Translations under genes and position numbers: made by a program
Assembly: GCA_001179505.1 (NCBI GenBank)
Contig: CDMY01000908.1
Span: 124,001-188,000, forward strand
Source of the DNA: Vitrella brassicaformis CCMP3155
Lineage: Eukaryota > Protista > Chromerida
Length of the DNA stretch: 64,000 nucleotides
Direction: 5' to 3'
Notes under the pieces: generated by a model
Database searches by the model: none
The model's input: the letters and a program-made list of their open reading frames with translations, nothing else
Told to the model about the DNA's origin: nothing
Shown: in pieces, positions 1-64,000 of the stretch
Position numbering within the stretch: position 1 is the stretch's first letter
Layout of the letters: each line of letters begins with the position of its first letter

Positions 1-1919
1 ATGGGAAGAACCGTTTCAGCGACGCCCCTGGCATGGCTGTCGACGAGGTGGGTGGGTGTGCTTGCCCTGGGCGGACGGATGGCTGGATGGATGTGGCTCA
101 CACATGTCTGTCTGCATCAATGTGTGTGCGCATTCGGCAGTATTGCATCGCTGAGGGTTCGCCCAGCATCCACTCGACGTATCTGCATCGCGTCGCCCGA
201 CTCATGATCACGTGCATGGGCAATGGGCTCTACTTCATCGCTGGTAGACACACACACACACACACACACATGCTTGCAAGCACGGATGGCAGCGCATTTG
301 GTTGATCGGTCTACGCAGGTACCCCCGATGAGCGTCGTCGCGGCAAGGAGTACCTGGACATCACGGTGGCCTTCTCCAGGGCCACCCTTCACAGCCGGCC
401 AGAGCGATACGCCGCATTCAAAGAATACCTCCACGAATCAGGCATCCACATGCACAACAGGTGGGCTGCCTGACGGTTTGTTTACTCTGCCAGAAACAGA
501 CGTACACACATCGACTGCTCCCTCCCTCCCTCCCTGCCTACGTGTGTGTCTTTTCACAAGGAATGACATGGAGCGGTTGGAGGTGCCGGAACCCCCCGAG
601 CGGCCCCGCGACATCGCACTCGAGTGCGGCACATTCGTGTTCGTATTCGACCCGCCCACCCCGTACGCAGCAACTGATATTGGCACCGACCTCTCAGACA
701 GACAGATCCATTCTGTTTATTTATGGGTGTTGCAGGTCTGCCCCCTATCAGGTGGTCATCGTGAGCACCCAGAGGGACAACCGCGACCGAGCGAGGTCCA
801 TTGTCCTCTCTGCTGCCGGCCAGCTGCCCGGGCGACGGACACCCAACGGGGCGTCTGCCGGCGGCATCACCCCCTCCCACTCCCATTACTCCTCATCCCA
901 CTCCCGCTACCCCCGCTCATTTTCCGACGCCGTCTCCAACACCTACCTCACCATCGACTCGCCGTCCGCGGCGTCCAGCAAGCCCGTGCTGCCCAAGACC
1001 ACACCACACACAGAGAGTGAGACCGACAACGACCACACCCACACAACGCCCACGCAGTCGTTCGGCTCGTCCTTCGAGGAGTCCGGCCGTTCGTCGGGGT
1101 GTGGGGGCGGCGGCCCCGTCAGCGGGAGGACGACCAATGGCGTCGGCAGCATTGGCTATGACGACAACATCGGATTCCCCACGGAGGAGTCCGAGGAGTC
1201 CGAACGCGACGATGACGACAACGGAGGCGAAGAGGGGAGGTCTGTGTGCGACGACATCGAGTGTCAGCAGCAGTACTGCCAGGAAGGGGCAGCCGCAGAG
1301 GGCGGCGGCGGCGAGGCACAGATGCCCAACGGCACCGGCGGGTCGCAGCACAAGTGAGCGACCGAGGCACATCCATCCATGATGTATCGTCTCGTCTGTC
1401 TGTCTGTCTGTGTGTGTGCAGCGGGTGTTTCCCCTCACTGTTGTCGTCCACGTCGGTGTCTCCCTCTCCCTCTCCCCAGCACGCCGCATTGGATGCGTGT
1501 GGTCGGCTGGGGGCCCTGGACACCGCCGTGCGCGACCTGGCCGCCTACGCCGACGACCTCGAGGGCGAGGTGCGAGACGTCGAGGACCGCAACGCATACC
1601 TCACACATCGCAACACGCAACTCGAACAAAAGAGCCCCGAACGGTAGGCATTACTTATGGGGTGGGGGACGTATCTATCTCTTTGTTGATGTGTGTGGAT
1701 GCGTGTAGGTATTGTGAGGAGCATCTGATGCAGCTGACCAGCATCGAGGCCATCGACGACTTCATCGCAGGGTGCAAGGAGGCCCTCAACACGATCGTCG
1801 GCGACCAGGGGAGGCTGGTCAACATGGTCAACCAGGCCTACCAACACGTGCACGCGGGCCAGCAGGGGGGCAGCAGTGGCAGCTCGCACGGTGCCAAAGG
1901 CGTGGCCTGCAACAAGTGA
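1..1919 (+). CDS. Hypothetical protein, 5'-partial and multi-exon, with a Ser/Gly/acidic low-complexity middle and a coiled-coil C-terminus
   Basis: Exons join in phase: ...MAVDE|YCIAEGSPSIHSTYLHRVARL...|GTPDERRRGKEYLDITV...|NDMERLEVPEPP...|SAPYQVVIVSTQ...; intron 1354-1480 (gtgagc...ccccag); HAALDACGRLGALDTAVRDL...|YCEEHLMQ...ACNK* (stop ends 1919). No family recognised. Confidence 0.7.
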
Positions 1920-2305
1920 TCTAGCTAGCTTGATAAGTAGATGGATGGAGGGAGGGAGACCAATCGAGAAAGGTGTCTGTCTATGTGTGTGCGCGGGCTT
2001 ATGTGTGTATGTATGTGAACACGGGAGTCTGCGTCACAGACAGACAGCCAAGGCAGCGGCGGTGGGGAAGAGGGTGGGGGTAAAGGTCACCACCTGACGG
2101 CGGACATGTGTGTCAGGCAGGCCCGGCCATGTGTGTGTGGGTGAGTGGCTGGGTAGGTGCGTGTGTGGGTTCCTGGCTCACTCCCCCATCTGTGTGGCCT
2201 TGCTCTAGCTACACAGTGAGTGAGTGAGTGTTATGTGTGTTGGTGCCTCTAGTCATTCGTGGATGGATGGATGCTTACCTACCGTGCAGGCAAAAAATTG
2301 ATGGG

Positions 2306-2605
2306 NNNNNNNNNNNNNNNNNNNNNNNNNNNNNNNNNNNNNNNNNNNNNNNNNNNNNNNNNNNNNNNNNNNNNNNNNNNNNNNNNNNNNNNNNNNNNNN
2401 NNNNNNNNNNNNNNNNNNNNNNNNNNNNNNNNNNNNNNNNNNNNNNNNNNNNNNNNNNNNNNNNNNNNNNNNNNNNNNNNNNNNNNNNNNNNNNNNNNNN
2501 NNNNNNNNNNNNNNNNNNNNNNNNNNNNNNNNNNNNNNNNNNNNNNNNNNNNNNNNNNNNNNNNNNNNNNNNNNNNNNNNNNNNNNNNNNNNNNNNNNNN
2601 NNNNN
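2306..2605. other. Scaffold gap (300 N)
   Basis: Run of N. Same-length gaps at 9850-10149, 11822-12121, 14680-14979 and 45071-45370 indicate a fixed placeholder size. Confidence 0.99.
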
Positions 2606-2969
2606 CAGCCAGCCAGCCAGGAAGTCAGTCGGTCAGGGACCAGACTGATGTCTGTCTGTTTCGTTTTTGCCGCCTGTGTGTTTTGTCTATAAAGTGAGCA
2701 GACGGACGCCAAGGTGCATGTCAGTACCTAGCTGTGTACCAGGCAGGCAGGTTTGTGTGAGTGAGTGTGAGACTTGCTGGCTGTCCGGCCACACCTGACG
2801 ACTCCGCTACTACGTTAGATCTACGTCTGGCGCAAATGGACGGAGGCGTGTATGTACGTGTGGTGCACTCCAGCACCCGTTTATGCACCAGAGCAGCTGC
2901 CACAGGTCCATCCATCTGCATGCAGACTGGGGGCGCCCCCAGGGAGTACAGTGAGACGCGGGTGTCACG

Positions 2970-5900
2970 ATGAGTGAGGCGTCAGAGCCGACTCTGCCGA
3001 AGAGTGGCGCCATGGCTGAGGTGTGGCAGTTCGAGAAGACCGACAAGTGGCGGATGGACATCCAGAAGCTCTCCAAAAAGACCCAGCTCAAGAAGGCCAA
3101 GGCCCCGGACGAGGTGTCGTTCTCCTTCCCTCAGGTATGTAGGACAAGTGAGGACACAACAAAACCATGGTGTACTGTATTTCCGACATGATCCCTGGAT
3201 GCAGTTCTTCATCGACCTCATTGGGCACGTTCTTTTCTACCATCTCGCGTTGCTGTCGCTCCCTGTTCTATACTGGCTGTACGGGGGCCCAAAAGGAGGG
3301 TACTTTGCGATGAGGAATCGGCTGTTCCTCGGCTATGATGCCAACTCAATCAACCAGCTGCTGCAGGCGTCAGTGAGATCTACTTACGCCATACAGACAG
3401 ACAGACAGACCGACAAGTGCGGCTGTTGCAAGTACGTTGTGTGTGTGCCTCTGTGCCTGCAGGTCTCTGTACATGGTGGCTTTCTACATATAATTCCTCT
3501 ATTTCCCCCGATCTGTGTACTCTGTCGAAATGTTCTACATGATCGGAATCAACTTCCTGCGGTCCCTCATCGTCGCTGTCAAATACGGGTGGGTGAGTCG
3601 GCAGGCCAGAAAACGCCGCTCATGGCACACCGACAGCTATGTGTCTCTACCGTGCAGCTATGTGTCGCGTCGCAACTACCGCGCTCGTGGAGAGCGGCTT
3701 GTGGACCAAAACGAGTTCTTGAACGAGCTCATGATCAGAGGCTGGATCAATATCAAACCGCACAGTAAGCACGCCAAAGGGGCCATCCATCCATCCATCC
3801 ATTCATCCATCCATCACATCTCCTCACCTCGCAGTTGCCCAGCGAGAGGTGGAGGATTGTTCGGAGAGGCTGAAGGTCTGCAGAACGGCCCGACTGCGAT
3901 TTGCACTCACCGAGGACACCGAACAAGTAATCCACACACACGCCATCGACCTCCTCACATCTTTCGATAGATGGCAATGCGTGCAGTTCACGGCGTCCGC
4001 CCACTTCATGCGGCTGCTCGGCATCTCGGACACCAGCCAGTTTTACACTTATCGACAGCACCTACCCGGGACACAAACCGACTCGCAGCAACCGGCCAAG
4101 AAACACGCCAAGAGACCCAAGAAGAGAAAGCGCCGCGCCTCTTTCGACCTCACCAATGCCATCTCTGGCCGAAATCCGGCTGTTCCGATGCTGGACGTAC
4201 GTGAAGCGGAAGAGATCATTGAGGGCGATGTTCTCATGGAGGAGGGGAAACAGCAATGGACACTGCCAGTGTCCGGCTCGCCTCGCTCTGTCCGCCGGCG
4301 CATGTCTCTTGGGTCGCTGTACGATGAGGGCATTGTGATATGCGACGTGCCCGTCATCACCCTGGCCCATTACTTTGTGTCTCATGCGGTAAAGAAGGGT
4401 GTCTCGTCTGTGACGCTGTTGGAGCTGTTTCTGTTCTCGGCTGTCATTGTGAGCCTGCCTGCTGTGGCAAGGGTGGTCGACGGCTACCATCCATTCGGTG
4501 ACAATACGCTGGTACACACACATGCCCATGGACGGATGGATGGATGCATCAGTGGATGGCAGTGTGCGTCTTTGCGTGTACCAAGGCCCAGTTGGTGATT
4601 GGGTGTTACTTCATTCCCACGGCCCTCAACACGTTCTCCAACTACCTCTTCCTCATTTCTGCCTTCCTGTGAGCTGTTACACCCACGGCGTGCAAGACAG
4701 AATCCACACACACAGGGGCTCCATGGCACTCTGCGATCGACATTCGGACGTGCTGGATCGTGGCTTCAGTGACTTCTCTCGTCGGCGTCTGCTCATGAAC
4801 TGCTGCGGCGCATTGCTGACCAACGACCTTGACGACGAGGAGCGGGTGGCCATCGACACGGGAGACGACCCAATGATCGTCAAACTGCCCGTCCTCGACA
4901 TGGCGGACTTATCAACGATCAGGTATGTGGCCGTCTCTTTCCTTGCCTACTTTACCGAGTTTGTTTGTGCGAAGGCGTTTCTATGCATGTCTCTGAGACG
5001 GGGATGGTGCAGGACTTTCTTGTTGTTGCGGCGGCTGCTGATGGACTGGGGTCGGCGTTACCTCAAGCGGATTACCATGTTTGTGGGCTTTTTCTTCGCA
5101 ACCAACATTGCTCTCATCGGATGGTGAGACACACGCGAGAGACAGCGAACACACACCACACAGACACACAAACCAAAGCTCGCCGAAACAAGGGTCTCTT
5201 GTCTACATATCAGGTTCCTGTATGAGCTATACGCCTTACAAATCTTCCGGTAGGTACACTTCACGCCAACCAACCCGTCGATCGATCATGCATTCATCGA
5301 GATCCGCCTTTTTTAATCAGGCTTTCGACCGTCATCATAGCAGGTGGGCGGCTTGTTCGCCATGTGTCTCCTCCCCTTCTGCTCCTGCATGTTTGTGTGT
5401 GTGTGTGTGTACAGGCACCCACAATCTGCTGCTGTCTGTGTGTTTCGTGATACTGGTGATAAACGGCATGGCCATCAACAAGAGCGCCGAGCGACACGCA
5501 TACCTGCTCGTTAGACACCAGGTAGGTACCCTACACATGACATGCGCACATGTGCCTACAAAACACGAGCCTCCCCCGCCCCCCTCCCTGTCTGCTTTCA
5601 GGACCGTCTGTCGACGATGCTGCAGCTGCGGCTGGTGGAGGTTGCTGGGGACAGCATTCTGGCGCACACCGATCAGGTCGAAATCGTCCCTGTCTCTTGC
5701 TGCCCACACAACAAGGGCATGCACCCGCATCAACCGAGCGAGATCGTCAAGAACGAGACAGAGGAGGACGAGCAGGAGCAGAATGGGGCAGAAGAGGCGG
5801 ACGACCATATCACGATCCCAGTGCCATGTACGTCTCTTGTTATCATGTGTTGCTGCACTGTCTCCCTTTCTCCCCTTTGATGCAGATGATGTTCTCTCTC

Positions 5901-6256
5901 CGCCCCGGCCAACTGCGCAGCTACAGATGGACCAGCCGGCGATTGAGAAGCTTGAGAAGCCCACGGACGTATTGCCCCCAGTAGCCATCGGATCGCCCAT
6001 GGCGCCGCTTGACCACCAGGAGGCCATGGTGATGAGCACCAGCGGCAGTCTGTCCACCGACCCAGTGCTGCATGAGCTCAACCTGGCCAGCGCACGGCTG
6101 ACGATGCTCGCCAACCAAATCACACTCGACAGAGACCAGAACCCCATTTCTATCATGGGCTTCTATGCCGGCATGGAGCTGCTGCGGGCCGTCTCGGTCA
6201 TCCCTATCGCCACTCTGACGGCCGTCGGTCAGTACTTCTCGCAGAATGGTGTGTAG
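2970..6256 (+). CDS. Multi-pass membrane protein, PHTF-like / 7TM ion channel (GR/OR-like) superfamily; in-frame TAA at 3491-3493
   Basis: Spliced product includes FFIDLIGHVLFYHLALLSL, NFLRSLIVAVKYGYVS, DFSRRRLLMNCCGALL...KLPVLDMADLSTIRTFLLLRRLLMDWGRRYLKR, GMAINKSAERHAYLLVRHQ and C-terminal ELNLASARLTMLANQITLDRDQNPISIMGFYAGMELLRAVSVIPIATLTAVGQYF. The C-terminal half parallels PHTF and the split TM7 of GR/OR channels. Confidence 0.7.
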
Positions 6257-6841
6257 GTAAAGTGTGCAGCGAGGCAGGGACCGAGGAAGTGGGCCTGGGT
6301 GCGTGCATGGGAGTAGAGAATGGCGGTAAAGATGACGCGAGATGGGCTGTGACCGAACAGGCAATGTTGAATGATCTGATGTGAAAGACTGCACCTGAGT
6401 GTGCGGGCGTGCTGTATATAAGCATTCGCAAGAAGAAATCACAGATAGAGTTCACATACACATGCACCAGCCAGCTCCACAGAGACACACGCATCTCAAT
6501 CGCATCCACCACTCGAGCTCGAGACACGGTTCGTTCCATCGCGTCGCCCGCATCCGTATCGTATCCATCGCACCACAACACACTGCCTGTCTTTCCTTCC
6601 ATCCATTTCACCATCCATCCGTCCATCCCATCCCATCCCATCAACGGCACACGCGATCCCCTCCTTGGCTTTCCATCCATCCATCCCATCACATGCACAG
6701 CCAGCCAGGCAGACAGCAGCCCCCGAAATGCAGGCAGGCAGACAGAGGGCGGGAGACAGCGAAGGGCAATAGAGAGACGACAAGTCCTGCCACCAGATGG
6801 GGGCTGGGAGGAAGGCAGAGGGAGGTGGCCAGCTGACACTT

Positions 6842-7710
6842 CTATGGGCATTCGCAGCCATACAAACGTGTACAGTACAATCGGTGTCGGCTTCGATGGC
6901 TCTCCACTGTCTCTCTCAGGAGGTTCGAGTGGGCTGTGACAGATCTCTGGCACTTTCTGGTGTCATCTTGCATCTTGGGAAAGCGGCTTTGCCGGGGGCC
7001 GTTGAGAGACACTGGACTGGGTTCCCGGCACCATTGCCAGCCTGCATCAGGCAAATGGATGGAACGTGTGTCTTTAGGCCCTCCCTGTATGTGTGCTTTG
7101 GTCAGTGTGCCTTCATACCTGTGGTCGTATGCGCCCTATCGATCCACGATATCGAGCAGGTAATGAGAATGCCAATGCGCGTCAGGAGAGAGCTCCTGCA
7201 CACACATGAACAATCAGCCAACAGAGAGAAGAATGATCACCAAGAACTCTGCCCCTTCGGTTTGACTAATAACTCGCCAACTCACCTGTCAACTGTGTCC
7301 CGGGCGAGCCGCTCGACAGAATCACGAAACTGCTGTCCGGGTGTCTTTGCTGCGAGTCAGTCGGACAAGTACCAACACACCAGGTGTGTGTGTGGTGGTG
7401 AGAGTGCATATTCCGTGTCGGCCCACCAGGTTGACTTGAGTTGAGTTGGCCCTGCATGTCAATGTCTTGCTGCTGTGTGGTGCGGGCCGCGGCAGCCCCG
7501 TCTCACTCGGCTCCTTTTGACGAACCAACTGCTGGCCTTCTTCCATCTGGGCTCTCCGTCACTGTGCTGGCCTCTTGAATGGCTGGGTGCGTCAAGCCGA
7601 GCAACTGGCACCCGCGAGACGCTGTGCGTGTCATCCTGGCTGTCCGTCAGTCTCCTCGACAGCGCGTGTTGGTCTTGGGTGAATGGACCGGCTTCGCTGA
7701 GTCGCTCGTC
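6842..7710 (-). CDS. Possible small spliced hypothetical gene
   Basis: Exon-like segments with AG/GT flanks on the minus strand (e.g. KTPGQQFRDSVERLARDTVDR near 7290-7350). Full structure not resolved. Confidence 0.3.
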
Positions 7711-8438
7711 CACTGGACCAAAGACACGCAAATACACATACAGAGACGCTGTGTGTGAAGTGTGCCGTGTCGCTCGGTTGCCGTACTTACGTGTGGAGAT
7801 GTTTGATGCCCCTCGGCCGATGTCTCCTGCGTCCTCTCCAATGCCGCTCGCTGTGGTCGTGTGCAGCCGCCTTTGTGTCTGTCATCCCTTCATTCCCCGG
7901 CATTCTGCCGTCTGTCCGTCACGTCCTGATCATGAGACTTCCCCACGATTGACTGACTGACTCCAACGCTCCGCACACTCCTTCAAGTGTCGCTTCCTTC
8001 ATCATCACACACGGCCGCATCACCACAAGAAGTGAACAACTTGGCCACGTCAGCGTGAGGCGGTGGATCACATCAGCCCTCAGCCCCCTCGCCGCGCCAT
8101 ATCGAGATTTGCCGGCTGCAACATGTCGTGTCTCCTCTCGACGCCGCTGCTGCCTTGTGCAGGCAGGCCTCTGCGATGCCGTCCCGCCAACTCCCCTCGT
8201 CCGCCCATCCGTCCGCCCTGACCCTCCAACATCCGCCCGGCAGCACACGCCTTGCTGTGTCAGCTCCTTCACCATCATCACGCACGCCGCAGCTCCACCA
8301 CACTCAATCGACATCACAGCAGCTCCATTCGGCCGTCTCTCTCTCCCCCCCCCGCCCCCCACTGTGCCGGTCCGTCGCGCCTTCCTTCTCGAGGAGCCGC
8401 AGAATGGAACTCACGAGGGACCGACATGGTGGGGACGC

Positions 8439-9728
8439 TCACGGGAGGTCGGCGGAGAAGTCGAGCTCGGTCTCCGACTCGATGGCCGCTTGTGATGTGT
8501 GTCGGCAGGTGCAGCTGCAGCTTGAGAAGGCTGCTGTGATCCGAGTCATAACAATGGCGAACAGGGTGCTGCAAAACAAAGGCGAGGCAGCGAATTGAGA
8601 CAGATTGTCTGTCATGTCTCGTGCCCCATCCACCCACCTCTTGCCGTTGTTGTCTCGCTTCGGAGAAGCCTTCGAGGTAATGTTGCATGAGATAATAGTT
8701 GAGTCGCCGCCACCCACCCGAGCCGCAACGGACACACCAGCGGGCGGCTGGCCAACGGCATGGCGCGGCTCGTGATACAGCGGCGGTGCCCCGCCACGAA
8801 ACAGATGTGCCCACCAGTCACTGAGAAACGCTTCTTGTGTCGCCCCCCTGCGACAGATGTAGTCGAAATGGTGGTTCTCGTGGTTCAGTAGGATCATCGT
8901 AGAGCGCTCGTCGAAAGCCTCCGACTGACAATCAAACACCTCGTGGCCCAGCCGATAGTCGCCCGGGCGATAGAAGTATGTTGCCAGGCGCCGATTAGTT
9001 CGGTCGAAGACAATAACGACACAGCTAACCCCAACACATAGAGAGATGCCGCGACTACTCCCTCGTTTGGCCATGTCGGCTGCCTCCAGCCACGCTGAAT
9101 GAGCCACTCCTGTGCCACCATCGATCGAAGTTCCGCCAGCGCGTTTGGGAACAGCCGGCTGAAAGGAATCAGCTGGTCTCCCTGCCACCATCGTGCCGTC
9201 GCGCAGTATGATACGCTTCAGCTCCAGTGGACTGGGAGAGATAAGCCCACCACTCTGCTCCCTGAGACGCTCGGCGAGGCAATGGAAGAAGCAGTGGTTG
9301 TCCCCCGGCTGCTGGATGACCGTGAGCGGCACGCGAAGACAGCTCAGCACTTGCCTCAGTCTCATCAAGTCGCCCGAGAACTGCATTCCTGTCAGACTCG
9401 GCTCATGAAGGACAGCGGTGAGGTGTCTTCTCTCCAGGTCAAGATCAGCGCGAAGTCTCGGCTTGCGCAGCTGGAACTTTGGCGGCGCTCCTGTGGACTT
9501 GATATGGCGAGGGTTGCCGCGCAGCTGAGCTTGTTCCGCTGCTTGCGAATATTGCGCGACAACCTCACAAACATGACGTCCTGCAGCAGCTTGTTCGGCA
9601 CCGAACGCAACGACTCCCGACTGACCGCACCTAGACAGACAATCCAAGCAGCGCAACGCTGATGATGTGTGTTCCTTCTCCCTGTGTCTCCCTGTCTCTG
9701 CTGTGCCCACATGCCCCTTGTCTTTCAC
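8439..9728 (-). CDS. OTU-family cysteine protease/deubiquitinase-like ORF, copy 1, with a compensated internal frameshift
   Basis: QQPGDNHCFFHCL (catalytic Cys codon at 9291-9293) and NHENHHFDY (His-x-Asp near 8862-8876). Relative to copy 2 it lacks 20 nt at 9201/9202 and 1 nt at 9026/9027. Confidence 0.7.
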   Translation of the reverse strand: MKDKGHVGTAETGRHREKEHTSSALRCLDCLSRCGQSGVVAFGAEQAAAGRHVCEVVAQYSQAAEQAQLRGNPRHIKSTGAPPKFQLRKPRLRADLDLERRHLTAVLHEPSLTGMQFSGDLMRLRQVLSCLRVPLTVIQQPGDNHCFFHCLAERLREQSGGLISPSPLELKRIILRDGTMVAGRPADSFQPAVPKRAGGTSIDGGTGVAHSAWLEAADMAKRGSSRGISLCVGVSCVVIVFDRTNRRLATYFYRPGDYRLGHEVFDCQSEAFDERSTMILLNHENHHFDYICRRGATQEAFLSDWWAHLFRGGAPPLYHEPRHAVGQPPAGVSVAARVGGGDSTIISCNITSKASPKRDNNGKRWVDGARDMTDNLSQFAASPLFCSTLFAIVMTRITAAFSSCSCTCRHTSQAAIESETELDFSADLP

Positions 9729-10157
9729 GGCTTGTTGACCGCAGTTTCACAACACACGGTCAGATATCACAGAGCACGTAGCGCTTGCCACGATGCATCT
9801 TTTGTTTTCAGCTTCACGAGACGCGCAGTCAACCAGACGTCTCGTACCTNNNNNNNNNNNNNNNNNNNNNNNNNNNNNNNNNNNNNNNNNNNNNNNNNNN
9901 NNNNNNNNNNNNNNNNNNNNNNNNNNNNNNNNNNNNNNNNNNNNNNNNNNNNNNNNNNNNNNNNNNNNNNNNNNNNNNNNNNNNNNNNNNNNNNNNNNNN
10001 NNNNNNNNNNNNNNNNNNNNNNNNNNNNNNNNNNNNNNNNNNNNNNNNNNNNNNNNNNNNNNNNNNNNNNNNNNNNNNNNNNNNNNNNNNNNNNNNNNNN
10101 NNNNNNNNNNNNNNNNNNNNNNNNNNNNNNNNNNNNNNNNNNNNNNNNNGGGGACGC

Positions 10158-11470
10158 TCACGGGAGGTCGGCGGAGAAGTCGAGCTCGGTCTCCGACTCG
10201 ATGGCCGCTTGTGATGTGTGTCGGCAGGTGCAGCTGCAGCTTGAGAAGGCTGCTGTGATCCGAGTCATAACAATGGCGAACAGGGTGCTGCAAAACAAAG
10301 GCGAGGCAGCGAATTGAGACAGATTGTCTGTCATGTCTCGTGCCCCATCCACCCACCTCTTGCCGTTGTTGTCTCGCTTCGGAGAAGCCTTCGAGGTAAT
10401 GTTGCATGAGATAATAGTTGAGTCGCCGCCGCCCACCCGAGGCGCAACGGACACACCAGCGGCCGGCTGGCCAACGGCATCCGGCGGCTCGTCATACAGC
10501 GGCGGTGCGCCGCCACGAAACAGGTGTGCCACCAGTCCCTGAGGAACGCTTCTTGTGTCGCCCCCCTGCGACAGATGTAGTCGAAATGGTGGTTCTCGTG
10601 GTTCAGTAGGATCATCGTAGAGTGCTCGTCGAAAGCCTCCGACTGACAATCAAACACCTCGTGGCCCAGCCGATAGTCGCCCGGGCGATAGAAGTATGTT
10701 GCCAGGCGCCGATTAGTCCGGTCGAAGGTAATGACGACACAGCTCAACCCCAACGCATAGAGAGACGCCGCGACCACTCCCTCGTTTGGCCATGTCGGCC
10801 GCCTCCACCCACGCTGAATGAGCCACTCCTCTGCCACCATCATTCGAAGATCTGCCAGCGCGTTTGGGAACAACTGGCTGAAAGGGACCAGCTGGTTTCC
10901 CTGCCACCATCGTGCCGTCGCGAAGCGTCGCTCAAGGACACGCAGTATGACACGCTTCAACTCCAGTGGACTCGGAGAGATAAGCCCACCACTCTGCTCC
11001 CTAAGACGCTCGGCGAGGCAATGGAAGAAGCAGTGGTGGTCAGCGGGCTGCTCAATGACAGTCAGTGGCACGCGAAGACAGCTCAGCACTTGCTTCAGTC
11101 TCGTCAAGTCGCCCGAGAAATGCATTCTGTCAGACTCGGCTCATGAAGGACGGCGGCTAGGTGCCATCTCTCAAGCTCCTGACCTCCCACTCCAGCACCA
11201 GTGTCAATGTCAGTGTCCCCACGCCGCATGTGTCCTCGAGGCTTGTCCTCCCTGTCTCCTCCGGTGTGGCTTCCTCCCGCCATCGCGATGAAATACTCTT
11301 TGACATATTTCTCAGGGCTCATAGAGGCCAACTCCTCTCGGAGGCACTGGTCAAGGAATGCCCGTTCCTCGGCCGGCAGCCCCTGAAAGAACTCAGGCAG
11401 AGGGCGCACGCTGGCCGAGCTGCTCGAGGTCATGTTGTTGTTGGCCTTCTCGGGCAGGTTGACGGTGCTG
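10158..11470 (-). pseudogene. OTU-domain copy 2, diverged, with 1-nt frameshifts on both sides of an intact OTU core
   Basis: EQPADHHCFFHCL...WLIQRGWRRPTWPNEGVVAASLYALGLSCVVI...NHHFDY. Single-base deletions versus copy 1 near 11125 (tgcattctg vs tgcattcctg) and near 10528 (gtgtgccacc vs atgtgcccacc). The 5' exon differs from copy 1. Confidence 0.6.
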
Positions 11471-11590
11471 TGCTGGGCGCAAGGAGACGCCAGCGTGTCG
11501 GCTTTGTCAGCCGGGGGCGGCTTGTCGTGGGTAACCGTCTTTTCGGGCTGATGGGAACCTGATCCAGTCAGCACAGAGACATTGACGATA

Positions 11591-11821
11591 TGAGGCATAA
11601 TCATGGGTGGAGGTTGAGGGTTGTGTTCACTAGCTCACCGGCATCCTTGGCGACAGCCGTGGCATTGCAGTGACCGGTGCGGCGGAGGATGCGGAGCGGA
11701 CGGATCCCCCCGCGAGACTCAGTGCCGGCTGGCCGCACTGCCAGACGCTTCTTCAGGGAGAGCATCGCGCGGCTGGGGCTATGGCGATGTCGAGACGGCT
11801 TCAACGACCAGGGTGTGCAAG
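11591..11821. repeat. 231-bp duplicate of 14980-15210, both gap-adjacent
   Basis: tgaggcataatcatgggtgg...gggtgtgcaag identical at offset 3389. Confidence 0.9.
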
Positions 11822-12121
11822 NNNNNNNNNNNNNNNNNNNNNNNNNNNNNNNNNNNNNNNNNNNNNNNNNNNNNNNNNNNNNNNNNNNNNNNNNNNNNNN
11901 NNNNNNNNNNNNNNNNNNNNNNNNNNNNNNNNNNNNNNNNNNNNNNNNNNNNNNNNNNNNNNNNNNNNNNNNNNNNNNNNNNNNNNNNNNNNNNNNNNNN
12001 NNNNNNNNNNNNNNNNNNNNNNNNNNNNNNNNNNNNNNNNNNNNNNNNNNNNNNNNNNNNNNNNNNNNNNNNNNNNNNNNNNNNNNNNNNNNNNNNNNNN
12101 NNNNNNNNNNNNNNNNNNNNN

Positions 12122-12835
12122 CCAGCGCGTTTGGGAACAGCCGGCTGAAAGGAATCAGCTGGTCTCCCTGCCACCATCGTGCCGTCGCGCAGTATGATAC
12201 GCTTCAGCTCCAGTGGACTGGGAGAGATAAGCCCACCACTCTGCTCCCTGAGACGCTCGGCGAGGCAATGGAAGAAGCAGTGGTTGTCCCCCGGCTGCTG
12301 GATGACCGTGAGCGGCACGCGAAGACAGCTCAGCACTTGCCTCAGTCTCATCAAGTCGCCCGAGAACTGCATTCCTGTCAGACTCGGCTCATGAAGGACA
12401 GCGGTGAGGTGTCTTCTCTCCAGGTCAAGATCAGCGCGAAGTCTCGGCTTGCGCAGCTGGAACTTTGGCGGCGCTCCTGTGGACTTGATATGGCGAGGGT
12501 TGCCGCGCAGCTGAGCTTGTTCCGCTGCTTGCGAATATTGCGCGACAACCTCACAAACATGACGTCCTGCAGCAGCTTGTTCGGCACCGAACGCAACGAC
12601 TCCCGACTGACCGCACCTAGACAGACAATCCAAGCAGCGCAACGCTGATGATGTGTGTTCCTTCTCCCTGTGTCTCCCTGTCTCTGCTGTGCCCACATGC
12701 CCCTTGTCTTTCACGGCTTGTTGACCGCAGTTTCACAACACACGGTCAGATATCACAGAGCACGTAGCGCTTGCCACGATGCATCTTTTGTTTTCAGCTT
12801 CACGAGACGCGCAGTCAACCAGACGTCTCGTACCT
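12122..12835. repeat. Apparently exact 714-bp duplicate of 9136-9849 (5' part of OTU copy 1), directly after a gap
   Basis: Identical by eye at a constant offset of 2986, including the 20-nt deletion. Both copies abut gaps. Confidence 0.9.
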
Positions 12836-13859
12836 TCTTAGTTTTTGTCTTCGAACGGCTTTCAAAGAAGGGGCACGCGTCGCAACCTTCTCTCCTCCTC
12901 TCCTTCCCGTCCCTTACGCTTACGTGCAGGTCGGTAGTACAGGCCTCGTGTACCTTCCCATGCCACATCTGAAACACATCAGAACCACACACCTGAGCAA
13001 CGCGTCTCACCCTTCCCCGCCTATCAGCTCACCACGGTCGCAGCAAAACCCCTTCGGCTCCCCGCGCGTACACTTCAACAAACGGCACCCACCTGCTCAC
13101 ACACGAGCATGCACGCAGCCACACATCCATTCTTGCCATTCCTCCCGCCACTCACCGCATTGAATGACAGGCGAAGCAACCAACACCAAGAACAGCAAAG
13201 CGATTGCACGCGGGGGGCCACCTGGTTCTGCCAATTTGGAGTGTCTCATGTTCTTCGTCGTCATACGAAAGGAGAAAAAGGAAGAAAGCTCAAGAGCATG
13301 ACCCAAGGAGCAGCGGTTTCGGCAAGCTTTCTGCGTTTCGTGTCGTGCGACCCGAACGCATAGGTGCTCCTTCTTCTCTCCTCCACCGCCGCGAGAACGC
13401 AATACTTACATATTTCCGTGGAGCTCCTCTGGCTGCATCTTCCTATACACATTTCCCCCACTGGAACGCGAGGTTTTTCCTTTTGCGGAGATCGACCTCT
13501 CACAGCATTTGTTAAAGGGGGGGAACCCTACACCCTGCAGGGCGAGCTCAGAAATGCCCGTGATTCTTCTTGGGAGATCAGTGACAGAGGAGCGCAGGCG
13601 ACCTCAGTCCGCCACGGGCGTCCCCCAGTTTCCGTCTTATCGTGATTTGTGAGTCCAGGGCGGCAGATCTGCTTTAGTCTGTGTGAGGTGAGGGCCCGTC
13701 CAAAGAGGACAGGACACGAGAAGGTACGCGGGCAGGCGGAAAAGAGCAAGGGCGTCGTTGGTGGAGGAAGGGCCCTCATTTCTCATTGTGTGTGTGTCAC
13801 TGTCAGGTCGTCAAGACGTAGTAGGACTATCTCTCTGTGTGCACCACCGAGCCCCACCC

Positions 13860-14679
13860 ATGGCCGCACGACAACCAGCAGCTGAGCAGCAGCAGCAGGA
13901 CGCCGCGGAGCCCCCGATGGACGTCGACGCCGTGCAGGAACTCCAGAGCGGCGATGAGCCTGACGGTCAGCACCGAACGCCGCAGCACTTGATTTGTGTC
14001 GATGTGTGTGCCCGTGGTTGATTGTGTTCAGGTGGAGACAATGAGGAGGGCGGTGGGATGGCCGATGGGAGCGAATCGGTGAGGCATTCATTCGCGGACA
14101 CCCCGTCCGTCCATGTGACGCTCGTCACCTGGCTGTTCTCCCGTTGCCTCTGTGTCGCTGTGTCAGGGCGGTGGTATGCAGGACGACAGTGACGACGGAG
14201 GGATGCTGGACGAAGAGGACGACCAAGACGACGACAACGGGGACAGTAAGTGGGAAGACGACAGTGACTCACACAGCGACGGTCATGACGATGGCTATGA
14301 GGACGATGGTACGCCAGACAGACAGACACATGAGAGGGAGGGGGCGAGGTGCGGGCCCATACATGCATTCGTTCTCGGTGTGCGTCGTCTGATGGCTGTG
14401 TGTGTCCCACCAGGTCACTCGGTGGTGCCAGTCACCTCAGTCGACGTACCAGACGGCTTCTTGGGAGCCGATGAGCTGGAAGCTCGATTCCCTTACGGCA
14501 CCAGCGACGTTACCAAGTCGCTGGCAGTGGGCGTCCTCGGCCGCACCATCCCCAGCCCACAGCACGTGACCGACCTCATCCAACAGGGAGCCAACCCCAA
14601 TATCAAGCCTCAGCTGAGGAAGAAGGGCAGCAAGGTTGATGGGTTCGGCTACTCGCTGCTTACTCTTGCTGTCCACGAC
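13860..14679 (+). CDS. Lineage-specific ankyrin-like family protein, 3'-truncated by a gap
   Basis: MAARQPAAEQQQQDAAEPPMDVD..., acidic exons, then PSPQHVTDLIQQGANPNIKPQLR...YSLLTLAVHD (ankyrin-like LI.QGA.PN and SLL.LA motifs). Canonical splice sites. Confidence 0.6.
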
Positions 14680-15488
14680 NNNNNNNNNNNNNNNNNNNNN
14701 NNNNNNNNNNNNNNNNNNNNNNNNNNNNNNNNNNNNNNNNNNNNNNNNNNNNNNNNNNNNNNNNNNNNNNNNNNNNNNNNNNNNNNNNNNNNNNNNNNNN
14801 NNNNNNNNNNNNNNNNNNNNNNNNNNNNNNNNNNNNNNNNNNNNNNNNNNNNNNNNNNNNNNNNNNNNNNNNNNNNNNNNNNNNNNNNNNNNNNNNNNNN
14901 NNNNNNNNNNNNNNNNNNNNNNNNNNNNNNNNNNNNNNNNNNNNNNNNNNNNNNNNNNNNNNNNNNNNNNNNNNNNNNNTGAGGCATAATCATGGGTGGA
15001 GGTTGAGGGTTGTGTTCACTAGCTCACCGGCATCCTTGGCGACAGCCGTGGCATTGCAGTGACCGGTGCGGCGGAGGATGCGGAGCGGACGGATCCCCCC
15101 GCGAGACTCAGTGCCGGCTGGCCGCACTGCCAGACGCTTCTTCAGGGAGAGCATCGCGCGGCTGGGGCTATGGCGATGTCGAGACGGCTTCAACGACCAG
15201 GGTGTGCAAGGGGTGTGGGTGTGCGGAAATGAAGAGGGGCAGGGGAGCTCTAGCCGAGAGAGTCAGCGAGATCTGGGAGCAATTAGATGCTGCACTGCTT
15301 GCAAAAAGCACCGAAACAACTTTGAGACGCAGGGGGCATGGCGCATGGCGGCCCCCACCTGCATTTACGGCCAACTTGAAGCCAGGAGGTCCCGGGTTTT
15401 AATTTCAATTGGTAGTTGAAGGCCTCAGTTCCATCCACACGTGTGTTGCTGTAGTCCAAGCTCAACGGTTTGCTGAGAGTGGAGCCCG

Positions 15489-16033
15489 ATGGCGACACTG
15501 AAGGTCCACGAGCTGACGATGAAGCAGGTGGCGTGCGTCTTTCAACATGATACCGACAAGAACATCCGCAGGCTGGCCACCAAGATGAGGCAGGTGGGTG
15601 GGCGGGCAAGTGGGTGGGACCAGGGGTGGGAGATCTGCACGTGAAGGCAGATCTTGACGTCCGTAGATGAAAGATGATCTTCAACGATTGGGGATCTGTA
15701 TGGATGAAGGACAGATCTGTTGTTTTCTCCCTGTATGTGTGTGTGTGCACTGAATCAGCACATGATGAACGGGGCGGCGTTGGCGCACATGGCCCGGATG
15801 CAGTACCACAACGCGCTGGAGGACATGGAGAGATACCTGGGCATCGAGGCCTACGGCGAGCGGCTGGCGCTGCTCTACTGGATACACCACACATACGAAG
15901 TATGTACGATGGATGGATGGATGGATTGGCAAAGATGCCCGTGCTCCCTCCCTTTGTGCAGGTGCGTGTGCCGGTTGGCGGCGGCCGTGGGCGTCGCCAG
16001 AAGCGGCGCGTCGTGCCGACCAAAGCCGCATAG
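15489..16033 (+). CDS. Small stand-alone SAM (sterile alpha motif) domain protein, about 105 aa
   Basis: Exons 15489-15593, 15759-15899 and 15962-16033 with phase-0 introns give MATLKVHELTMKQVACVF...HMMNGAALAHM...RYLGIEAYGERLALLYWIHH...RRQKRR...*. It matches the SAM pattern (G..L..L...LGI...G.R..LL..I) and has a basic tail. Confidence 0.7.
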
Positions 16034-16541
16034 CTCTACCACAACACACGACAAACATTGGTAGGTGTGGTTCGTGGGGGATGGCCTTTTGTCGTTGTGT
16101 GAGGCTGTGTGCATGATTCATTCAGGTCATCGGTTTGAGTCCTCTGGTAGCACGGTAGCATTGGCGGACGGGCATCGACACACGCACACGCACACACAAA
16201 TGGAGAGATGTAGATAGATGTAGAAAAGGAGGCCATGTGCGTCATGCAGTCTGTCTAAGATAGTCTTGCCTCGAGGGTCTTGTCTTGTGCAGATACACAC
16301 ATCCATACATCCGTCCATCGACCTGTCTATGCCGTGTGCCGTGCTATGCGTGTGTGAGATGCGAGTGTGCCTGCCCACATGTGACCTATCTACACGCGTG
16401 TATTCAGAGACTGTCGGTCCATCATGGAATAAGGGTCTCAGCGCCATTGCGTGTCTTCAAACTTGTGAGCATCCTCAAGAGGACACACACACGCACACAC
16501 ACACACACACGCACACACACGCACACGCACACGCGCACAGA

Positions 16542-19500
16542 ATCTGATGGACGTCTCACACACCATCTGTCTATCTGCTGAATATGCGGACAGACCACAT
16601 CGCACGAATGACGCGGACACAACGAACACAGAGGGCCGAGAACAGAGAGGCCTCACAGCTGGAGAAAAGCAATACGCACCCATACAGCCATCAGAGACCC
16701 CTCAATCAGTCTGACCTCACACTCACACCACGGTGAGCACCTCCATTTCATTGGCCATGAAGTACTCATTGCACCCAAACACAGCATTGTCATCCCAATT
16801 CCTCACCCCCACATAGCCCTCAGGCACCCCGGTGATGACCTGACGGCAGCTGCGCATATCAACATCCCGTGGCTGGAGCCATGGCTGGAGTTTGGCTTTG
16901 CGTTGGGCGATCACCCAACTGCCACCCTCACTGCCCAACTCTAGACACGGGATGAAACCCAGACTGATCCACAGCATCGGCCCATTCACTGACCCCTCCC
17001 GCCCGGCCACACACACAAACCCTTTCCCCCCCTCTATCTTGGTGGGCTTGTCGAAATGGCCGGCCAGTGAGAAATGCCACACATCACACTCGTATTTGGT
17101 CTTGCCTCTTGGGTCGTCGGGCACCCGGATTCCGGTACTGATGAAGGTGCCGAAGGCGTACTTGTCCTCGCGGATAACGAACACCAGGCCTCTCGCATGG
17201 CCCACACACCGCAGCAAATCGCCATACGACGGCCCGTCACGTGATGCGCTGAATGAAGAAGAACGCACACGCACACACGCACGCAGACACACACAGATAG
17301 GCACACGGAGTCAAACGATGGACGATGCCAATGACAAGAGCAGCGTACCTGTAGATGAGCTTCAGTCTGCCCGCAGTTGTCGGTCCGAGAAACCGATAGA
17401 GTGCCGCCGACTGGAGCGCATCAAAATTTGCACCCTCGATCACCTGCAATCAAAAATCAGAAGGCAGGATGATCAACACATCTATACTCTCTCTCGCTGA
17501 CGTGTGTGTGACCTTGAGTGAGAGCAGTGACCGGCCGCTGAGACGAATCACCTCCACTTCATCGGCCATGAAGAACTCACTGCCCCCAAACACAGCCCAG
17601 CCATACTCATTCCTCACCCCAACATAGCCATCAGGCACATGACTGCGGGGGATGCGATGACAGCAGCTGCGCATATTACCACTTCTGACGCCAAAATACA
17701 GTTCGTCGATCTCCAGCTTCGCCCCACCCACTGTCCCCTCCGGCCCGGCCACATGCACACCCCTGCCTCCCCCCATCCTGGTCGGTGTCTCGAAGTGGCC
17801 GGCCAGAGAGAATCTCCACACATCACACATGTAGGCGCTGCTGAAGCTTCTTGGGTCGTCTGGCAGCTGGATGCCGGCACTCGTATAGACGCCAAAAACG
17901 TACTTGTCCTTGCGGATGAGGAACACCAGGCCCTTCGTGTTGCCCACACAGCGCAGCAAATCGCCGTACCCTGCGCCGTCACGCGAAGCCCTAAGAACAT
18001 CAGAGACAGCGGAGAAAGACACATGATTGGTTGCAGTGTCTGTGATGTGGTTTGTGCGTCGCACCTGTACAGCAGAGTGAATTTACATTCGTCCCACATG
18101 CCGGGCGCCAAGGTGGAGTGGAGGGACGCACACTCAGTCGAACTCAGACCGCTGCCAACGACCACCTGCATACACAAAGGGGGAGGTGAGGGCAATTGTG
18201 ACGCTGCAATCACCCCATGGGCATTCTCACCTGGGGGTCGGGCGATTGATTGTCCTCGTCTGTCGTGCTGCGACTTGAGAGGGATGTGAAGATACCGAGG
18301 ATGTATGATGCCACGAGCGATAACCAAGACCTTCGCCTGGGCTCTGTCGTCCTGCGAGTCGAGAGGGCCGTGATGTCTTCCACCGCACCGTCAGACGCAC
18401 TGACGATGCCATCATCATCCTGATAAAGCACAACGGAGATTTACAAGAAGCGAGTCGCCGCCTTGTTGTCTGCGTCAGTCTCACCTCTGGTATGTCACTC
18501 AGTCGATCGTCGGCAGTAACAGTGACTGCCGACTTGACTGACGAACGAGACCACACCTGCACACACAAAATCACAATGCCTCCCCCCCTGTGTGGGTGTC
18601 CATTTCTCGGCGCCTCAGTGACCACAGACGGCAGCCCCTGTCGGTGGCTGCGTGTGTCGCTCCTGTGGATCTTGTTTGGCGGCCTCTCGTTGGTCAGGCG
18701 ACTCTCTGACGGAACAATCTGCATGGCAACGCAGATAGCCAGAACAGATTGTCACACACAGAGATGGATGACCGGTCTTGGTTTGCGTACGCTCATGGTA
18801 TTTGGCCCCGAGTGCTGTGATCGCTGGTCGAGCGGCCGATTGCCGGCAGCAGGATCGTCGTCTGGTGGACAGGTGGTGGTCTGCAGCTCACACGGCAGAC
18901 ACACAAAGGCCTCACTTTCCGCCGTAGTGTCAGTACGGCGAGTGTATTACCTGTCGGCTGAGGTCGATGGTCGATCCGATGAGCTGATGTGCCACTCGAA
19001 TGTCATCACCAGCCCGGATGTCTAGATATGAGCTGATGTGCCCCGACAGAGTGAGAGGCCGGGCTGGGGGATGCGGGTGGGGCGGATGTATTGGGGAAGC
19101 CGACACCGACGCCTCTTCTCGGGCCTGAAACGAAAACAGATGGAGGGCGTCGTGAGTGTTTGTTTTGTCTCTCTTGGCTTGCTCACACTCATGGTATTTC
19201 GCCTCGAGTACTGCGATTGCCGGTGCAGCGGTCGATGAGCGTCAGCCCTCGGCCGCTGATGACTCACCCTATCGTTAGGACGACGGCCGATGAATCCATC
19301 CGCCATTCGCACCGCAGCCGCCTCGTCAACCACTTGGCCCTGCAAGACATCACAGGAGAAACATACGTGAACGAACAAGGGATTCACATCAAATAAGGGA
19401 TACCAGGCGGTCGTTTGGTTGCATTGTCGTCGGCCGATAGGCGCCACCAGGAAATGCCCTCTCAAGCCCGCCACACTCGTTTTTGGTACTGTCATGGCAG

Positions 19501-20520
19501 CTGCCTCGCTCTCTACCACGGTCGCCCTGCAGTTCAAAGATAAACCAGTACTCAGAGAGAAGAAAAAATCCATTCACGTAGCTGCGCTCTGCGTACCTTT
19601 CTACTGCTGTCTGCTGGGTGTTCTACGGCAGTAGCAGCGAAGGTTTGTGCTGGCACCGATTGCTCTCCTCCAAGGCTCTGACACGACACAGCATGGGGCG
19701 CCTTGGTTCTGTGAGCGCTGTCTTTTTTGCGTCTTACGCGGATGTCATCTGATGCTACAACCCCGGGCAAACAGCGGGGCCGATTGGGAGGAGGACGGGA
19801 GGGGTCAAGTAGCCAGAAATCCTGAAGACCAACACACCGTGAACATACGCAACATTACACTCTTTGTCTGTTCCACCTGTGGGCATCGGTTCTTGAATGC
19901 GGCAATCCAGGTATCGCTGGCCGAAAAACCACGGACGCCCACTCGATTGGCGATCTCCGTTGACTTACTCTTGATGGCAGTGTGAAGAATAATCCTCGGC
20001 TGCGGATAGCCTGTAATCCATTGCTGCAGCTCCGTCTCAAGCTGCTGCGTAGCCAGAGGTGACGGTGGAGCGGGCTGAGAAGACAGGTCCGGTGTCGCCG
20101 ACTGGTAAGAGAGGGGAATGGGTAGGGGATGGGGGTACGGTGGATGCATCGGGGGGGCGGGTCGCCCGGCGGCTGCAGCAGCAGAGATGTGCAGCTCCGG
20201 CTGGTGGATAAGTGGAAGGGGAAGGGGATAGGGATAAAGTTGGTGGATCGGGGGATGAGAAGACGCCGCCGCCGCAGCCGACACAGATTGCCCTCCTTCC
20301 CGGCTCTGCAACGGCACAAAAGATGTGGTTAGAACATAAGATGAAGAGTGTGACGTGTCGATTGCTTGTCACGTGATTAGTCAGCTGCAACGCGGCTTGA
20401 GTGCCATCCGATGTGTCGTATCCGGGCAAAGCGTGGATCCCTTCTTGCGGGAAGGCGTCGAAGTGTTGGTCGCGCGTCATGCCGTCAGTGTCAATCGGGG
20501 GAGGTGAGAGGGTAGTTACG

Positions 20521-20551
<31 letters not shown>

Positions 20552-22302
20552 GAGGCTGATCGGCCGAAGTAAAACCCTGGACAGGCAAAGGCGATAGACG
20601 TGCGGTCGACCCCTTCCTACCTTCATTCCATCGGTGTCGTTATTGCCTGCTGCTGCTGCAGCGGCAGGTGTGTCAGAGGACGGAAAAGGATTCTGAAAAA
20701 GCAGGCATGGAGATCAATGAAGAGTGAACCTCCCACTATCCCCTATCTGTGTGCTCCTTTCCCACCTGCTTGTATCGTCTCCTGAAGTTCTTGATCCAGT
20801 TGTCGCTCGCCAAGAACCCAGTGACGCCCAATCGACTGGCAATCTCAATCGCCTTGGTCCTGATATTCCCTGTGGGAAGGCTCGTTGGGTCATCATGGGT
20901 GGCCATCCACTGCCGCATCTCGTCCTCAATTGGCTGATACTTGGGCTGTCTGTTGCGCTTCTTGGTGTGGTCGGCGGTCTGCACGCCGGCCTCCCTCTGC
21001 TTCTTGATGGCATAGTACCACTGCTTGAAGCGCCCAGGGGGGATGCCCTTCTCCCTCTCGAACTGAGGCATCGAGATGGACTCTCCGCTGCTCTTTCGCC
21101 TCTCGAACTCATCCACCAGCTGCAGCCGCTCGCCGATCGTCACCTCGCCCGCATTCTTTGTGCACACCTGAACTCAAGTGAACACACAGACAGAAAAGAC
21201 GGACATTTGGGTGTGTTTGTGAGTGGGTGCAGTCATTTCACCTGTGAGTTCGATTGACGGCATGATGTGGGCAGAGTTGGTGGGAGTGAACTTGTGCGAT
21301 GACGTGAGGCTGGAGATCCTTCGGCAACTGGCTGGCCCATAGCCATCAATGGATGACTGAAAAGCGACTGCTGTTCGGGGATACCTTTGATCCACTCCTG
21401 GAAGACAGCATCGAACTCTTGATCGCCCATCGACTACGCGAAAAACCATACCACGCTCATGTTCCCCTACCGTCATTCCATCGGTGTCGTTACTGCCTGC
21501 TGCTGCTGCTGCTGCAGCGGCAGGTGGGTCAGAGGACGGAAAAGGATTCTGCAAAAGCAGACATGAATCCACGAAGGACGATCTTGTCACTGCGGGCACT
21601 CTGTCTGTCCACCTGCATATCGTTGATATTGTCAGCAAGGGATAGAGGCGGTGACGCAGATGGTCCAGGAGGATTCTGAAGAGACAGTGACGCATCGACT
21701 ATGCCACAAGAATCATTGCACCGTACCTGTGGCTCGTTGCCATCTTGGGGTGCTTCCTGGAGCGCCGTCGCCCCGTCACCCTGAACAAGCAAAGCACAAG
21801 GAGATGACAAGCAAACGTGCGAAAGAGTGATGTGTGGTGAGAAAACACATCACCTGTGTGAGGGGGTTGCCAAGCTCGTCCATCATTTGCCTCTTCTCGC
21901 GGGAAGCGATGAGATGCGATCGGGAAAGACGCAGATGAGCTTGCACGAGAAAGGTGGCGGGCGGAGTGTTCTGTTGGATGCCTCTCTGTGGGTGCTGTCT
22001 TGTCTGCAGGTCCTCTCGTGGGATTACAAGGCAAGATCTCCCCAAACTGCGTGTTCTGGAAGCTTCTTACGCACTTCTTTGACTGCGTGGCTGGCACTGG
22101 TGGCTCGAGGAGCCGAATGAAGGCGACAGAAAGCAACACTGGAGAAAAAGGTCAGAAGAAGATCCTCCTGGCAGTTTGTGTGTCAGTGATCGATCGTGGC
22201 ATACTTACATGGGGCTCACCTTCTGCGTTGCGGATCGACGGCGTAGGAGAACGGCTCCCGCAATCCCGGCTGACAAATCCTCTTGATCGTCTTGACGTCG
22301 CT
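16542..22302. repeat. Segmental duplication, left copy (partner 26121-30615)
   Basis: Colinear similarity from atctgatggacgtctcacacaccatctgt to cttgacgtcgct, covering the 3' flank, the whole HTH-TLDc gene and its upstream region. Confidence 0.9.
16723..21886 (-). CDS. CENP-B/pogo-type DNA-binding domain (HTH + HTH_Tnp_Tc5), a second Tc5 HTH and tandem TLDc domains; paralog A
   Basis: A continuous in-phase exon chain can be traced from MMDELGNPLTQ (ATG 21886). It runs through TIGERLQLVDEFERRK...KYQPIEDEMRQWM...IRTKAIEIASRLGVTGFLASDNWIKNFRRRY and LETELQQWI...IANRVGVRGFSASDTWIAAFKNR to LLYRASRDGAGYGDLLRCVG...FMADEVEVI and LIYSASRDG...FMANEMEVLTVV*. Confidence 0.75.
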
Positions 22303-22320
22303 GCCCAGCGTGTTTTCAAC

Positions 22321-25337
<3,017 letters not shown>

Positions 25338-26120
25338 TGAAGACGTGTGTGACTTTGTCGCATGCATTTTTCTCTGCATTGATACTCATGTGGTGTTCTG
25401 CATGTAGCGAGGAGCAATTCAGACACAAACACACTCTTCGACCTTTCCTCTCACTGAACGGCTAGACGAGGTGAGAGAGGAAGTTAGACCCTTTTTTCTC
25501 TCTCATTTCCTCGCGGCCCTTCGCACCCGCTGGAAGTTTTATAGATAGGGAGAGCTTTTTTCGGGCGTACGCCGACGATTTTGAGATTGAGTGTATTCAC
25601 ACACAGTCTGAGTCAGTGTGTAGGGTGTGACTCTGCCCGTCCGTGCATGCTGTCTGTTTTGTACACCGCTGTGGGAGGGAGAGGAGTGATGTGGCAAACG
25701 ACAATCAGATGCGATGACGGTAGGATGACGGTTGAACAGACACATTATATCAGTCAACATCCAGACAATACGCACACACAACTACATGTACACGTACACA
25801 AAACTTCATTTGGCTCTCATCTGAGACGTCTCACACACCATCAAAACAACACACGCCCAAGGGGCCAGGAAAACAGAGACCTCGCGCACCACACTGGATG
25901 AAAGCAACACACACCACACGAGTGGCTGTGTCCATATCACCTGTGATGGACAATATCTGCGTCGTCACTCACGAGTGACTGTCCACACAGTGGCATGACG
26001 ATTATTGTTTCGATGAGTGAGTGACTTGTGTGTCCTTAAAACGCCCAAGAATGAAGAGGCCACATCGGATGACGCAGACACCCACCCACACACACGTACA
26101 CAGGACTTCATTTGCCGCTC

Positions 26121-29100
26121 ATCTGATGGACGTCTCACACACCATCTGTCTGTCTGCTGAATGTGGGGACACACCACATCGCACAAGTCATACACGGACA
26201 GACAAACACGGAGGGCCGGAAAAGGAGGGGCCTCACACACAGCCCACTGGATCAAGGCAGTATGAAGACATATAACCAGCCGTCAAAGCGTGTCACGTGG
26301 TTGGTAAATCACATGCAGAACCCAATCCGACCTCTCCCTCACTCTCACACACAGTCAGCACCTCCACTTCATCGGCCATGAATTCCTCACTGCCCCCAAA
26401 CAGAGCCCGGCCACGCTCATGCCTCACCCCCTCATAGCCATCAGGCAGATCATAGTGGGGGATGAATTGACTGCAGCTGCGCATATCATCAGCAGCGCCA
26501 CCCTCACAGCCCAACCGGGCGGGAGTGCCATATCCCAAACTCAGCCACCAACCGATGTTCAGCTTTGAACCATTATCTACTTGTCCCTCACGCCCGGCCA
26601 CACCCACATCCCTGCTGCCCTCCTCCAGCTTGGTCGGTCCCTTGGCGAAGTGGCCAGCCAGCGAGAAATCCCACCCATCACACGAGTAGAAGTGTCCGCC
26701 TTTGTAGTCAAGTGGCACTTGGATGTGGTCACTGATGAAGGCGCCAAAAACATACTTGCCCTTGCGGATAACGAACACCAGACCACTCGCATCGCTCACA
26801 CAACGCAGGAGATCGCCATATGACGACCCATCACGTGAGGCTCTGAATGAAGAAGAACACACACACACACACGCACATCCGCAGACACACACAGACAGGC
26901 ACACAGAGTCAAACGATGGACGATGCCGATGACAAGAGCACGGTACCTGTAGATGAGTTTCAGTCTGCTCACAGTTGTCAGTCCGAGGAATCGATAGAGT
27001 GCCGCCGACTGCAGGGCATCGAGAGTCGCACCCTCGATCACCTGCAACGACCAACAACAGGACGTCGATGCGGCTCTTTCTCGCTAATGTGTGTATGACC
27101 TTGAGTGAGAGCAGTGACCGGCCATCAACACGAATGACTTCCACCTCATCAGCCATGAGTTCCCTACTGCCCCCAAACAGAGCATCGCCATCCTCATCCC
27201 TCACCCCCTCATAGCCATCAGGCACAGAACGGCTGGGGATGAAATGACAGAAGCTGTGCATATCAGCAGCAGCGCCACCCTCACAGCCCAACCACAGGCT
27301 TAGGGGGGGCCCATTGATGAACAGCTTCGCCGGCCTAGCGTCACCCTTATAGCCCAACATCAGGCCCCCAATCCGCAGCTTCGCCCCGTCCGCTGTAAGC
27401 CCCTCCAATCCCGCCACATACATCATGTACCCGCGGAGCTTCATATATATCGTTGGTTGGTTTTGGTTGAAGTGGCCGGCCAATTCGAATTGCGACACAT
27501 TACACCCGTAGGAGTTCACGCCTCTTGGGTCATCGGGCAGCTCGATGCCGGCACTGATAAAGGCGCCAAAGACGTACTTGTCCTTGCGGATGAGAAACAC
27601 CAGGCCCTTCGTGTCGCCCACACAGCGCAGAAGATCGCCGTACTCTGCGCCGTCACGCGAAGCCCTAAGAACATCAGAGACAACAGAGAATGACACATGA
27701 TTGATTGCAGTGTCTGTGATGTGGTTTGTGTGTCGCACCTGTAAAGCAGAGTGAATTCACATTCGTCCAACATGGCGAGCGCCAAAACGGAGCGGAGGGC
27801 CGCACATTCAGTCGAACTCAGACTGCTGCCAACGACCACCTGCATACATAAAGAGTGATGTGAGGGCAATTGTGACGCTGCAATCACCCCATGGGGACTC
27901 TCACCTGTGGGTCGGGCGATTGGTTGTCCCCGTCTGTCGTGCTGCGACTTGAGAGAGCCGTGATGCCATCCGGCACACCGTCAGACCCACTGACGATGCC
28001 ATCACCATCCTGATGAAGGTACGCAGCGGAGATATACAAGAAGCGAGTCGCCTCAGTCTGACCTCTGGTATGTCACTGAGGCGATCATCGGCTGCAGTCG
28101 TTGACACGGACTTGACTGACGAACGGGAGCACACCTGCCTCACAAATCTGCCTTCCTGCTGCGTGGTTGTCCCATTTAGTTGTGTTTGACTGACCATAGA
28201 CGGCGGACGATTTCGGTGCCTGCGTGTGGCAGTCTTTTGGATTTTGTTCGGCGACCTCTCGTTGGTCAGTTGACTCTCAGACGGCGCCATCTGAATGATA
28301 ACAAGCTGTCACACAGGCAGATGGATAAGTGGTCTTGGTTTGCTGACGCTCATGGTGTTCCTCTCTGATGGCTGCGACTGCTGGTCGAAAGGTCGGTGGC
28401 TGGTAGCAGCAGCATCGTCGTCTGGTGTGCTGGTGGTGTCCTGCAATCAAAACGGCAGACACACAGAGGCGTCAGCCGCTGCCGTAGTTTCAGCCGAGTG
28501 TCTTTACCTCTCGGCTGCGGTCGGTGCTCGCTCCGAAACAAATGTCAGCCCTAGCAGCAGCAGCAGCAGCAGCGGCATCAATTGAGTGTGCTGCCGACTG
28601 GTGGGCGAGGGGCCTGGGTGGGGGATGTGGGTGAGGCGGATGAAGTGGGGAAGCGGGCTGGGCAGCTGCCGCTGCTGCCTCCCGCTCAGGCGCCTCTTCT
28701 CCGGTCTGAAAGAAGCACCAGATAGAGAGTGCTGAGCGTCTAGATTGCCTCTTGCCTGAGGTCCTCCGGGCATTGTGTTAATCCACTCTTGGACGGCCGC
28801 ATGTAACTCCTGCTCGCTCATCAACTGCACATAAAGAGAATCGAGGCCCTCCGGAATGCAGGCTTTTCCCTTCCTACCGTCATTCCATCGGTGCCGTCAG
28901 TGCCTGCTGCAGTTGCAGCTGCAGCGGCAGAAGGCTCAGAGGGCGGAGAAGGATTCTGAAAAAGCAGGCATGGAGATTAATGAAGAGTGAACCTCGCACT
29001 GCATTTGTCAGCTTTCCATGACCTGCCGGCATCGCTCTCTGAAGGAATTGATCCAGCTGTCGCTCGCCGAGAAGTCACCAATGCCCAGCTGGATGGCGAT

Positions 29101-30615
29101 CTCCATCGCCTTGGTCCTGATGTCCTTTGGGGGGACCTTTGTTGGGTCCTCATGGCTGGCCATCCACTGCCGCATCTCGACCTCAATCTGGGGATACTTG
29201 GGCGGTCTGATGCGCTTCTTGGTGTGGTCGGCGGTCTGCACGCCTGCCTCCCTCTGTTTCTTGATGGCATAATACCACTGCTTGAAGCGGTCGGGGGGGA
29301 TGCCCTTCTCCCTCTCGAACTGAGGCATCGAGATGCGCTCTCCGCTGTCCTTCCGCCTCTCGAACTCGTCGACGAGCTGCAGCCGCTCGCCGATCGTCAC
29401 CTCGCCCGCATTCTTTGTGCACACCTGAACTCAGGTGAACACACAGACAGAAAAGACGGACATTTGGGGTGTTTTTCAGTGGGTGCAGTCATTTCACCTG
29501 TGAGTTCGATTGACGGGTCAGAGATGGTGGGAGTGAACTTGTGCGATGACGTGAGGCTGGAGATCCTTCGGCAACTGGCCGGCCCATAGCCATCAATGGA
29601 TGACTGAAAGGCGACTGCTGGTCGAGCGGTCGGTCAGGTTCGGGCATACTATTGATCCACTCCTGGAAGACAGCATCGAACTCTTGATCGCCCATCGACT
29701 ACGCGAAAAACCATACCACGCTCATGCACTCTCGTCTTCCCTTACCGTCATTCCATCGGTGTCGTTACTGCCTGCTGCTGCTGCTGCAGCGGCAGGTGGG
29801 TCAGAGGACGGAAAAGGATTCTGCAAAAGCAGACATGAATCCACGAAGGACGATCTTGTCACTGCGGGCACTCTGTCTGTCCACCTGCATATCGTTGATA
29901 TTGTCAGCAAGGGATAGAGGCGGTGACGCAGATGGCCCAGGAGGACTCTGAAAAGATAGTGAGGCATCGTCTATGCCACAAGAATCATTGCACCGTACCT
30001 GTCCTTCGTCGCCATCGCGGTGTGCTTCTTCGGGCGCCCTCGCCCCGTCGCCCTGAACAAGCAAAGCACAAGGAGATGGCAAGCAAACGTGCGAAAGAGT
30101 GATGTGTGGCGAGAAAACACATCACCTGTTTATGGTGGTCGCCAAGCTCGTCCATCATTTGCCTCTTCTCGCGGGAAGCGATAAGATGCGATCGGGAAAA
30201 GAAACAGATGAGCTTGCAGAAGGATGGCGGGGGGCGGAACGTTCTTGTTGGATACCTCTCTGTGGCTGCTGTCTTGTCTGCAGGCCTTCTCGTGGGAGTA
30301 CAAGGTCTCCCCAGCCTGCGTGCTCTGGAAGCTTCTACGCACTACTTTGACTGAGTGGCTGGCACTGGTGGCTCGAGGAGCCGAATGAAGACGACAGAAA
30401 GCAACACTGGAGAGAAAGGTCAGAAGAGGATCCTCTTGGCAGTTTGTGTGCCAGTGATCGATCGTGGCATACTTACATGGTGCTCACCTTCTGCATTGCG
30501 GATCGACGGCGTAGAGAACGGCTCCTTATCCATCCGGCTTGAATTCCTGTCCGGAATAGGATTGCGCACCAACCCCGCTTCACGACTGAATCCTCTCGAT
30601 CGCCTTGACGTCGCT
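26121..30615. repeat. Segmental duplication, right copy (partner 16542-22302); lacks the second Tc5-HTH block
   Basis: Same colinear similarity, but shorter because the segment equivalent to about 19150-20560 is absent. Confidence 0.9.
26293..30158 (-). CDS. CENP-B/pogo-type DNA-binding domain plus tandem TLDc domains; paralog B
   Basis: MMDELGDHHKQ (ATG 30158); TIGERLQLVDEFERRK...KYPQIEVEMRQWM...DFSASDSWINSFRERC; two TLDc domains (YRASRDGAEYGDLLRCVG...LMADEVEVI and ASRDGSSYGDLL...FMADEVEVL). Continuity needs one GC-AG intron at 28706-28755. Confidence 0.72.
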
Positions 30616-30650
30616 TTGCCTCCCTCTCTGATCCCTTGGTGGGGGATTAC

Positions 30651-32096
30651 ATGAACTTTTTGGGTGTCCTCACTGCATTCACTGGTGCCGCCCGAGCTGT
30701 GAGGGGCCTCCTGAAAGACGACGACAGCCCTCGCGGTGATCACCCTGCTGCAATGCCGAGGATGCCGAGCCTACAACAACGACTCAAGTCGAGTCGCTGC
30801 ACGAATGCTCAGCTGAGGTCGGATCTTCAGTCCAAGGACCAGCAGCTCCAGCAAAGCCAAGCCGCACAGCAGGGGCTGGAGCAGCAACTGCATTCCACCC
30901 GGCTGCAAGGCCAGAACCAGCTGATGGACCTCATGCTCAAGCACCAGAACCAGATGAATGACCTCAACCGCAGCCACAACGAGGACCTGAGACAGCAGTT
31001 GAGCAAGAAGCAGGAGGCCGAACTTGCCGAGCGCACTCGTGTCCACGAGGAGGAGCTGCGGCTGTTCAGGGAGAAGGCCGAAGCTGAGAAGAAAGCGGCG
31101 GAGGCGGCGGCAGCGAAGGCGGCGCTCAAGGAGGACCGAGAGAAGACACGGAAGCTCCTCGAGGAGTACCCACCTCCTCAACACATGAAGGACGCCATCA
31201 AGTCCTACCCCAACGCACAATTCATCGGCGTCAACGGCGTCAACGGCACAGCCAAGACCACCACCGTCAACACGATCTTGGGGAAGGCGGTGGCGCCTGT
31301 GAGTTCCAACGGTGAGGGCAACACAGTCAGCAACTATCACGAGTGCCCGGCCGGCCACCCGTTGCACCCAGCCGTGTTCATCGACCATCCAGGTAGTGAG
31401 ACGCAGAAGGGACACCCGCCTGGACATCTCACTACGTGTGTGTGTGTGTGTATGTGTGTTGGCCATCAGGCGGCTGCAGCGACGAGTATAACGAGCGGGA
31501 GTACGGCAGGAAGACCGGATCGCGGTATGGGGATGGCCAGATCATCACCATGAGCGACCGCCCTCGCTCCCTCGACAACAAGGTACCAGGAGCACCTGTA
31601 CTGTGCGTGTGTGCGCTCGTCTAACGTTGATGTGCGCGTGTGTATGTCTTGTCAGCTCCGTGCTGAGGCAGCCCGCCACAACATTCCAGTGTTCTTCGTG
31701 AGGACGAAGATGGACATCACTGTCAATGCCATGGCCCGCGACACGATCCCCAAGACCCCCAAGGCCGCATTCGAGGAGGTGCGCAAGTACTACCGCGAGA
31801 TGGGCCTCCCGCCCAACCGCACCTACCTGATCTCGGGATGGTACACCCAAGACATCCAGGACAAGACGGACTTCCGCGTGGCAGACTTCTACCGCCTCAT
31901 GGATGACCTCAAGGAGGCCCTCGACAACAACGTCTCTGCCGATGCCCGAAGGTCAGAAACACGCCCCTCCCCCACCCCCACCAGCACCACTGCTGCACAC
32001 ATGTCGTTGTGCTGGTGCAGGAGGCTCAGGGAGTCGGAGTCTGCGGCCTCTTCTTCGTCCTCGGCGTCCTCGGCGTCTTCTTCGTCGTCTTCCTGA
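30651..32096 (+). CDS. IRG/IIGP-like (immunity-related p47 GTPase-like) protein with an N-terminal amphipathic helix and coiled coil
   Basis: G1 GVNGTAKTT (31236-31262), G2-like GEGNT, G3 FIDHPG, G4 FFVRTKMD, G5-like YLISG and DFYRLMDDLKEAL. The spacing and the RTKxD motif fit the IRG family. A long Gln/Glu/Lys coiled coil lies upstream. Confidence 0.7.
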
Positions 32097-33595
32097 GTGG
32101 CCGTCAAGACATCGAGCCGACGAGACACTGCGCACTCGACGAGAACATGTGCAGTGCAAGTGGCCGACTGGCTGATTCAGACCTTTGAAGGGGGTACGTT
32201 TCTGCGAATCTTGGTGTCGGTGTGTGGATGTCTGTGTGTGTGGTGTGATAATGATGTTTGTGCATGGTCTAATTTTGCCAATGTGCCTGGCTGGTTGATG
32301 CGGGCGGGAGGATGAATGTATGTATGTATGCGTGTCTCCATGTTGGTTGCAGTGTGTGTGCGGTGTGTCTGTGTGCCTTTCAAGTCTGCCTGGCTGGCTG
32401 ATTGGGACGTGCGTGTCGGGCGACATACGCAGGAGTGCGGTGATGATGTGTCTGTGTGTCTGTGTGTGGTGGCTATGGTGGGGGATAGGGTGAGATGGGC
32501 TTACCGCAGGCGTCTGTGTGCCGCAAGTGAAGTGTGCGTGTGCGTGTCCCGCTGTGTGTGAATCGTTTTTGAAGCACTCTGATCGCTGGCTGTGTGTGGC
32601 GGGGCGGGCTGGAAAGGTGGAAAACTGGCAGCAGCAGCACCAGTGAGAGCTGAGTTTCTGACGGCTGACTTTATTAAATGCAACGTGTGGGAAGGGCAAG
32701 ACAGAGAGGAGGGGCGAGGGGCTACTGTCCTGTTCTTGCTGCAGTGGGGCACACACGACAAATGAACGCTGATTGATTGTCGCTTCCTTTTTATCGCAAC
32801 CACGCGCCCGTTTGTTTCATGACTTGTCTTTCTCGTTGAGACGCAGCAGTTCTCGCAGTCATCTTAAATTTGCGAAAGGCTCGGACATCGTGGTCGAGCA
32901 ACATTTCAGCCAACACACACACACACCCCGCCCGTCCATGCGTATGCCCTCGGTCTTGAGTTTGTCTTGTGCATCTATCTGTCTACGCCGTGCCGTGCCG
33001 TACCACCATGTGTGACATGTGAGTGGAACCTCAATGGCTGCCTGCCAGCATGGGACGTGTCTGTCCAGTTTGTGCAAAAGGCAGCCGAATTACCAACCTC
33101 AAAACGCCTTTGCGCTATCCCAAAAGTGATGCCTGGGCAGGGCATCCATCACACCGGCACGTCACTCGTTCCAATTTAGTCAGTGAGTCGATGCCACGTG
33201 CAAGGGTGACATCGCCATGTGAAGCATATGTGTGTGTATCAACAGGGGCGCCAAACCCAGACCACCACATCCATCATCCATCCATCCAGAGACTAAACTC
33301 CTGCCTCCAGCCCCTCCCTGTGCGCGACGCAACACGTGCAGCAACCATCGATGGATGGGTTGACGGATGGTGCGTCTTGTGGTCAGGCAGGGCTGTGGTG
33401 TGCGGCTGTCTTAATCACAGACAGACAAAACTCTCAGAGAGAGAACGAGTAGATATACAGAAACACATATTTATATATTATATATGCCCATTTTCCCTCT
33501 TTCTATTGGTGTGTATGGTATCAGTAGAAAAACCCACACAGCATCACATCACAGGCACCGAATACCCACCCGGGCCAAGCCAAACGTGCAGCAGC

Positions 33596-33630
<35 letters not shown>

Positions 33631-33786
33631 GATCCACACGGATTACCCATCAGCCAGCTACTCACTCAACCACCCCACCCACCCATCCCCATCCGGCAGC
33701 TACCACGGCACGCACTGCACACATACCGTGCCTCTATGTGTGTCTATGTCTATCCCTCGTCAGGCCGACGGATTTTTGCAGCTGGC

Positions 33787-34845
33787 TCAGCCGGCCGACG
33801 GGTGGGGCGGGTGAGCTGCACACACAGAGGGAGGGGAGGGGAACACAGCAAAGGAAGCGCATGTGTCCTTCTGTCTGTGTGTCGCGTGTGTCCTTCCTTG
33901 TTGTGTGTTAGCTGACTGACCGCGGATGGGCGGGTCGTGCGGGTCTGTGTCGCTGCCCCTCAGTACGGTGCAGACGGTACCCAGCACTTCGTATCGTTGA
34001 GCTGACATGAAGACACTCAGTCCACTGACCGACCCATCTCGCCCGCAGGGAGTCGTTTCTCGTTTCTCTCTAAATGAGGGAACCTACCCTGTTTGTCGAG
34101 TCGCTCCACTGGGAAGCCGACCAGGGCCGTCTGAGCCATCGAACGCGGCCATTCGTCCTACACACACACACACAGGACAACCATCGCTAATCGAATGCGT
34201 TTCCGTCCTTCGTGTGTCGTGCCTTCTTCTCTCGTGTGAACGTACCTCTACCCGGCTTTGGTATGTCTTGATGTCGTCGGCGGTGAGTGTGATGGGGAGC
34301 GTCCTGCCGCCGAGGTGCCGCGACAGGCACAGCACCTGCTTGGTCTCGGTCCACCCGTCCTTCCGCATGATGCGCGTCGCCAGCTGCAGCTCCTCCTCAC
34401 TCAGCCCTTGCATGTCGATCGTCACTACCCCTGTCAGTTTCTGGCTCTCGATGGCACTCAGCAGCTGACAGACAGACAGAGGAGCAAAGAGTGTGTTTGC
34501 CAAAAAAAAGTCTTTCATCTTTGCTCGTCTGTTCACGGCCTGCGGGTATCTGACCTGCTGCTCGAGTTGGCTACGGTTCGGCCCATTCGCCGCGCCACCT
34601 GCTTGAATGCACCAAGCACCACACACACACACACACACACACCAGACAGACGGAAAGCATCTCTCTCTCTCTCTGTGTCAGATCTGTGTCTGCTGATGTG
34701 TGTAGCGACACTGCACCCGCGCGCAAGACGGCGCCTCCGGCCGTCTGCAGGCACACAAAGGGAAGGCATCCAAACAGCCATTTTCGGACTTTTTTTCGCT
34801 CACCGAGCTGGCCTGCCCATAGGTGCCGCTCTGCCGCTCCGCCAT
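33787..34845 (-). CDS. Lineage-specific family protein, short/truncated paralog of 35892-37882
   Basis: MAERQSGTYGQASS|...LLSAIESQKLTGVVTIDMQGLS...LPITLTADDIKTY parallels LLKAIDNKGLTGVVEFVGLS...LPIKPTADDLKAY of the neighbour. Upstream DNA is shared (34850-35010 vs 37880-38010). The 3' end is uncertain. Confidence 0.5.
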
Positions 34846-35891
34846 CTCGCTCGGGATGCACCAAACGCCTCACAGGCTCACAGATCTGGCTGGCACGGAC
34901 CGCGCGCACATGGGGAATCAATCGACGTCTGTGTTTTCACTTGCTGCTTACGTCTACGGAGCAGAGAGGCCAATACAGACTGGGAGCCAGAAACGCGATT
35001 CAAGTCGGCATCAAGCTCGCAATTTCCTGGCCGGCCCGGTTTGGCTTCTTTGCTGTCATCGACATTCTGGAATGAGCCACCGCAGAATCTACACATCGAT
35101 GGATGCATGGAAGTCCTAGGCAGCACACCCACAAGTCAGCGCCACTCAGACGGGGCGAGACGGGAGGGAAAACCGCCATAGACTACACGACACGGCATGA
35201 GCCAAAACTGCGGCAGCACTTCCCGGTACCTTCGTGTAAGGTGTCGCCATACCCACACACAGGCGGGCAGACAGGCAGGCAGGCAGGCAGGCAGACAGAC
35301 AGGCAGCTGTGAACAGATACGGCCCGGTGTGGACAAATAGTATGGTCAACAGAGAGGGGGGCGGGGGATACGCACACACAGCGGACTATACACACAGATG
35401 GATAGCTAGCTAGATCAATGCTGGCCGGTAGGCGTCAACCGACCCTTTCCCCTGCTTCCTCCACCCACCCGCACACACACACCGCAACACACTGTAAAGA
35501 GAGTGGGCAAGGGTTCGAGAGGGAGTCGGTAGCGCCACGTGGCCCTCAGGCACCCGCTCACGCACATTGGGCCAAAGGCAGTCAGTCCGCTAAGAGTCTG
35601 GTGGCAGCCAAAACACCATCACCCCGCACAACACAAATCGATGGATGGATGGATGGCCTAGGCAGCACGAAGTCAGCGCCACTCAGGCGAGGCGGGAAGG
35701 AAAACCGCCGTTGGCTACATCGGCAGCAGTCAAAACTCTCGCAGCACACACACGGAGGGAGGGAGGCAGGTGTGATTCTCTCTTATCGACAGAGGGGGTT
35801 GGGGAAAGCGCTACCGTAGATGGATAGATGGCTACACCCTTCCCCTCATCCGATGTGTGTGTCTGTGTGTGCGTGCGTGTGGGCTCACGCG

Positions 35892-37882
35892 TCACCATCC
35901 AAAATGCTTCTGAGCCGCAGCTCGGCATAGTAGCCCCACACGGCCGATGGCTTGATGATCTGCCTGATCTCCCTCCCCCTCACGCATCGACAGAAACGCC
36001 TCACGCTCATACTCGTCCAGCTCAGACACGCGCTCCGACACCTCCCGGCCCTGAATTGTCACCCCTGTCTGATCGTCGGTATGGAACCCATCAGGCCACA
36101 GACTCTCGTCGTACTCGATGCGCTGGTCGAGCGTCGGCACGTTGCCCGTGCCCTCCACCAACACCTTATGACGCGCGCCAGATGGACAGAGCGTGAAGCC
36201 CTGCTCGTCCTGCCGCTGCTGAGAGCCGCCACTCGGCACACCACCTGCACACATGCACCCACCGTGTGTGCGGCGATACGTGTCTGTGTATGTCCGTTCC
36301 TCTGTCCGTACCATCTTGCTGCTGCTGCTGGTGGTGGTGGTGGTAGTGGTGCTGCTGGCCGAACACGAACGGCGCCACCTGCCCCAGGACGACACGGGCC
36401 AGCTGGGTGGTCAGGGGGAAGCGGTCCTTGAAGGGCGCATCACGACTCACACCAGACGCCGGTGGCTCGGTCGTCTTGACCTCTACAGTCACTGCAATCA
36501 CTGAATGAGAGAGAGTAAGAAAGAGCGGCAAGAAGCGCTCCTTTCTTACCGTTGTGGAGGGATATTCGCCACCCCTCCCCCACCCGTCCAAACTCCACGT
36601 CAGAGTCCCTCCCGATGTAAATCCACGCCACGAAGGGGTGGCTGCTGTCAGTGAGCACCAGCCATCGCTCATTCGCATGGTCGCCGGGGGTGGTGGTCGC
36701 CACAGTGCACCCCTCCACAGATGTTTGGGGCGACTGGGTCAGCAGGGCATCCAGACGGCCGCCACCGACACGACTGACCGATCCAAGAAAACACACACAT
36801 CAAAGAAGACGCAGCATATCCCAGCTCCCTGGTCATCCTGTCTGTCACCTGTCGAGGATCTTCTCTGCTGTGCGATGCATCCGGTGAGTCTTCTCGAAGT
36901 AGGTGAGGATCTTGTTCGTGGCAAACGCCGACACCGACGCAATGGGGGCCTGCCCCCATCCAGAACCCCCCACCCATCTGCTGCTCCTCGTGGAGTATAC
37001 GATGTCGCCATACGCTGGGGGGTCGTGCTCGAGTGTGTGCTGCCGACCCGCCGGACCCGGTCGGCCGATGGACAGTTTGAAGGCGGGCTCGTCATTGATG
37101 ACCCGCACCTGATCGCCGTGGCGGAACAGCTGGAGCCGGCTGCCGTCGCTGAACTGCACATGACGGCCAACCATCATCAGCTGCGCCACTACTGGAGCAA
37201 CCGACGCCTGCACCCACCCCACCCCCCCACCCACCAACACACACGCAGAGAGAGCAAGAGAGAGAAATTAGGCCATCTTTCACCTCCCGCCCTTAGGTGT
37301 TCTCACCTTGTTGGCCTCGTAGGCCTTGAGGTCGTCAGCAGTGGGTTTGATGGGCAGGTTGCAGTAGCCGCAGTTCTGTGCCACCTGCACCATGCCGTTG
37401 ACCTCGGCCCACGAGTGGCCCTCCTGCATGATGCGCAGCGCCCGCCGCTGGTCCTCCTTACTCAGCCCCACGAACTCGACCACACCAGTGAGGCCCTTGT
37501 TGTCGATGGCCTTGAGCAGCTGACAGAGTAGGAGGCAAAGACGGTGACTCCGTGTTGGTCCTGCTGGTGTGCGTTGTCTGACCTGCTGGGCCACATCGCC
37601 GCTCGGCTGAGGACCATTCGCCAAACCACCTGCACACAGGCAGGGCCACCACACAGACAGATCTCGTTGTGTGTGTGGCTGATGGGTGTTTCGACACTGT
37701 CGGCACCTACCAGCAGCACTGTCGTCCAGCCGGGGATGCTTGCCGCCTCCCGTGGCCGCCTGCAGACACATGAACAGATAGATGGAAGCATCCAAACAGC
37801 CCCACCCCGCCCCTCGGCGTCAATCTTCGCTCACCGAGCCTGACTGCCCATCACCCGGGGCGCTTCTTTTCCTGTCCGACAT
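35892..37882 (-). CDS. Lineage-specific (chromerid-expanded) family protein of unknown function
   Basis: MSDRKRSAPGDGQSGS|...LLKAIDNKGLTGVVEF...|QLMMVGRHVQFSDGSRLQLF...|VGGGRLDALLTQSPQTSVEGCT...LVLTDSSHPFVAWI...|KTTEPPASG...FKDRFPLTTQLARVVLG. Canonical splice sites. Confidence 0.6.
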
Positions 37883-38057
37883 CTCGCTCGGGGGGGATGC
37901 ACCGACAGAAACGCCTCACAGGCTCACAGATCTGCCACCGTGCAGGCACACGCGCACAGATGTGTGTGTGTGTGTTTAAAGTCTTGACGCTTACGTCTAC
38001 GGAACAGAGAATCTGAGGCGTACACCCACTGCGCGGGGCCCCAGGCCCTCCTTCGCT

Positions 38058-38111
38058 GGGGTTCAGGGTTTAGGGTTTAGGCTAAACCCTAAGCCCTAAA
38101 CCCCAAACCCT
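38058..38111. repeat. Inverted (head-to-head) telomeric repeat palindrome TT(T/C)AGGG / CCCTAAA
   Basis: ggggttcagggtttagggtttag-g-ctaaaccctaagccctaaacccc: 23-nt arms (38058-38080 and 38082-38104) with 21 Watson-Crick pairs. Confidence 0.9.
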
Positions 38112-38177
38112 TCACCCCTTCGCGAAGCTTGACCTTTGCTGTACGGTTGGGTGTGTGTGATGCGCCTCCGGCATCTC

Positions 38178-39782
38178 ATGGGCGGCTTCACATTCAACAC
38201 GAAAGGCCTCTGGCAGAAAGAGTCCTACAAAGGCATGGGCAAGGACATCCTCATCGGATCTGCCGGATCTATGGTCATTTTCGGTCAGTGAACTCACAGC
38301 GGCTTCCTGTAGACAGAGTGCATTGCGCCTCTTCACAGCTGATTGTTTGTTCCCTCCCTCCCTGCGTGTGTGCGTGTGTGTGTGTGCGTGACGTGCAGGC
38401 TGTGGCGATGTGCTTGCGCAGCTGCTGGAGATGCAGCAGAAGGAGCGGCCCGCACTCATCCATCCGCCTCACAGCGGTATGCAGTCAGCTCATCATCATG
38501 CGCATGACAATGGCCGGCCATCTCTCGCCACACACACGGTGCAGAAGTCAATAGTCACCTCGCCCATCGTGTTGACACACACACACACACTTGGACTTGC
38601 AGATGCCGGCGTCTGGTCTGGACACGCAGCGTCTGGTGGTGGTGGCGAGTCAGGGGTGGATCCTCAACGGGGTCATGCTCACGCCCTTCTATAGAGTACT
38701 CGACATTCTCATCGGCGACACCATGAGCGGCAAATTCTTCCCGCGTGAGGGAGAAAGAGAGAGAGGCAAAGAGACTTTCTGTCTGTCTGTCTAGTGCTCA
38801 GCTGTGTGTTTCTGTGTGGTTCGTTGGTTGGCAGGCATTCCCATGAAGATCTTCCTGACAATGGTCCTTTACATGCCGGCATCCACCATGATGTTCTTCT
38901 TCCTCACGCCGTGCCTCGAGGTGCTCGCCGAGGCGGCCACAACCGCCACCCAGCAGCAGGACCAGCACCATGAGGGGGAGGAGAGTCTGATGCATCGGCT
39001 GCAGCAGAGTTTTGCCAAGGGCTGCGAGGAGGGATGGACCGGTGTGTCGCGGCACTTCGCGCAGACCTATGCGCTGGCGTGGCTCATCTGGCCCTTGACT
39101 GACTCGATCAACTTTCGGTTCATCCCTCTGACCTATCGGCCGTTGTGGGACAGCCTGGTGCGTCACGAATATGCCCACACCACATCGCCGATGCCTAACT
39201 CTCTCTTTCCCGTGTGTGTGTGTGTGTGTGTGTGCAGATCGACATAGTGTGGACGACCATACTCTCGAGAGCCAGTCACTCTGAGCCCAACGGCGGCCAA
39301 ACCGCCATGCCCCCCTCCTCCTCCCCCTCTCACTTCGATGTACCTCTCTACCGGTACGTAACGAATCGTGGTGTGGCTGTCTCTCTCGCAAACAATCACT
39401 TCTTTCGCCTGATATCCTCAGGTCTCCCGATGCAAAAATCGATGGCCGTCTCAAATCGCTGTCAGAGGTGCTGTCAGGTCTCGACCCCGAGCTGGCCCCC
39501 GAGCAACTGCGGCCGCCGCCCAGACATCCCCCACCTGACGAGAGGGAGGTTGTATTGGCCGATTTAGTGCACATTTCTGACCCCGCTGAGGTTGAGTTCG
39601 ACCCGCGGGAGGTGCCGAGGGGGTCGATGACGCGGGGTGGGCGGCTGGAGTGTGTGGGTGAGGGGTTGAGGTGTCCGCTGGAGGTGCACCAGAGGTGGGT
39701 GGATAATGTGCCTGCTGATGGTGATGGTGATAGTGATGATGCTGACGTCCATGGCGGCCAGGGGAAGAAAGGCGGGGAATAG
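38178..39782 (+). CDS. Mpv17/PMP22 family membrane protein with a C-terminal extension
   Basis: GCGDVLAQLLE, LDTQRLVVVASQGWILNG...FYRVLD, KIFLTMVLYMP, LAWLIWPLTDSINFRFIPLTYRPLWDSL|IDIVWTTILS. Confidence 0.85.
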
Positions 39783-40444
39783 CGAGGGGGGAAAGGGTGT
39801 GTGGCGTCCAATGAGGGCGAGAAAAGGCATGACGCATGATTGATGCAACTGACTGACTGACTGATTCGGGCGGGTGGAAGGACCAGACGGACAGACAGAG
39901 TGCCCTCCGGGATACACACTATCAGTTGGGAGACGGACCGGTCAGTCAAGAAGGCACTGCACACGCCACACCCACCACACCCACCACACCACTTCGATGC
40001 CCGCGGAGATGCGTGTGTGTGTGTGTGTCTGTCAAGCAAGCCCCATATATATGGTCGAATGACGGCCCAAAGAACATGCTGCCAGACAGACACCTTCCGG
40101 ACAAGTGCCTTGGCGAAGTTGGCTTTCGCCAGGGACCACCCGCGCCCTGAGTAGCCAAGGGAGGCGGCCTTCGAGTCTGTAAACGAAGGGCTGAAGAGCT
40201 GGTTGCGTTCGTTTGAGCGTTGTTGTCGTGAGAGAGCAACTCCGTACGTATATAGTGTCGTTGCAGTGCTCAGCAATGGGCAAAAGGTCGAACGACACGG
40301 TGAGAAAAGAAAAGACGTTCGATGTGACCTTGTTGTCCTGGATATGTATGGCACATTTGTCCTTCCCTGCGTTCACATACCGCCCCCCCATCCGCGATGA
40401 TTTGCGCAAGGTCACAAAGGACGACACCGCCGCGAGCGAGTAGT

Positions 40445-43400
40445 ATGGCTGATCAGCGAGAGAAGAAAGCTGAGGAGCGCCGCAGGTAAGACTGGTCGAC
40501 AGACCCAACTAAATTGCTGGTTATCGCCCTTATCCCTTCTAAATTGCTCCCTTGTACGTAGGCCGCTGAGAGGCCGCGACGGTGCTGCCGATGACAACGA
40601 TGACATGAATGACGGGCGGGGGTTGAGCATGGGCCGGCCGCGCAAGTAAACAAGCTTCTCGAGCTCGGACGCATCGATCAATCCATACACACACACATAC
40701 GAATGGATAATCTGCTGAGATGCTGTCTTCCTCCAATTGGTCTATGCAGCACACCATCGCCACCACCAGCAGCAGCAGCAGCAGCTGCAGCTGCAGCAGC
40801 GGTGCTTCCTCCCCTCGCGCACACGCCCATCCTCAATGCCAACAGTCCAGCAGCAGCAGCAGCGGCGGCTGAAGGGGGCGCCGAAAGCCCCAAGACGCCC
40901 AAAACACCCACAGACCAACACCACAAGTAAGTGGGCCGGGCCACCAGCTGGAGGGAAGGAGGGTGCATGGAGTTGTGTGGTGTGCATGTGTGTATCCTTC
41001 GTGGGTTTGTATCTTGTTCTCGTCTGTACGTTCGTACAGTGAACATGGCGGCCGACGTGACCTGCCGCTCGTTCAGATGGACACCGACCATCGGGAGCTC
41101 AAGGGCTGGCCACGGATCAGCCCACAGACGGTACCTTCAGGCACACATTCACACACACACACACACACACGTGTGTCATTCTCTCTCTCTCTCTCTCCGT
41201 GTGTGTTTGCGTGTGTCAGATGTTGGACGTGCTGAAGGGCGAGTACGGTGACGTGGTATCGGAGGGGTATATGGTGCTGGACGCTCGATGGACCGCCGAG
41301 TATGAAGGTATGTGTACATGCCGCATGGACAGACAGACACCCTCACACACACAGACAGAGAGAGAGAGAGAGAGAGAGACCACATGCGAAACGGCGTGTC
41401 TGTGCTGTGTGGTGTGTGTATGCCATTGCATTGGCCATGCAGGAGGGCACATTGAGGGGGCCATTCATGCATCGAGCAAGGAGACCGTCCGCGATGCCCT
41501 CTGGCACCCCGATGGCCGCCCCAAATACGGAAAACAACACGTAAGAAACGAACGCAGTCCATCCATCCATCCATCAATCTGTGTGCATCAAGTGACTGAC
41601 TGATGTGCTTATTAGTTACTCAATGTCTGTCTGTCTGTCTTCTCATCAATGAATCAGGTGGTGGTTCTGCACTGCGAGTTCTCGCAGGTCCGCGCCGTGG
41701 CCATGAAGACGGAGCTCGAGGAACTCGACGAGGACTCAGTAAGTACGCACAAATGAAATGGACGAATGATATAATGGCTGCAGGAACATTATTGCCGTAC
41801 ATTGATTACATTGGTATCTATCCCTCTCTCTCTCTCTCTCTCACTCTGTGTGTGTGTGTGTGTGTGTGCAGGACTACCCCTCCAAGTACATATTGGACGG
41901 CGGGTACAACAGCTTCTTCAGGCACCCCGGCGCGGTAAGCATGAGGCCATCCAACACATCTGTCTGTCTGTCAGCAGCGTGTGTACATGTGTGACGTATG
42001 TGTGTGTGTGCAGAGCTGCCACTGTCACCCCTGTGACTACCTGTCGGAGCAGTGGCTGACCGGCGACGCCAGACGCCGAGCTGAGGAGGAGAAGAAGGTC
42101 CGCTTCCCCGAGCTCTACAAGAACAGGACCCGCCTCGCAAACGGCCCGCCCAAGTTCGAGTGTGGAGAAGCGGAGGAGGCCCCACCAGGCGAGCCAGCCC
42201 CAGCCCCAGCGGCCGCCGCCGCAGCCGCCGCCGCCGCCGCAGCAGCTGCCGTCGTATTCGATTCTGAGGATGAGGTAACACCCACACCCCCACCTGTCCA
42301 CACCCACTTGGGTGTGTGTGTGTGCGTGTGTGTGTGTGTGTGTATGTAGGATTTGTCAGAGGTGCCAGAGGGTAGCGAGATGATCGGCATGCGGTTCAGC
42401 TTCATCGGCAGCTTCAGCAACCCCAAGAAGCCATACCTCATCAAAAAAGTCGAGCAGCACGGCGGAGAAATAGAGTAAGCACCCTTAGCACCCACCGCCC
42501 CCCCACCAACACACACACACATTCATCCATCCATCTGTGGGTATGTCTGTTGTTTCCTTCCACCCCCCCCACCCGCACACACACACACACGCAGGGAGAA
42601 GATGTGTGGCGCCTCTGTGACTCATCTGGTTGCCGCGAGCCGTGCCTCGTCCAAGACGGCCCGGTGGAAGGAGGCCCAGGACCTCGACATACCCATCGTA
42701 GTGGTAGGCACACAACCACATCTAGCCTTCCGACACGAGAGATGCCTCTGTGCTGGCTGGCTACCTGTCCGTCAGTCTGAGTTTGTGCTGGCGCTGGCCC
42801 TCCGCAACCCCGTCCCCCCTGGCGCCAAGGCATCGCCCGCCAAGAAGCGCAAAGCCAAGCCCAAAGGTGCTACAGCACAGCACCACCACAACCACCACCC
42901 ACCCCCTGCATCTTCTCATGTGGCTCTCATCTCATTCTCACCGCTCAGCGCGGCGTGCGTCTGTCCGCAAGGCTGCTCGGAAGGGCAAGCCCGGCCGCCG
43001 TGGTGGTCGTCCCGGTCGCAAGAATGTCGTCGCCGAGGACGATGACGATGACGAGGCGATGGCGGCGGCGGCAGCGGCAGCGGCCAAGGACGATGAGGAG
43101 GAGGAGGACGAGGTGAGACGGGGCGGCTGGGATGGAATGCGGTGGGACGGCATGCCATTCTTCATTGATGCCGACTGTCAGGATGAGGAGGATGACGACG
43201 ATGACGAGGAGGAGGATCCCAAAGCCAAGGTCGGGGGATGGGATGGAAGGGTCGGGGCGGACTTTGGTCTGTCCATGCTCGCATGGCATGCCTTCTCGGT
43301 GTGTGTGGTGTGGTGTGTGTGTGGTGAATGGTGCAGGGCATCCTGCTGCGGCAGCGCAAGTACCTGCAGCCGTACCTTCTCGGCGGAGGACACGGCGACA

Positions 43401-43618
43401 AATTGGGCAGAGTCAAGGTACGTACACACACACGCAGAGAGAGAGGGAGAGGGCGAGAGAGAGGGAGAGAACTGCATGTATGTGCGTGTCTGTCTGTGTG
43501 TCTGTTCCCCCACTTACTGTAGGATTTGCTGGCTGACGAGGACATGCAGGGGGAGGGGGAGGCAGCAGGTGCTGCTGCCGCTGCTGATGCCGCCGCGTCG
43601 TCATCTCTGGCTCTGTAA
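40445..43618 (+). CDS. Cdc25-like rhodanese-fold phosphatase fused to a BRCT domain, with basic and acidic tails
   Basis: LDARWTAEYE|GGHIEGAIH, VLHCEFSQVRA (CX5R, Cys codon 41673-41675), YILDGGYNSFF, HPCDYLSE. Then BRCT: GMRFSFIGSF...LIKKVEQHGGEI...SVTHLVAAS...WKEAQDLDIPIVV|SEFV. Confidence 0.85.
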
Positions 43619-44403
43619 GATCGAGAGACCGACAGACACTCAGACACTCAGACACACAGAGACAGACAGATTGTCACATGTCGCCCGCACCATGTGCACA
43701 TCCCATGTGAGTATTTGTGACAGATTTTGACGTGTCCATCATGAATACATTTCATGTGTTGTCGCTCGCAGTCAATCACTCACACCTGCCTGCCACCCAA
43801 ACACACCCACACGTGTCTAGCTACACAAAGTCTCACCTCGACAACAGTACAAAGCGTATGCAACCAGCCCACCAATGACCTGCTTTGTCATTGAATGACA
43901 CCTGCATTCGCTACCTGCATGCTGTGTCCCATATCATCCCGCGACTTACAAAAGGCAGCAGGCTGCATGTGTGGGTGTGTGGGTGTCTGTCTCCATGTAA
44001 GTAGTATTTTGTCATGTAAGTAGTAGGTGTCAACAGTTCAGCAGTGCCTTTTTGCGTTTGCGTGTCCCATCCGATGCGCCAGTCATCTGTCAGATGCTTG
44101 CACACACACACTTACGTGAGTGAGTGAGTGAGTGAGGGAGGGAGGGACGATGAGAGGCTGCGGGTCGACTCGACAGGCAGGACGGCAAGGCGGCAAGGCA
44201 GAGACAGACAGGGCGGGGTTGGGCAGCCCGGCCGCTCTACCCTACAGAGATCGGCAGACTTTTGCCTTCATGCATTGCGATGCATTGTATCAGTTGTACT
44301 CTGCTCGCCTCTCCATCTCATCCACGTCTGTCTGTCTGTCGATGTGTGTTAAATGCATTCATTGCCCATGGATTTATTATAAGTGGCAAGTGTGTGTGTG
44401 TGT

Positions 44404-44996
44404 GCGTTTGTGTATGTGCGTCGGGGGTGTGTCCGGCGGGTGAGGAGAGAAACCCCCCCGGCGCCCTTTTTCGCGACGAGTAGGCCGCGATAGGTCAGTA
44501 AGGAGGGTGACTGGCCGGCCGAAAGTGGCAAGGAGGGCAAGGGCACTGTACAGACCTAATATGCGTGTGTGCTGTCTTGTGTGTTGTGTGAGTGTGTGTC
44601 GAGTCGATGTGTCCACTCGTGCTCGCTCGACTCACTACCTGTCTGTCCCATGTGTTGTTGCAATGCGTTGGGTGGACGGAGATAGGCTGCCGATTTTGAA
44701 TCCAAAGTGAATTCTGAAGACATCCAACAATCGGTCACCCACCCAACACTGAGTAGTCGAATGCATCAATGCATTGACAGCGACGTGTCAATCCATTCAA
44801 GCCTCCATCCGTCATGCCTCCTCTTCGTCGGCGCCGTGCTCCTCGTCCATGGCCTCGCCCTGCATGGCCTCCGAAGCGTCGCCCAGCTCGAGTGGGTCCT
44901 CCATCTCATACACGGACAGGTCGAGCAGCAGGCCGCTCTCGTCCGTCCACTCCTGAGACAGCAACGGCTCGTACACACGAGAACCCCTGATATCCA

Positions 44997-45032
<36 letters not shown>

Positions 45033-45070
45033 CGGTGGATGTGGGCGGGTGTGTGTGTTGTGTCTCTCTA
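44404..45070. repeat. Near-identical duplicate of 45371-~46040 (terminal exon and 3' flank of the EF-hand gene) across a gap
   Basis: About 670 bp at offset 967, with a few SNPs and a 4-nt (AG)n length difference. Confidence 0.9.
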
Positions 45071-45778
45071 NNNNNNNNNNNNNNNNNNNNNNNNNNNNNN
45101 NNNNNNNNNNNNNNNNNNNNNNNNNNNNNNNNNNNNNNNNNNNNNNNNNNNNNNNNNNNNNNNNNNNNNNNNNNNNNNNNNNNNNNNNNNNNNNNNNNNN
45201 NNNNNNNNNNNNNNNNNNNNNNNNNNNNNNNNNNNNNNNNNNNNNNNNNNNNNNNNNNNNNNNNNNNNNNNNNNNNNNNNNNNNNNNNNNNNNNNNNNNN
45301 NNNNNNNNNNNNNNNNNNNNNNNNNNNNNNNNNNNNNNNNNNNNNNNNNNNNNNNNNNNNNNNNNNNNNNGCGTTTGTGTATGTGCGTCGGGGGTGTGTC
45401 CGGCGGGTGAGGAGAGAAACCCCCCCGGCGCCCTTTTTCGCGACGAGTAGGCCGCGATAGGTCAGTAAGGAGGGTGACTGGCCGGCCGAAAGTGGCAAGG
45501 AGGGCAAGGGCACTGTACAGACCTAATATGCGTGTGTGCTGTCTTGTGTGTTGTGTGAGTGTGTGTCGAGTCGATGTGTCCACTCGTGCTCGCTCGACTC
45601 ACTACCTGTCTGTCCCATGTGTTGTTGCAATGCGTTGGGTGGACGGAGATAGGCTGCCGATTTTGAATCCAAAGTGAATTCTGAAGACATCCAACAATCG
45701 GTCACCCACCCAACACTGAGTAGTCGAATGCATCAATGCATTGACAGCGACGTGTCAATCCATTCAAGCCTCCATCCG

Positions 45779-45963
45779 TCATGCCTCCTCTTCGTCGGCG
45801 CCGTGCTCGTCGTCCATGGCCTCGCCCTGCATGGCCTCGGAAGCGTCGCCCAGCTCGAGTGGGTCCTCCATCTCATACACGGACAGGTCGAGCAGCAGGC
45901 CGCTCTCATCCGTCCACTCCTGAGACAGCAACGGCTCGTACACACGAGAACCCCTGATATCCA

Positions 45964-46003
<40 letters not shown>

Positions 46004-48745
46004 CGGTGGATCTGGGCGGGTGTGTGTGTTGTGTCTCTTTATCCCCCCTCAGTCAGTGTGTGGTGCGTGTGTTAATTCCTGAGTTCGAGAATGATGGGTA
46101 TCCATGTCTTGACGTGCTCGACGTAGGCTATCTCGTTGGCGTCGTCGATCACCGCCTGCACACACACGACGGCGTCGATGGATGTGTGTGGTCAATCCAC
46201 TCTCTCTTCCCCGCCTGTTTGTCTGTGTACCTCAGCCACGAACCCTCTGACTTCTGCATCGGAGAGCTGGCACTGCGTCACCACCTCCTGGAACCTGCAA
46301 AGAGAGGCCGTACACACATACATGCAACCAACCGTACACACACAACAATGTCTGTGTTCTTCTGTGTGTCTGTCGTGGCTGCCATGCCTTGCATTTGCGT
46401 CCTCTCCCTTGCGCAGCGCCAGCAGCAGCTGACCCACATCAATCGTGCCTGCACCACGCAGAGGGAGACTGTACATTCCTGTGGTATGATGTCTCGTGTG
46501 CCGACACTCGCACCTCTGTGTTTCTCGTCTAGCACGTTGAACAAGTGGATGAGGTTCTTTTCGACCGTCTCCCTGTCAGGAGCAGCCCCCTACACCCACA
46601 CACACATACACCAGACCCGTGGATGTCCCCCCTACTTTGACAATCCTCTCGCACAGACACACTGACCCGTTCCTCGTCGCTCTCTTCGTCTTCCTCCACG
46701 TGTCGTGACTTCAGCCGCACGCCCCCCGTCAGCCCCTGCAGCTCCTCCAACTCAGCACGCTCCTGCTCGTCAGCCTTCTCCCTGGCTATCTGGTCAGCCA
46801 ACTCGCGGAATCGCTGTGTGTCGAACAGCTGGCTGATGGCCGTGCACGCCACGCGGAGGAAGGAGCGGCAGTCGACTTGGCCATAGGGGTCGGGCATCAG
46901 AATCGACAACAGCACCTGTGCATGTGTGGGTGGGTGCAGGGTGAGGAGCACCACGCGTCTTTGTGTGTGGACTTATGGGAGATTGTGTGTGTGTGCCTAC
47001 GTGTATTTGGATTCTGGAGAGGCAGAGCTGTGATGCGTTGAAGAGGATGTCGCGAATGGTCCAGATCGGCAGTTTGAAGTCATAGGTCACCTGAGACTGC
47101 AGGGGACGACCAGACAGGTAGAGAGACGTGCACATGAGACACGCGAACACACAGGCAGTTTGTACGCACCTTCCTGATGAGCTGCACGAGGTGGTGCCTG
47201 AGGCCCCGCAGGTCCGTCTCAACTAACGCATTGTGGAACGCATCACGCCTGACGAGACAAGTGCATCCATCCATCCATCCACCGACTCCGTGTATGTTGA
47301 TTGATCTGCATGGCTACCTGAGTTTCTGCAGCTGTCCGAAAATGCCACTGTACGGCATTCGTCCGTCTTCCTCCTCCTCGACCATCTGCATCAACATCGC
47401 CACCTCCTGCGGACTGAACCTGCATAAAAAGGGAGCGGAGCTGGGTCTCTGGTGGGTGCTTTCCGTGAGGTGAATATCTACTCACCTGTCGCTTCTCTGT
47501 TCGATGCATTGCCTGAACTCGTGTCTCGTCAGCATTCCCGTGCCAGCACTGTCAACATTGCGAAACGACTCCTCTATTAACCTAAAGATGAACAGTCACC
47601 CACAGCATAAACACGCAGCGGAGACAAGGGGTCGCTCTTTCTGCTGTTCTACCTTACCTGGTGGTCTCCTCAAGCTCTTGTCCAAAGCACAGTATGATGG
47701 CCTCGTCTGTGACCTCGGCCGCAGGCAGTCCGCGAGACTCATACGCCTCGCGACGTTCCTGCAAAGCTGAGATGACCATTGGGGCCGCCTGATGGGTCGA
47801 TGGATGGATGGATGGCATGTATATGGCAATATCCAACACGAGCTTGCTTGTCAACTTGCTTACTTCAACGAAAGGGAGGTAGTCGATGTATCCGTCGGCG
47901 TTTTCCATGGTAGTTGTCAGCAGCAGACGAATGTCCCAGTCGGTCAGGCCAAGAGGCGTCGCGTACAAGAGCTCACTCACCTCCTTGTGACTCAACAGAC
48001 CTGAAGGAAGCACATGAGTGCATGAGTGCATGAGTGCATGCAGTGCACCCAGTAGAAAACTGCTTGCCTTCGTCTTCTTCATCGGCTGCATCGAATATAT
48101 TGGTGAGCAGCTCCTCCAGCGGCATCGACGGCTGAGACGTCAGCCGGCTGTCGCGGCGAGAGGCCGCCTCGGCTGCCTCGCCTACAGCCGCAGCGGCAGC
48201 AGCCGCCTCCCTCTCTCTTTCCCTCTCCCTCTCCTCTCTGATCGCCTCCGCCTCAATGGCGGCCTCTCTGGGCGATATCTCCGCCTCTTCTTCTGGTGGC
48301 GCCTCGGGCTCTACGTCTGGCGGAGGGACCAAGCGAGACTGCTCGAAGCTGCAAAGAATGGAAACGAGAACGGTTAATGCTCTCTCGTCTCCATCTATCT
48401 ATACGCTGTCGAGAGGTCTCGCAGCTTTCGCACTTTCAGCTTGTCCCGGATCAGCCTGAATGGATGGGGCAGGGCAGTCGATGCACACAACACACATCCT
48501 GATTGAGTGTAGGCAGAGCCACCACACCTGTCAATCCAGACTTCGAATTTGCCCTTTGCCAGGGTGCCGTGGGGGTCGTGAACGAGTGTCTCGTTCTCGA
48601 AGCGATATGTGAGGTGCGGCTCCTCGTGGACGCCCGGCAGGGGTGACGAGTCGAAGATGAGTGTGAAGAAGACACGCACAACGGCCACGGGGACGGGGCA
48701 ATGAGGCTCCGGCAGACTGAATATCACCTCATACCTGCACACACA

Positions 48746-48786
<41 letters not shown>

Positions 48787-49028
48787 GACACGTGTTGAGC
48801 CGACGAGTGTCCATGAAGATGCATTACATGAGTCTGGTGCCGTCGAGGTGCTCGCCGAGGAAATGAACACGATGCATGTACCTGAGGGAATGAAGTGAAT
48901 GGATGCAATGAGCGGTTTGTTCATCCGTCCCCATTGCGTTGCGCGTGTTCATGGTGTGCTTACTTATGTGACCAGTCCTTGACACACTGCCGCACCACAT
49001 CCTCTCCTCCCTTGATCCGCTCCTCCAT
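45779..49028 (-). CDS. AKAP28 (AKAP14-like) domain plus multiple EF-hand protein, probably axonemal
   Basis: MEERIKGGEDVVRQCVKDWSHK|YMHRVHFLGEHLDGTRLM|YEVIFSLPEPHCPVPVAVVRVFFTL...TYRFENETLVHDPHG...FEVWIDR|LIRDKL resembles the AKAP28 domain. EF-like loops include DAADEEDE|GLLSHKE, ENADGYIDYLPF, DSAGTGMLTRHEF, EEEEDGRMPY and DPYGQVDCRSF. Confidence 0.7.
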
Positions 49029-49463
49029 CCTTATCGTCGAAACAAGGAACCTTCAGCTCCAAGTGGGGCCGCGAAGTTCCCGAAGGCTCGTGACCGCGGA
49101 GAGCTCTTTCCTTTGCAAATGGCCTTCAATTGTTAAGGTGGGTGGTGTGGCGGTTTTTCTCTTGTTTTCGAGAACGGACTGCGCGCTAAGCTCGCAAGTC
49201 GAGTTGGCGATCCAAGCGATCCTTTTCCTCCTCGCTGTTCGACGATGAGGAAATGTTTTCTTTATCGAACAGCCTTCGGACAGGCAGCCCCATTCATTAC
49301 ATGGTGACGCGCATTTCATTTGTCTTCACATCAAGGATGCATGGGATGTGTGGGTCTCATTCATGCCATGAACGCATCCATCAGCAGTCAGCAACTGGCG
49401 TGCAACGCCCCCAATCGATCACCAAAGGACTCGATCAGGACAAGATCAACCTCTCCCGCCCTG

Positions 49464-49586
49464 GCGGACTGCACAACATGTACGCATCCAGGCAGGCTCA
49501 TGCCATGTACAGACAGTATCCATGTGTGTGTGTGTGGTGTGGTGGACACCCCGGCCACGTCAGCACACACGCCCCTCCCTCCGCAT
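49464..49586 (+). repeat. Left copy of a ~120-bp inverted repeat (partner 55154-55266)
   Basis: cgcatccaggcaggctcatgccatgtacag...gtatcc...ggtgtggtggacacc...ggccac...cagcacac...ctccctccgcatc aligns to the reverse complement of 55154-55266 with scattered mismatches and small indels. Confidence 0.85.
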
Positions 49587-49816
49587 CTATCAACCTATAT
49601 ATGTGCAAAGAAAGACACGTGCCCATTGACTGAGCTATCTTATCCCCCACACACCACACGCACAGCTGCTGTCTTTATACGCACCCGAAAGCATCTATCT
49701 ACACCCACTCACTGCACTGACTGGCCTTGGTCGGTCAACCTGGCTGGCTTTCGTCCAACGCATCCCCCACCGTCCCTGCCTGTGTATGTGTGATATGCAC
49801 ACTCTCCACTCTTTGG

Positions 49817-51317
49817 CTATCCGCCCGCTGCGGTCTTCCTGACAATGATGAGATGGCAGTACTGCTGCCGCAGACCTGACGCACCAACACCCGCCCCGTC
49901 CACACTCCCACCTCCCTGCTTTAGAGTGTCGGCAGCCGGTGGTGGTGGTGGTGGTGACGGCTCAGCCGTCGCACAGCCATCTGATGGCATCGGTGGCGGA
50001 CCGACACTGCAACCATCATCTCTGCGCCGGCTGTTGTCATCTGCAGACGTGGTCGAGAGGCCGCCTGGTGCTGTGGGCTGCTGTTGCTCTTCTTGTTGTC
50101 TTCGGAGGGCCGGGCGGATGCCTGATGGACAGATCGACAGATCGGAAGACAGACATACGGGAATGACCATGGATGGACGGATGGATGGTTTCTTGGCCCA
50201 GCCCAGCAGCACCATACGTGCAAATAAGCGTCTCAGCAGCTTCCGACGCATCGCTGTCCGATACTCCTGCACAGACAGACCAAGAGCATACCATAGATGC
50301 ATTCATCACGTCACGTCACGTGTGCCGTCTGTCCGTCTGTCTGTTTAGAACAATTAATGCATGCGCTGCGCTCGTCTCACTCTCACCTCACCTCGCCAGC
50401 CTCCTTAAGGATATGTCCATTCTCCGGCAGGAAGGCTTCCCTCAGCGGCCTGGGGTGCACCTTGGACCTGAGGATGTTGATGAACTCGGCCATATCGTTG
50501 AGCTCCACCTCACACGCGTACACCAACTCCCACTGATGAGAGGGAAAGTGCGCCTGCCGGCGGGGCCAGCCGCTGTGGGATATCAGGTAGAACAGACCGC
50601 CGCACCTGCATGCCGCACATGAGACGAGATAGAGGGGTTCGTACGCGTCTGTCTGTTGGTTTGCATATATCTGAGTGGTCAGCTCAGCTGGTCTCACCGG
50701 AGCACACGGCTGATCTCAGCGACCATCAGGGCGGTGGATGGTGTGCTGGCAAACTCACTCCTATTCCCATCGCCACACGAGAGAGCATCAAACGTGCCTG
50801 AACACACAACACACACACACACACACACACATATAAAGTACCATGTGGATGGAATGGCAGCACTTTTGTTGCCTCATGCACTCTCTCTGCGGACTCTCAC
50901 CTTTATCGATGGCGATGTCGAACACACCATTCCTCAGTGCCATGTGTGTGGCGTCCATGGTCACCCAGGCCATGCCGTGCGCATCTTTCTGCTTCATCAA
51001 GCGGATGACGCTGGGCGATATGTCGACGTTGGTCACATTTCTGTAGCCATCGGCCGCCATCTCACTGGATAGCTGCGAATTGCCGCACCCCACCTGTGCC
51101 GGAGAGAGGCATTTTAGGGCGGTGCATGAGTTGCGAAGCCTCCTTTGTGCTTATCTGTTCTTACCATAAGGATGCCTGCATTTTTGTCTGGCGAGTGCCT
51201 GTGGAAGTGCTCTTTCAGCTCTCGATAGGCGCAATACCAATCAAAGGCCTCGCCGCCGCTCTGAGATCCGAATCGGTCCTCCCAGAATGATGCATCTGCA
51301 TAATGCCGCACGCTCAT
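49817..51317 (-). CDS. Class I SAM-dependent methyltransferase, EEF1AKMT4/METTL13-N-like
   Basis: HYADASFWEDRF...EAFDWY, ILM|VGCGNSQLSSEMAADGYRNVTNVDISPSVI, TMDATHM...FDIAIDK|GTFDAL, EISRVL|RCGGLFYLIS, C-terminal QYCHLIIVRK. Confidence 0.88.
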
Positions 51318-51523
51318 GCACTCCGATCACCCTCTCTGCTGCAGATCTGCGCGTTGGCGGAACGGAACCCATGCAAACGCCTTTTTGCCTTCCAAATTTT
51401 TCCACCTCGCGCAGCTTTTCACGAAGCACCCTAACCTCCTTTCTTCTGCGAGCTCAAGCTCGCAAGCCAGTGGCGCCTTGCGTCTCGCTTTTCCACGCTA
51501 TATTCCCACCTTATCTGAGCGAG

Positions 51524-54256
51524 ATGTGCAAGCAGTTGAGCCCCCGGGCCATGGCGCCCACTGTGCAGGCGCCCAGCGCATCCAAGGGCTCCCAGAACAG
51601 CACAGCAGCGACGCCCAAGCGTGGAGTGAGCAAACTCTTTTGGCCGCTCTCAAGCACTGGGATGATGGTGCTTGGGATAGCCTTGCTGCCGGTAGTGCCT
51701 GTTGTGGCGTTCGGGGTGATCTATCTCATCGCATTCCCTGCCATCATGTTTTCGTTCGATGGTCAGCCAGCTGAGAATCAGCGCACAACGCACAGCACAC
51801 ACATGCATTGTCGTGTGCGGCATGGTGGTCTTGTCTTTCTCAGTGGGGACGCGCAACAACGTGTTGACGCGCTTCGTGATGCGTGTCAAGACGCTCCTTA
51901 TGGTTGGCTGGATTGCGTCGACATTTCCCATCATCGCGCCCTGTGTGGTGGCGTACACGCTCGTCAAGGGAGGGTCGCTGGGTTCCTTCACCGGGCCCAT
52001 CACTGAGGCGCTGTGGATGTGGGCGTTCGGCACACAGAGAAAGCGCAAGCACAAGAGGCTGGCCCTGCTCACCGGTGGGTGGGCGGGCGGTGGGCGGACA
52101 GCCACATGCGTGTAAGCAATCGTGTGTGTCACGTGTGTGTGGGTGCAGGTGGCAAGATGACCAAGACGTTGCAGGTAGCACGGTGTCTGCATCGGCAGGG
52201 CTGCGATGTCATCGTCATCGCTAACCACAACTACTGGGCGGTCAGTCAGCCACATAAGACTCGGACAGACGGACGGACGAGCGGACTCTTTGGCGTGCGC
52301 TGATCGATGTGGTGCAGGCGGCGATTCAGTTCAGTGGGTGTGTGTACGGCTATTACACCACACCGATGGCCGAGACGGATCCTCACGGTATGGACTGCCA
52401 CGGACGGATGGATGGGTAAATGCACTCACTCGTGTCACTTGTGACCTGAACCCACATATCCAGGTTATGTGGACAAGATCATCTCCATCATTGTCCAGGA
52501 GAAGGTGACTTCGCGCGCCGGGACGAGCGTGTTGCACCGATTCATCCTCATCCTTGTCTGTGTGCCGTGCAGGTCGATCTGTACATCCCTGTGAGTGACG
52601 TCAAGACCAGTGTGGAGGACTCGATGGTCCGCGACAGACTGCCCCCATTCTGCCGACCCTGGTGCTTCGACCCGCCACTCACGCGCAAGCTTGACGACAA
52701 AGTCCAGGTGCACAGACACACATGAACGTTCTTGTGTCTTGAGATGCGGATATGTGCGTGTTGTGTGGTGTGCTTGTGCTGTGTGTGTTGGTGTACTGTA
52801 TGTCAGTTTACGGATTTGTGTGACGAGATGGGACTGCAGGTGCCGGTGGCCTATCGCATCACGTCCAGGAGCCAGCTGCACGAACTCAACAAAATGGACC
52901 TCAAGGTACACACGCGCGCACCGAAACACCTCACACATGGACGGATGGATGGATGGATGGTCTTTGGCTGATTCATGGGTCTGTTCGTGCAGGACGACCG
53001 ATATGTACTCAAGCACGTCGAGTGAGTCTCACAGACACATGACACAACACAACACCAGTGCGCCGATGCACACACGCATCTGTCTGTCTGCTGTCTGGTG
53101 CAGGTACGACCCCATGCGCAGATACGACATGTTCACCCTCCCATGCACACCTCAAGAGTAAGCAGACACCTCGCCACGACAACCACACACACACACACAC
53201 ACACATATGCACACACACACATGGATGGATGTAACGCATGCAGGCTGGACAACTATCTGGACACTCGTGACATCCACCCGTCCCCGAGCGACCCCTGGCA
53301 GGCACAGCAGTGGATCACCGGCACCGAGTACTGCACATGGTCCGTCATACAGGCCGGCAAGGTTCTCCTCCACACCTGCCACCTCTCATCGCCCGCACAA
53401 CTCAACTACAAGTACGACGACGTCCCGGAGATCCTCGACTGGACAGAGAAATTCGCCGCGGCCCTCAACACGGCCGGTGGGTATGCATGTAGCCAGCCAT
53501 CCACCCATCCATCTGCTCTCCTCTTGTTTGTCAACAGGTCAGTTTTCCCTGGACGTGATAGTGCGTGAGAGCGACGGGGAGTGCTTCGTGATAGAGTGCA
53601 ACCCCCGGACGCACTCGGCGTGCGTCGCATTCCACGACCAGGCCGCTGCCGTCGGCGAGGTTTTTCTGCACGGTACGCTTGTTTGTGGGTGTGTAAGTTA
53701 CTGCGTCTGATGTGTGAATGCAATGCCTCCATGTCATGTGTGTGCGTATGGGTGCGGTGCATCGATCAGGCGCGTCTCACTGGACGAAGCCGGAGAACCA
53801 GGCCAAGCTGCCCATGCTGCCCAACAAAGACCACACGCACGTCTACTGGGTACATCAATCACACCAACCGCCCTTACACCCACACACGCAGATCAGATCC
53901 CCACTTACTTCGGCCGATGTATTGCATCGGTGTGTGCAGTTGTACCAGGAGGTCATGAAGCTGTGGAAGGTGCGGTCGTTCCAGCAGCTCGCCGACCGGG
54001 TGGCCTTCCTCTCCTCTGGCCGCGACGCCTGGTTCGAGGTGTCTGACCCGCTGCCATTCCTCGCCATCCTCTACTGGCAGATGCCATGGCGGCTGCTGCA
54101 GGTACGCACCCATGTGTGTGTATGTCAACAGGGGTGGGCACAGGTGTTGTGTGTTGTGGGATGTGTGTGTGGCTGTAGGGTCCGTTGCTGACGGGCAACA
54201 GCTGGAGCAAGCTGGAGTGGTGCATCGGCAAAGTGGTTGAGGTCGGCGGCGACTGA
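51524..54256 (+). CDS. mysC: MysC-type ATP-grasp ligase (mycosporine-glycine synthetase) with an extra hydrophobic N-terminus
   Basis: LLT|GGKMTKTLQVARCLHRQG...NYW...RFS; DLYIPVS; LDDKVQ|F; YVLKHVE|YDPMRRYD...LPC; PWQAQQWITGTEYCT; GQFSLD; IECNPRTHSA; DPLPFL...WQMP; terminal IGKVVEVGGD*. Colinear with cyanobacterial MysC (GGKMTKALQLAR...IGKLVELGGD). Start is 51524 or 51551. Confidence 0.9.
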
Positions 54257-55153
54257 TCGCGTGTGTTCGAACTGGAGTCAGTGAGGGCGTGAGGGAGTGC
54301 GGGAGAGATGGGTTGTGGTCGGTCCGTGAAGGGTTTTCCTCCCGAGTGACAGCACAGCACAGCATGTGTTGTGTGGATGAGTGTCGTGTATCACCCCACG
54401 CATGCATTGATTGCGTTCATGTGGATGGATGCAAATGTGCGTGTCTTGATGCTCGTGTGTGATGGATGCATAGATGGATGGATGGATGGATGGCTAGCTC
54501 CCGAAGGGACATGCGCCACGCACCCCCTGCATCATGGCCGTATACACGTGGAAAGGGAGTAGCCGAAAACAGACAAACGTGAGTCTGTCTCCTACTCTGT
54601 CTGTCTGGTGCCGCATGGATGGATGCCCCCCCCTCTCTCTCTCTCTCTGTGTGTGTGTGTGCCTGTCCCTACCTGTGTCCTTGTCTGTCTGTCTGTCTGT
54701 CTGCCTGCCTTTCTCCTCCATTTCTGAGTGAGTCTCTGTCTGTCGATAGCAAACATGGATCCATCCATGGATGACGGCTCACTATCTATTTGTGTGCTGA
54801 CGCGTGTCGATACGCATTGCATGCAACACGACAGGACAGACAGCCCAGCTCTCTTCTTATAGTGAGAAGAGGCACACACATACATACATACACTCTCCTC
54901 AGCGAGCAGCCAAGCCACCTCGCGCAGTTTTTCGCCATCCCTGTCTGCCTGTCCGTCTGTCTGTGGGTATGTGTGTGCGACGTGTCTGGAGGCGGGCCGT
55001 CACTTTTGTCCTTTTGTCGTGCGTTTGCTGCGTGGGCACGTTTGTCATGCATGAAAGAGAGGGCTCCAGTGTGCAGCCAGCCGGCACCCGTGAGTGTGGT
55101 GTGCGGGGGGATACCTGGGGCTTCGCGTACGTCTGTCTTTCTCCGCATGGGAC

Positions 55154-55266
55154 GATGCGGAGGGAGTGACGTGTGCTGTGGCCAAGGTGTCCACCACACC
55201 GCACACACACAAGGATACTGTACGTGGCATGAGCCTCCCTGGATGCGGGGGGGTTGTTCAGTCCGT
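55154..55266 (-). repeat. Right copy of the ~120-bp inverted repeat (partner 49464-49586)
   Basis: gatgcggagggag...gtgtgctgtggccaaggtgtccaccacacc...ggatactgtacgtggcatgagcctccctggatgcg...gttgttcagtccg. Confidence 0.85.
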
Positions 55267-55632
55267 CCCTCACCGTGGAGGGAGAGTGTCGCATGTCCGT
55301 AGTGGAGAGACATTTCCAGCGATGATTTCGTAATGTCGTCATAACTCCCACACAGTGACACCAGCAACCTACTCACGATACCGAGACAGCGACAAACAAA
55401 CGACCAGTGCACGCACAGACGAATAAAACCACGCAACACCCACTCGAGAGAGAGGGTGAGAGAGAGAGCCAGAGAGGCTTGTGGCTACTCACTCTCTCTC
55501 TCTCTCTCTCTGTTCTCTGCCTGTCAATTGGCGTATGAACAGGCAGCTACTCAGTTGGGTTTAAACCGACCACATGGCCCCAGCCCACTTGCCCCCCCGC
55601 CATCTGTCCATCCATCCATCCCATCCACCTGT

Positions 55633-57741
55633 CTAAATGAGACCCTGTGTGCTGAGCATCATCTCTATTTCCGACACTCTCTCGCCGTCGGCCAGCGTCA
55701 GCATGCGGCCGTCAGACTGGGCGTGGTGCTCGGGCGGCGGGTGTGCCAGCGACTCCCGCATGCTCTGAGTGACATACATACCCGTTCGGCACTCACTGAG
55801 TGATTCACACGTCTGTCTGTGTCCGTCTCTGTGAGTGTGCATACCTTCAGGTACGGCCAATATCGCGGATTCAGCACTTGCACCTCCTCTCTCGCCGCCT
55901 GGACCTGCGCGTCGGTCACGCCGAGAGCTCCTGCGAGGGTCCAGCCGCCCATCGTGTTGGCGGCCATGTCAGCACTGAAGTCGAGCAGGTGCTTCCTGAA
56001 GATGTCTGTGTACTCGAGGGCCTTCTCCAGCAGACGCTCCTTGACCGTCGAAAACGAGAGATGAGACTGACACACAGGCAGGCAGGCAGGCAGACAGCGC
56101 ACATGAGCCAGCTGGACAGGGGATTGATTCGTCATGCACCTTTGTGGCCGCCCGCTGGCAAAGCTTGTTCACGTACTCCTGGAAGTGGTGCTGCTGCATG
56201 AAATGCACGATGTTGCCCTTCCTGCCAGGTATGCAACACACACACACACACACAGATATACACACAGATACAAACAGATACACGCGCAGAATGTCAGCAG
56301 TGAGCACCGGCATCCTTACAAGTGGTTCCGTTTGAGGAACTGCTCCGACTTGCTCAAATGCACATTCCCCGTCAGCCCCACTTGCTCAGTGACGTCCTCG
56401 CCGAAAAGGCGCATACATGAATGGACGACGGCGTCCGTGCAGATGGTCGGCATGTCAGGCAAGAAATAAAAGACGAACGTCTTGCCTCCAATCGTGACGG
56501 TCGCGGTCTTGTCGGCCCAGAAGAGCATGTCCAGTGGGCTGCGGACCTCGATGAGAGGGTCCAAGATCGGCAAGTGGCGGGTCTTCTCAAAGTAGCTGAG
56601 AATGAGGTCCTCGATCGCCCTCGACGCAGCGCGGACCAGACGGGCCAGCATCGACCGGAGCGAGTCAGGATGCAGCTCCGAGAATGGGGTAGTGTCCAGC
56701 GACAGGCGGGCGAACCGGAAGGTCGGATAGTCTATCGAATCGTGGAGGGCGCCGCTCCTGCAGGCGTCTTCCTTGAGTGAATAGACTCTCGCGCCCTTCA
56801 CAGCACTTGTTGCCTGGCTGTCACGCTCCCCACGCTTCACGTAGCTCAGTAAGCCGATATTGACGTGGCGGAATCGCGTCAAAACCAGGCCCATCGAGAC
56901 CTTGGTCAGGGGACGACTTGCCAGCTCGCTGATGATCTGGTCCTCCTTGCGCCGCTGCAGCTCGTAGAACTCATCCTCGGACATCATCCCGTACACGTAC
57001 TTGACCGGGGCTTCGTTGTCGTACCGAAAGGCTCCCACATTCGACAGCGTCTTGGCGTCCTTACACACATTCTTGTGTGCCGCCCTCCAGTGGTTCCGCT
57101 GACACTCGAGCGAGCAGTAGCTGACGAGCCGGCATTCGCCGCACGTGGAGAGTGATGGCACTGCAGGCGGCCCCTTCCCACACATGGCGCAGCGCCGTTC
57201 TGTCGGGTAGGCCGCTCTGTCGTCAGAGAGGCGCACCTTGTAGCCACGCATCTCTGACGGCAGCACAGCGGAAAAAGAGCCAATCAGGGCCTGCGTGCAT
57301 GCCCTTCCCGCCCTGTCTGCGCGGTGCGCACCAACCCACCTGCAGCGGTGAAGGGCACGTCAGATGCTCCTGTCACGCGAGGACTGGCCGCAGTCGAACT
57401 GGCGGCCGTCGAGTCGGGCTGACTGGCCTCCCTTTGCTGGCTCGCGGGCACCATGTGACCACGCATCTCTGACACACACCAAGGACACACTTAATGTCTG
57501 TTTTGTGGTCTCGTCTGCGTTTCCACCCCACCCACGGTGACCCACCTGCAGAGGCAGAGGGGAAGGGCACGTCAGATGATGCCGTCACGCGCTGCTGTTG
57601 CTGCTGCTTCTTCTGCTTCTGCTTGTCGAGAGCCATCGCGGCCATCGCTCTGCTGGCAGCCGAAGGTCCTCCATCGTCGGATGAGTCGCTCGTCGAGTCA
57701 AGCTTGTCCCAGCGGCCGTAGTCGATGGGCTTCCCGGACAT
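55633..57741 (-). CDS. MYND-type zinc finger protein
   Basis: MSGKPIDYGRWDKLD...; CAMCGK...CGECRLVSYCSLECQRNHWRAAHKNVC (zf-MYND); spliced continuation KGNIVHFMQQ...|ERLLEKAL...|SMRESL...GLI* (stop ends 55633). Confidence 0.85.
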
Positions 57742-58278
57742 TTTGCAGGAGTACAGCAGACAGCGGAGGGAGATCTCGGCGTGGCGCCACAAGGAATGCA
57801 GGGAGCTGGCGGCAGGAACGCAGAAAGACGAAAGTCGACAGGTCAACGCTTCCTGGTCGGAAAAGCAGCCAACACCGAGCCGAGGGCCTCCCTTCTGCGA
57901 TTCTTCAAAGCCTGACATGAACACACACGCAACACACACACGTGCACAACGAGAATGTGTAACTCATCATCTTTTTCTCTTTCTCATTGGTTCATCTGTG
58001 GTCTGTGGGAGTTGCTCACCTCTTTTCTCTGCTGTGGCGATGATTCAAAGCCAGATCGGAAGCCAGTACACCTGCTAGCAGGATAGGGCGCGCGAAACCA
58101 TCGCCAGCAGTCCCGTCCCCTCTCCATTTTCTTCGCTTTTCGGCCTCCCCCTGTCGTGTTTGTGAGCCTTTTCGCTCCCCCATCCTTCGCTCGTCCGCTT
58201 CCGCTCGTCCGCTTCCGCTCGTCCCTCGCCCAGTCCCTCACCCCGACACACTCGGTCTCCCCTCACACTCACACAGAC

Positions 58279-60268
<1,990 letters not shown>

Positions 60269-61759
60269 ACAGAGGGAGAGGGAGATAGACGCATCGACAG
60301 ACAGATGCAAACGGAGAGAGAGCGGGAAAGGGAGGGGAAGGGGAAGGGGGAACACACACTCTTATACACACACACTACGTAAACGTATACGTACACATGG
60401 CATACGTGAGCGTCCGTCAGTCGATCGATCGTCACTGACCTCTGTCTGCCTCTTTTTCTCCACCTTTTTGATCACCCTGCCGCCCTCCCTTCCTGCCTGC
60501 CTGCCTGTCCGCCTGCCTGTGTGTCTCTGTTGGTCGTCCTGTAAGAACACACCCACGCTCGTATGTCTCAACGCGACCACACAGCACACAGGCAGACCGA
60601 CTCAGACATGCAGCAGCAGCAGCAGCAGGAAGAATACCTCAATTTTCGACTTGGTAGCGCAGAGAGAGATATGATAATGCTTGCGAGGTGACTGCCTGCC
60701 CGACCAGTTTTGTCTTTTTTCTCCCCTAGATCAACCGATGGACGACAGAGTGGCTGCCTGCATGTGTGGCGTGCGCGTGGCTGATTTGGAGTTTGCTTTG
60801 CCGACCGACATATAGATGTGTGTGTGAGTGTCAGTCAATCAAGTCAGGGAGAGACATAGCCTGCTTGCCTGCATCGTTTTTGGGCGAGAATCTGCCCCTT
60901 TCACATGCGCCGAGAGTGTTTTGTTTGTTTGTGTGTGAGTGTGAGTGTGCCGAGCCGATGCAAATGAATGAACGCGTACATCCGAGTTTAATGAGCGTGA
61001 GTGAGTGGCTGAGTGAGCGAGTGAGCATTTCCTCCGTTTGTTTCTTCTCGAGACAGCCAGGTCAGTGAGACAGGTCAATGAGCAGCACAGACACACACAT
61101 GGACTACATCCTACTACCACTGAAAGCGCTCCTCTGCCATTCTTGTGCCTGGTGTCCATCAACCTGAGAGTCAGAGCGAGGGAGAGAGAGAGAGGGATGC
61201 GTGTGTGTCGTGGCCACCATCTGTCTGTCTGCCTGCCTGTCTGTCTGCCTTTTGTGTGTGGTGTGTTGCTGCATTGCATTTGTTTGCTAAGCCCGCTCGC
61301 ATGTAGTAGGTGGATGGACGCGCACTTACTTAGCAGGTAGGTAGGAAGATCTCATCATCCCATGCATCTTGAGTGGCTGGCTGAGTGAGTGGAGTGCACT
61401 TGTCCCACCCAACCGACCGGTCCACGTGCGTTCGTTTCAGGTTGTTTGAATCATGCATGGACGCGATGCGTACATGGCATGGCTACCTAGATGGATGGAT
61501 CGATGGAGGCGACCATATCACATCAACAGCAGTGAGGGATGGCAGGACAGGTCAACTGTGGGGTGTAGCGCCGACCACTCAGCTCGAGTAGCAATGAGTA
61601 TTCACTTCCACACAGACATGGCGACCTGACTTCTGACGACTCAGTTCACTTCGTCCAATTTGACATACGTGTTCCACATATATATAGACATACTCATGCT
61701 CTCCCTCTCTATGCCACAGACACACAGACACATGCATACACAACACCAGCTAACCACAC

Positions 61760-62900
61760 TCACCCCTCCACTGCCTCTCTCGCTTCTCTCGACGTGCTTG
61801 ACGACAGGTCAAACAGGAAGTCATGCACATACCTCTCAGCCCACTCATGGCCAAAGAAGGCCGCCAGCACCGGCTGGACCGGGTCTCGTACCGCTGAGTA
61901 CTCATCGTACCCCCGCTGCATGGCCTCGTTCCGCTCCACAACCGACGTGCTCGAGCACGGTCTCAGAGAGCCAACCATGTCCAAGTAGGTGGAAAGGTAT
62001 TCACAGAAGGCAGGAAAGAGCAAAGCAGCCACGTGGCTGGCATCCTCAAAGCGGCCGTACAGCATGCTCGAGGAGAAGTACCGCTTCTCGTCATAGTGCC
62101 TTGCCGACATCCGCCCGGTCAGGCCCACATAGTTGCGATCACGGCTTCGTCGTAGACGCTCAAAGAATGATCGGTAGGCGGGTGCGCTCTCCGTGTCTTG
62201 AGGGGGAGAGGTAAGCGGCTGTGCGTCGATCACTTGCAGGTACTTGCTGTCGGACAGCTTGATCAGGTCGACGCCCAGCAAGGGGGGAGGGATGTCCGCC
62301 CCCAAACTAAAGGAAGGGTACCAGAGTGAGTTAAAGACCTCAAATCCCTTAGCACCACTGTCTGCACCGACACAGGTGCCACACACGGATGAGTCGCGCC
62401 ATGGACGAGTGTGTGGATCGGCGTAGGTCTTTAACACTATGCTGACCGAAATACGTCATCCTGATCTTCCGAAACTGCTTGGAGCTAAAGCAAGCGCTCG
62501 AGATGCGTACATGCGGCCGCCTCGTACCGCTCTCCCCATCGTCCTCCACCACCGTCTTGTCACTCTCCCTCTGCGCCAGCTCCGGCGGCAACGGGACGCC
62601 AGTGAGGCCCTCAAGTGCAGACATCTTCTGCAGCTGCACGGCCACGAATGCATCATACAAGAGCGGGCCGGACGAAGGCACCAGGGGCTCCAGTGGGAAG
62701 TGGGGCAATGGGACAGAGGAGGGAGTGGTTGAGAGAAAGGGTGCTACCATGGGGGCTCCGGACGGTGTCGCCGCTGCCTGTGCGGATGGGTGTCTGCGAG
62801 GGCAGGGGGAGGCCAAGGGGTGGGAGGGGGTGAAGGCTGACACATGGACGATAAGCACAGCTGAAAAGACGATGAGCTGCAGCACCGCGGCCAGCATCAT
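61760..62900 (-). CDS. pebA: Ferredoxin-dependent bilin reductase, PebA-like, with a bipartite plastid-targeting presequence
   Basis: One intron (62362-62446) joins FRKIRMTYF|DSGAKGFEVFNSLWYP. Further motifs: LLGVDLI, VIDAQPL, RHYDEKRYFSSSMLYGRF, LFPAFCEYL, QRGYDEYSAVRDP, FGHEWAERYVHDFLF. The N-terminus is a signal peptide ending VHVSA|F followed by an S/P/A-rich transit peptide. Confidence 0.82.
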
Positions 62901-63060
62901 GGTCAGCCGATGAACATTAGGAGGGCAGGCTCTTCGCTATGCCAGAAGGCCGAAAGACACCCGGCACCTCAAGGATCTGGCCCGTGATCTGTACGGCGAA
63001 ACCTCAATCAGTCATCTTACCTGGAGAAAAGACAGCACAGCAGAAGGACGACAGATCTTT

Positions 63061-64000
63061 GTGAGCAGTGCTGAAGAAACGATTCTTGTCTTCTCATCCT
63101 TCCCACCAAGGGGCCCATACGGTGGATCTAAGGCCGTGCGTGTGAAAGCTGATCTTGATCTTGACGCATTGCTGGCAGATAGAGATGCGGCCACAGCTGG
63201 CGATGAATGGGCGGACGGGTATCTCTGTGGTCTGCACGCCTCGTTCCCCGCCAGCTCGCCAACTGCGAGCTTAGCCTGGGGAGATCTGCGAATGAAGCTG
63301 GATCCAAAGCGATGCTGTCCAAGGCTGAGGAGCCGCCTTGTGCGTCCGAATCATGAGTCTGTTCTGTCACCCGTGACCACATCGAACACTCGAAGGATGC
63401 GGCTTCGTTCGCACCATGCAGCCATCGCCGGCCTGATTGGGTGCATGGGACTCAATGCATTCGGCCTCAGTGTGTCAGCAGCCGCCGCCAGTGAATCTGA
63501 GAAATCATCATCCTCTATTTCCCTCGCCGTTGCATTGCTTCTCATCCTGAAATGGAGCCGCAAGATGGTGGCCCTTGCACGGCAGACCGGGCGCTTGCTC
63601 TACAGAGGGGAGGGGCTCGACAACGGCATCGAGGCCATGCTTATCAACAAGGAGCCAGATCTGTTCGAGCCTGCCACTTATGGGAGGTGGGTGGATCTGA
63701 GTGATGGCAGCCACTCACGTATTTATCGTTCACTCATGTGTCGTGTGTGATTGGTTGGCTGCAGTGAGCGCGTCAGCCACTTCTTCAAGCAGATGGACAC
63801 TGTTCTCAGGCAAAGGGGAGGTCGGGCCCTGCCGTCCAACGGTAAGCAGATACAGTCCGCACAATCAACCAGGAGAGCTCAGAATACCTGCTTGCTCTGT
63901 GTGTGTGTGTGTGTGTTTGGGCGTGTGTGTGCGTGTCTGATGCAGGCCACATTGCGGTTGCCGACGCTGCAATTGCCGCGCAGTGGGGCGAGGCTGCATC
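63061..64000 (+). CDS. Hypothetical protein, 3'-partial, divergent from the bilin reductase
   Basis: 229-codon ORF followed by spliced exons (...PDLFEPATYG|ERVSHFFKQMDTVLRQRGGRALPSN|GHIAVADAAIAAQWGEAA) running off the window. Start uncertain. Confidence 0.55.

What the first reader, a model, noticed from the sequence alone, without database searches (positions are those of the whole stretch)
16723..21886. Unusual fusion: pogo/CENP-B transposase DNA-binding domain joined to tandem TLDc domains, with no DDE domain
Seen: I traced an unbroken in-phase exon chain from the CENP-B-type HTH pair (about 20763-21168) through a second Tc5 HTH (about 19878-20050) and linkers into two TLDc domains (about 17515-18175 and 16723-17440). 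The paralog at 26293-30158 keeps the same architecture with open frames. Established: HTH + HTH_Tnp_Tc5 is the TIR-binding N-terminus of pogo/Tigger transposases and of domesticated CENP-B/Jerky proteins. TLDc domains (OXR1/NCOA7/Rtc5) bind V-ATPase and are linked to oxidative-stress resistance. I know of no described protein combining the two. Inference: a domesticated transposon DNA-binding module recruited as a sequence-specific regulator with a TLDc sensor/effector, retained in two copies.
Basis: partly seen in the sequence, partly recalled or inferred. Interest (0 to 1): 0.78.

Follow-up and report, generated by a model that had tools for sequence, protein, structure and literature searches.

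The report
Transposase DNA-binding head fused to TLDc pair
The alga Vitrella brassicaformis has a real 21-exon gene, one of at least 13 like it, that joins the DNA-binding head of a pogo/CENP-B-type jumping gene (without its cutting domain) to two TLDc domains. The combination is in public protein databases but I found no paper on it, and its function is untested.

Summary
The exon chain at 16723-21886 (minus strand) is exactly the public Vitrella brassicaformis gene model CEM36858.1 / A0A0G4GZZ2: 1191 aa, 21 GT-AG exons.

- **Domains.** It carries a complete bipartite CENP-B-type DNA-binding domain, matched to PDB 1HLV by sequence and fold. It also has a second half-HTH, a long disordered linker and two TLDc domains whose fold matches OXR2, NCOA7 and mEAK7. 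There is no DDE domain and there are no terminal inverted repeats.
- **Family.** This is not a two-copy oddity. At least 13 Vitrella genes share the order HTH, linker, TLDc, TLDc.
- **One transcript.** For one paralog, an independent transcriptome ORF carries the HTH and both TLDc domains with the annotated splice junctions.
- **Other partners.** The same roughly 400-nt phase-0/0 HTH exon also sits in front of alpha-kinase, PARP, RING/SH3, AP2 and OHA genes.
- **Selection.** The HTH is under purifying selection (omega about 0.4; 0.15 for its first half between the two window copies).
- **Distribution.** Close relatives were found only in Vitrella. Five literature searches and three papers checked gave no paper describing the fusion.

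The scan had already found this family on other DNA of this genome (s1-235882, s1-242836).

I read it as a host-transposase fusion family that tethers a fast-changing TLDc pair to DNA. DNA binding, nuclear location and the TLDc role are inferred. There is no cDNA for this locus itself.

The parts
16723..21886 (-). Gene A: 21-exon coding region of the HTH-(HTH)-TLDc-TLDc protein (public model CEM36858.1 / A0A0G4GZZ2, 1191 aa)
   Evidence: Exact exon-by-exon mapping of P0001. All introns are GT-AG. Exons 1-17 are phase 0/0.
20766..21167 (-). Exon 5: complete bipartite CENP-B-type DNA-binding domain (two three-helix HTH motifs), a single 402-nt phase-0/0 exon
   Evidence: Pfam HTH_Tnp_Tc5, 1.1e-7. 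1HLV residues 9-129 at E=1.5e-5. AlphaFold model shows six helices with pLDDT above 90. Foldseek match to 1HLV_A, probability 1.00. Net charge +9.
19877..20305 (-). Exon 8: proline-rich stretch plus a second, Tc5-type half-HTH (19877-20050). Among the aligned family members it is present only in this gene.
   Evidence: Pfam E=3.6e-4, 20.9 bits, under the cut-off. 43% identical to the second half of exon 5. Absent from copy B. Low model confidence.
21471..21548 (-). Exon 4 (NPFPSS...polyAla...TDGMT), duplicated as exon 6 at 20621-20692. This marks an internal duplication of the block made of this small exon plus an HTH.
   Evidence: Direct sequence reading. 89% nucleotide identity between the two.
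18231..19339 (-). Exons 12-17: family-conserved, disordered Ser/Thr-, Pro- and Asp-rich linker
   Evidence: Conserved in HTH-bearing and HTH-less family members alike. pLDDT under 50. Pooled omega 0.5 for exons 14-17, residues 644-793.
17513..18165 (-). Exons 18-19: TLDc domain 1, split by a phase-2 intron after the LLY(R) motif
   Evidence: Pfam TLD. Model pLDDT about 85. Foldseek matches to 4ACJ, 7OBP and 7UNE.
16723..17443 (-). Exons 20-21: TLDc domain 2 and the stop codon, with the same phase-2 intron position as domain 1
26293..30158 (-). Gene B: tandem paralog with HTH exon 29023-29424, TLDc-1 27100-27839 and TLDc-2 26293-27041. It has no second HTH and one GC donor near 28765.
   Evidence: A/B alignment with conserved acceptors and donors. 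Middle exons read by eye. A 481-aa ORF spans both TLDc domains. No matching public protein was found.

Best explanation
Gene A, and its neighbour B, belong to a Vitrella-specific family of host-transposase fusion genes.

**Origin (inferred from anatomy).** The complete bipartite DNA-binding domain of a pogo/CENP-B-type transposase was domesticated without its DDE nuclease. It became a self-contained exon of about 400 nt in phase 0/0. Exon shuffling then placed it in front of several host cassettes. The most frequent cassette is a conserved disordered linker followed by two TLDc domains.

**Likely working (inferred, not shown).** The basic HTH pair binds a specific DNA sequence in the nucleus. 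This tethers the TLDc pair to chromatin. The TLDc pair, whose body changes fastest between copies, acts as a protein-binding, sensing or effector module. That role would be analogous to the KRAB, BTB or F-box partners of other transposase-derived DNA binders.

**Evolution.** The family grows by tandem duplication. Paralogs exchange short sequence tracts.

**Shown:** gene structure, domain identities by sequence and fold, absence of DDE and terminal inverted repeats, family size, one-transcript status in a paralog, and purifying selection.

**Inferred:** DNA binding, nuclear location, what the TLDc pair binds, and the biological output.
For: - **Gene model.** It is identical to public protein P0001, with canonical splice sites.
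- **HTH identity.** The HTH matches the CENP-B DNA-binding domain by sequence and by fold. Its net charge is +9.
- **TLDc identity.** The fold matches OXR2, NCOA7, mEAK7, TBC1D24 and Oxr1.
- **Recurrence.** The order HTH, linker, TLDc, TLDc holds at L001-L005, L007, L008 and L010, plus L009 with a single TLDc match, L015 and both window copies. Twelve annotated proteins carry it.
- **Transcript support in a paralog.** The transcriptome ORF P0014 (Transcript_34816, 711 aa, marked complete) carries the HTH and two TLDc domains. It maps 100% onto 12 exons of one locus, with the annotated junctions.
- **Shuffled exon.** The HTH exon has the same CAG|gtggga end in the SH3 and OHA fusions. The HTH is also found with alpha-kinase, PARP, RING and AP2.
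- **Domestication.** There are 28 HTH exons but one DDE_1 in 72.7 Mb. No terminal inverted repeats flank the genes.
- **Selection.** HTH ORFs are intact in 14 paralogs. Median omega is 0.37 and never exceeds 0.71 over the whole exon. Pooled omega is 0.4-0.5 for HTH, linker and TLDc.
Against: - No cDNA or transcript-derived protein was found for gene A or B themselves. The model is an Augustus prediction made with RNA-seq intron hints.
- Exons 9-11 of gene A have no counterpart in any paralog and could be mispredicted. Because they are phase 0/0, this would not break the fusion.
- Nothing here tests DNA binding or localisation.
- All characterised TLDc proteins act on the V-ATPase or in oxidative stress outside the DNA-binding context, so the output of a DNA-tethered TLDc has no precedent.
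- The linker-TLDc-TLDc cassette also exists without any HTH (P0084, P0086, P0087, P0088, P0089). The cassette therefore does not depend on DNA tethering.
- Between A and B, omega in the TLDc bodies is 0.66-0.88. This fits relaxed constraint as well as diversification.
Confidence: 0.6

Rival explanations
1. Annotation artefact. An HTH gene and a downstream TLDc gene are separate transcription units, merged by the gene predictor and by the first reader.
For: - There is no transcript evidence for this locus.
- Exons 9-11 are unique to gene A.
- TLDc cassettes with other N-termini exist.
- Short HTH-only models exist: P0007, P0013, P0018, P0019, P0021.
Against: - A paralog's independent transcript ORF spans the HTH and both TLDc domains with the annotated junctions.
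- The same order and strand holds at 10 or more loci, with conserved phase-compatible linker exons.
- The spliced A reading frame has no stop between the domains.
Confidence: 0.07
2. Genome-defence or heterochromatin adaptor. As with the fission-yeast CENP-B homologues Abp1 and Cbh1/2, which bind retrotransposon DNA and recruit silencing factors, the HTH family recognises repeated or foreign DNA. It delivers varied effectors there (TLDc, PARP, RING, kinase). The rapid turnover of the family would reflect an arms race.
For: - The HTH is shuffled onto enzymatic effectors typical of signalling or conflict systems.
- The family is lineage-specific and tandemly expanded.
- The recognition half of the HTH and the TLDc bodies diverge fastest between A and B.
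- Local windows with omega of 1 or more occur at matching places of both TLDc domains.
- Established knowledge of Abp1/Cbh supports the analogy (PMC4981269, PMC5391189 by title and abstract).
Against: - No target repeat has been identified.
- The genome has almost no pogo elements left to police: one DDE_1.
- Windowed omega values are noisy and mosaic gene conversion confounds them.
- One HTH gene carries AP2 domains, which looks like an ordinary transcription factor.
Confidence: 0.15
3. The HTH does not bind DNA here. The proteins would be cytoplasmic TLDc factors, for example V-ATPase partners like OXR1, NCOA7 or mEAK7. The ex-transposase fold would serve as a protein- or RNA-binding adaptor.
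For: - The TLDc fold is closest to V-ATPase-bound TLDc structures (7UNE, 7UZG, 7U4T, 7FDE).
- The cassette also works without an HTH.
- No DNA target is known.
Against: - Both HTH motifs are intact, basic (+9) and conserved at the positions shared with CENP-B, such as (F/L/K)-A-S-D-x-W (FSASDxW in most copies) and KKRxRxPKY.
- One family member pairs the HTH with three AP2 DNA-binding domains.
Confidence: 0.13
4. Decaying remnants. The copies are pseudogenes or transposon debris with no function.
For: - Copy B has a GC donor and no public protein.
- TLDc omega between A and B is near 0.7-0.9.
Against: - Reading frames are open across 21 exons in A and across all traced exons in B.
- The HTH exon is intact in 14 paralogs with omega about 0.37.
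- Paralogs are expressed.
- There are no terminal inverted repeats.
Confidence: 0.05

Closest known systems
CENP-B (human) and fission-yeast Abp1, Cbh1, Cbh2; vertebrate TIGD, JRK, POGK and POGZ (domesticated pogo transposases)
   Same: All use the same bipartite N-terminal DNA-binding domain. The gene A exon aligns to CENP-B residues 9-129 and to Abp1. All derive from a pogo-type transposase kept by the host.
   Different: Those proteins keep the DDE-derived core, and CENP-B also keeps a dimerisation domain. Here only the DNA-binding exon survives. It is joined to TLDc domains, multiplied to about 28 copies, and confined to one alga.
Host-transposase fusion genes made by 'transposase capture' (bioRxiv 10.1101/2020.05.07.082677), and the Caenorhabditis family of F-box genes with a mariner HTH (PMC12062965)
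   Same: A transposase DNA-binding domain supplies an exon that is spliced to host domains. The captured domain sits at the N-terminus. A multicopy host domain captures it and the fusion then expands in one lineage.
   Different: The partner is TLDc, which the held text of those papers does not list. The host is a chromerid alga, not an animal. The same HTH exon is reused with at least seven different partners.
TLDc proteins OXR1, NCOA7, mEAK7 (TLDC1), TBC1D24 and yeast Oxr1/Rtc5
   Same: The TLDc fold is shared. Foldseek gives target-normalised TM-scores of 0.66-0.70 to 4ACJ, 8AR6, 7UZG and 7OBP. The sequence motif LLYRASRDG is also present.
   Different: Known members have one TLDc with LysM/GRAM, TBC or EF-hand partners and act on the V-ATPase. 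Here two tandem, fast-diverging TLDc domains follow a DNA-binding head. V-ATPase binding is untested.
Other Vitrella TLDc expansions noted by this scan (BTB-BTB-TLDc-TLDc, secreted TLDc, DRE-TIM-TLDc)
   Same: They share the same expanded TLDc pair with variable body segments, arrangement in tandem arrays, and sequence exchange between copies.
   Different: The N-terminal module here is a DNA-binding HTH, not BTB or a signal peptide. I did not test those notes beyond the TLDc count and the local divergence pattern.

Membership tests
CENP-B/pogo-type bipartite HTH DNA-binding domain | C-terminal HTH of Tc5/CENPB type (Pfam PF03221) above the curated cut-off | tested here: met
   32.1 bits on the exon and 43.7 bits on the protein, against a cut-off of 22.2.
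CENP-B/pogo-type bipartite HTH DNA-binding domain | Preceding psq/CENP-B_N-type HTH, so that the two motifs form one domain | tested here: met
   Pfam CENP-B_N gave no hit. However, the exon aligns to 1HLV residues 9-129, which cover both motifs. The model has 2 x 3 helices at pLDDT above 90. Foldseek matches 1HLV_A with probability 1.00 over 134 columns.
CENP-B/pogo-type bipartite HTH DNA-binding domain | Sequence-specific DNA binding | not testable with these tools
   Only indirect support: net charge +9 and conserved basic inter-motif stretch KKRxRxPKY.
pogo/Tigger transposon (active or relic element) | DDE_1 catalytic domain after the HTH | tested here: not met
   No DDE in P0001 or in any family member. 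The genome has one DDE_1, on another contig.
pogo/Tigger transposon (active or relic element) | Terminal inverted repeats flanking the unit | tested here: not met
   Only low-complexity inverted matches were found in 15000-31500.
TLDc domain family (PF07534) | Profile match above the curated cut-off | tested here: met
   The whole protein scores 57.4 bits against 24.5, with two stretches. Single exons alone score 21.9 and 23.2 bits, just under the cut-off.
TLDc domain family (PF07534) | TLDc fold | tested here: met
   Foldseek matches 4ACJ, 7OBP, 8AR6, 7UZG_T, 6R82 and 7FDE_P with probability 1.00. Target-normalised TM-scores reach 0.70.
TLDc domain family (PF07534) | Binding to the V-ATPase V1 sector (known function of OXR1, NCOA7, mEAK7, Oxr1p) | not testable with these tools
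   No sequence motif defines the interface. It needs a pull-down or co-structure.
Host-transposase fusion gene | Transposase domain and host domain on one mature transcript | tested here: inconclusive
   Met for a paralog: the transcriptome ORF P0014 is collinear with L015. For gene A there is only the Augustus model with RNA-seq hints. No transcript ORF was found.
Host-transposase fusion gene | Purifying selection on the captured domain | tested here: met
   Median omega is 0.37 over 14 paralogs. A versus B gives 0.15 for codons 1-70 and 0.59 for codons 71-134. Pooled values are 0.42-0.50.

The most novel reading that the evidence does not exclude
Vitrella has built a combinatorial, lineage-specific system. 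A diversifying transposase-derived DNA-binding head addresses a repertoire of effectors to particular DNA sequences. The effectors are the hypervariable TLDc pairs above all, but also PARP, RING, alpha-kinase and AP2. This would be either a new class of ligand- or stress-sensing transcription factors, or a nuclear surveillance system against foreign or repeated DNA. In either case TLDc would act as a variable recognition domain, not as a V-ATPase regulator.
Probability: 0.15. Interest if true: 0.75.

Novelty: new variant of a known kind. Interest (0 to 1): 0.5.

Why it matters
Capture of a transposase DNA-binding domain by host genes is a known route to new regulators in animals. This would be a clear case in an alveolate alga, the free-living sister group of the apicomplexan parasites.

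The partner, TLDc, has an unsettled biochemical role. Tethering it to DNA would be a new context for it.

The family offers natural experiments: the same HTH exon sits on seven or more effector types, and TLDc cassettes exist with and without the HTH. These could help to find out what TLDc domains bind.

The interest is tempered in three ways. The proteins are already in public databases, the scan had already found the family elsewhere in this genome, and nothing functional is known.

Tried and rejected
I could not see the called genes around the locus or the annotation status of copy B.
- **The protein-atlas search** gave no usable hit.
- **Transcript ORFs for A or B.** The two word searches and mapping of the transcript-like hits found none.
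- **Transposon reading** is rejected: there is no DDE, no terminal inverted repeats, and 12-21 conserved introns.
- **Recent donor for gene A's divergent TLDc exons** is rejected: the best match in the genome is 79% identical.
- **'Introns are constrained family-wide'** is rejected. Across seven paralogs, 6 of 7 introns are less conserved than every exon compared; intron 19 (76.5%) falls within the exon range. The near-identical introns are specific to certain pairs, so patchy gene conversion is the simpler reading.
- **Number of HTH gains and losses.** The tree of the linker plus TLDc region is star-like. Well-supported branches force only one change, so I make no claim.
- **TLDc in distant HTH relatives.** None of the 57 remote HTH relatives (P0025-P0081) has a TLDc.
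- **Joined model of copy B.** B was analysed exon by exon, by reference. The joined model of gene A was used only as the public protein P0001 that a tool returned.

Full report
**Organism and locus.** The window is contig C908:124001-188000 of a 72.7-Mb, 1064-contig genome. Every close protein match is named Vitrella brassicaformis CCMP3155, as earlier agents of the scan had said. The DNA is about 56% G+C with short GT-AG introns.

**Observation.** Searching the 143-aa ORF that contains the HTH exon against 1.84 billion representative proteins returned P0001. [quoted passage not shown]
- P0001 maps without a mismatch onto 21 exons, from the ATG at 21886 to the stop at 16723.
- All introns are GT-AG.
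- Exons 1-17 are whole numbers of codons (phase 0/0).
- Each TLDc domain is two exons split by a phase-2 intron at the same place, after LLY(R/S). The pair of exons starts and ends in phase 0 (and sequence reading).

**Domain identity.**
- Exon 5 (20766-21167) scores above the Pfam cut-off for HTH_Tnp_Tc5.
- Over its whole length it aligns with residues 9-129 of the CENP-B DNA-binding domain (1HLV, E=1.5e-5) and more weakly with fission-yeast Abp1.
- An AlphaFold2 model was built from an 18-member family alignment. It gives six helices at pLDDT above 90 for residues 85-212 and about 85 for both TLDc domains. The linker is disordered.
- Foldseek matches the model to the TLDc structures of mEAK7, OXR2, NCOA7, TBC1D24 and yeast Oxr1, and to CENP-B bound to its DNA box, all at probability 1.00.
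- The HTH pair has net charge +9. The N-terminus is acidic, at -11.
- The second HTH (end of exon 8) is a half-domain just under the Pfam cut-off. It arose with a duplicated small exon: exon 6 is 89% identical to exon 4. Among the aligned family members it is confined to this gene.

**Not a transposon.** The genome has at least 28 Tc5-HTH exons but only one DDE_1 exon, on contig C458. That exon has only a 26-residue weak HTH-like match upstream. No terminal inverted repeats flank either gene.

**A gene family, not a pair.**
- tblastn with the exons of gene A finds the order HTH, linker, TLDc, TLDc on one strand at L001-L005, L007, L008 and L010, with L009 showing only one TLDc match, and at both window copies. 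It is also at L015.
- Twelve public Vitrella proteins carry both domains: P0001, P0002, P0004, P0006, P0009, P0011, P0015, P0020, P0082, P0083, P0085 (weak HTH) and P0090. With copy B that makes at least 13 genes. Contig C268 alone holds a large array.
- The linker exons are conserved across the family, including in members that have another N-terminus and no HTH: P0084, P0086, P0087, P0088, P0089.
- The closest relative of gene A's TLDc cassette, at 79% nucleotide identity, is such an HTH-less gene on C201.
- The same HTH also heads genes with alpha-kinase, SH3, RING plus SH3, OHA, three AP2 domains, and PARP.
- In the TLDc, SH3 and OHA fusions for which I hold the locus, the HTH lies in an exon that is a whole number of codons (about 400 nt in most, 492-690 nt in three where the exon starts further upstream) and ends CAG|gt (CAG|gtggga in eight of the twelve). 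This is the anatomy expected of a shuffled exon.

**One transcript?**
- The genome paper used Augustus with strand-specific RNA-seq intron hints. It does not mention TLD, CENP or HTH.
- For the paralog on C260, an independent transcriptome ORF (P0014, Transcript_34816, 711 aa, 'complete') carries the HTH and both TLDc domains. It maps 100% onto 12 exons with the junctions of the annotated model P0082.
- For genes A and B I found no transcript-derived protein.
- Exons 9-11 of gene A have no counterpart elsewhere and are the weakest part of the model. Being phase 0/0, they do not affect the fusion.

**Copy B.** It aligns with gene A over exons 1-6 and 14-21, with conserved acceptors and donors. 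I read its two middle exons by eye. They are in frame, and one intron has a GC donor. B lacks the roughly 1.5-kb block with the second HTH. No public protein corresponding to B turned up.

**Selection and exchange.**
- The HTH exon is open in 14 paralogs. Median pairwise omega is 0.37 and the maximum is 0.71 over the whole exon.
- Pooled over 11 genes, omega is 0.4-0.5 for HTH, linker and TLDc.
- Between A and B, the first HTH motif is nearly invariant (omega 0.15). The second motif gives 0.59 and the TLDc bodies give 0.66-0.88.
- Several introns are 92-100% identical between A and B while the exons they flank are 75-86% identical. No closer donor exists in the genome.
- Across seven paralogs, most introns are less conserved than the exons; only intron 19 falls within the exon range. 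The near-identical introns are pair-specific.
- I read this as patchy gene conversion plus faster change in the TLDc bodies and the second HTH motif, not as constrained introns.
- Twelve-codon windows with omega of 1 or more fall at matching places of both TLDc domains. They are noisy and need proper site tests.
- A tree of the linker plus TLDc part is too star-like to count HTH gains and losses.

**Distribution and literature.**
- All 24 close HTH relatives for which a source is named, and all TLDc-cassette relatives, are from Vitrella.
- The next HTH relatives are at most 28% identical in all but one case (Pasteuria, 38% over a short stretch). They are bivalve and metagenomic pogo/CENP-B-like proteins and one Pasteuria protein, and none has a TLDc.
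- No paper in the library holds TLDc together with Vitrella or with CENP-B.
- A 2026 TLDc review mentions no DNA-binding partner.
- A 2025 screen of transposon-domain captures does not list TLDc in its held text.
- The scan itself had already reported this family on other DNA of the genome (s1-235882, s1-242836). It had also reported other TLDc expansions with hypervariable segments. My results agree with these notes.

**Interpretation.** This is a new variant of a known kind, a host-transposase fusion family. I commit to a nuclear, sequence-specific DNA-binding head that tethers a variable TLDc pair to chromatin, at about 0.6 overall. The architecture itself I put at about 0.9. The rivals are a genome-defence flavour of the same idea, a non-DNA role for the HTH, an annotation merger, and decay.

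Noticed in passing
window 16723-21886 versus 26293-30158: The two tandem copies are similar in a mosaic pattern. Introns 1-4, 17, 18 and 20 are 92-100% identical, while the neighbouring exons 2, 5 (second half), 19 and 21 are 75-86% identical. Four-fold sites differ by 20%, intron cores by 11% on average (range 0-42%).
   Followed up: partly
window about 28765 (copy B, minus strand): The exon encoding LMSEQELHAAVQEWINTMPGGPQ ends in CAG|GCAAGA, a GC donor instead of GT. In the paralog model P0004 the matching stretch looks like an intron read through in frame.
   Followed up: no
window 22471-22752 (+): The first exon of a CTP synthase (CTP_synth_N, 1e-10) lies on the opposite strand between the two HTH-TLDc genes.
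   Followed up: partly
L013 (G000:C458) 4113-4667 (-): This is the only DDE_1 (pogo-type transposase core) exon found in the 72.7-Mb genome. It has only a 26-residue weak HTH-like match just upstream, and the adjacent ORFs have no Pfam match.
   Followed up: partly
L014 (G000:C201:50000-59999) (-): This gene (annotated P0089; transcript-like P0086, 875 aa) has the TLDc cassette closest to gene A's (79% nucleotide identity). Its N-terminus is different and has no HTH or Pfam match. It shows the head of these genes being swapped.
   Followed up: partly
P0003/P0091/P0092, P0005, P0012, P0016, P0022 (other contigs): The same Vitrella HTH clade is fused to PARP, alpha-kinase, RING plus SH3, OHA plus DUF7602, and three AP2 domains. 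The PARP fusion is supported by a transcriptome ORF of 909 aa.
   Followed up: partly
window 16250-16620, 26000-26260 and elsewhere: Long (CA)n/(TG)n-like microsatellite tracts lie just downstream of both genes and recur across the window. They give many spurious low-complexity matches.
   Followed up: no

What the first reader, a model, noticed from the sequence alone, without database searches (positions are those of the whole stretch)
51524..54256. Intron-rich MysC: mycosporine-like amino acid (UV sunscreen) biosynthesis in a probable chromerid
Seen: full-length colinearity with cyanobacterial MysC from GGKMTK to IGKVVEVGGD, split by about a dozen spliceosomal introns, so it is a long-resident nuclear gene and not contamination. 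It has an additional hydrophobic N-terminal helix (MMVLGIALLPVVPVVAFGVIYLIAFPAIMFSF) ahead of the usual one. Established: MysC ligates glycine to 4-deoxygadusol, which is made by MysA and MysB. Neither mysA, mysB nor mysD/E is in this window. Inference: the organism makes mycosporine-glycine or a variant using a dispersed pathway and a membrane-anchored ligase.
Basis: partly seen in the sequence, partly recalled or inferred. Interest (0 to 1): 0.7.

Follow-up and report, generated by a model that had tools for sequence, protein, structure and literature searches.

The report
Spliced MysC-type sunscreen ligase gene, Vitrella
The alga Vitrella brassicaformis carries one expressed, 14-exon nuclear gene for a membrane-anchored relative of MysC, the enzyme that adds an amino acid to the core of mycosporine-type UV sunscreens; likely partner genes lie on other contigs, so this is a new member of a known pathway.

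Summary
Window 51524-54256 (+) is a complete coding sequence of 14 exons and 13 GT-AG introns (61-99 nt). Fully spliced contigs from four public runs (three studies) match it. Its translation equals a public 558-aa protein of Vitrella brassicaformis CCMP3155, annotated only as "ATP-grasp domain-containing".

The protein aligns end to end (residues 146-558, 38% identity, E 4e-95) with Ava_3856, the biochemically characterised MysC. Its nearest bacterial relatives sit in mysA-mysB-mysC clusters. In trees it falls inside the MysC-like clade whose members carry an N-terminal membrane helix (support 100/99). Within that clade it groups, with moderate support, with a eukaryote-only subclade. One member of that subclade is an Amoebophrya MysD-MysC fusion that lies beside a cyclase-methyltransferase fusion gene.

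It is the only such gene in the 72.7-Mb genome, and it has one hydrophobic segment more than its relatives.

Candidate partner genes are dispersed. Contig C273 holds tandem sugar-phosphate cyclases plus a MysB-like methyltransferase; the cyclases carry a mixed EEVS/DDGS active-site fingerprint and are not a canonical MysA. Contig C646 holds a MysE-like single-module NRPS. No MysD was found.

Verdict: a new member of a known kind. The substrate (4-deoxygadusol or gadusol) and the product are not shown. The scan had noted this same stretch before (s1-248750).

The parts
51469..54400 (+). Transcribed region as far as it was laid. Spliced contigs begin at 51469-51486 and run past 54400; by record length the 3' UTR reaches about 54658.
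   Evidence: table 8 (records of 2126-2131 nt)
51524..51761 (+). Exon 1: start codon, a 41-residue hydrophilic Ser/Ala/Pro/Lys-rich N-terminus, and the lineage-specific extra hydrophobic segment
51647..51761 (+). Extra hydrophobic segment, residues about 42-79 (continues to about 82 in exon 2). It has no counterpart in bacterial MysC.
   Evidence: helices 44-54 and 57-75 in the model, at low pLDDT
51844..52074 (+). Exon 2: the family's usual N-terminal membrane helix, a roughly 17-residue insertion and a basic stretch ahead of GGKMTK
51891..51965 (+). Conserved MysC-type N-terminal hydrophobic helix (residues 96-120)
52149..52240 (+). Exon 3. It begins with the GGKMTK motif (residues 157-162, 52149-52165), which is the start of the ATP-grasp core.
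52318..52387 (+). Exon 4
52464..52504 (+). Exon 5
52573..52707 (+). Exon 6 (holds the invariant DDK, K267)
52807..52905 (+). Exon 7
52993..53021 (+). Exon 8 (holds the invariant K309)
53104..53157 (+). Exon 9. The intron that follows it (53158-53243) holds a (CA)19 repeat and was not listed as a joint, but it fits the contig arithmetic.
53244..53476 (+). Exon 10, the largest and most informative ATP-grasp exon
53538..53672 (+). Exon 11, with the invariant ECNPR motif (residues 427-431, 53594-53608), the metal/ATP site typical of ATP-grasp enzymes
53770..53849 (+). Exon 12
53940..54101 (+). Exon 13 (invariant DPLPF)
54179..54256 (+). Exon 14, ending in IGKVVEVGGD and the TGA stop

Best explanation
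This is the single nuclear gene of Vitrella brassicaformis for a MysC-type ATP-grasp ligase.

Shown: the gene is intact, spliced at 13 introns and present in transcript assemblies. The protein has an ATP-grasp fold and keeps every residue that is invariant across 18 MysC-like proteins. It aligns end to end with the characterised MysC.

Inferred: like MysC, it uses ATP to phosphorylate the enol oxygen of a cyclohexenone core and lets the amino group of an amino acid, most likely glycine, displace the phosphate. The core would be 4-deoxygadusol, or possibly gadusol. The product would be mycosporine-glycine or a close variant. The core would come from the cyclase-cyclase-methyltransferase locus on contig C273. 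A MysE-like NRPS on contig C646 could add a second amino acid. Two N-terminal hydrophobic segments probably tether the enzyme to a membrane with the catalytic domain on one face. The compartment is unknown.
For: Gene model and expression.

Family. NCBIfam PRK06849 scores 285 bits, E 8e-85. That model scores the characterised MysC highest, at 585 bits. Identity to Ava_3856 is 38% over 414 residues. The AlphaFold model has pLDDT 81.5 and matches PurK, PylC and L-amino-acid ligase ATP-grasp folds at E about 1e-13. All 26 invariant columns of the 18-sequence alignment are kept.

Context of relatives. The top hits lie in mysA-mysB-mysC(-mysD/E) clusters. Of the 80 best cyanobacterial genome loci, 73 have mysB and 68 have mysA upstream.

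Tree. The MysC-like clade is supported at 100/99 against the helix-less PRK06849 proteins. Vitrella groups with a eukaryote-only subclade at 87/92.

Links of that subclade to the pathway. Members are fused to MysD-like domains. In Amoebophrya the MysD-MysC fusion lies 2.4 kb from a cyclase-Methyltransf_3 fusion gene.

Own genome. This is the only MysC-like gene. A cyclase plus MysB-like methyltransferase lies on C273. A MysE-colinear A-T-TE gene lies on C646; its A-domain exon best matches the mys-cluster NRPS in one of two cyanobacterial genomes and is a close second in the other.
Against: There is no biochemical or metabolite evidence.

The protein is on a long branch (1.65 changes per site). 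It scores below the curated PRK06849 cut-off (285 against 406 bits), as do all eukaryote-clade members (199-322 bits).

It departs from family consensus at several well-conserved positions, for example CTWS for CTHS and SLDVI for SFDFI.

The cyclases are not canonical DDGS. They score 147 bits against ValA and 104 bits against Ava_3858, and their fingerprint is Leu/Asp/Thr. Whether 4-deoxygadusol is made is therefore open.

Another methyltransferase, on C364, matches MysB at least as well as the C273 one does.

The genes are not clustered, so the association is only co-occurrence in one genome.
Confidence: 0.72

Rival explanations
1. It is a MysC-like ligase with a shifted specificity. It would act on gadusol (made by an EEVS-type cyclase plus MT-Ox) or attach an amino acid other than glycine. 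The result would be a gadusol-core or otherwise non-canonical mycosporine, as was proposed for a green-algal EEVS/MT-Ox/ATP-grasp/OMT neighbourhood.
For: The cyclases are closer to EEVS and carry Leu and Asp at the two validated fingerprint positions (residues from PMC10666671). The green-algal mosaic pathway hypothesis is in PMC7826186. Cyanobacterial MysC2/MysC3 paralogues use ornithine or lysine. An earlier scan note reports an expressed MT-Ox gene in this genome (s1-239436; not tested here). The protein is divergent and on a long branch.
Against: The third fingerprint residue is the DDGS-type Thr. The cyclase is joined to a MysB-type (Methyltransf_3) methyltransferase as in mysA-mysB. The fingerprint alone does not predict the product. 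Nothing in the ligase sequence can yet be read as a specificity determinant, because no MysC structure is solved.
Confidence: 0.2
2. It is an ATP-grasp ligase of the PRK06849 superfamily that works outside mycosporine metabolism. Its likeness to MysC would reflect common descent only.
For: It scores below the curated family cut-off. It is not clustered with any pathway gene. Most members of the eukaryote subclade are unnamed transcripts. One relative, P0241, has no cyclase or Methyltransf_3 gene within the 10 kb shown upstream.
Against: It lies inside the helix-bearing MysC-like clade at 100/99 support. It shares the N-terminal helix, the GGKMTK motif and the C-terminal GGD with MysC. Subclade members are fused to MysD-like domains, and one is clustered with a cyclase-methyltransferase fusion. 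The genome also holds cyclase-methyltransferase and MysE-like genes.
Confidence: 0.07
3. It is bacterial contamination of the assembly, or a dead pseudogene.
For: The closest named relatives are cyanobacterial.
Against: It has thirteen spliceosomal GT-AG introns. Fully spliced transcripts occur in four runs from three studies. The 558-codon frame is intact. The best bacterial identity is only 35-41%.
Confidence: 0.01

Closest known systems
MysC (Ava_3856) of Trichormus/Anabaena variabilis ATCC 29413, the ATP-grasp ligase that makes mycosporine-glycine from 4-deoxygadusol and glycine (Balskus and Walsh 2010, as reviewed in PMC10666671)
   Same: End-to-end alignment of the catalytic domain at 38% identity. 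Both have an N-terminal hydrophobic helix followed by GGKMTK, the ECNPR motif and a C-terminal IGK(L/V)VE.GGD. Both match the same NCBIfam model.
   Different: The Vitrella gene is eukaryotic, has 13 introns and is not clustered with pathway genes. The protein has about 90 extra N-terminal residues with a second hydrophobic segment and a roughly 17-residue insertion before GGKMTK. It scores 285 bits against the model where Ava_3856 scores 585, and it lies in a separate eukaryote subclade.
Eukaryote-only MysC-like subclade: Amoebophrya sp. A120 MysD-MysC fusion (P0068), Fibrocapsa japonica (P0032/P0215), Symsagittifera (P0053/P0218), and Tara/MMETSP transcripts
   Same: They group together in trees (87/92). 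They share motifs such as PWQ.Q(Q/R)(W/F) and LP C.P..L..YL and have similar sub-threshold PRK06849 scores.
   Different: Vitrella is a lone long branch with no relative above about 41% identity. It is not fused to a MysD-like domain. Its partner cyclase is EEVS-like, whereas the Amoebophrya cyclase is the Moorena/Crocosphaera MysA type.
ATP-grasp gene of the green-algal 'mosaic' sunscreen neighbourhood (EEVS + MT-Ox + ATP-grasp + OMT; PMC7826186)
   Same: A MysC-related ATP-grasp occurs together with an EEVS-like cyclase in a eukaryotic alga, and a gadusol-core product has been proposed.
   Different: The green-algal genes are neighbours, whereas the Vitrella genes are dispersed. I did not compare the sequences directly, because none was available by reference.
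Helix-less PRK06849 ATP-grasp proteins of about 380 aa (e.g. P0031, P0046), function unknown
   Same: Same NCBIfam model and the same fold.
   Different: They lack the N-terminal hydrophobic helix and the GGKMTK motif, and they form the outgroup clade (100/99).

Membership tests
MysC (mycosporine-glycine synthase, ATP-grasp) | ATP-grasp fold with intact nucleotide and metal-binding residues | tested here: met
   The model has pLDDT 81.5 and matches PurK, PylC and L-amino-acid ligases at E about 1e-13. K162, K267, K309, E358, E427, N429 and R431 are invariant and present.
MysC (mycosporine-glycine synthase, ATP-grasp) | Full-length significant similarity to a biochemically characterised MysC | tested here: met
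   38% identity over 414 residues to Ava_3856 (P0279), E 4e-95, reaching both C-termini.
MysC (mycosporine-glycine synthase, ATP-grasp) | Placement in the MysC clade, apart from other PRK06849 ATP-grasps | tested here: met
   The clade of helix-bearing MysC-like proteins is supported at 100/99 against the outgroup, and Vitrella lies inside it. Within it, Vitrella lies in a eukaryote subclade (87/92) and not among the characterised bacterial enzymes, so strict orthology of function is not shown.
MysC (mycosporine-glycine synthase, ATP-grasp) | N-terminal hydrophobic helix before GGKMTK, and a C-terminal GGD | tested here: met
   Vitrella has the helix (residues 96-120) plus one extra segment (42-82).
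MysC (mycosporine-glycine synthase, ATP-grasp) | Score above the curated cut-off of NCBIfam NF005315 (PRK06849, 406 bits) | tested here: not met
   285 bits. Cyanobacterial MysC proteins score 546-585 bits and all eukaryote-clade members tested score 199-322. The model is built for bacteria, so this shows divergence and does not exclude membership.
MysC (mycosporine-glycine synthase, ATP-grasp) | Co-occurrence with enzymes that make 4-deoxygadusol (MysA/DDGS and MysB) | tested here: inconclusive
   A cyclase plus MysB-like Methyltransf_3 locus lies on C273. The cyclase is closer to EEVS and has a Leu/Asp/Thr fingerprint. The only other DHQS-like gene is the AROM domain on C297.
MysC (mycosporine-glycine synthase, ATP-grasp) | ATP-dependent condensation of glycine with 4-deoxygadusol | not testable with these tools
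   This needs an enzyme assay or heterologous co-expression.
DDGS / MysA (asked of the C273 cyclases, as pathway partner) | Glu254, Ala268 and Thr347 (Ava_3858 numbering) in place of the EEVS residues Leu267, Asp281 and His360 | tested here: not met
   Vitrella has MLEEL...RCVDFGH, which gives Leu and Asp (EEVS type), and ...MQKTQAG, which gives Thr (DDGS type). This comes from alignments to 4P53 and 5TPR; the residue list is from PMC10666671. The Leu position was read by hand across an exon junction that I inferred.

The most novel reading that the evidence does not exclude
Vitrella runs a dispersed, hybrid sunscreen pathway. A double cyclase with an EEVS/DDGS-intermediate active site is fused to a MysB-type methyltransferase, and an MT-Ox may take part. 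These would feed a doubly membrane-anchored MysC-type ligase and a 40-exon MysE-type NRPS. The product would be a mycosporine with a non-canonical (for example gadusol-type) core, made at a membrane of the complex plastid or the ER. If so, the whole cyanobacterial-type mysABCE logic was inherited or acquired and then remodelled in the closest photosynthetic relatives of apicomplexan parasites.
Probability: 0.25. Interest if true: 0.6.

Novelty: new member of a known kind. Interest (0 to 1): 0.4.

Why it matters
Chromerids are the photosynthetic sisters of apicomplexan parasites and live on sunlit coral reefs. In the paper library I could search, nothing links Vitrella or Chromera to mycosporine or gadusol genes. 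This gene gives a function to a protein that is publicly annotated only as "ATP-grasp domain-containing".

Together with the cyclase-methyltransferase and MysE-like genes, it makes a concrete prediction: Vitrella makes mycosporine-glycine or shinorine-type compounds. That can be checked with a UV-HPLC run.

It also adds a data point on how eukaryotes carry this pathway: dispersed and intron-rich here, but clustered and fused in Amoebophrya. It also raises the question of why MysC-type enzymes keep a membrane helix.

Tried and rejected
Pfam on single exons gave nothing useful.

A PDB sequence search with the whole protein found no relative; no MysC structure is solved.

MysD. The family search PF07478 gave one weak hit on C840, which is a biotin-carboxylase (pyruvate-carboxylase-type) exon. 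Crocosphaera MysD as query found nothing. MysD was therefore not found with these queries.

NRPS. PF00668 (Condensation) found nothing. That was a false negative for the pathway question. After an earlier scan note pointed to a MysE-like gene, Moorena MysE as query found colinear A-T-TE exons on C646.

MT-Ox. My guess that its oxidoreductase half is GFO_IDH_MocA gave six hits, none on C273 or C908. This does not test MT-Ox, and I had no reference sequence for it.

Naming the eukaryote subclade. Most members are unnamed metatranscriptome sequences. I could therefore not place named dinoflagellate, red-algal or cnidarian MysC proteins in the tree.

Papers. Osborn et al. 2017 (PMC5400686) is not held. 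The search 'MysC' + 'transmembrane' returned only unrelated papers.

The 57-aa cyclase exon alone matched nothing in the PDB, so the Leu267-equivalent position was read by hand against the ValA and DDGS sequences printed.

Joined step left out. I built and searched no spliced protein of my own. For the finding's gene I used the public protein P0001, which equals the exon translations. The C273 and C646 genes were searched exon by exon only, so their full models and the cyclase-methyltransferase fusion are not verified here.

Full report
**What is in the sequence**

Window 51524-54256 on the + strand is a complete protein-coding gene. Three-frame translation and inspection of splice sites give 14 exons:
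- 51524-51761
- 51844-52074
- 52149-52240
- 52318-52387
- 52464-52504
- 52573-52707
- 52807-52905
- 52993-53021
- 53104-53157
- 53244-53476
- 53538-53672
- 53770-53849
- 53940-54101
- 54179-54256

The 13 introns are 61-99 nt long, and all are GT-AG. The coding length is 1677 nt, that is 558 codons plus TGA.

**Expression and splicing**

Four of them held about half of the sampled words, which is the exonic share of the stretch. I laid those four runs (X9-X12, three studies) on 51400-54400.

- Contigs of 2126-2131 nt skip 12 of the 13 introns at exactly the predicted GT..AG borders and show no differing letters.
- The remaining intron (53158-53243) holds a (CA)19 repeat that the tool skipped. 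The contig arithmetic fits exons 8 and 9: 85 record letters lie between the pieces, which equals 2 + 29 + 54.
- The contigs start at 51469-51486, so the ATG at 51524 is the first in the transcript.

These are assembled contigs. They show the spliced form exists but say nothing of its level.

**Identity of the protein and the organism**

A search of 1.84 billion representative proteins with exon 10 alone returned a 558-aa protein at 100% identity, P0001. Its sequence equals my exon-by-exon translation. Public sources name it "unnamed protein product [Vitrella brassicaformis CCMP3155]" and "ATP-grasp domain-containing protein". I used P0001 as the reference for all whole-protein work and built no spliced protein of my own.

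**Family**

- Exon by exon, six exons hit NCBIfam NF005315 (PRK06849) colinearly.
- The whole protein scores 285 bits, E 8e-85, over model positions 3-362 of 389.
- That model scores the characterised MysC of Trichormus variabilis ATCC 29413 (Ava_3856, P0279) at 585 bits and cyanobacterial cluster-encoded MysC at 546-551 bits. Helix-less proteins of about 380 aa score 408-433, and eukaryotic relatives score 199-322. Vitrella is thus below the curated cut-off of 406 bits, like every eukaryotic relative tested.
- BLASTP against Ava_3856 gives 38% identity over 414 residues (146-558 against 59-458), E 4e-95, ending at the shared C-terminal GGD.
- In an 18-sequence alignment Vitrella keeps all 26 invariant columns, including K162 of GGKMTK, K267, K309, E358 and E427-C-N-P-R431. 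It departs at several merely well-conserved positions.
- An AlphaFold model built on that alignment (pLDDT 81.5) matches ATP-grasp structures such as PurK, PylC, biotin carboxylase and L-amino-acid ligases at E about 1e-13.
- No MysC structure exists in the PDB copy.

**Are the relatives really MysC?**

The two best named hits lie in canonical clusters:
- Moorena: DHQS-like, Methyltransf_3, ATP-grasp, then a C-A-T-TE NRPS.

The 80 best loci in 185,579 species genomes are all cyanobacterial (35-41% identity). Of these, 73 carry a MysB-like gene and 68 a MysA-like gene just upstream.

**Phylogeny**

A 72-row quick tree and a 46-row careful tree (LG+C20+F+G4, ultrafast bootstrap/SH-aLRT) agree.

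- All proteins with an N-terminal hydrophobic helix form one clade (100/99), separate from the helix-less PRK06849 proteins.
- Inside that clade the backbone is unresolved.
- Vitrella groups with a eukaryote-only set at 87/92. That set holds Fibrocapsa japonica, Symsagittifera, Amoebophrya and many marine metatranscriptome sequences (sources).
- Vitrella's own branch is long (1.65), and no relative exceeds about 41% identity.

It is therefore inside the MysC-like clade but not nested among the characterised bacterial enzymes. The bootstrap had not fully converged, and named dinoflagellate, red-algal and cnidarian sequences are missing, so I make no claim on origin.

**What ties the eukaryote subclade to the pathway**

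- P0068 (Amoebophrya sp. [quoted passage not shown]
- P0070 (an MMETSP transcript, 926 aa) has the two domains in the reverse order. It sits on a separate long branch of the MysC-like clade, not within the subclade.
- In the Amoebophrya genome, the fusion gene is followed 2.4 kb downstream on the same strand by an 868-aa gene with DHQ_synthase, DHQS_C and Methyltransf_3 domains. Its cyclase part is 43% identical to Moorena MysA.

Two fused genes there cover all four steps of the pathway.

**The rest of the pathway in Vitrella**

Ligase. PRK06849 and Ava_3856 as queries each find only this gene.

Cyclases. DHQS-like matches occur at two places.
- C297 has VDSSVGGKT and NFGHSVGHA motifs next to an EPSP-synthase-like exon. 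It is the AROM shikimate enzyme.
- C273:122-128 kb holds tandem cyclase copies 1740 bp apart, interrupted by an assembly gap. Exons matching MysB follow on the same strand.
- The central cyclase exon finds the mys-cluster cyclase as best hit in four of five cyanobacterial genomes.
- Against solved structures, however, it is closer to the EEVS ValA (4P53, 147 bits) than to the DDGS Ava_3858 (5TPR, 104 bits). The C-terminal exon behaves the same way: 73 against 63 bits for one cut of the exon, 69 against 59 for another. Moorena MysA shows the reverse, 312 bits for 5TPR against 214 for 4P53.
- A review gives three active-site positions that separate the two enzymes: EEVS has Leu267, Asp281 and His360, and DDGS has Glu254, Ala268 and Thr347. 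The first two are validated by mutagenesis (PMC10666671).
- Aligned to both structures, Vitrella reads Leu, Asp and Thr. The Leu position was read by hand across an inferred exon junction.
- The genome therefore lacks a canonical MysA. Its cyclases have a mixed fingerprint that leans towards EEVS.

Methyltransferase. A second Methyltransf_3 gene, on C364, matches MysB at least as well overall as the C273 one does.

MysD. It was not found.

MysE.
- My Condensation-domain search was negative.
- With Moorena MysE as query, I found colinear exon matches covering residues 475-1342 (A-T-TE) at C646:148-153.5 kb.
- Its A-domain exon is 73% identical to the mys-cluster NRPS of a Nostocales genome, the best of 39 NRPS matches there. 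In Chlorogloeopsis it is a close second.
- That exon spans the specificity region, so part of the likeness may only reflect a shared serine substrate.

MT-Ox. An expressed MT-Ox gene is reported by another note (s1-239436). I could not test it.

**The N-terminus**

- Kyte-Doolittle scans show one hydrophobic segment 15-35 residues before GGKMTK in every MysC-like protein examined, bacterial or eukaryotic. The outgroup has none.
- Vitrella has two segments, at residues 42-82 and 96-120. The second aligns with the family's helix. The first lies in a lineage-specific extension of about 90 residues.
- A further insertion of about 17 residues (about 126-141) is modelled as a helix.
- Residues 1-41 are hydrophilic (rich in Ser, Ala, Pro and Lys). 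There is thus no signal-peptide-like core at the extreme N-terminus, and the compartment cannot be read from the sequence.
- One other eukaryotic relative, P0241, also has two hydrophobic segments.

**How it most likely works**

Shown: an intact, spliced, transcribed gene; an ATP-grasp fold; a conserved catalytic set; membership of the MysC-like clade; and co-occurrence in one genome with cyclase-methyltransferase and MysE-like genes.

Established for MysC (PMC10666671): ATP phosphorylates the C3 enol oxygen of 4-deoxygadusol, and glycine displaces the phosphate to give mycosporine-glycine.

Inferred here: the Vitrella enzyme does the same on 4-deoxygadusol or a close analogue, while tethered to a membrane. 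A MysE-like enzyme may then add serine. Because the cyclases lean towards EEVS and an MT-Ox may exist, a gadusol-type core is a live alternative. Such a core was proposed for a green-algal EEVS/MT-Ox/ATP-grasp/OMT neighbourhood (PMC7826186).

**Novelty**

Mycosporine genes are known in cyanobacteria, actinobacteria, dinoflagellates, cnidarians, red algae and green algae (PMC6001144, PMC4426668, PMC7826186). In the held library no paper links Vitrella or Chromera to mycosporine or gadusol genes; the co-mentions are incidental.

This is therefore a new member of a known kind, with three particular features: an extra membrane segment, a dispersed and intron-rich gene set, and a non-canonical partner cyclase. 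The scan had already noted this same stretch from an overlapping window (s1-248750).

Noticed in passing
L110 (Amoebophrya sp. A120, CAJINV010000001.1:11935810-11959807), genes at 10001-13998 and 16417-19532: In this parasitic syndinian, a MysD-MysC fusion gene (1176 aa) lies 2.4 kb upstream of a DHQS-like/Methyltransf_3 fusion gene (868 aa). Two fused neighbouring genes thus cover all four mycosporine steps. The only held paper that mentions both Amoebophrya and mycosporine is a dinoflagellate genomics review, which I did not read.
   Followed up: partly
G000:C273:122000-128700 (L011 1700-8200): Tandem EEVS-like cyclase copies lie 1740 bp apart, with nearly identical 5' halves and diverged 3' halves. 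An assembly gap of Ns interrupts them, and a MysB-like methyltransferase follows on the same strand. Fusion into one protein looks possible but was not verified here. Earlier scan notes (s1-215895, s1-215951) report it as expressed and fused.
   Followed up: partly
G000:C646:148000-153600 (L114 3100-8600): A many-exon NRPS-like gene is colinear with the A-T-TE part of cyanobacterial MysE. A second thioesterase-like match lies at C646:61224-61391 (-).
   Followed up: partly
G000:C364:71600-72250 (L012), minus strand: A Methyltransf_3 gene matches cyanobacterial MysB (41-48% identity over about 200 residues) at least as well as the C273 methyltransferase does. It is unclear which of the two is the MysB equivalent.
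   Followed up: no
window 50788-51317, minus strand: A divergently oriented gene with a class I SAM-methyltransferase domain (Methyltransf_11/25). Its first coding exon ends about 150 bp from the 5' end of the MysC-like transcript, so the two may share a bidirectional promoter.
   Followed up: partly
window 52937-52960, 53184-53221, 54461-54497, 54682-54707: Short (GGAT)n, (CA)n and (TGTC)n microsatellites recur in the introns and the 3' UTR of the gene. The read-laying tool skipped two of them.
   Followed up: no
P0027 (492 aa, from a 7-kb metagenome contig): A Methyltransf_3 (MysB-like) domain is fused in front of a MysC-like domain. The protein sits in the cyanobacterial part of the tree, so it is another natural fusion of adjacent pathway steps.
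   Followed up: no
L022-L101 (80 cyanobacterial mys loci): The cyclase upstream of mysB comes in two types. About half of the loci are 70-100% identical to Moorena/Crocosphaera MysA, and the rest only 34-46%; the latter include the Nostoc linckia NIES-25 locus (L100).
   Followed up: no
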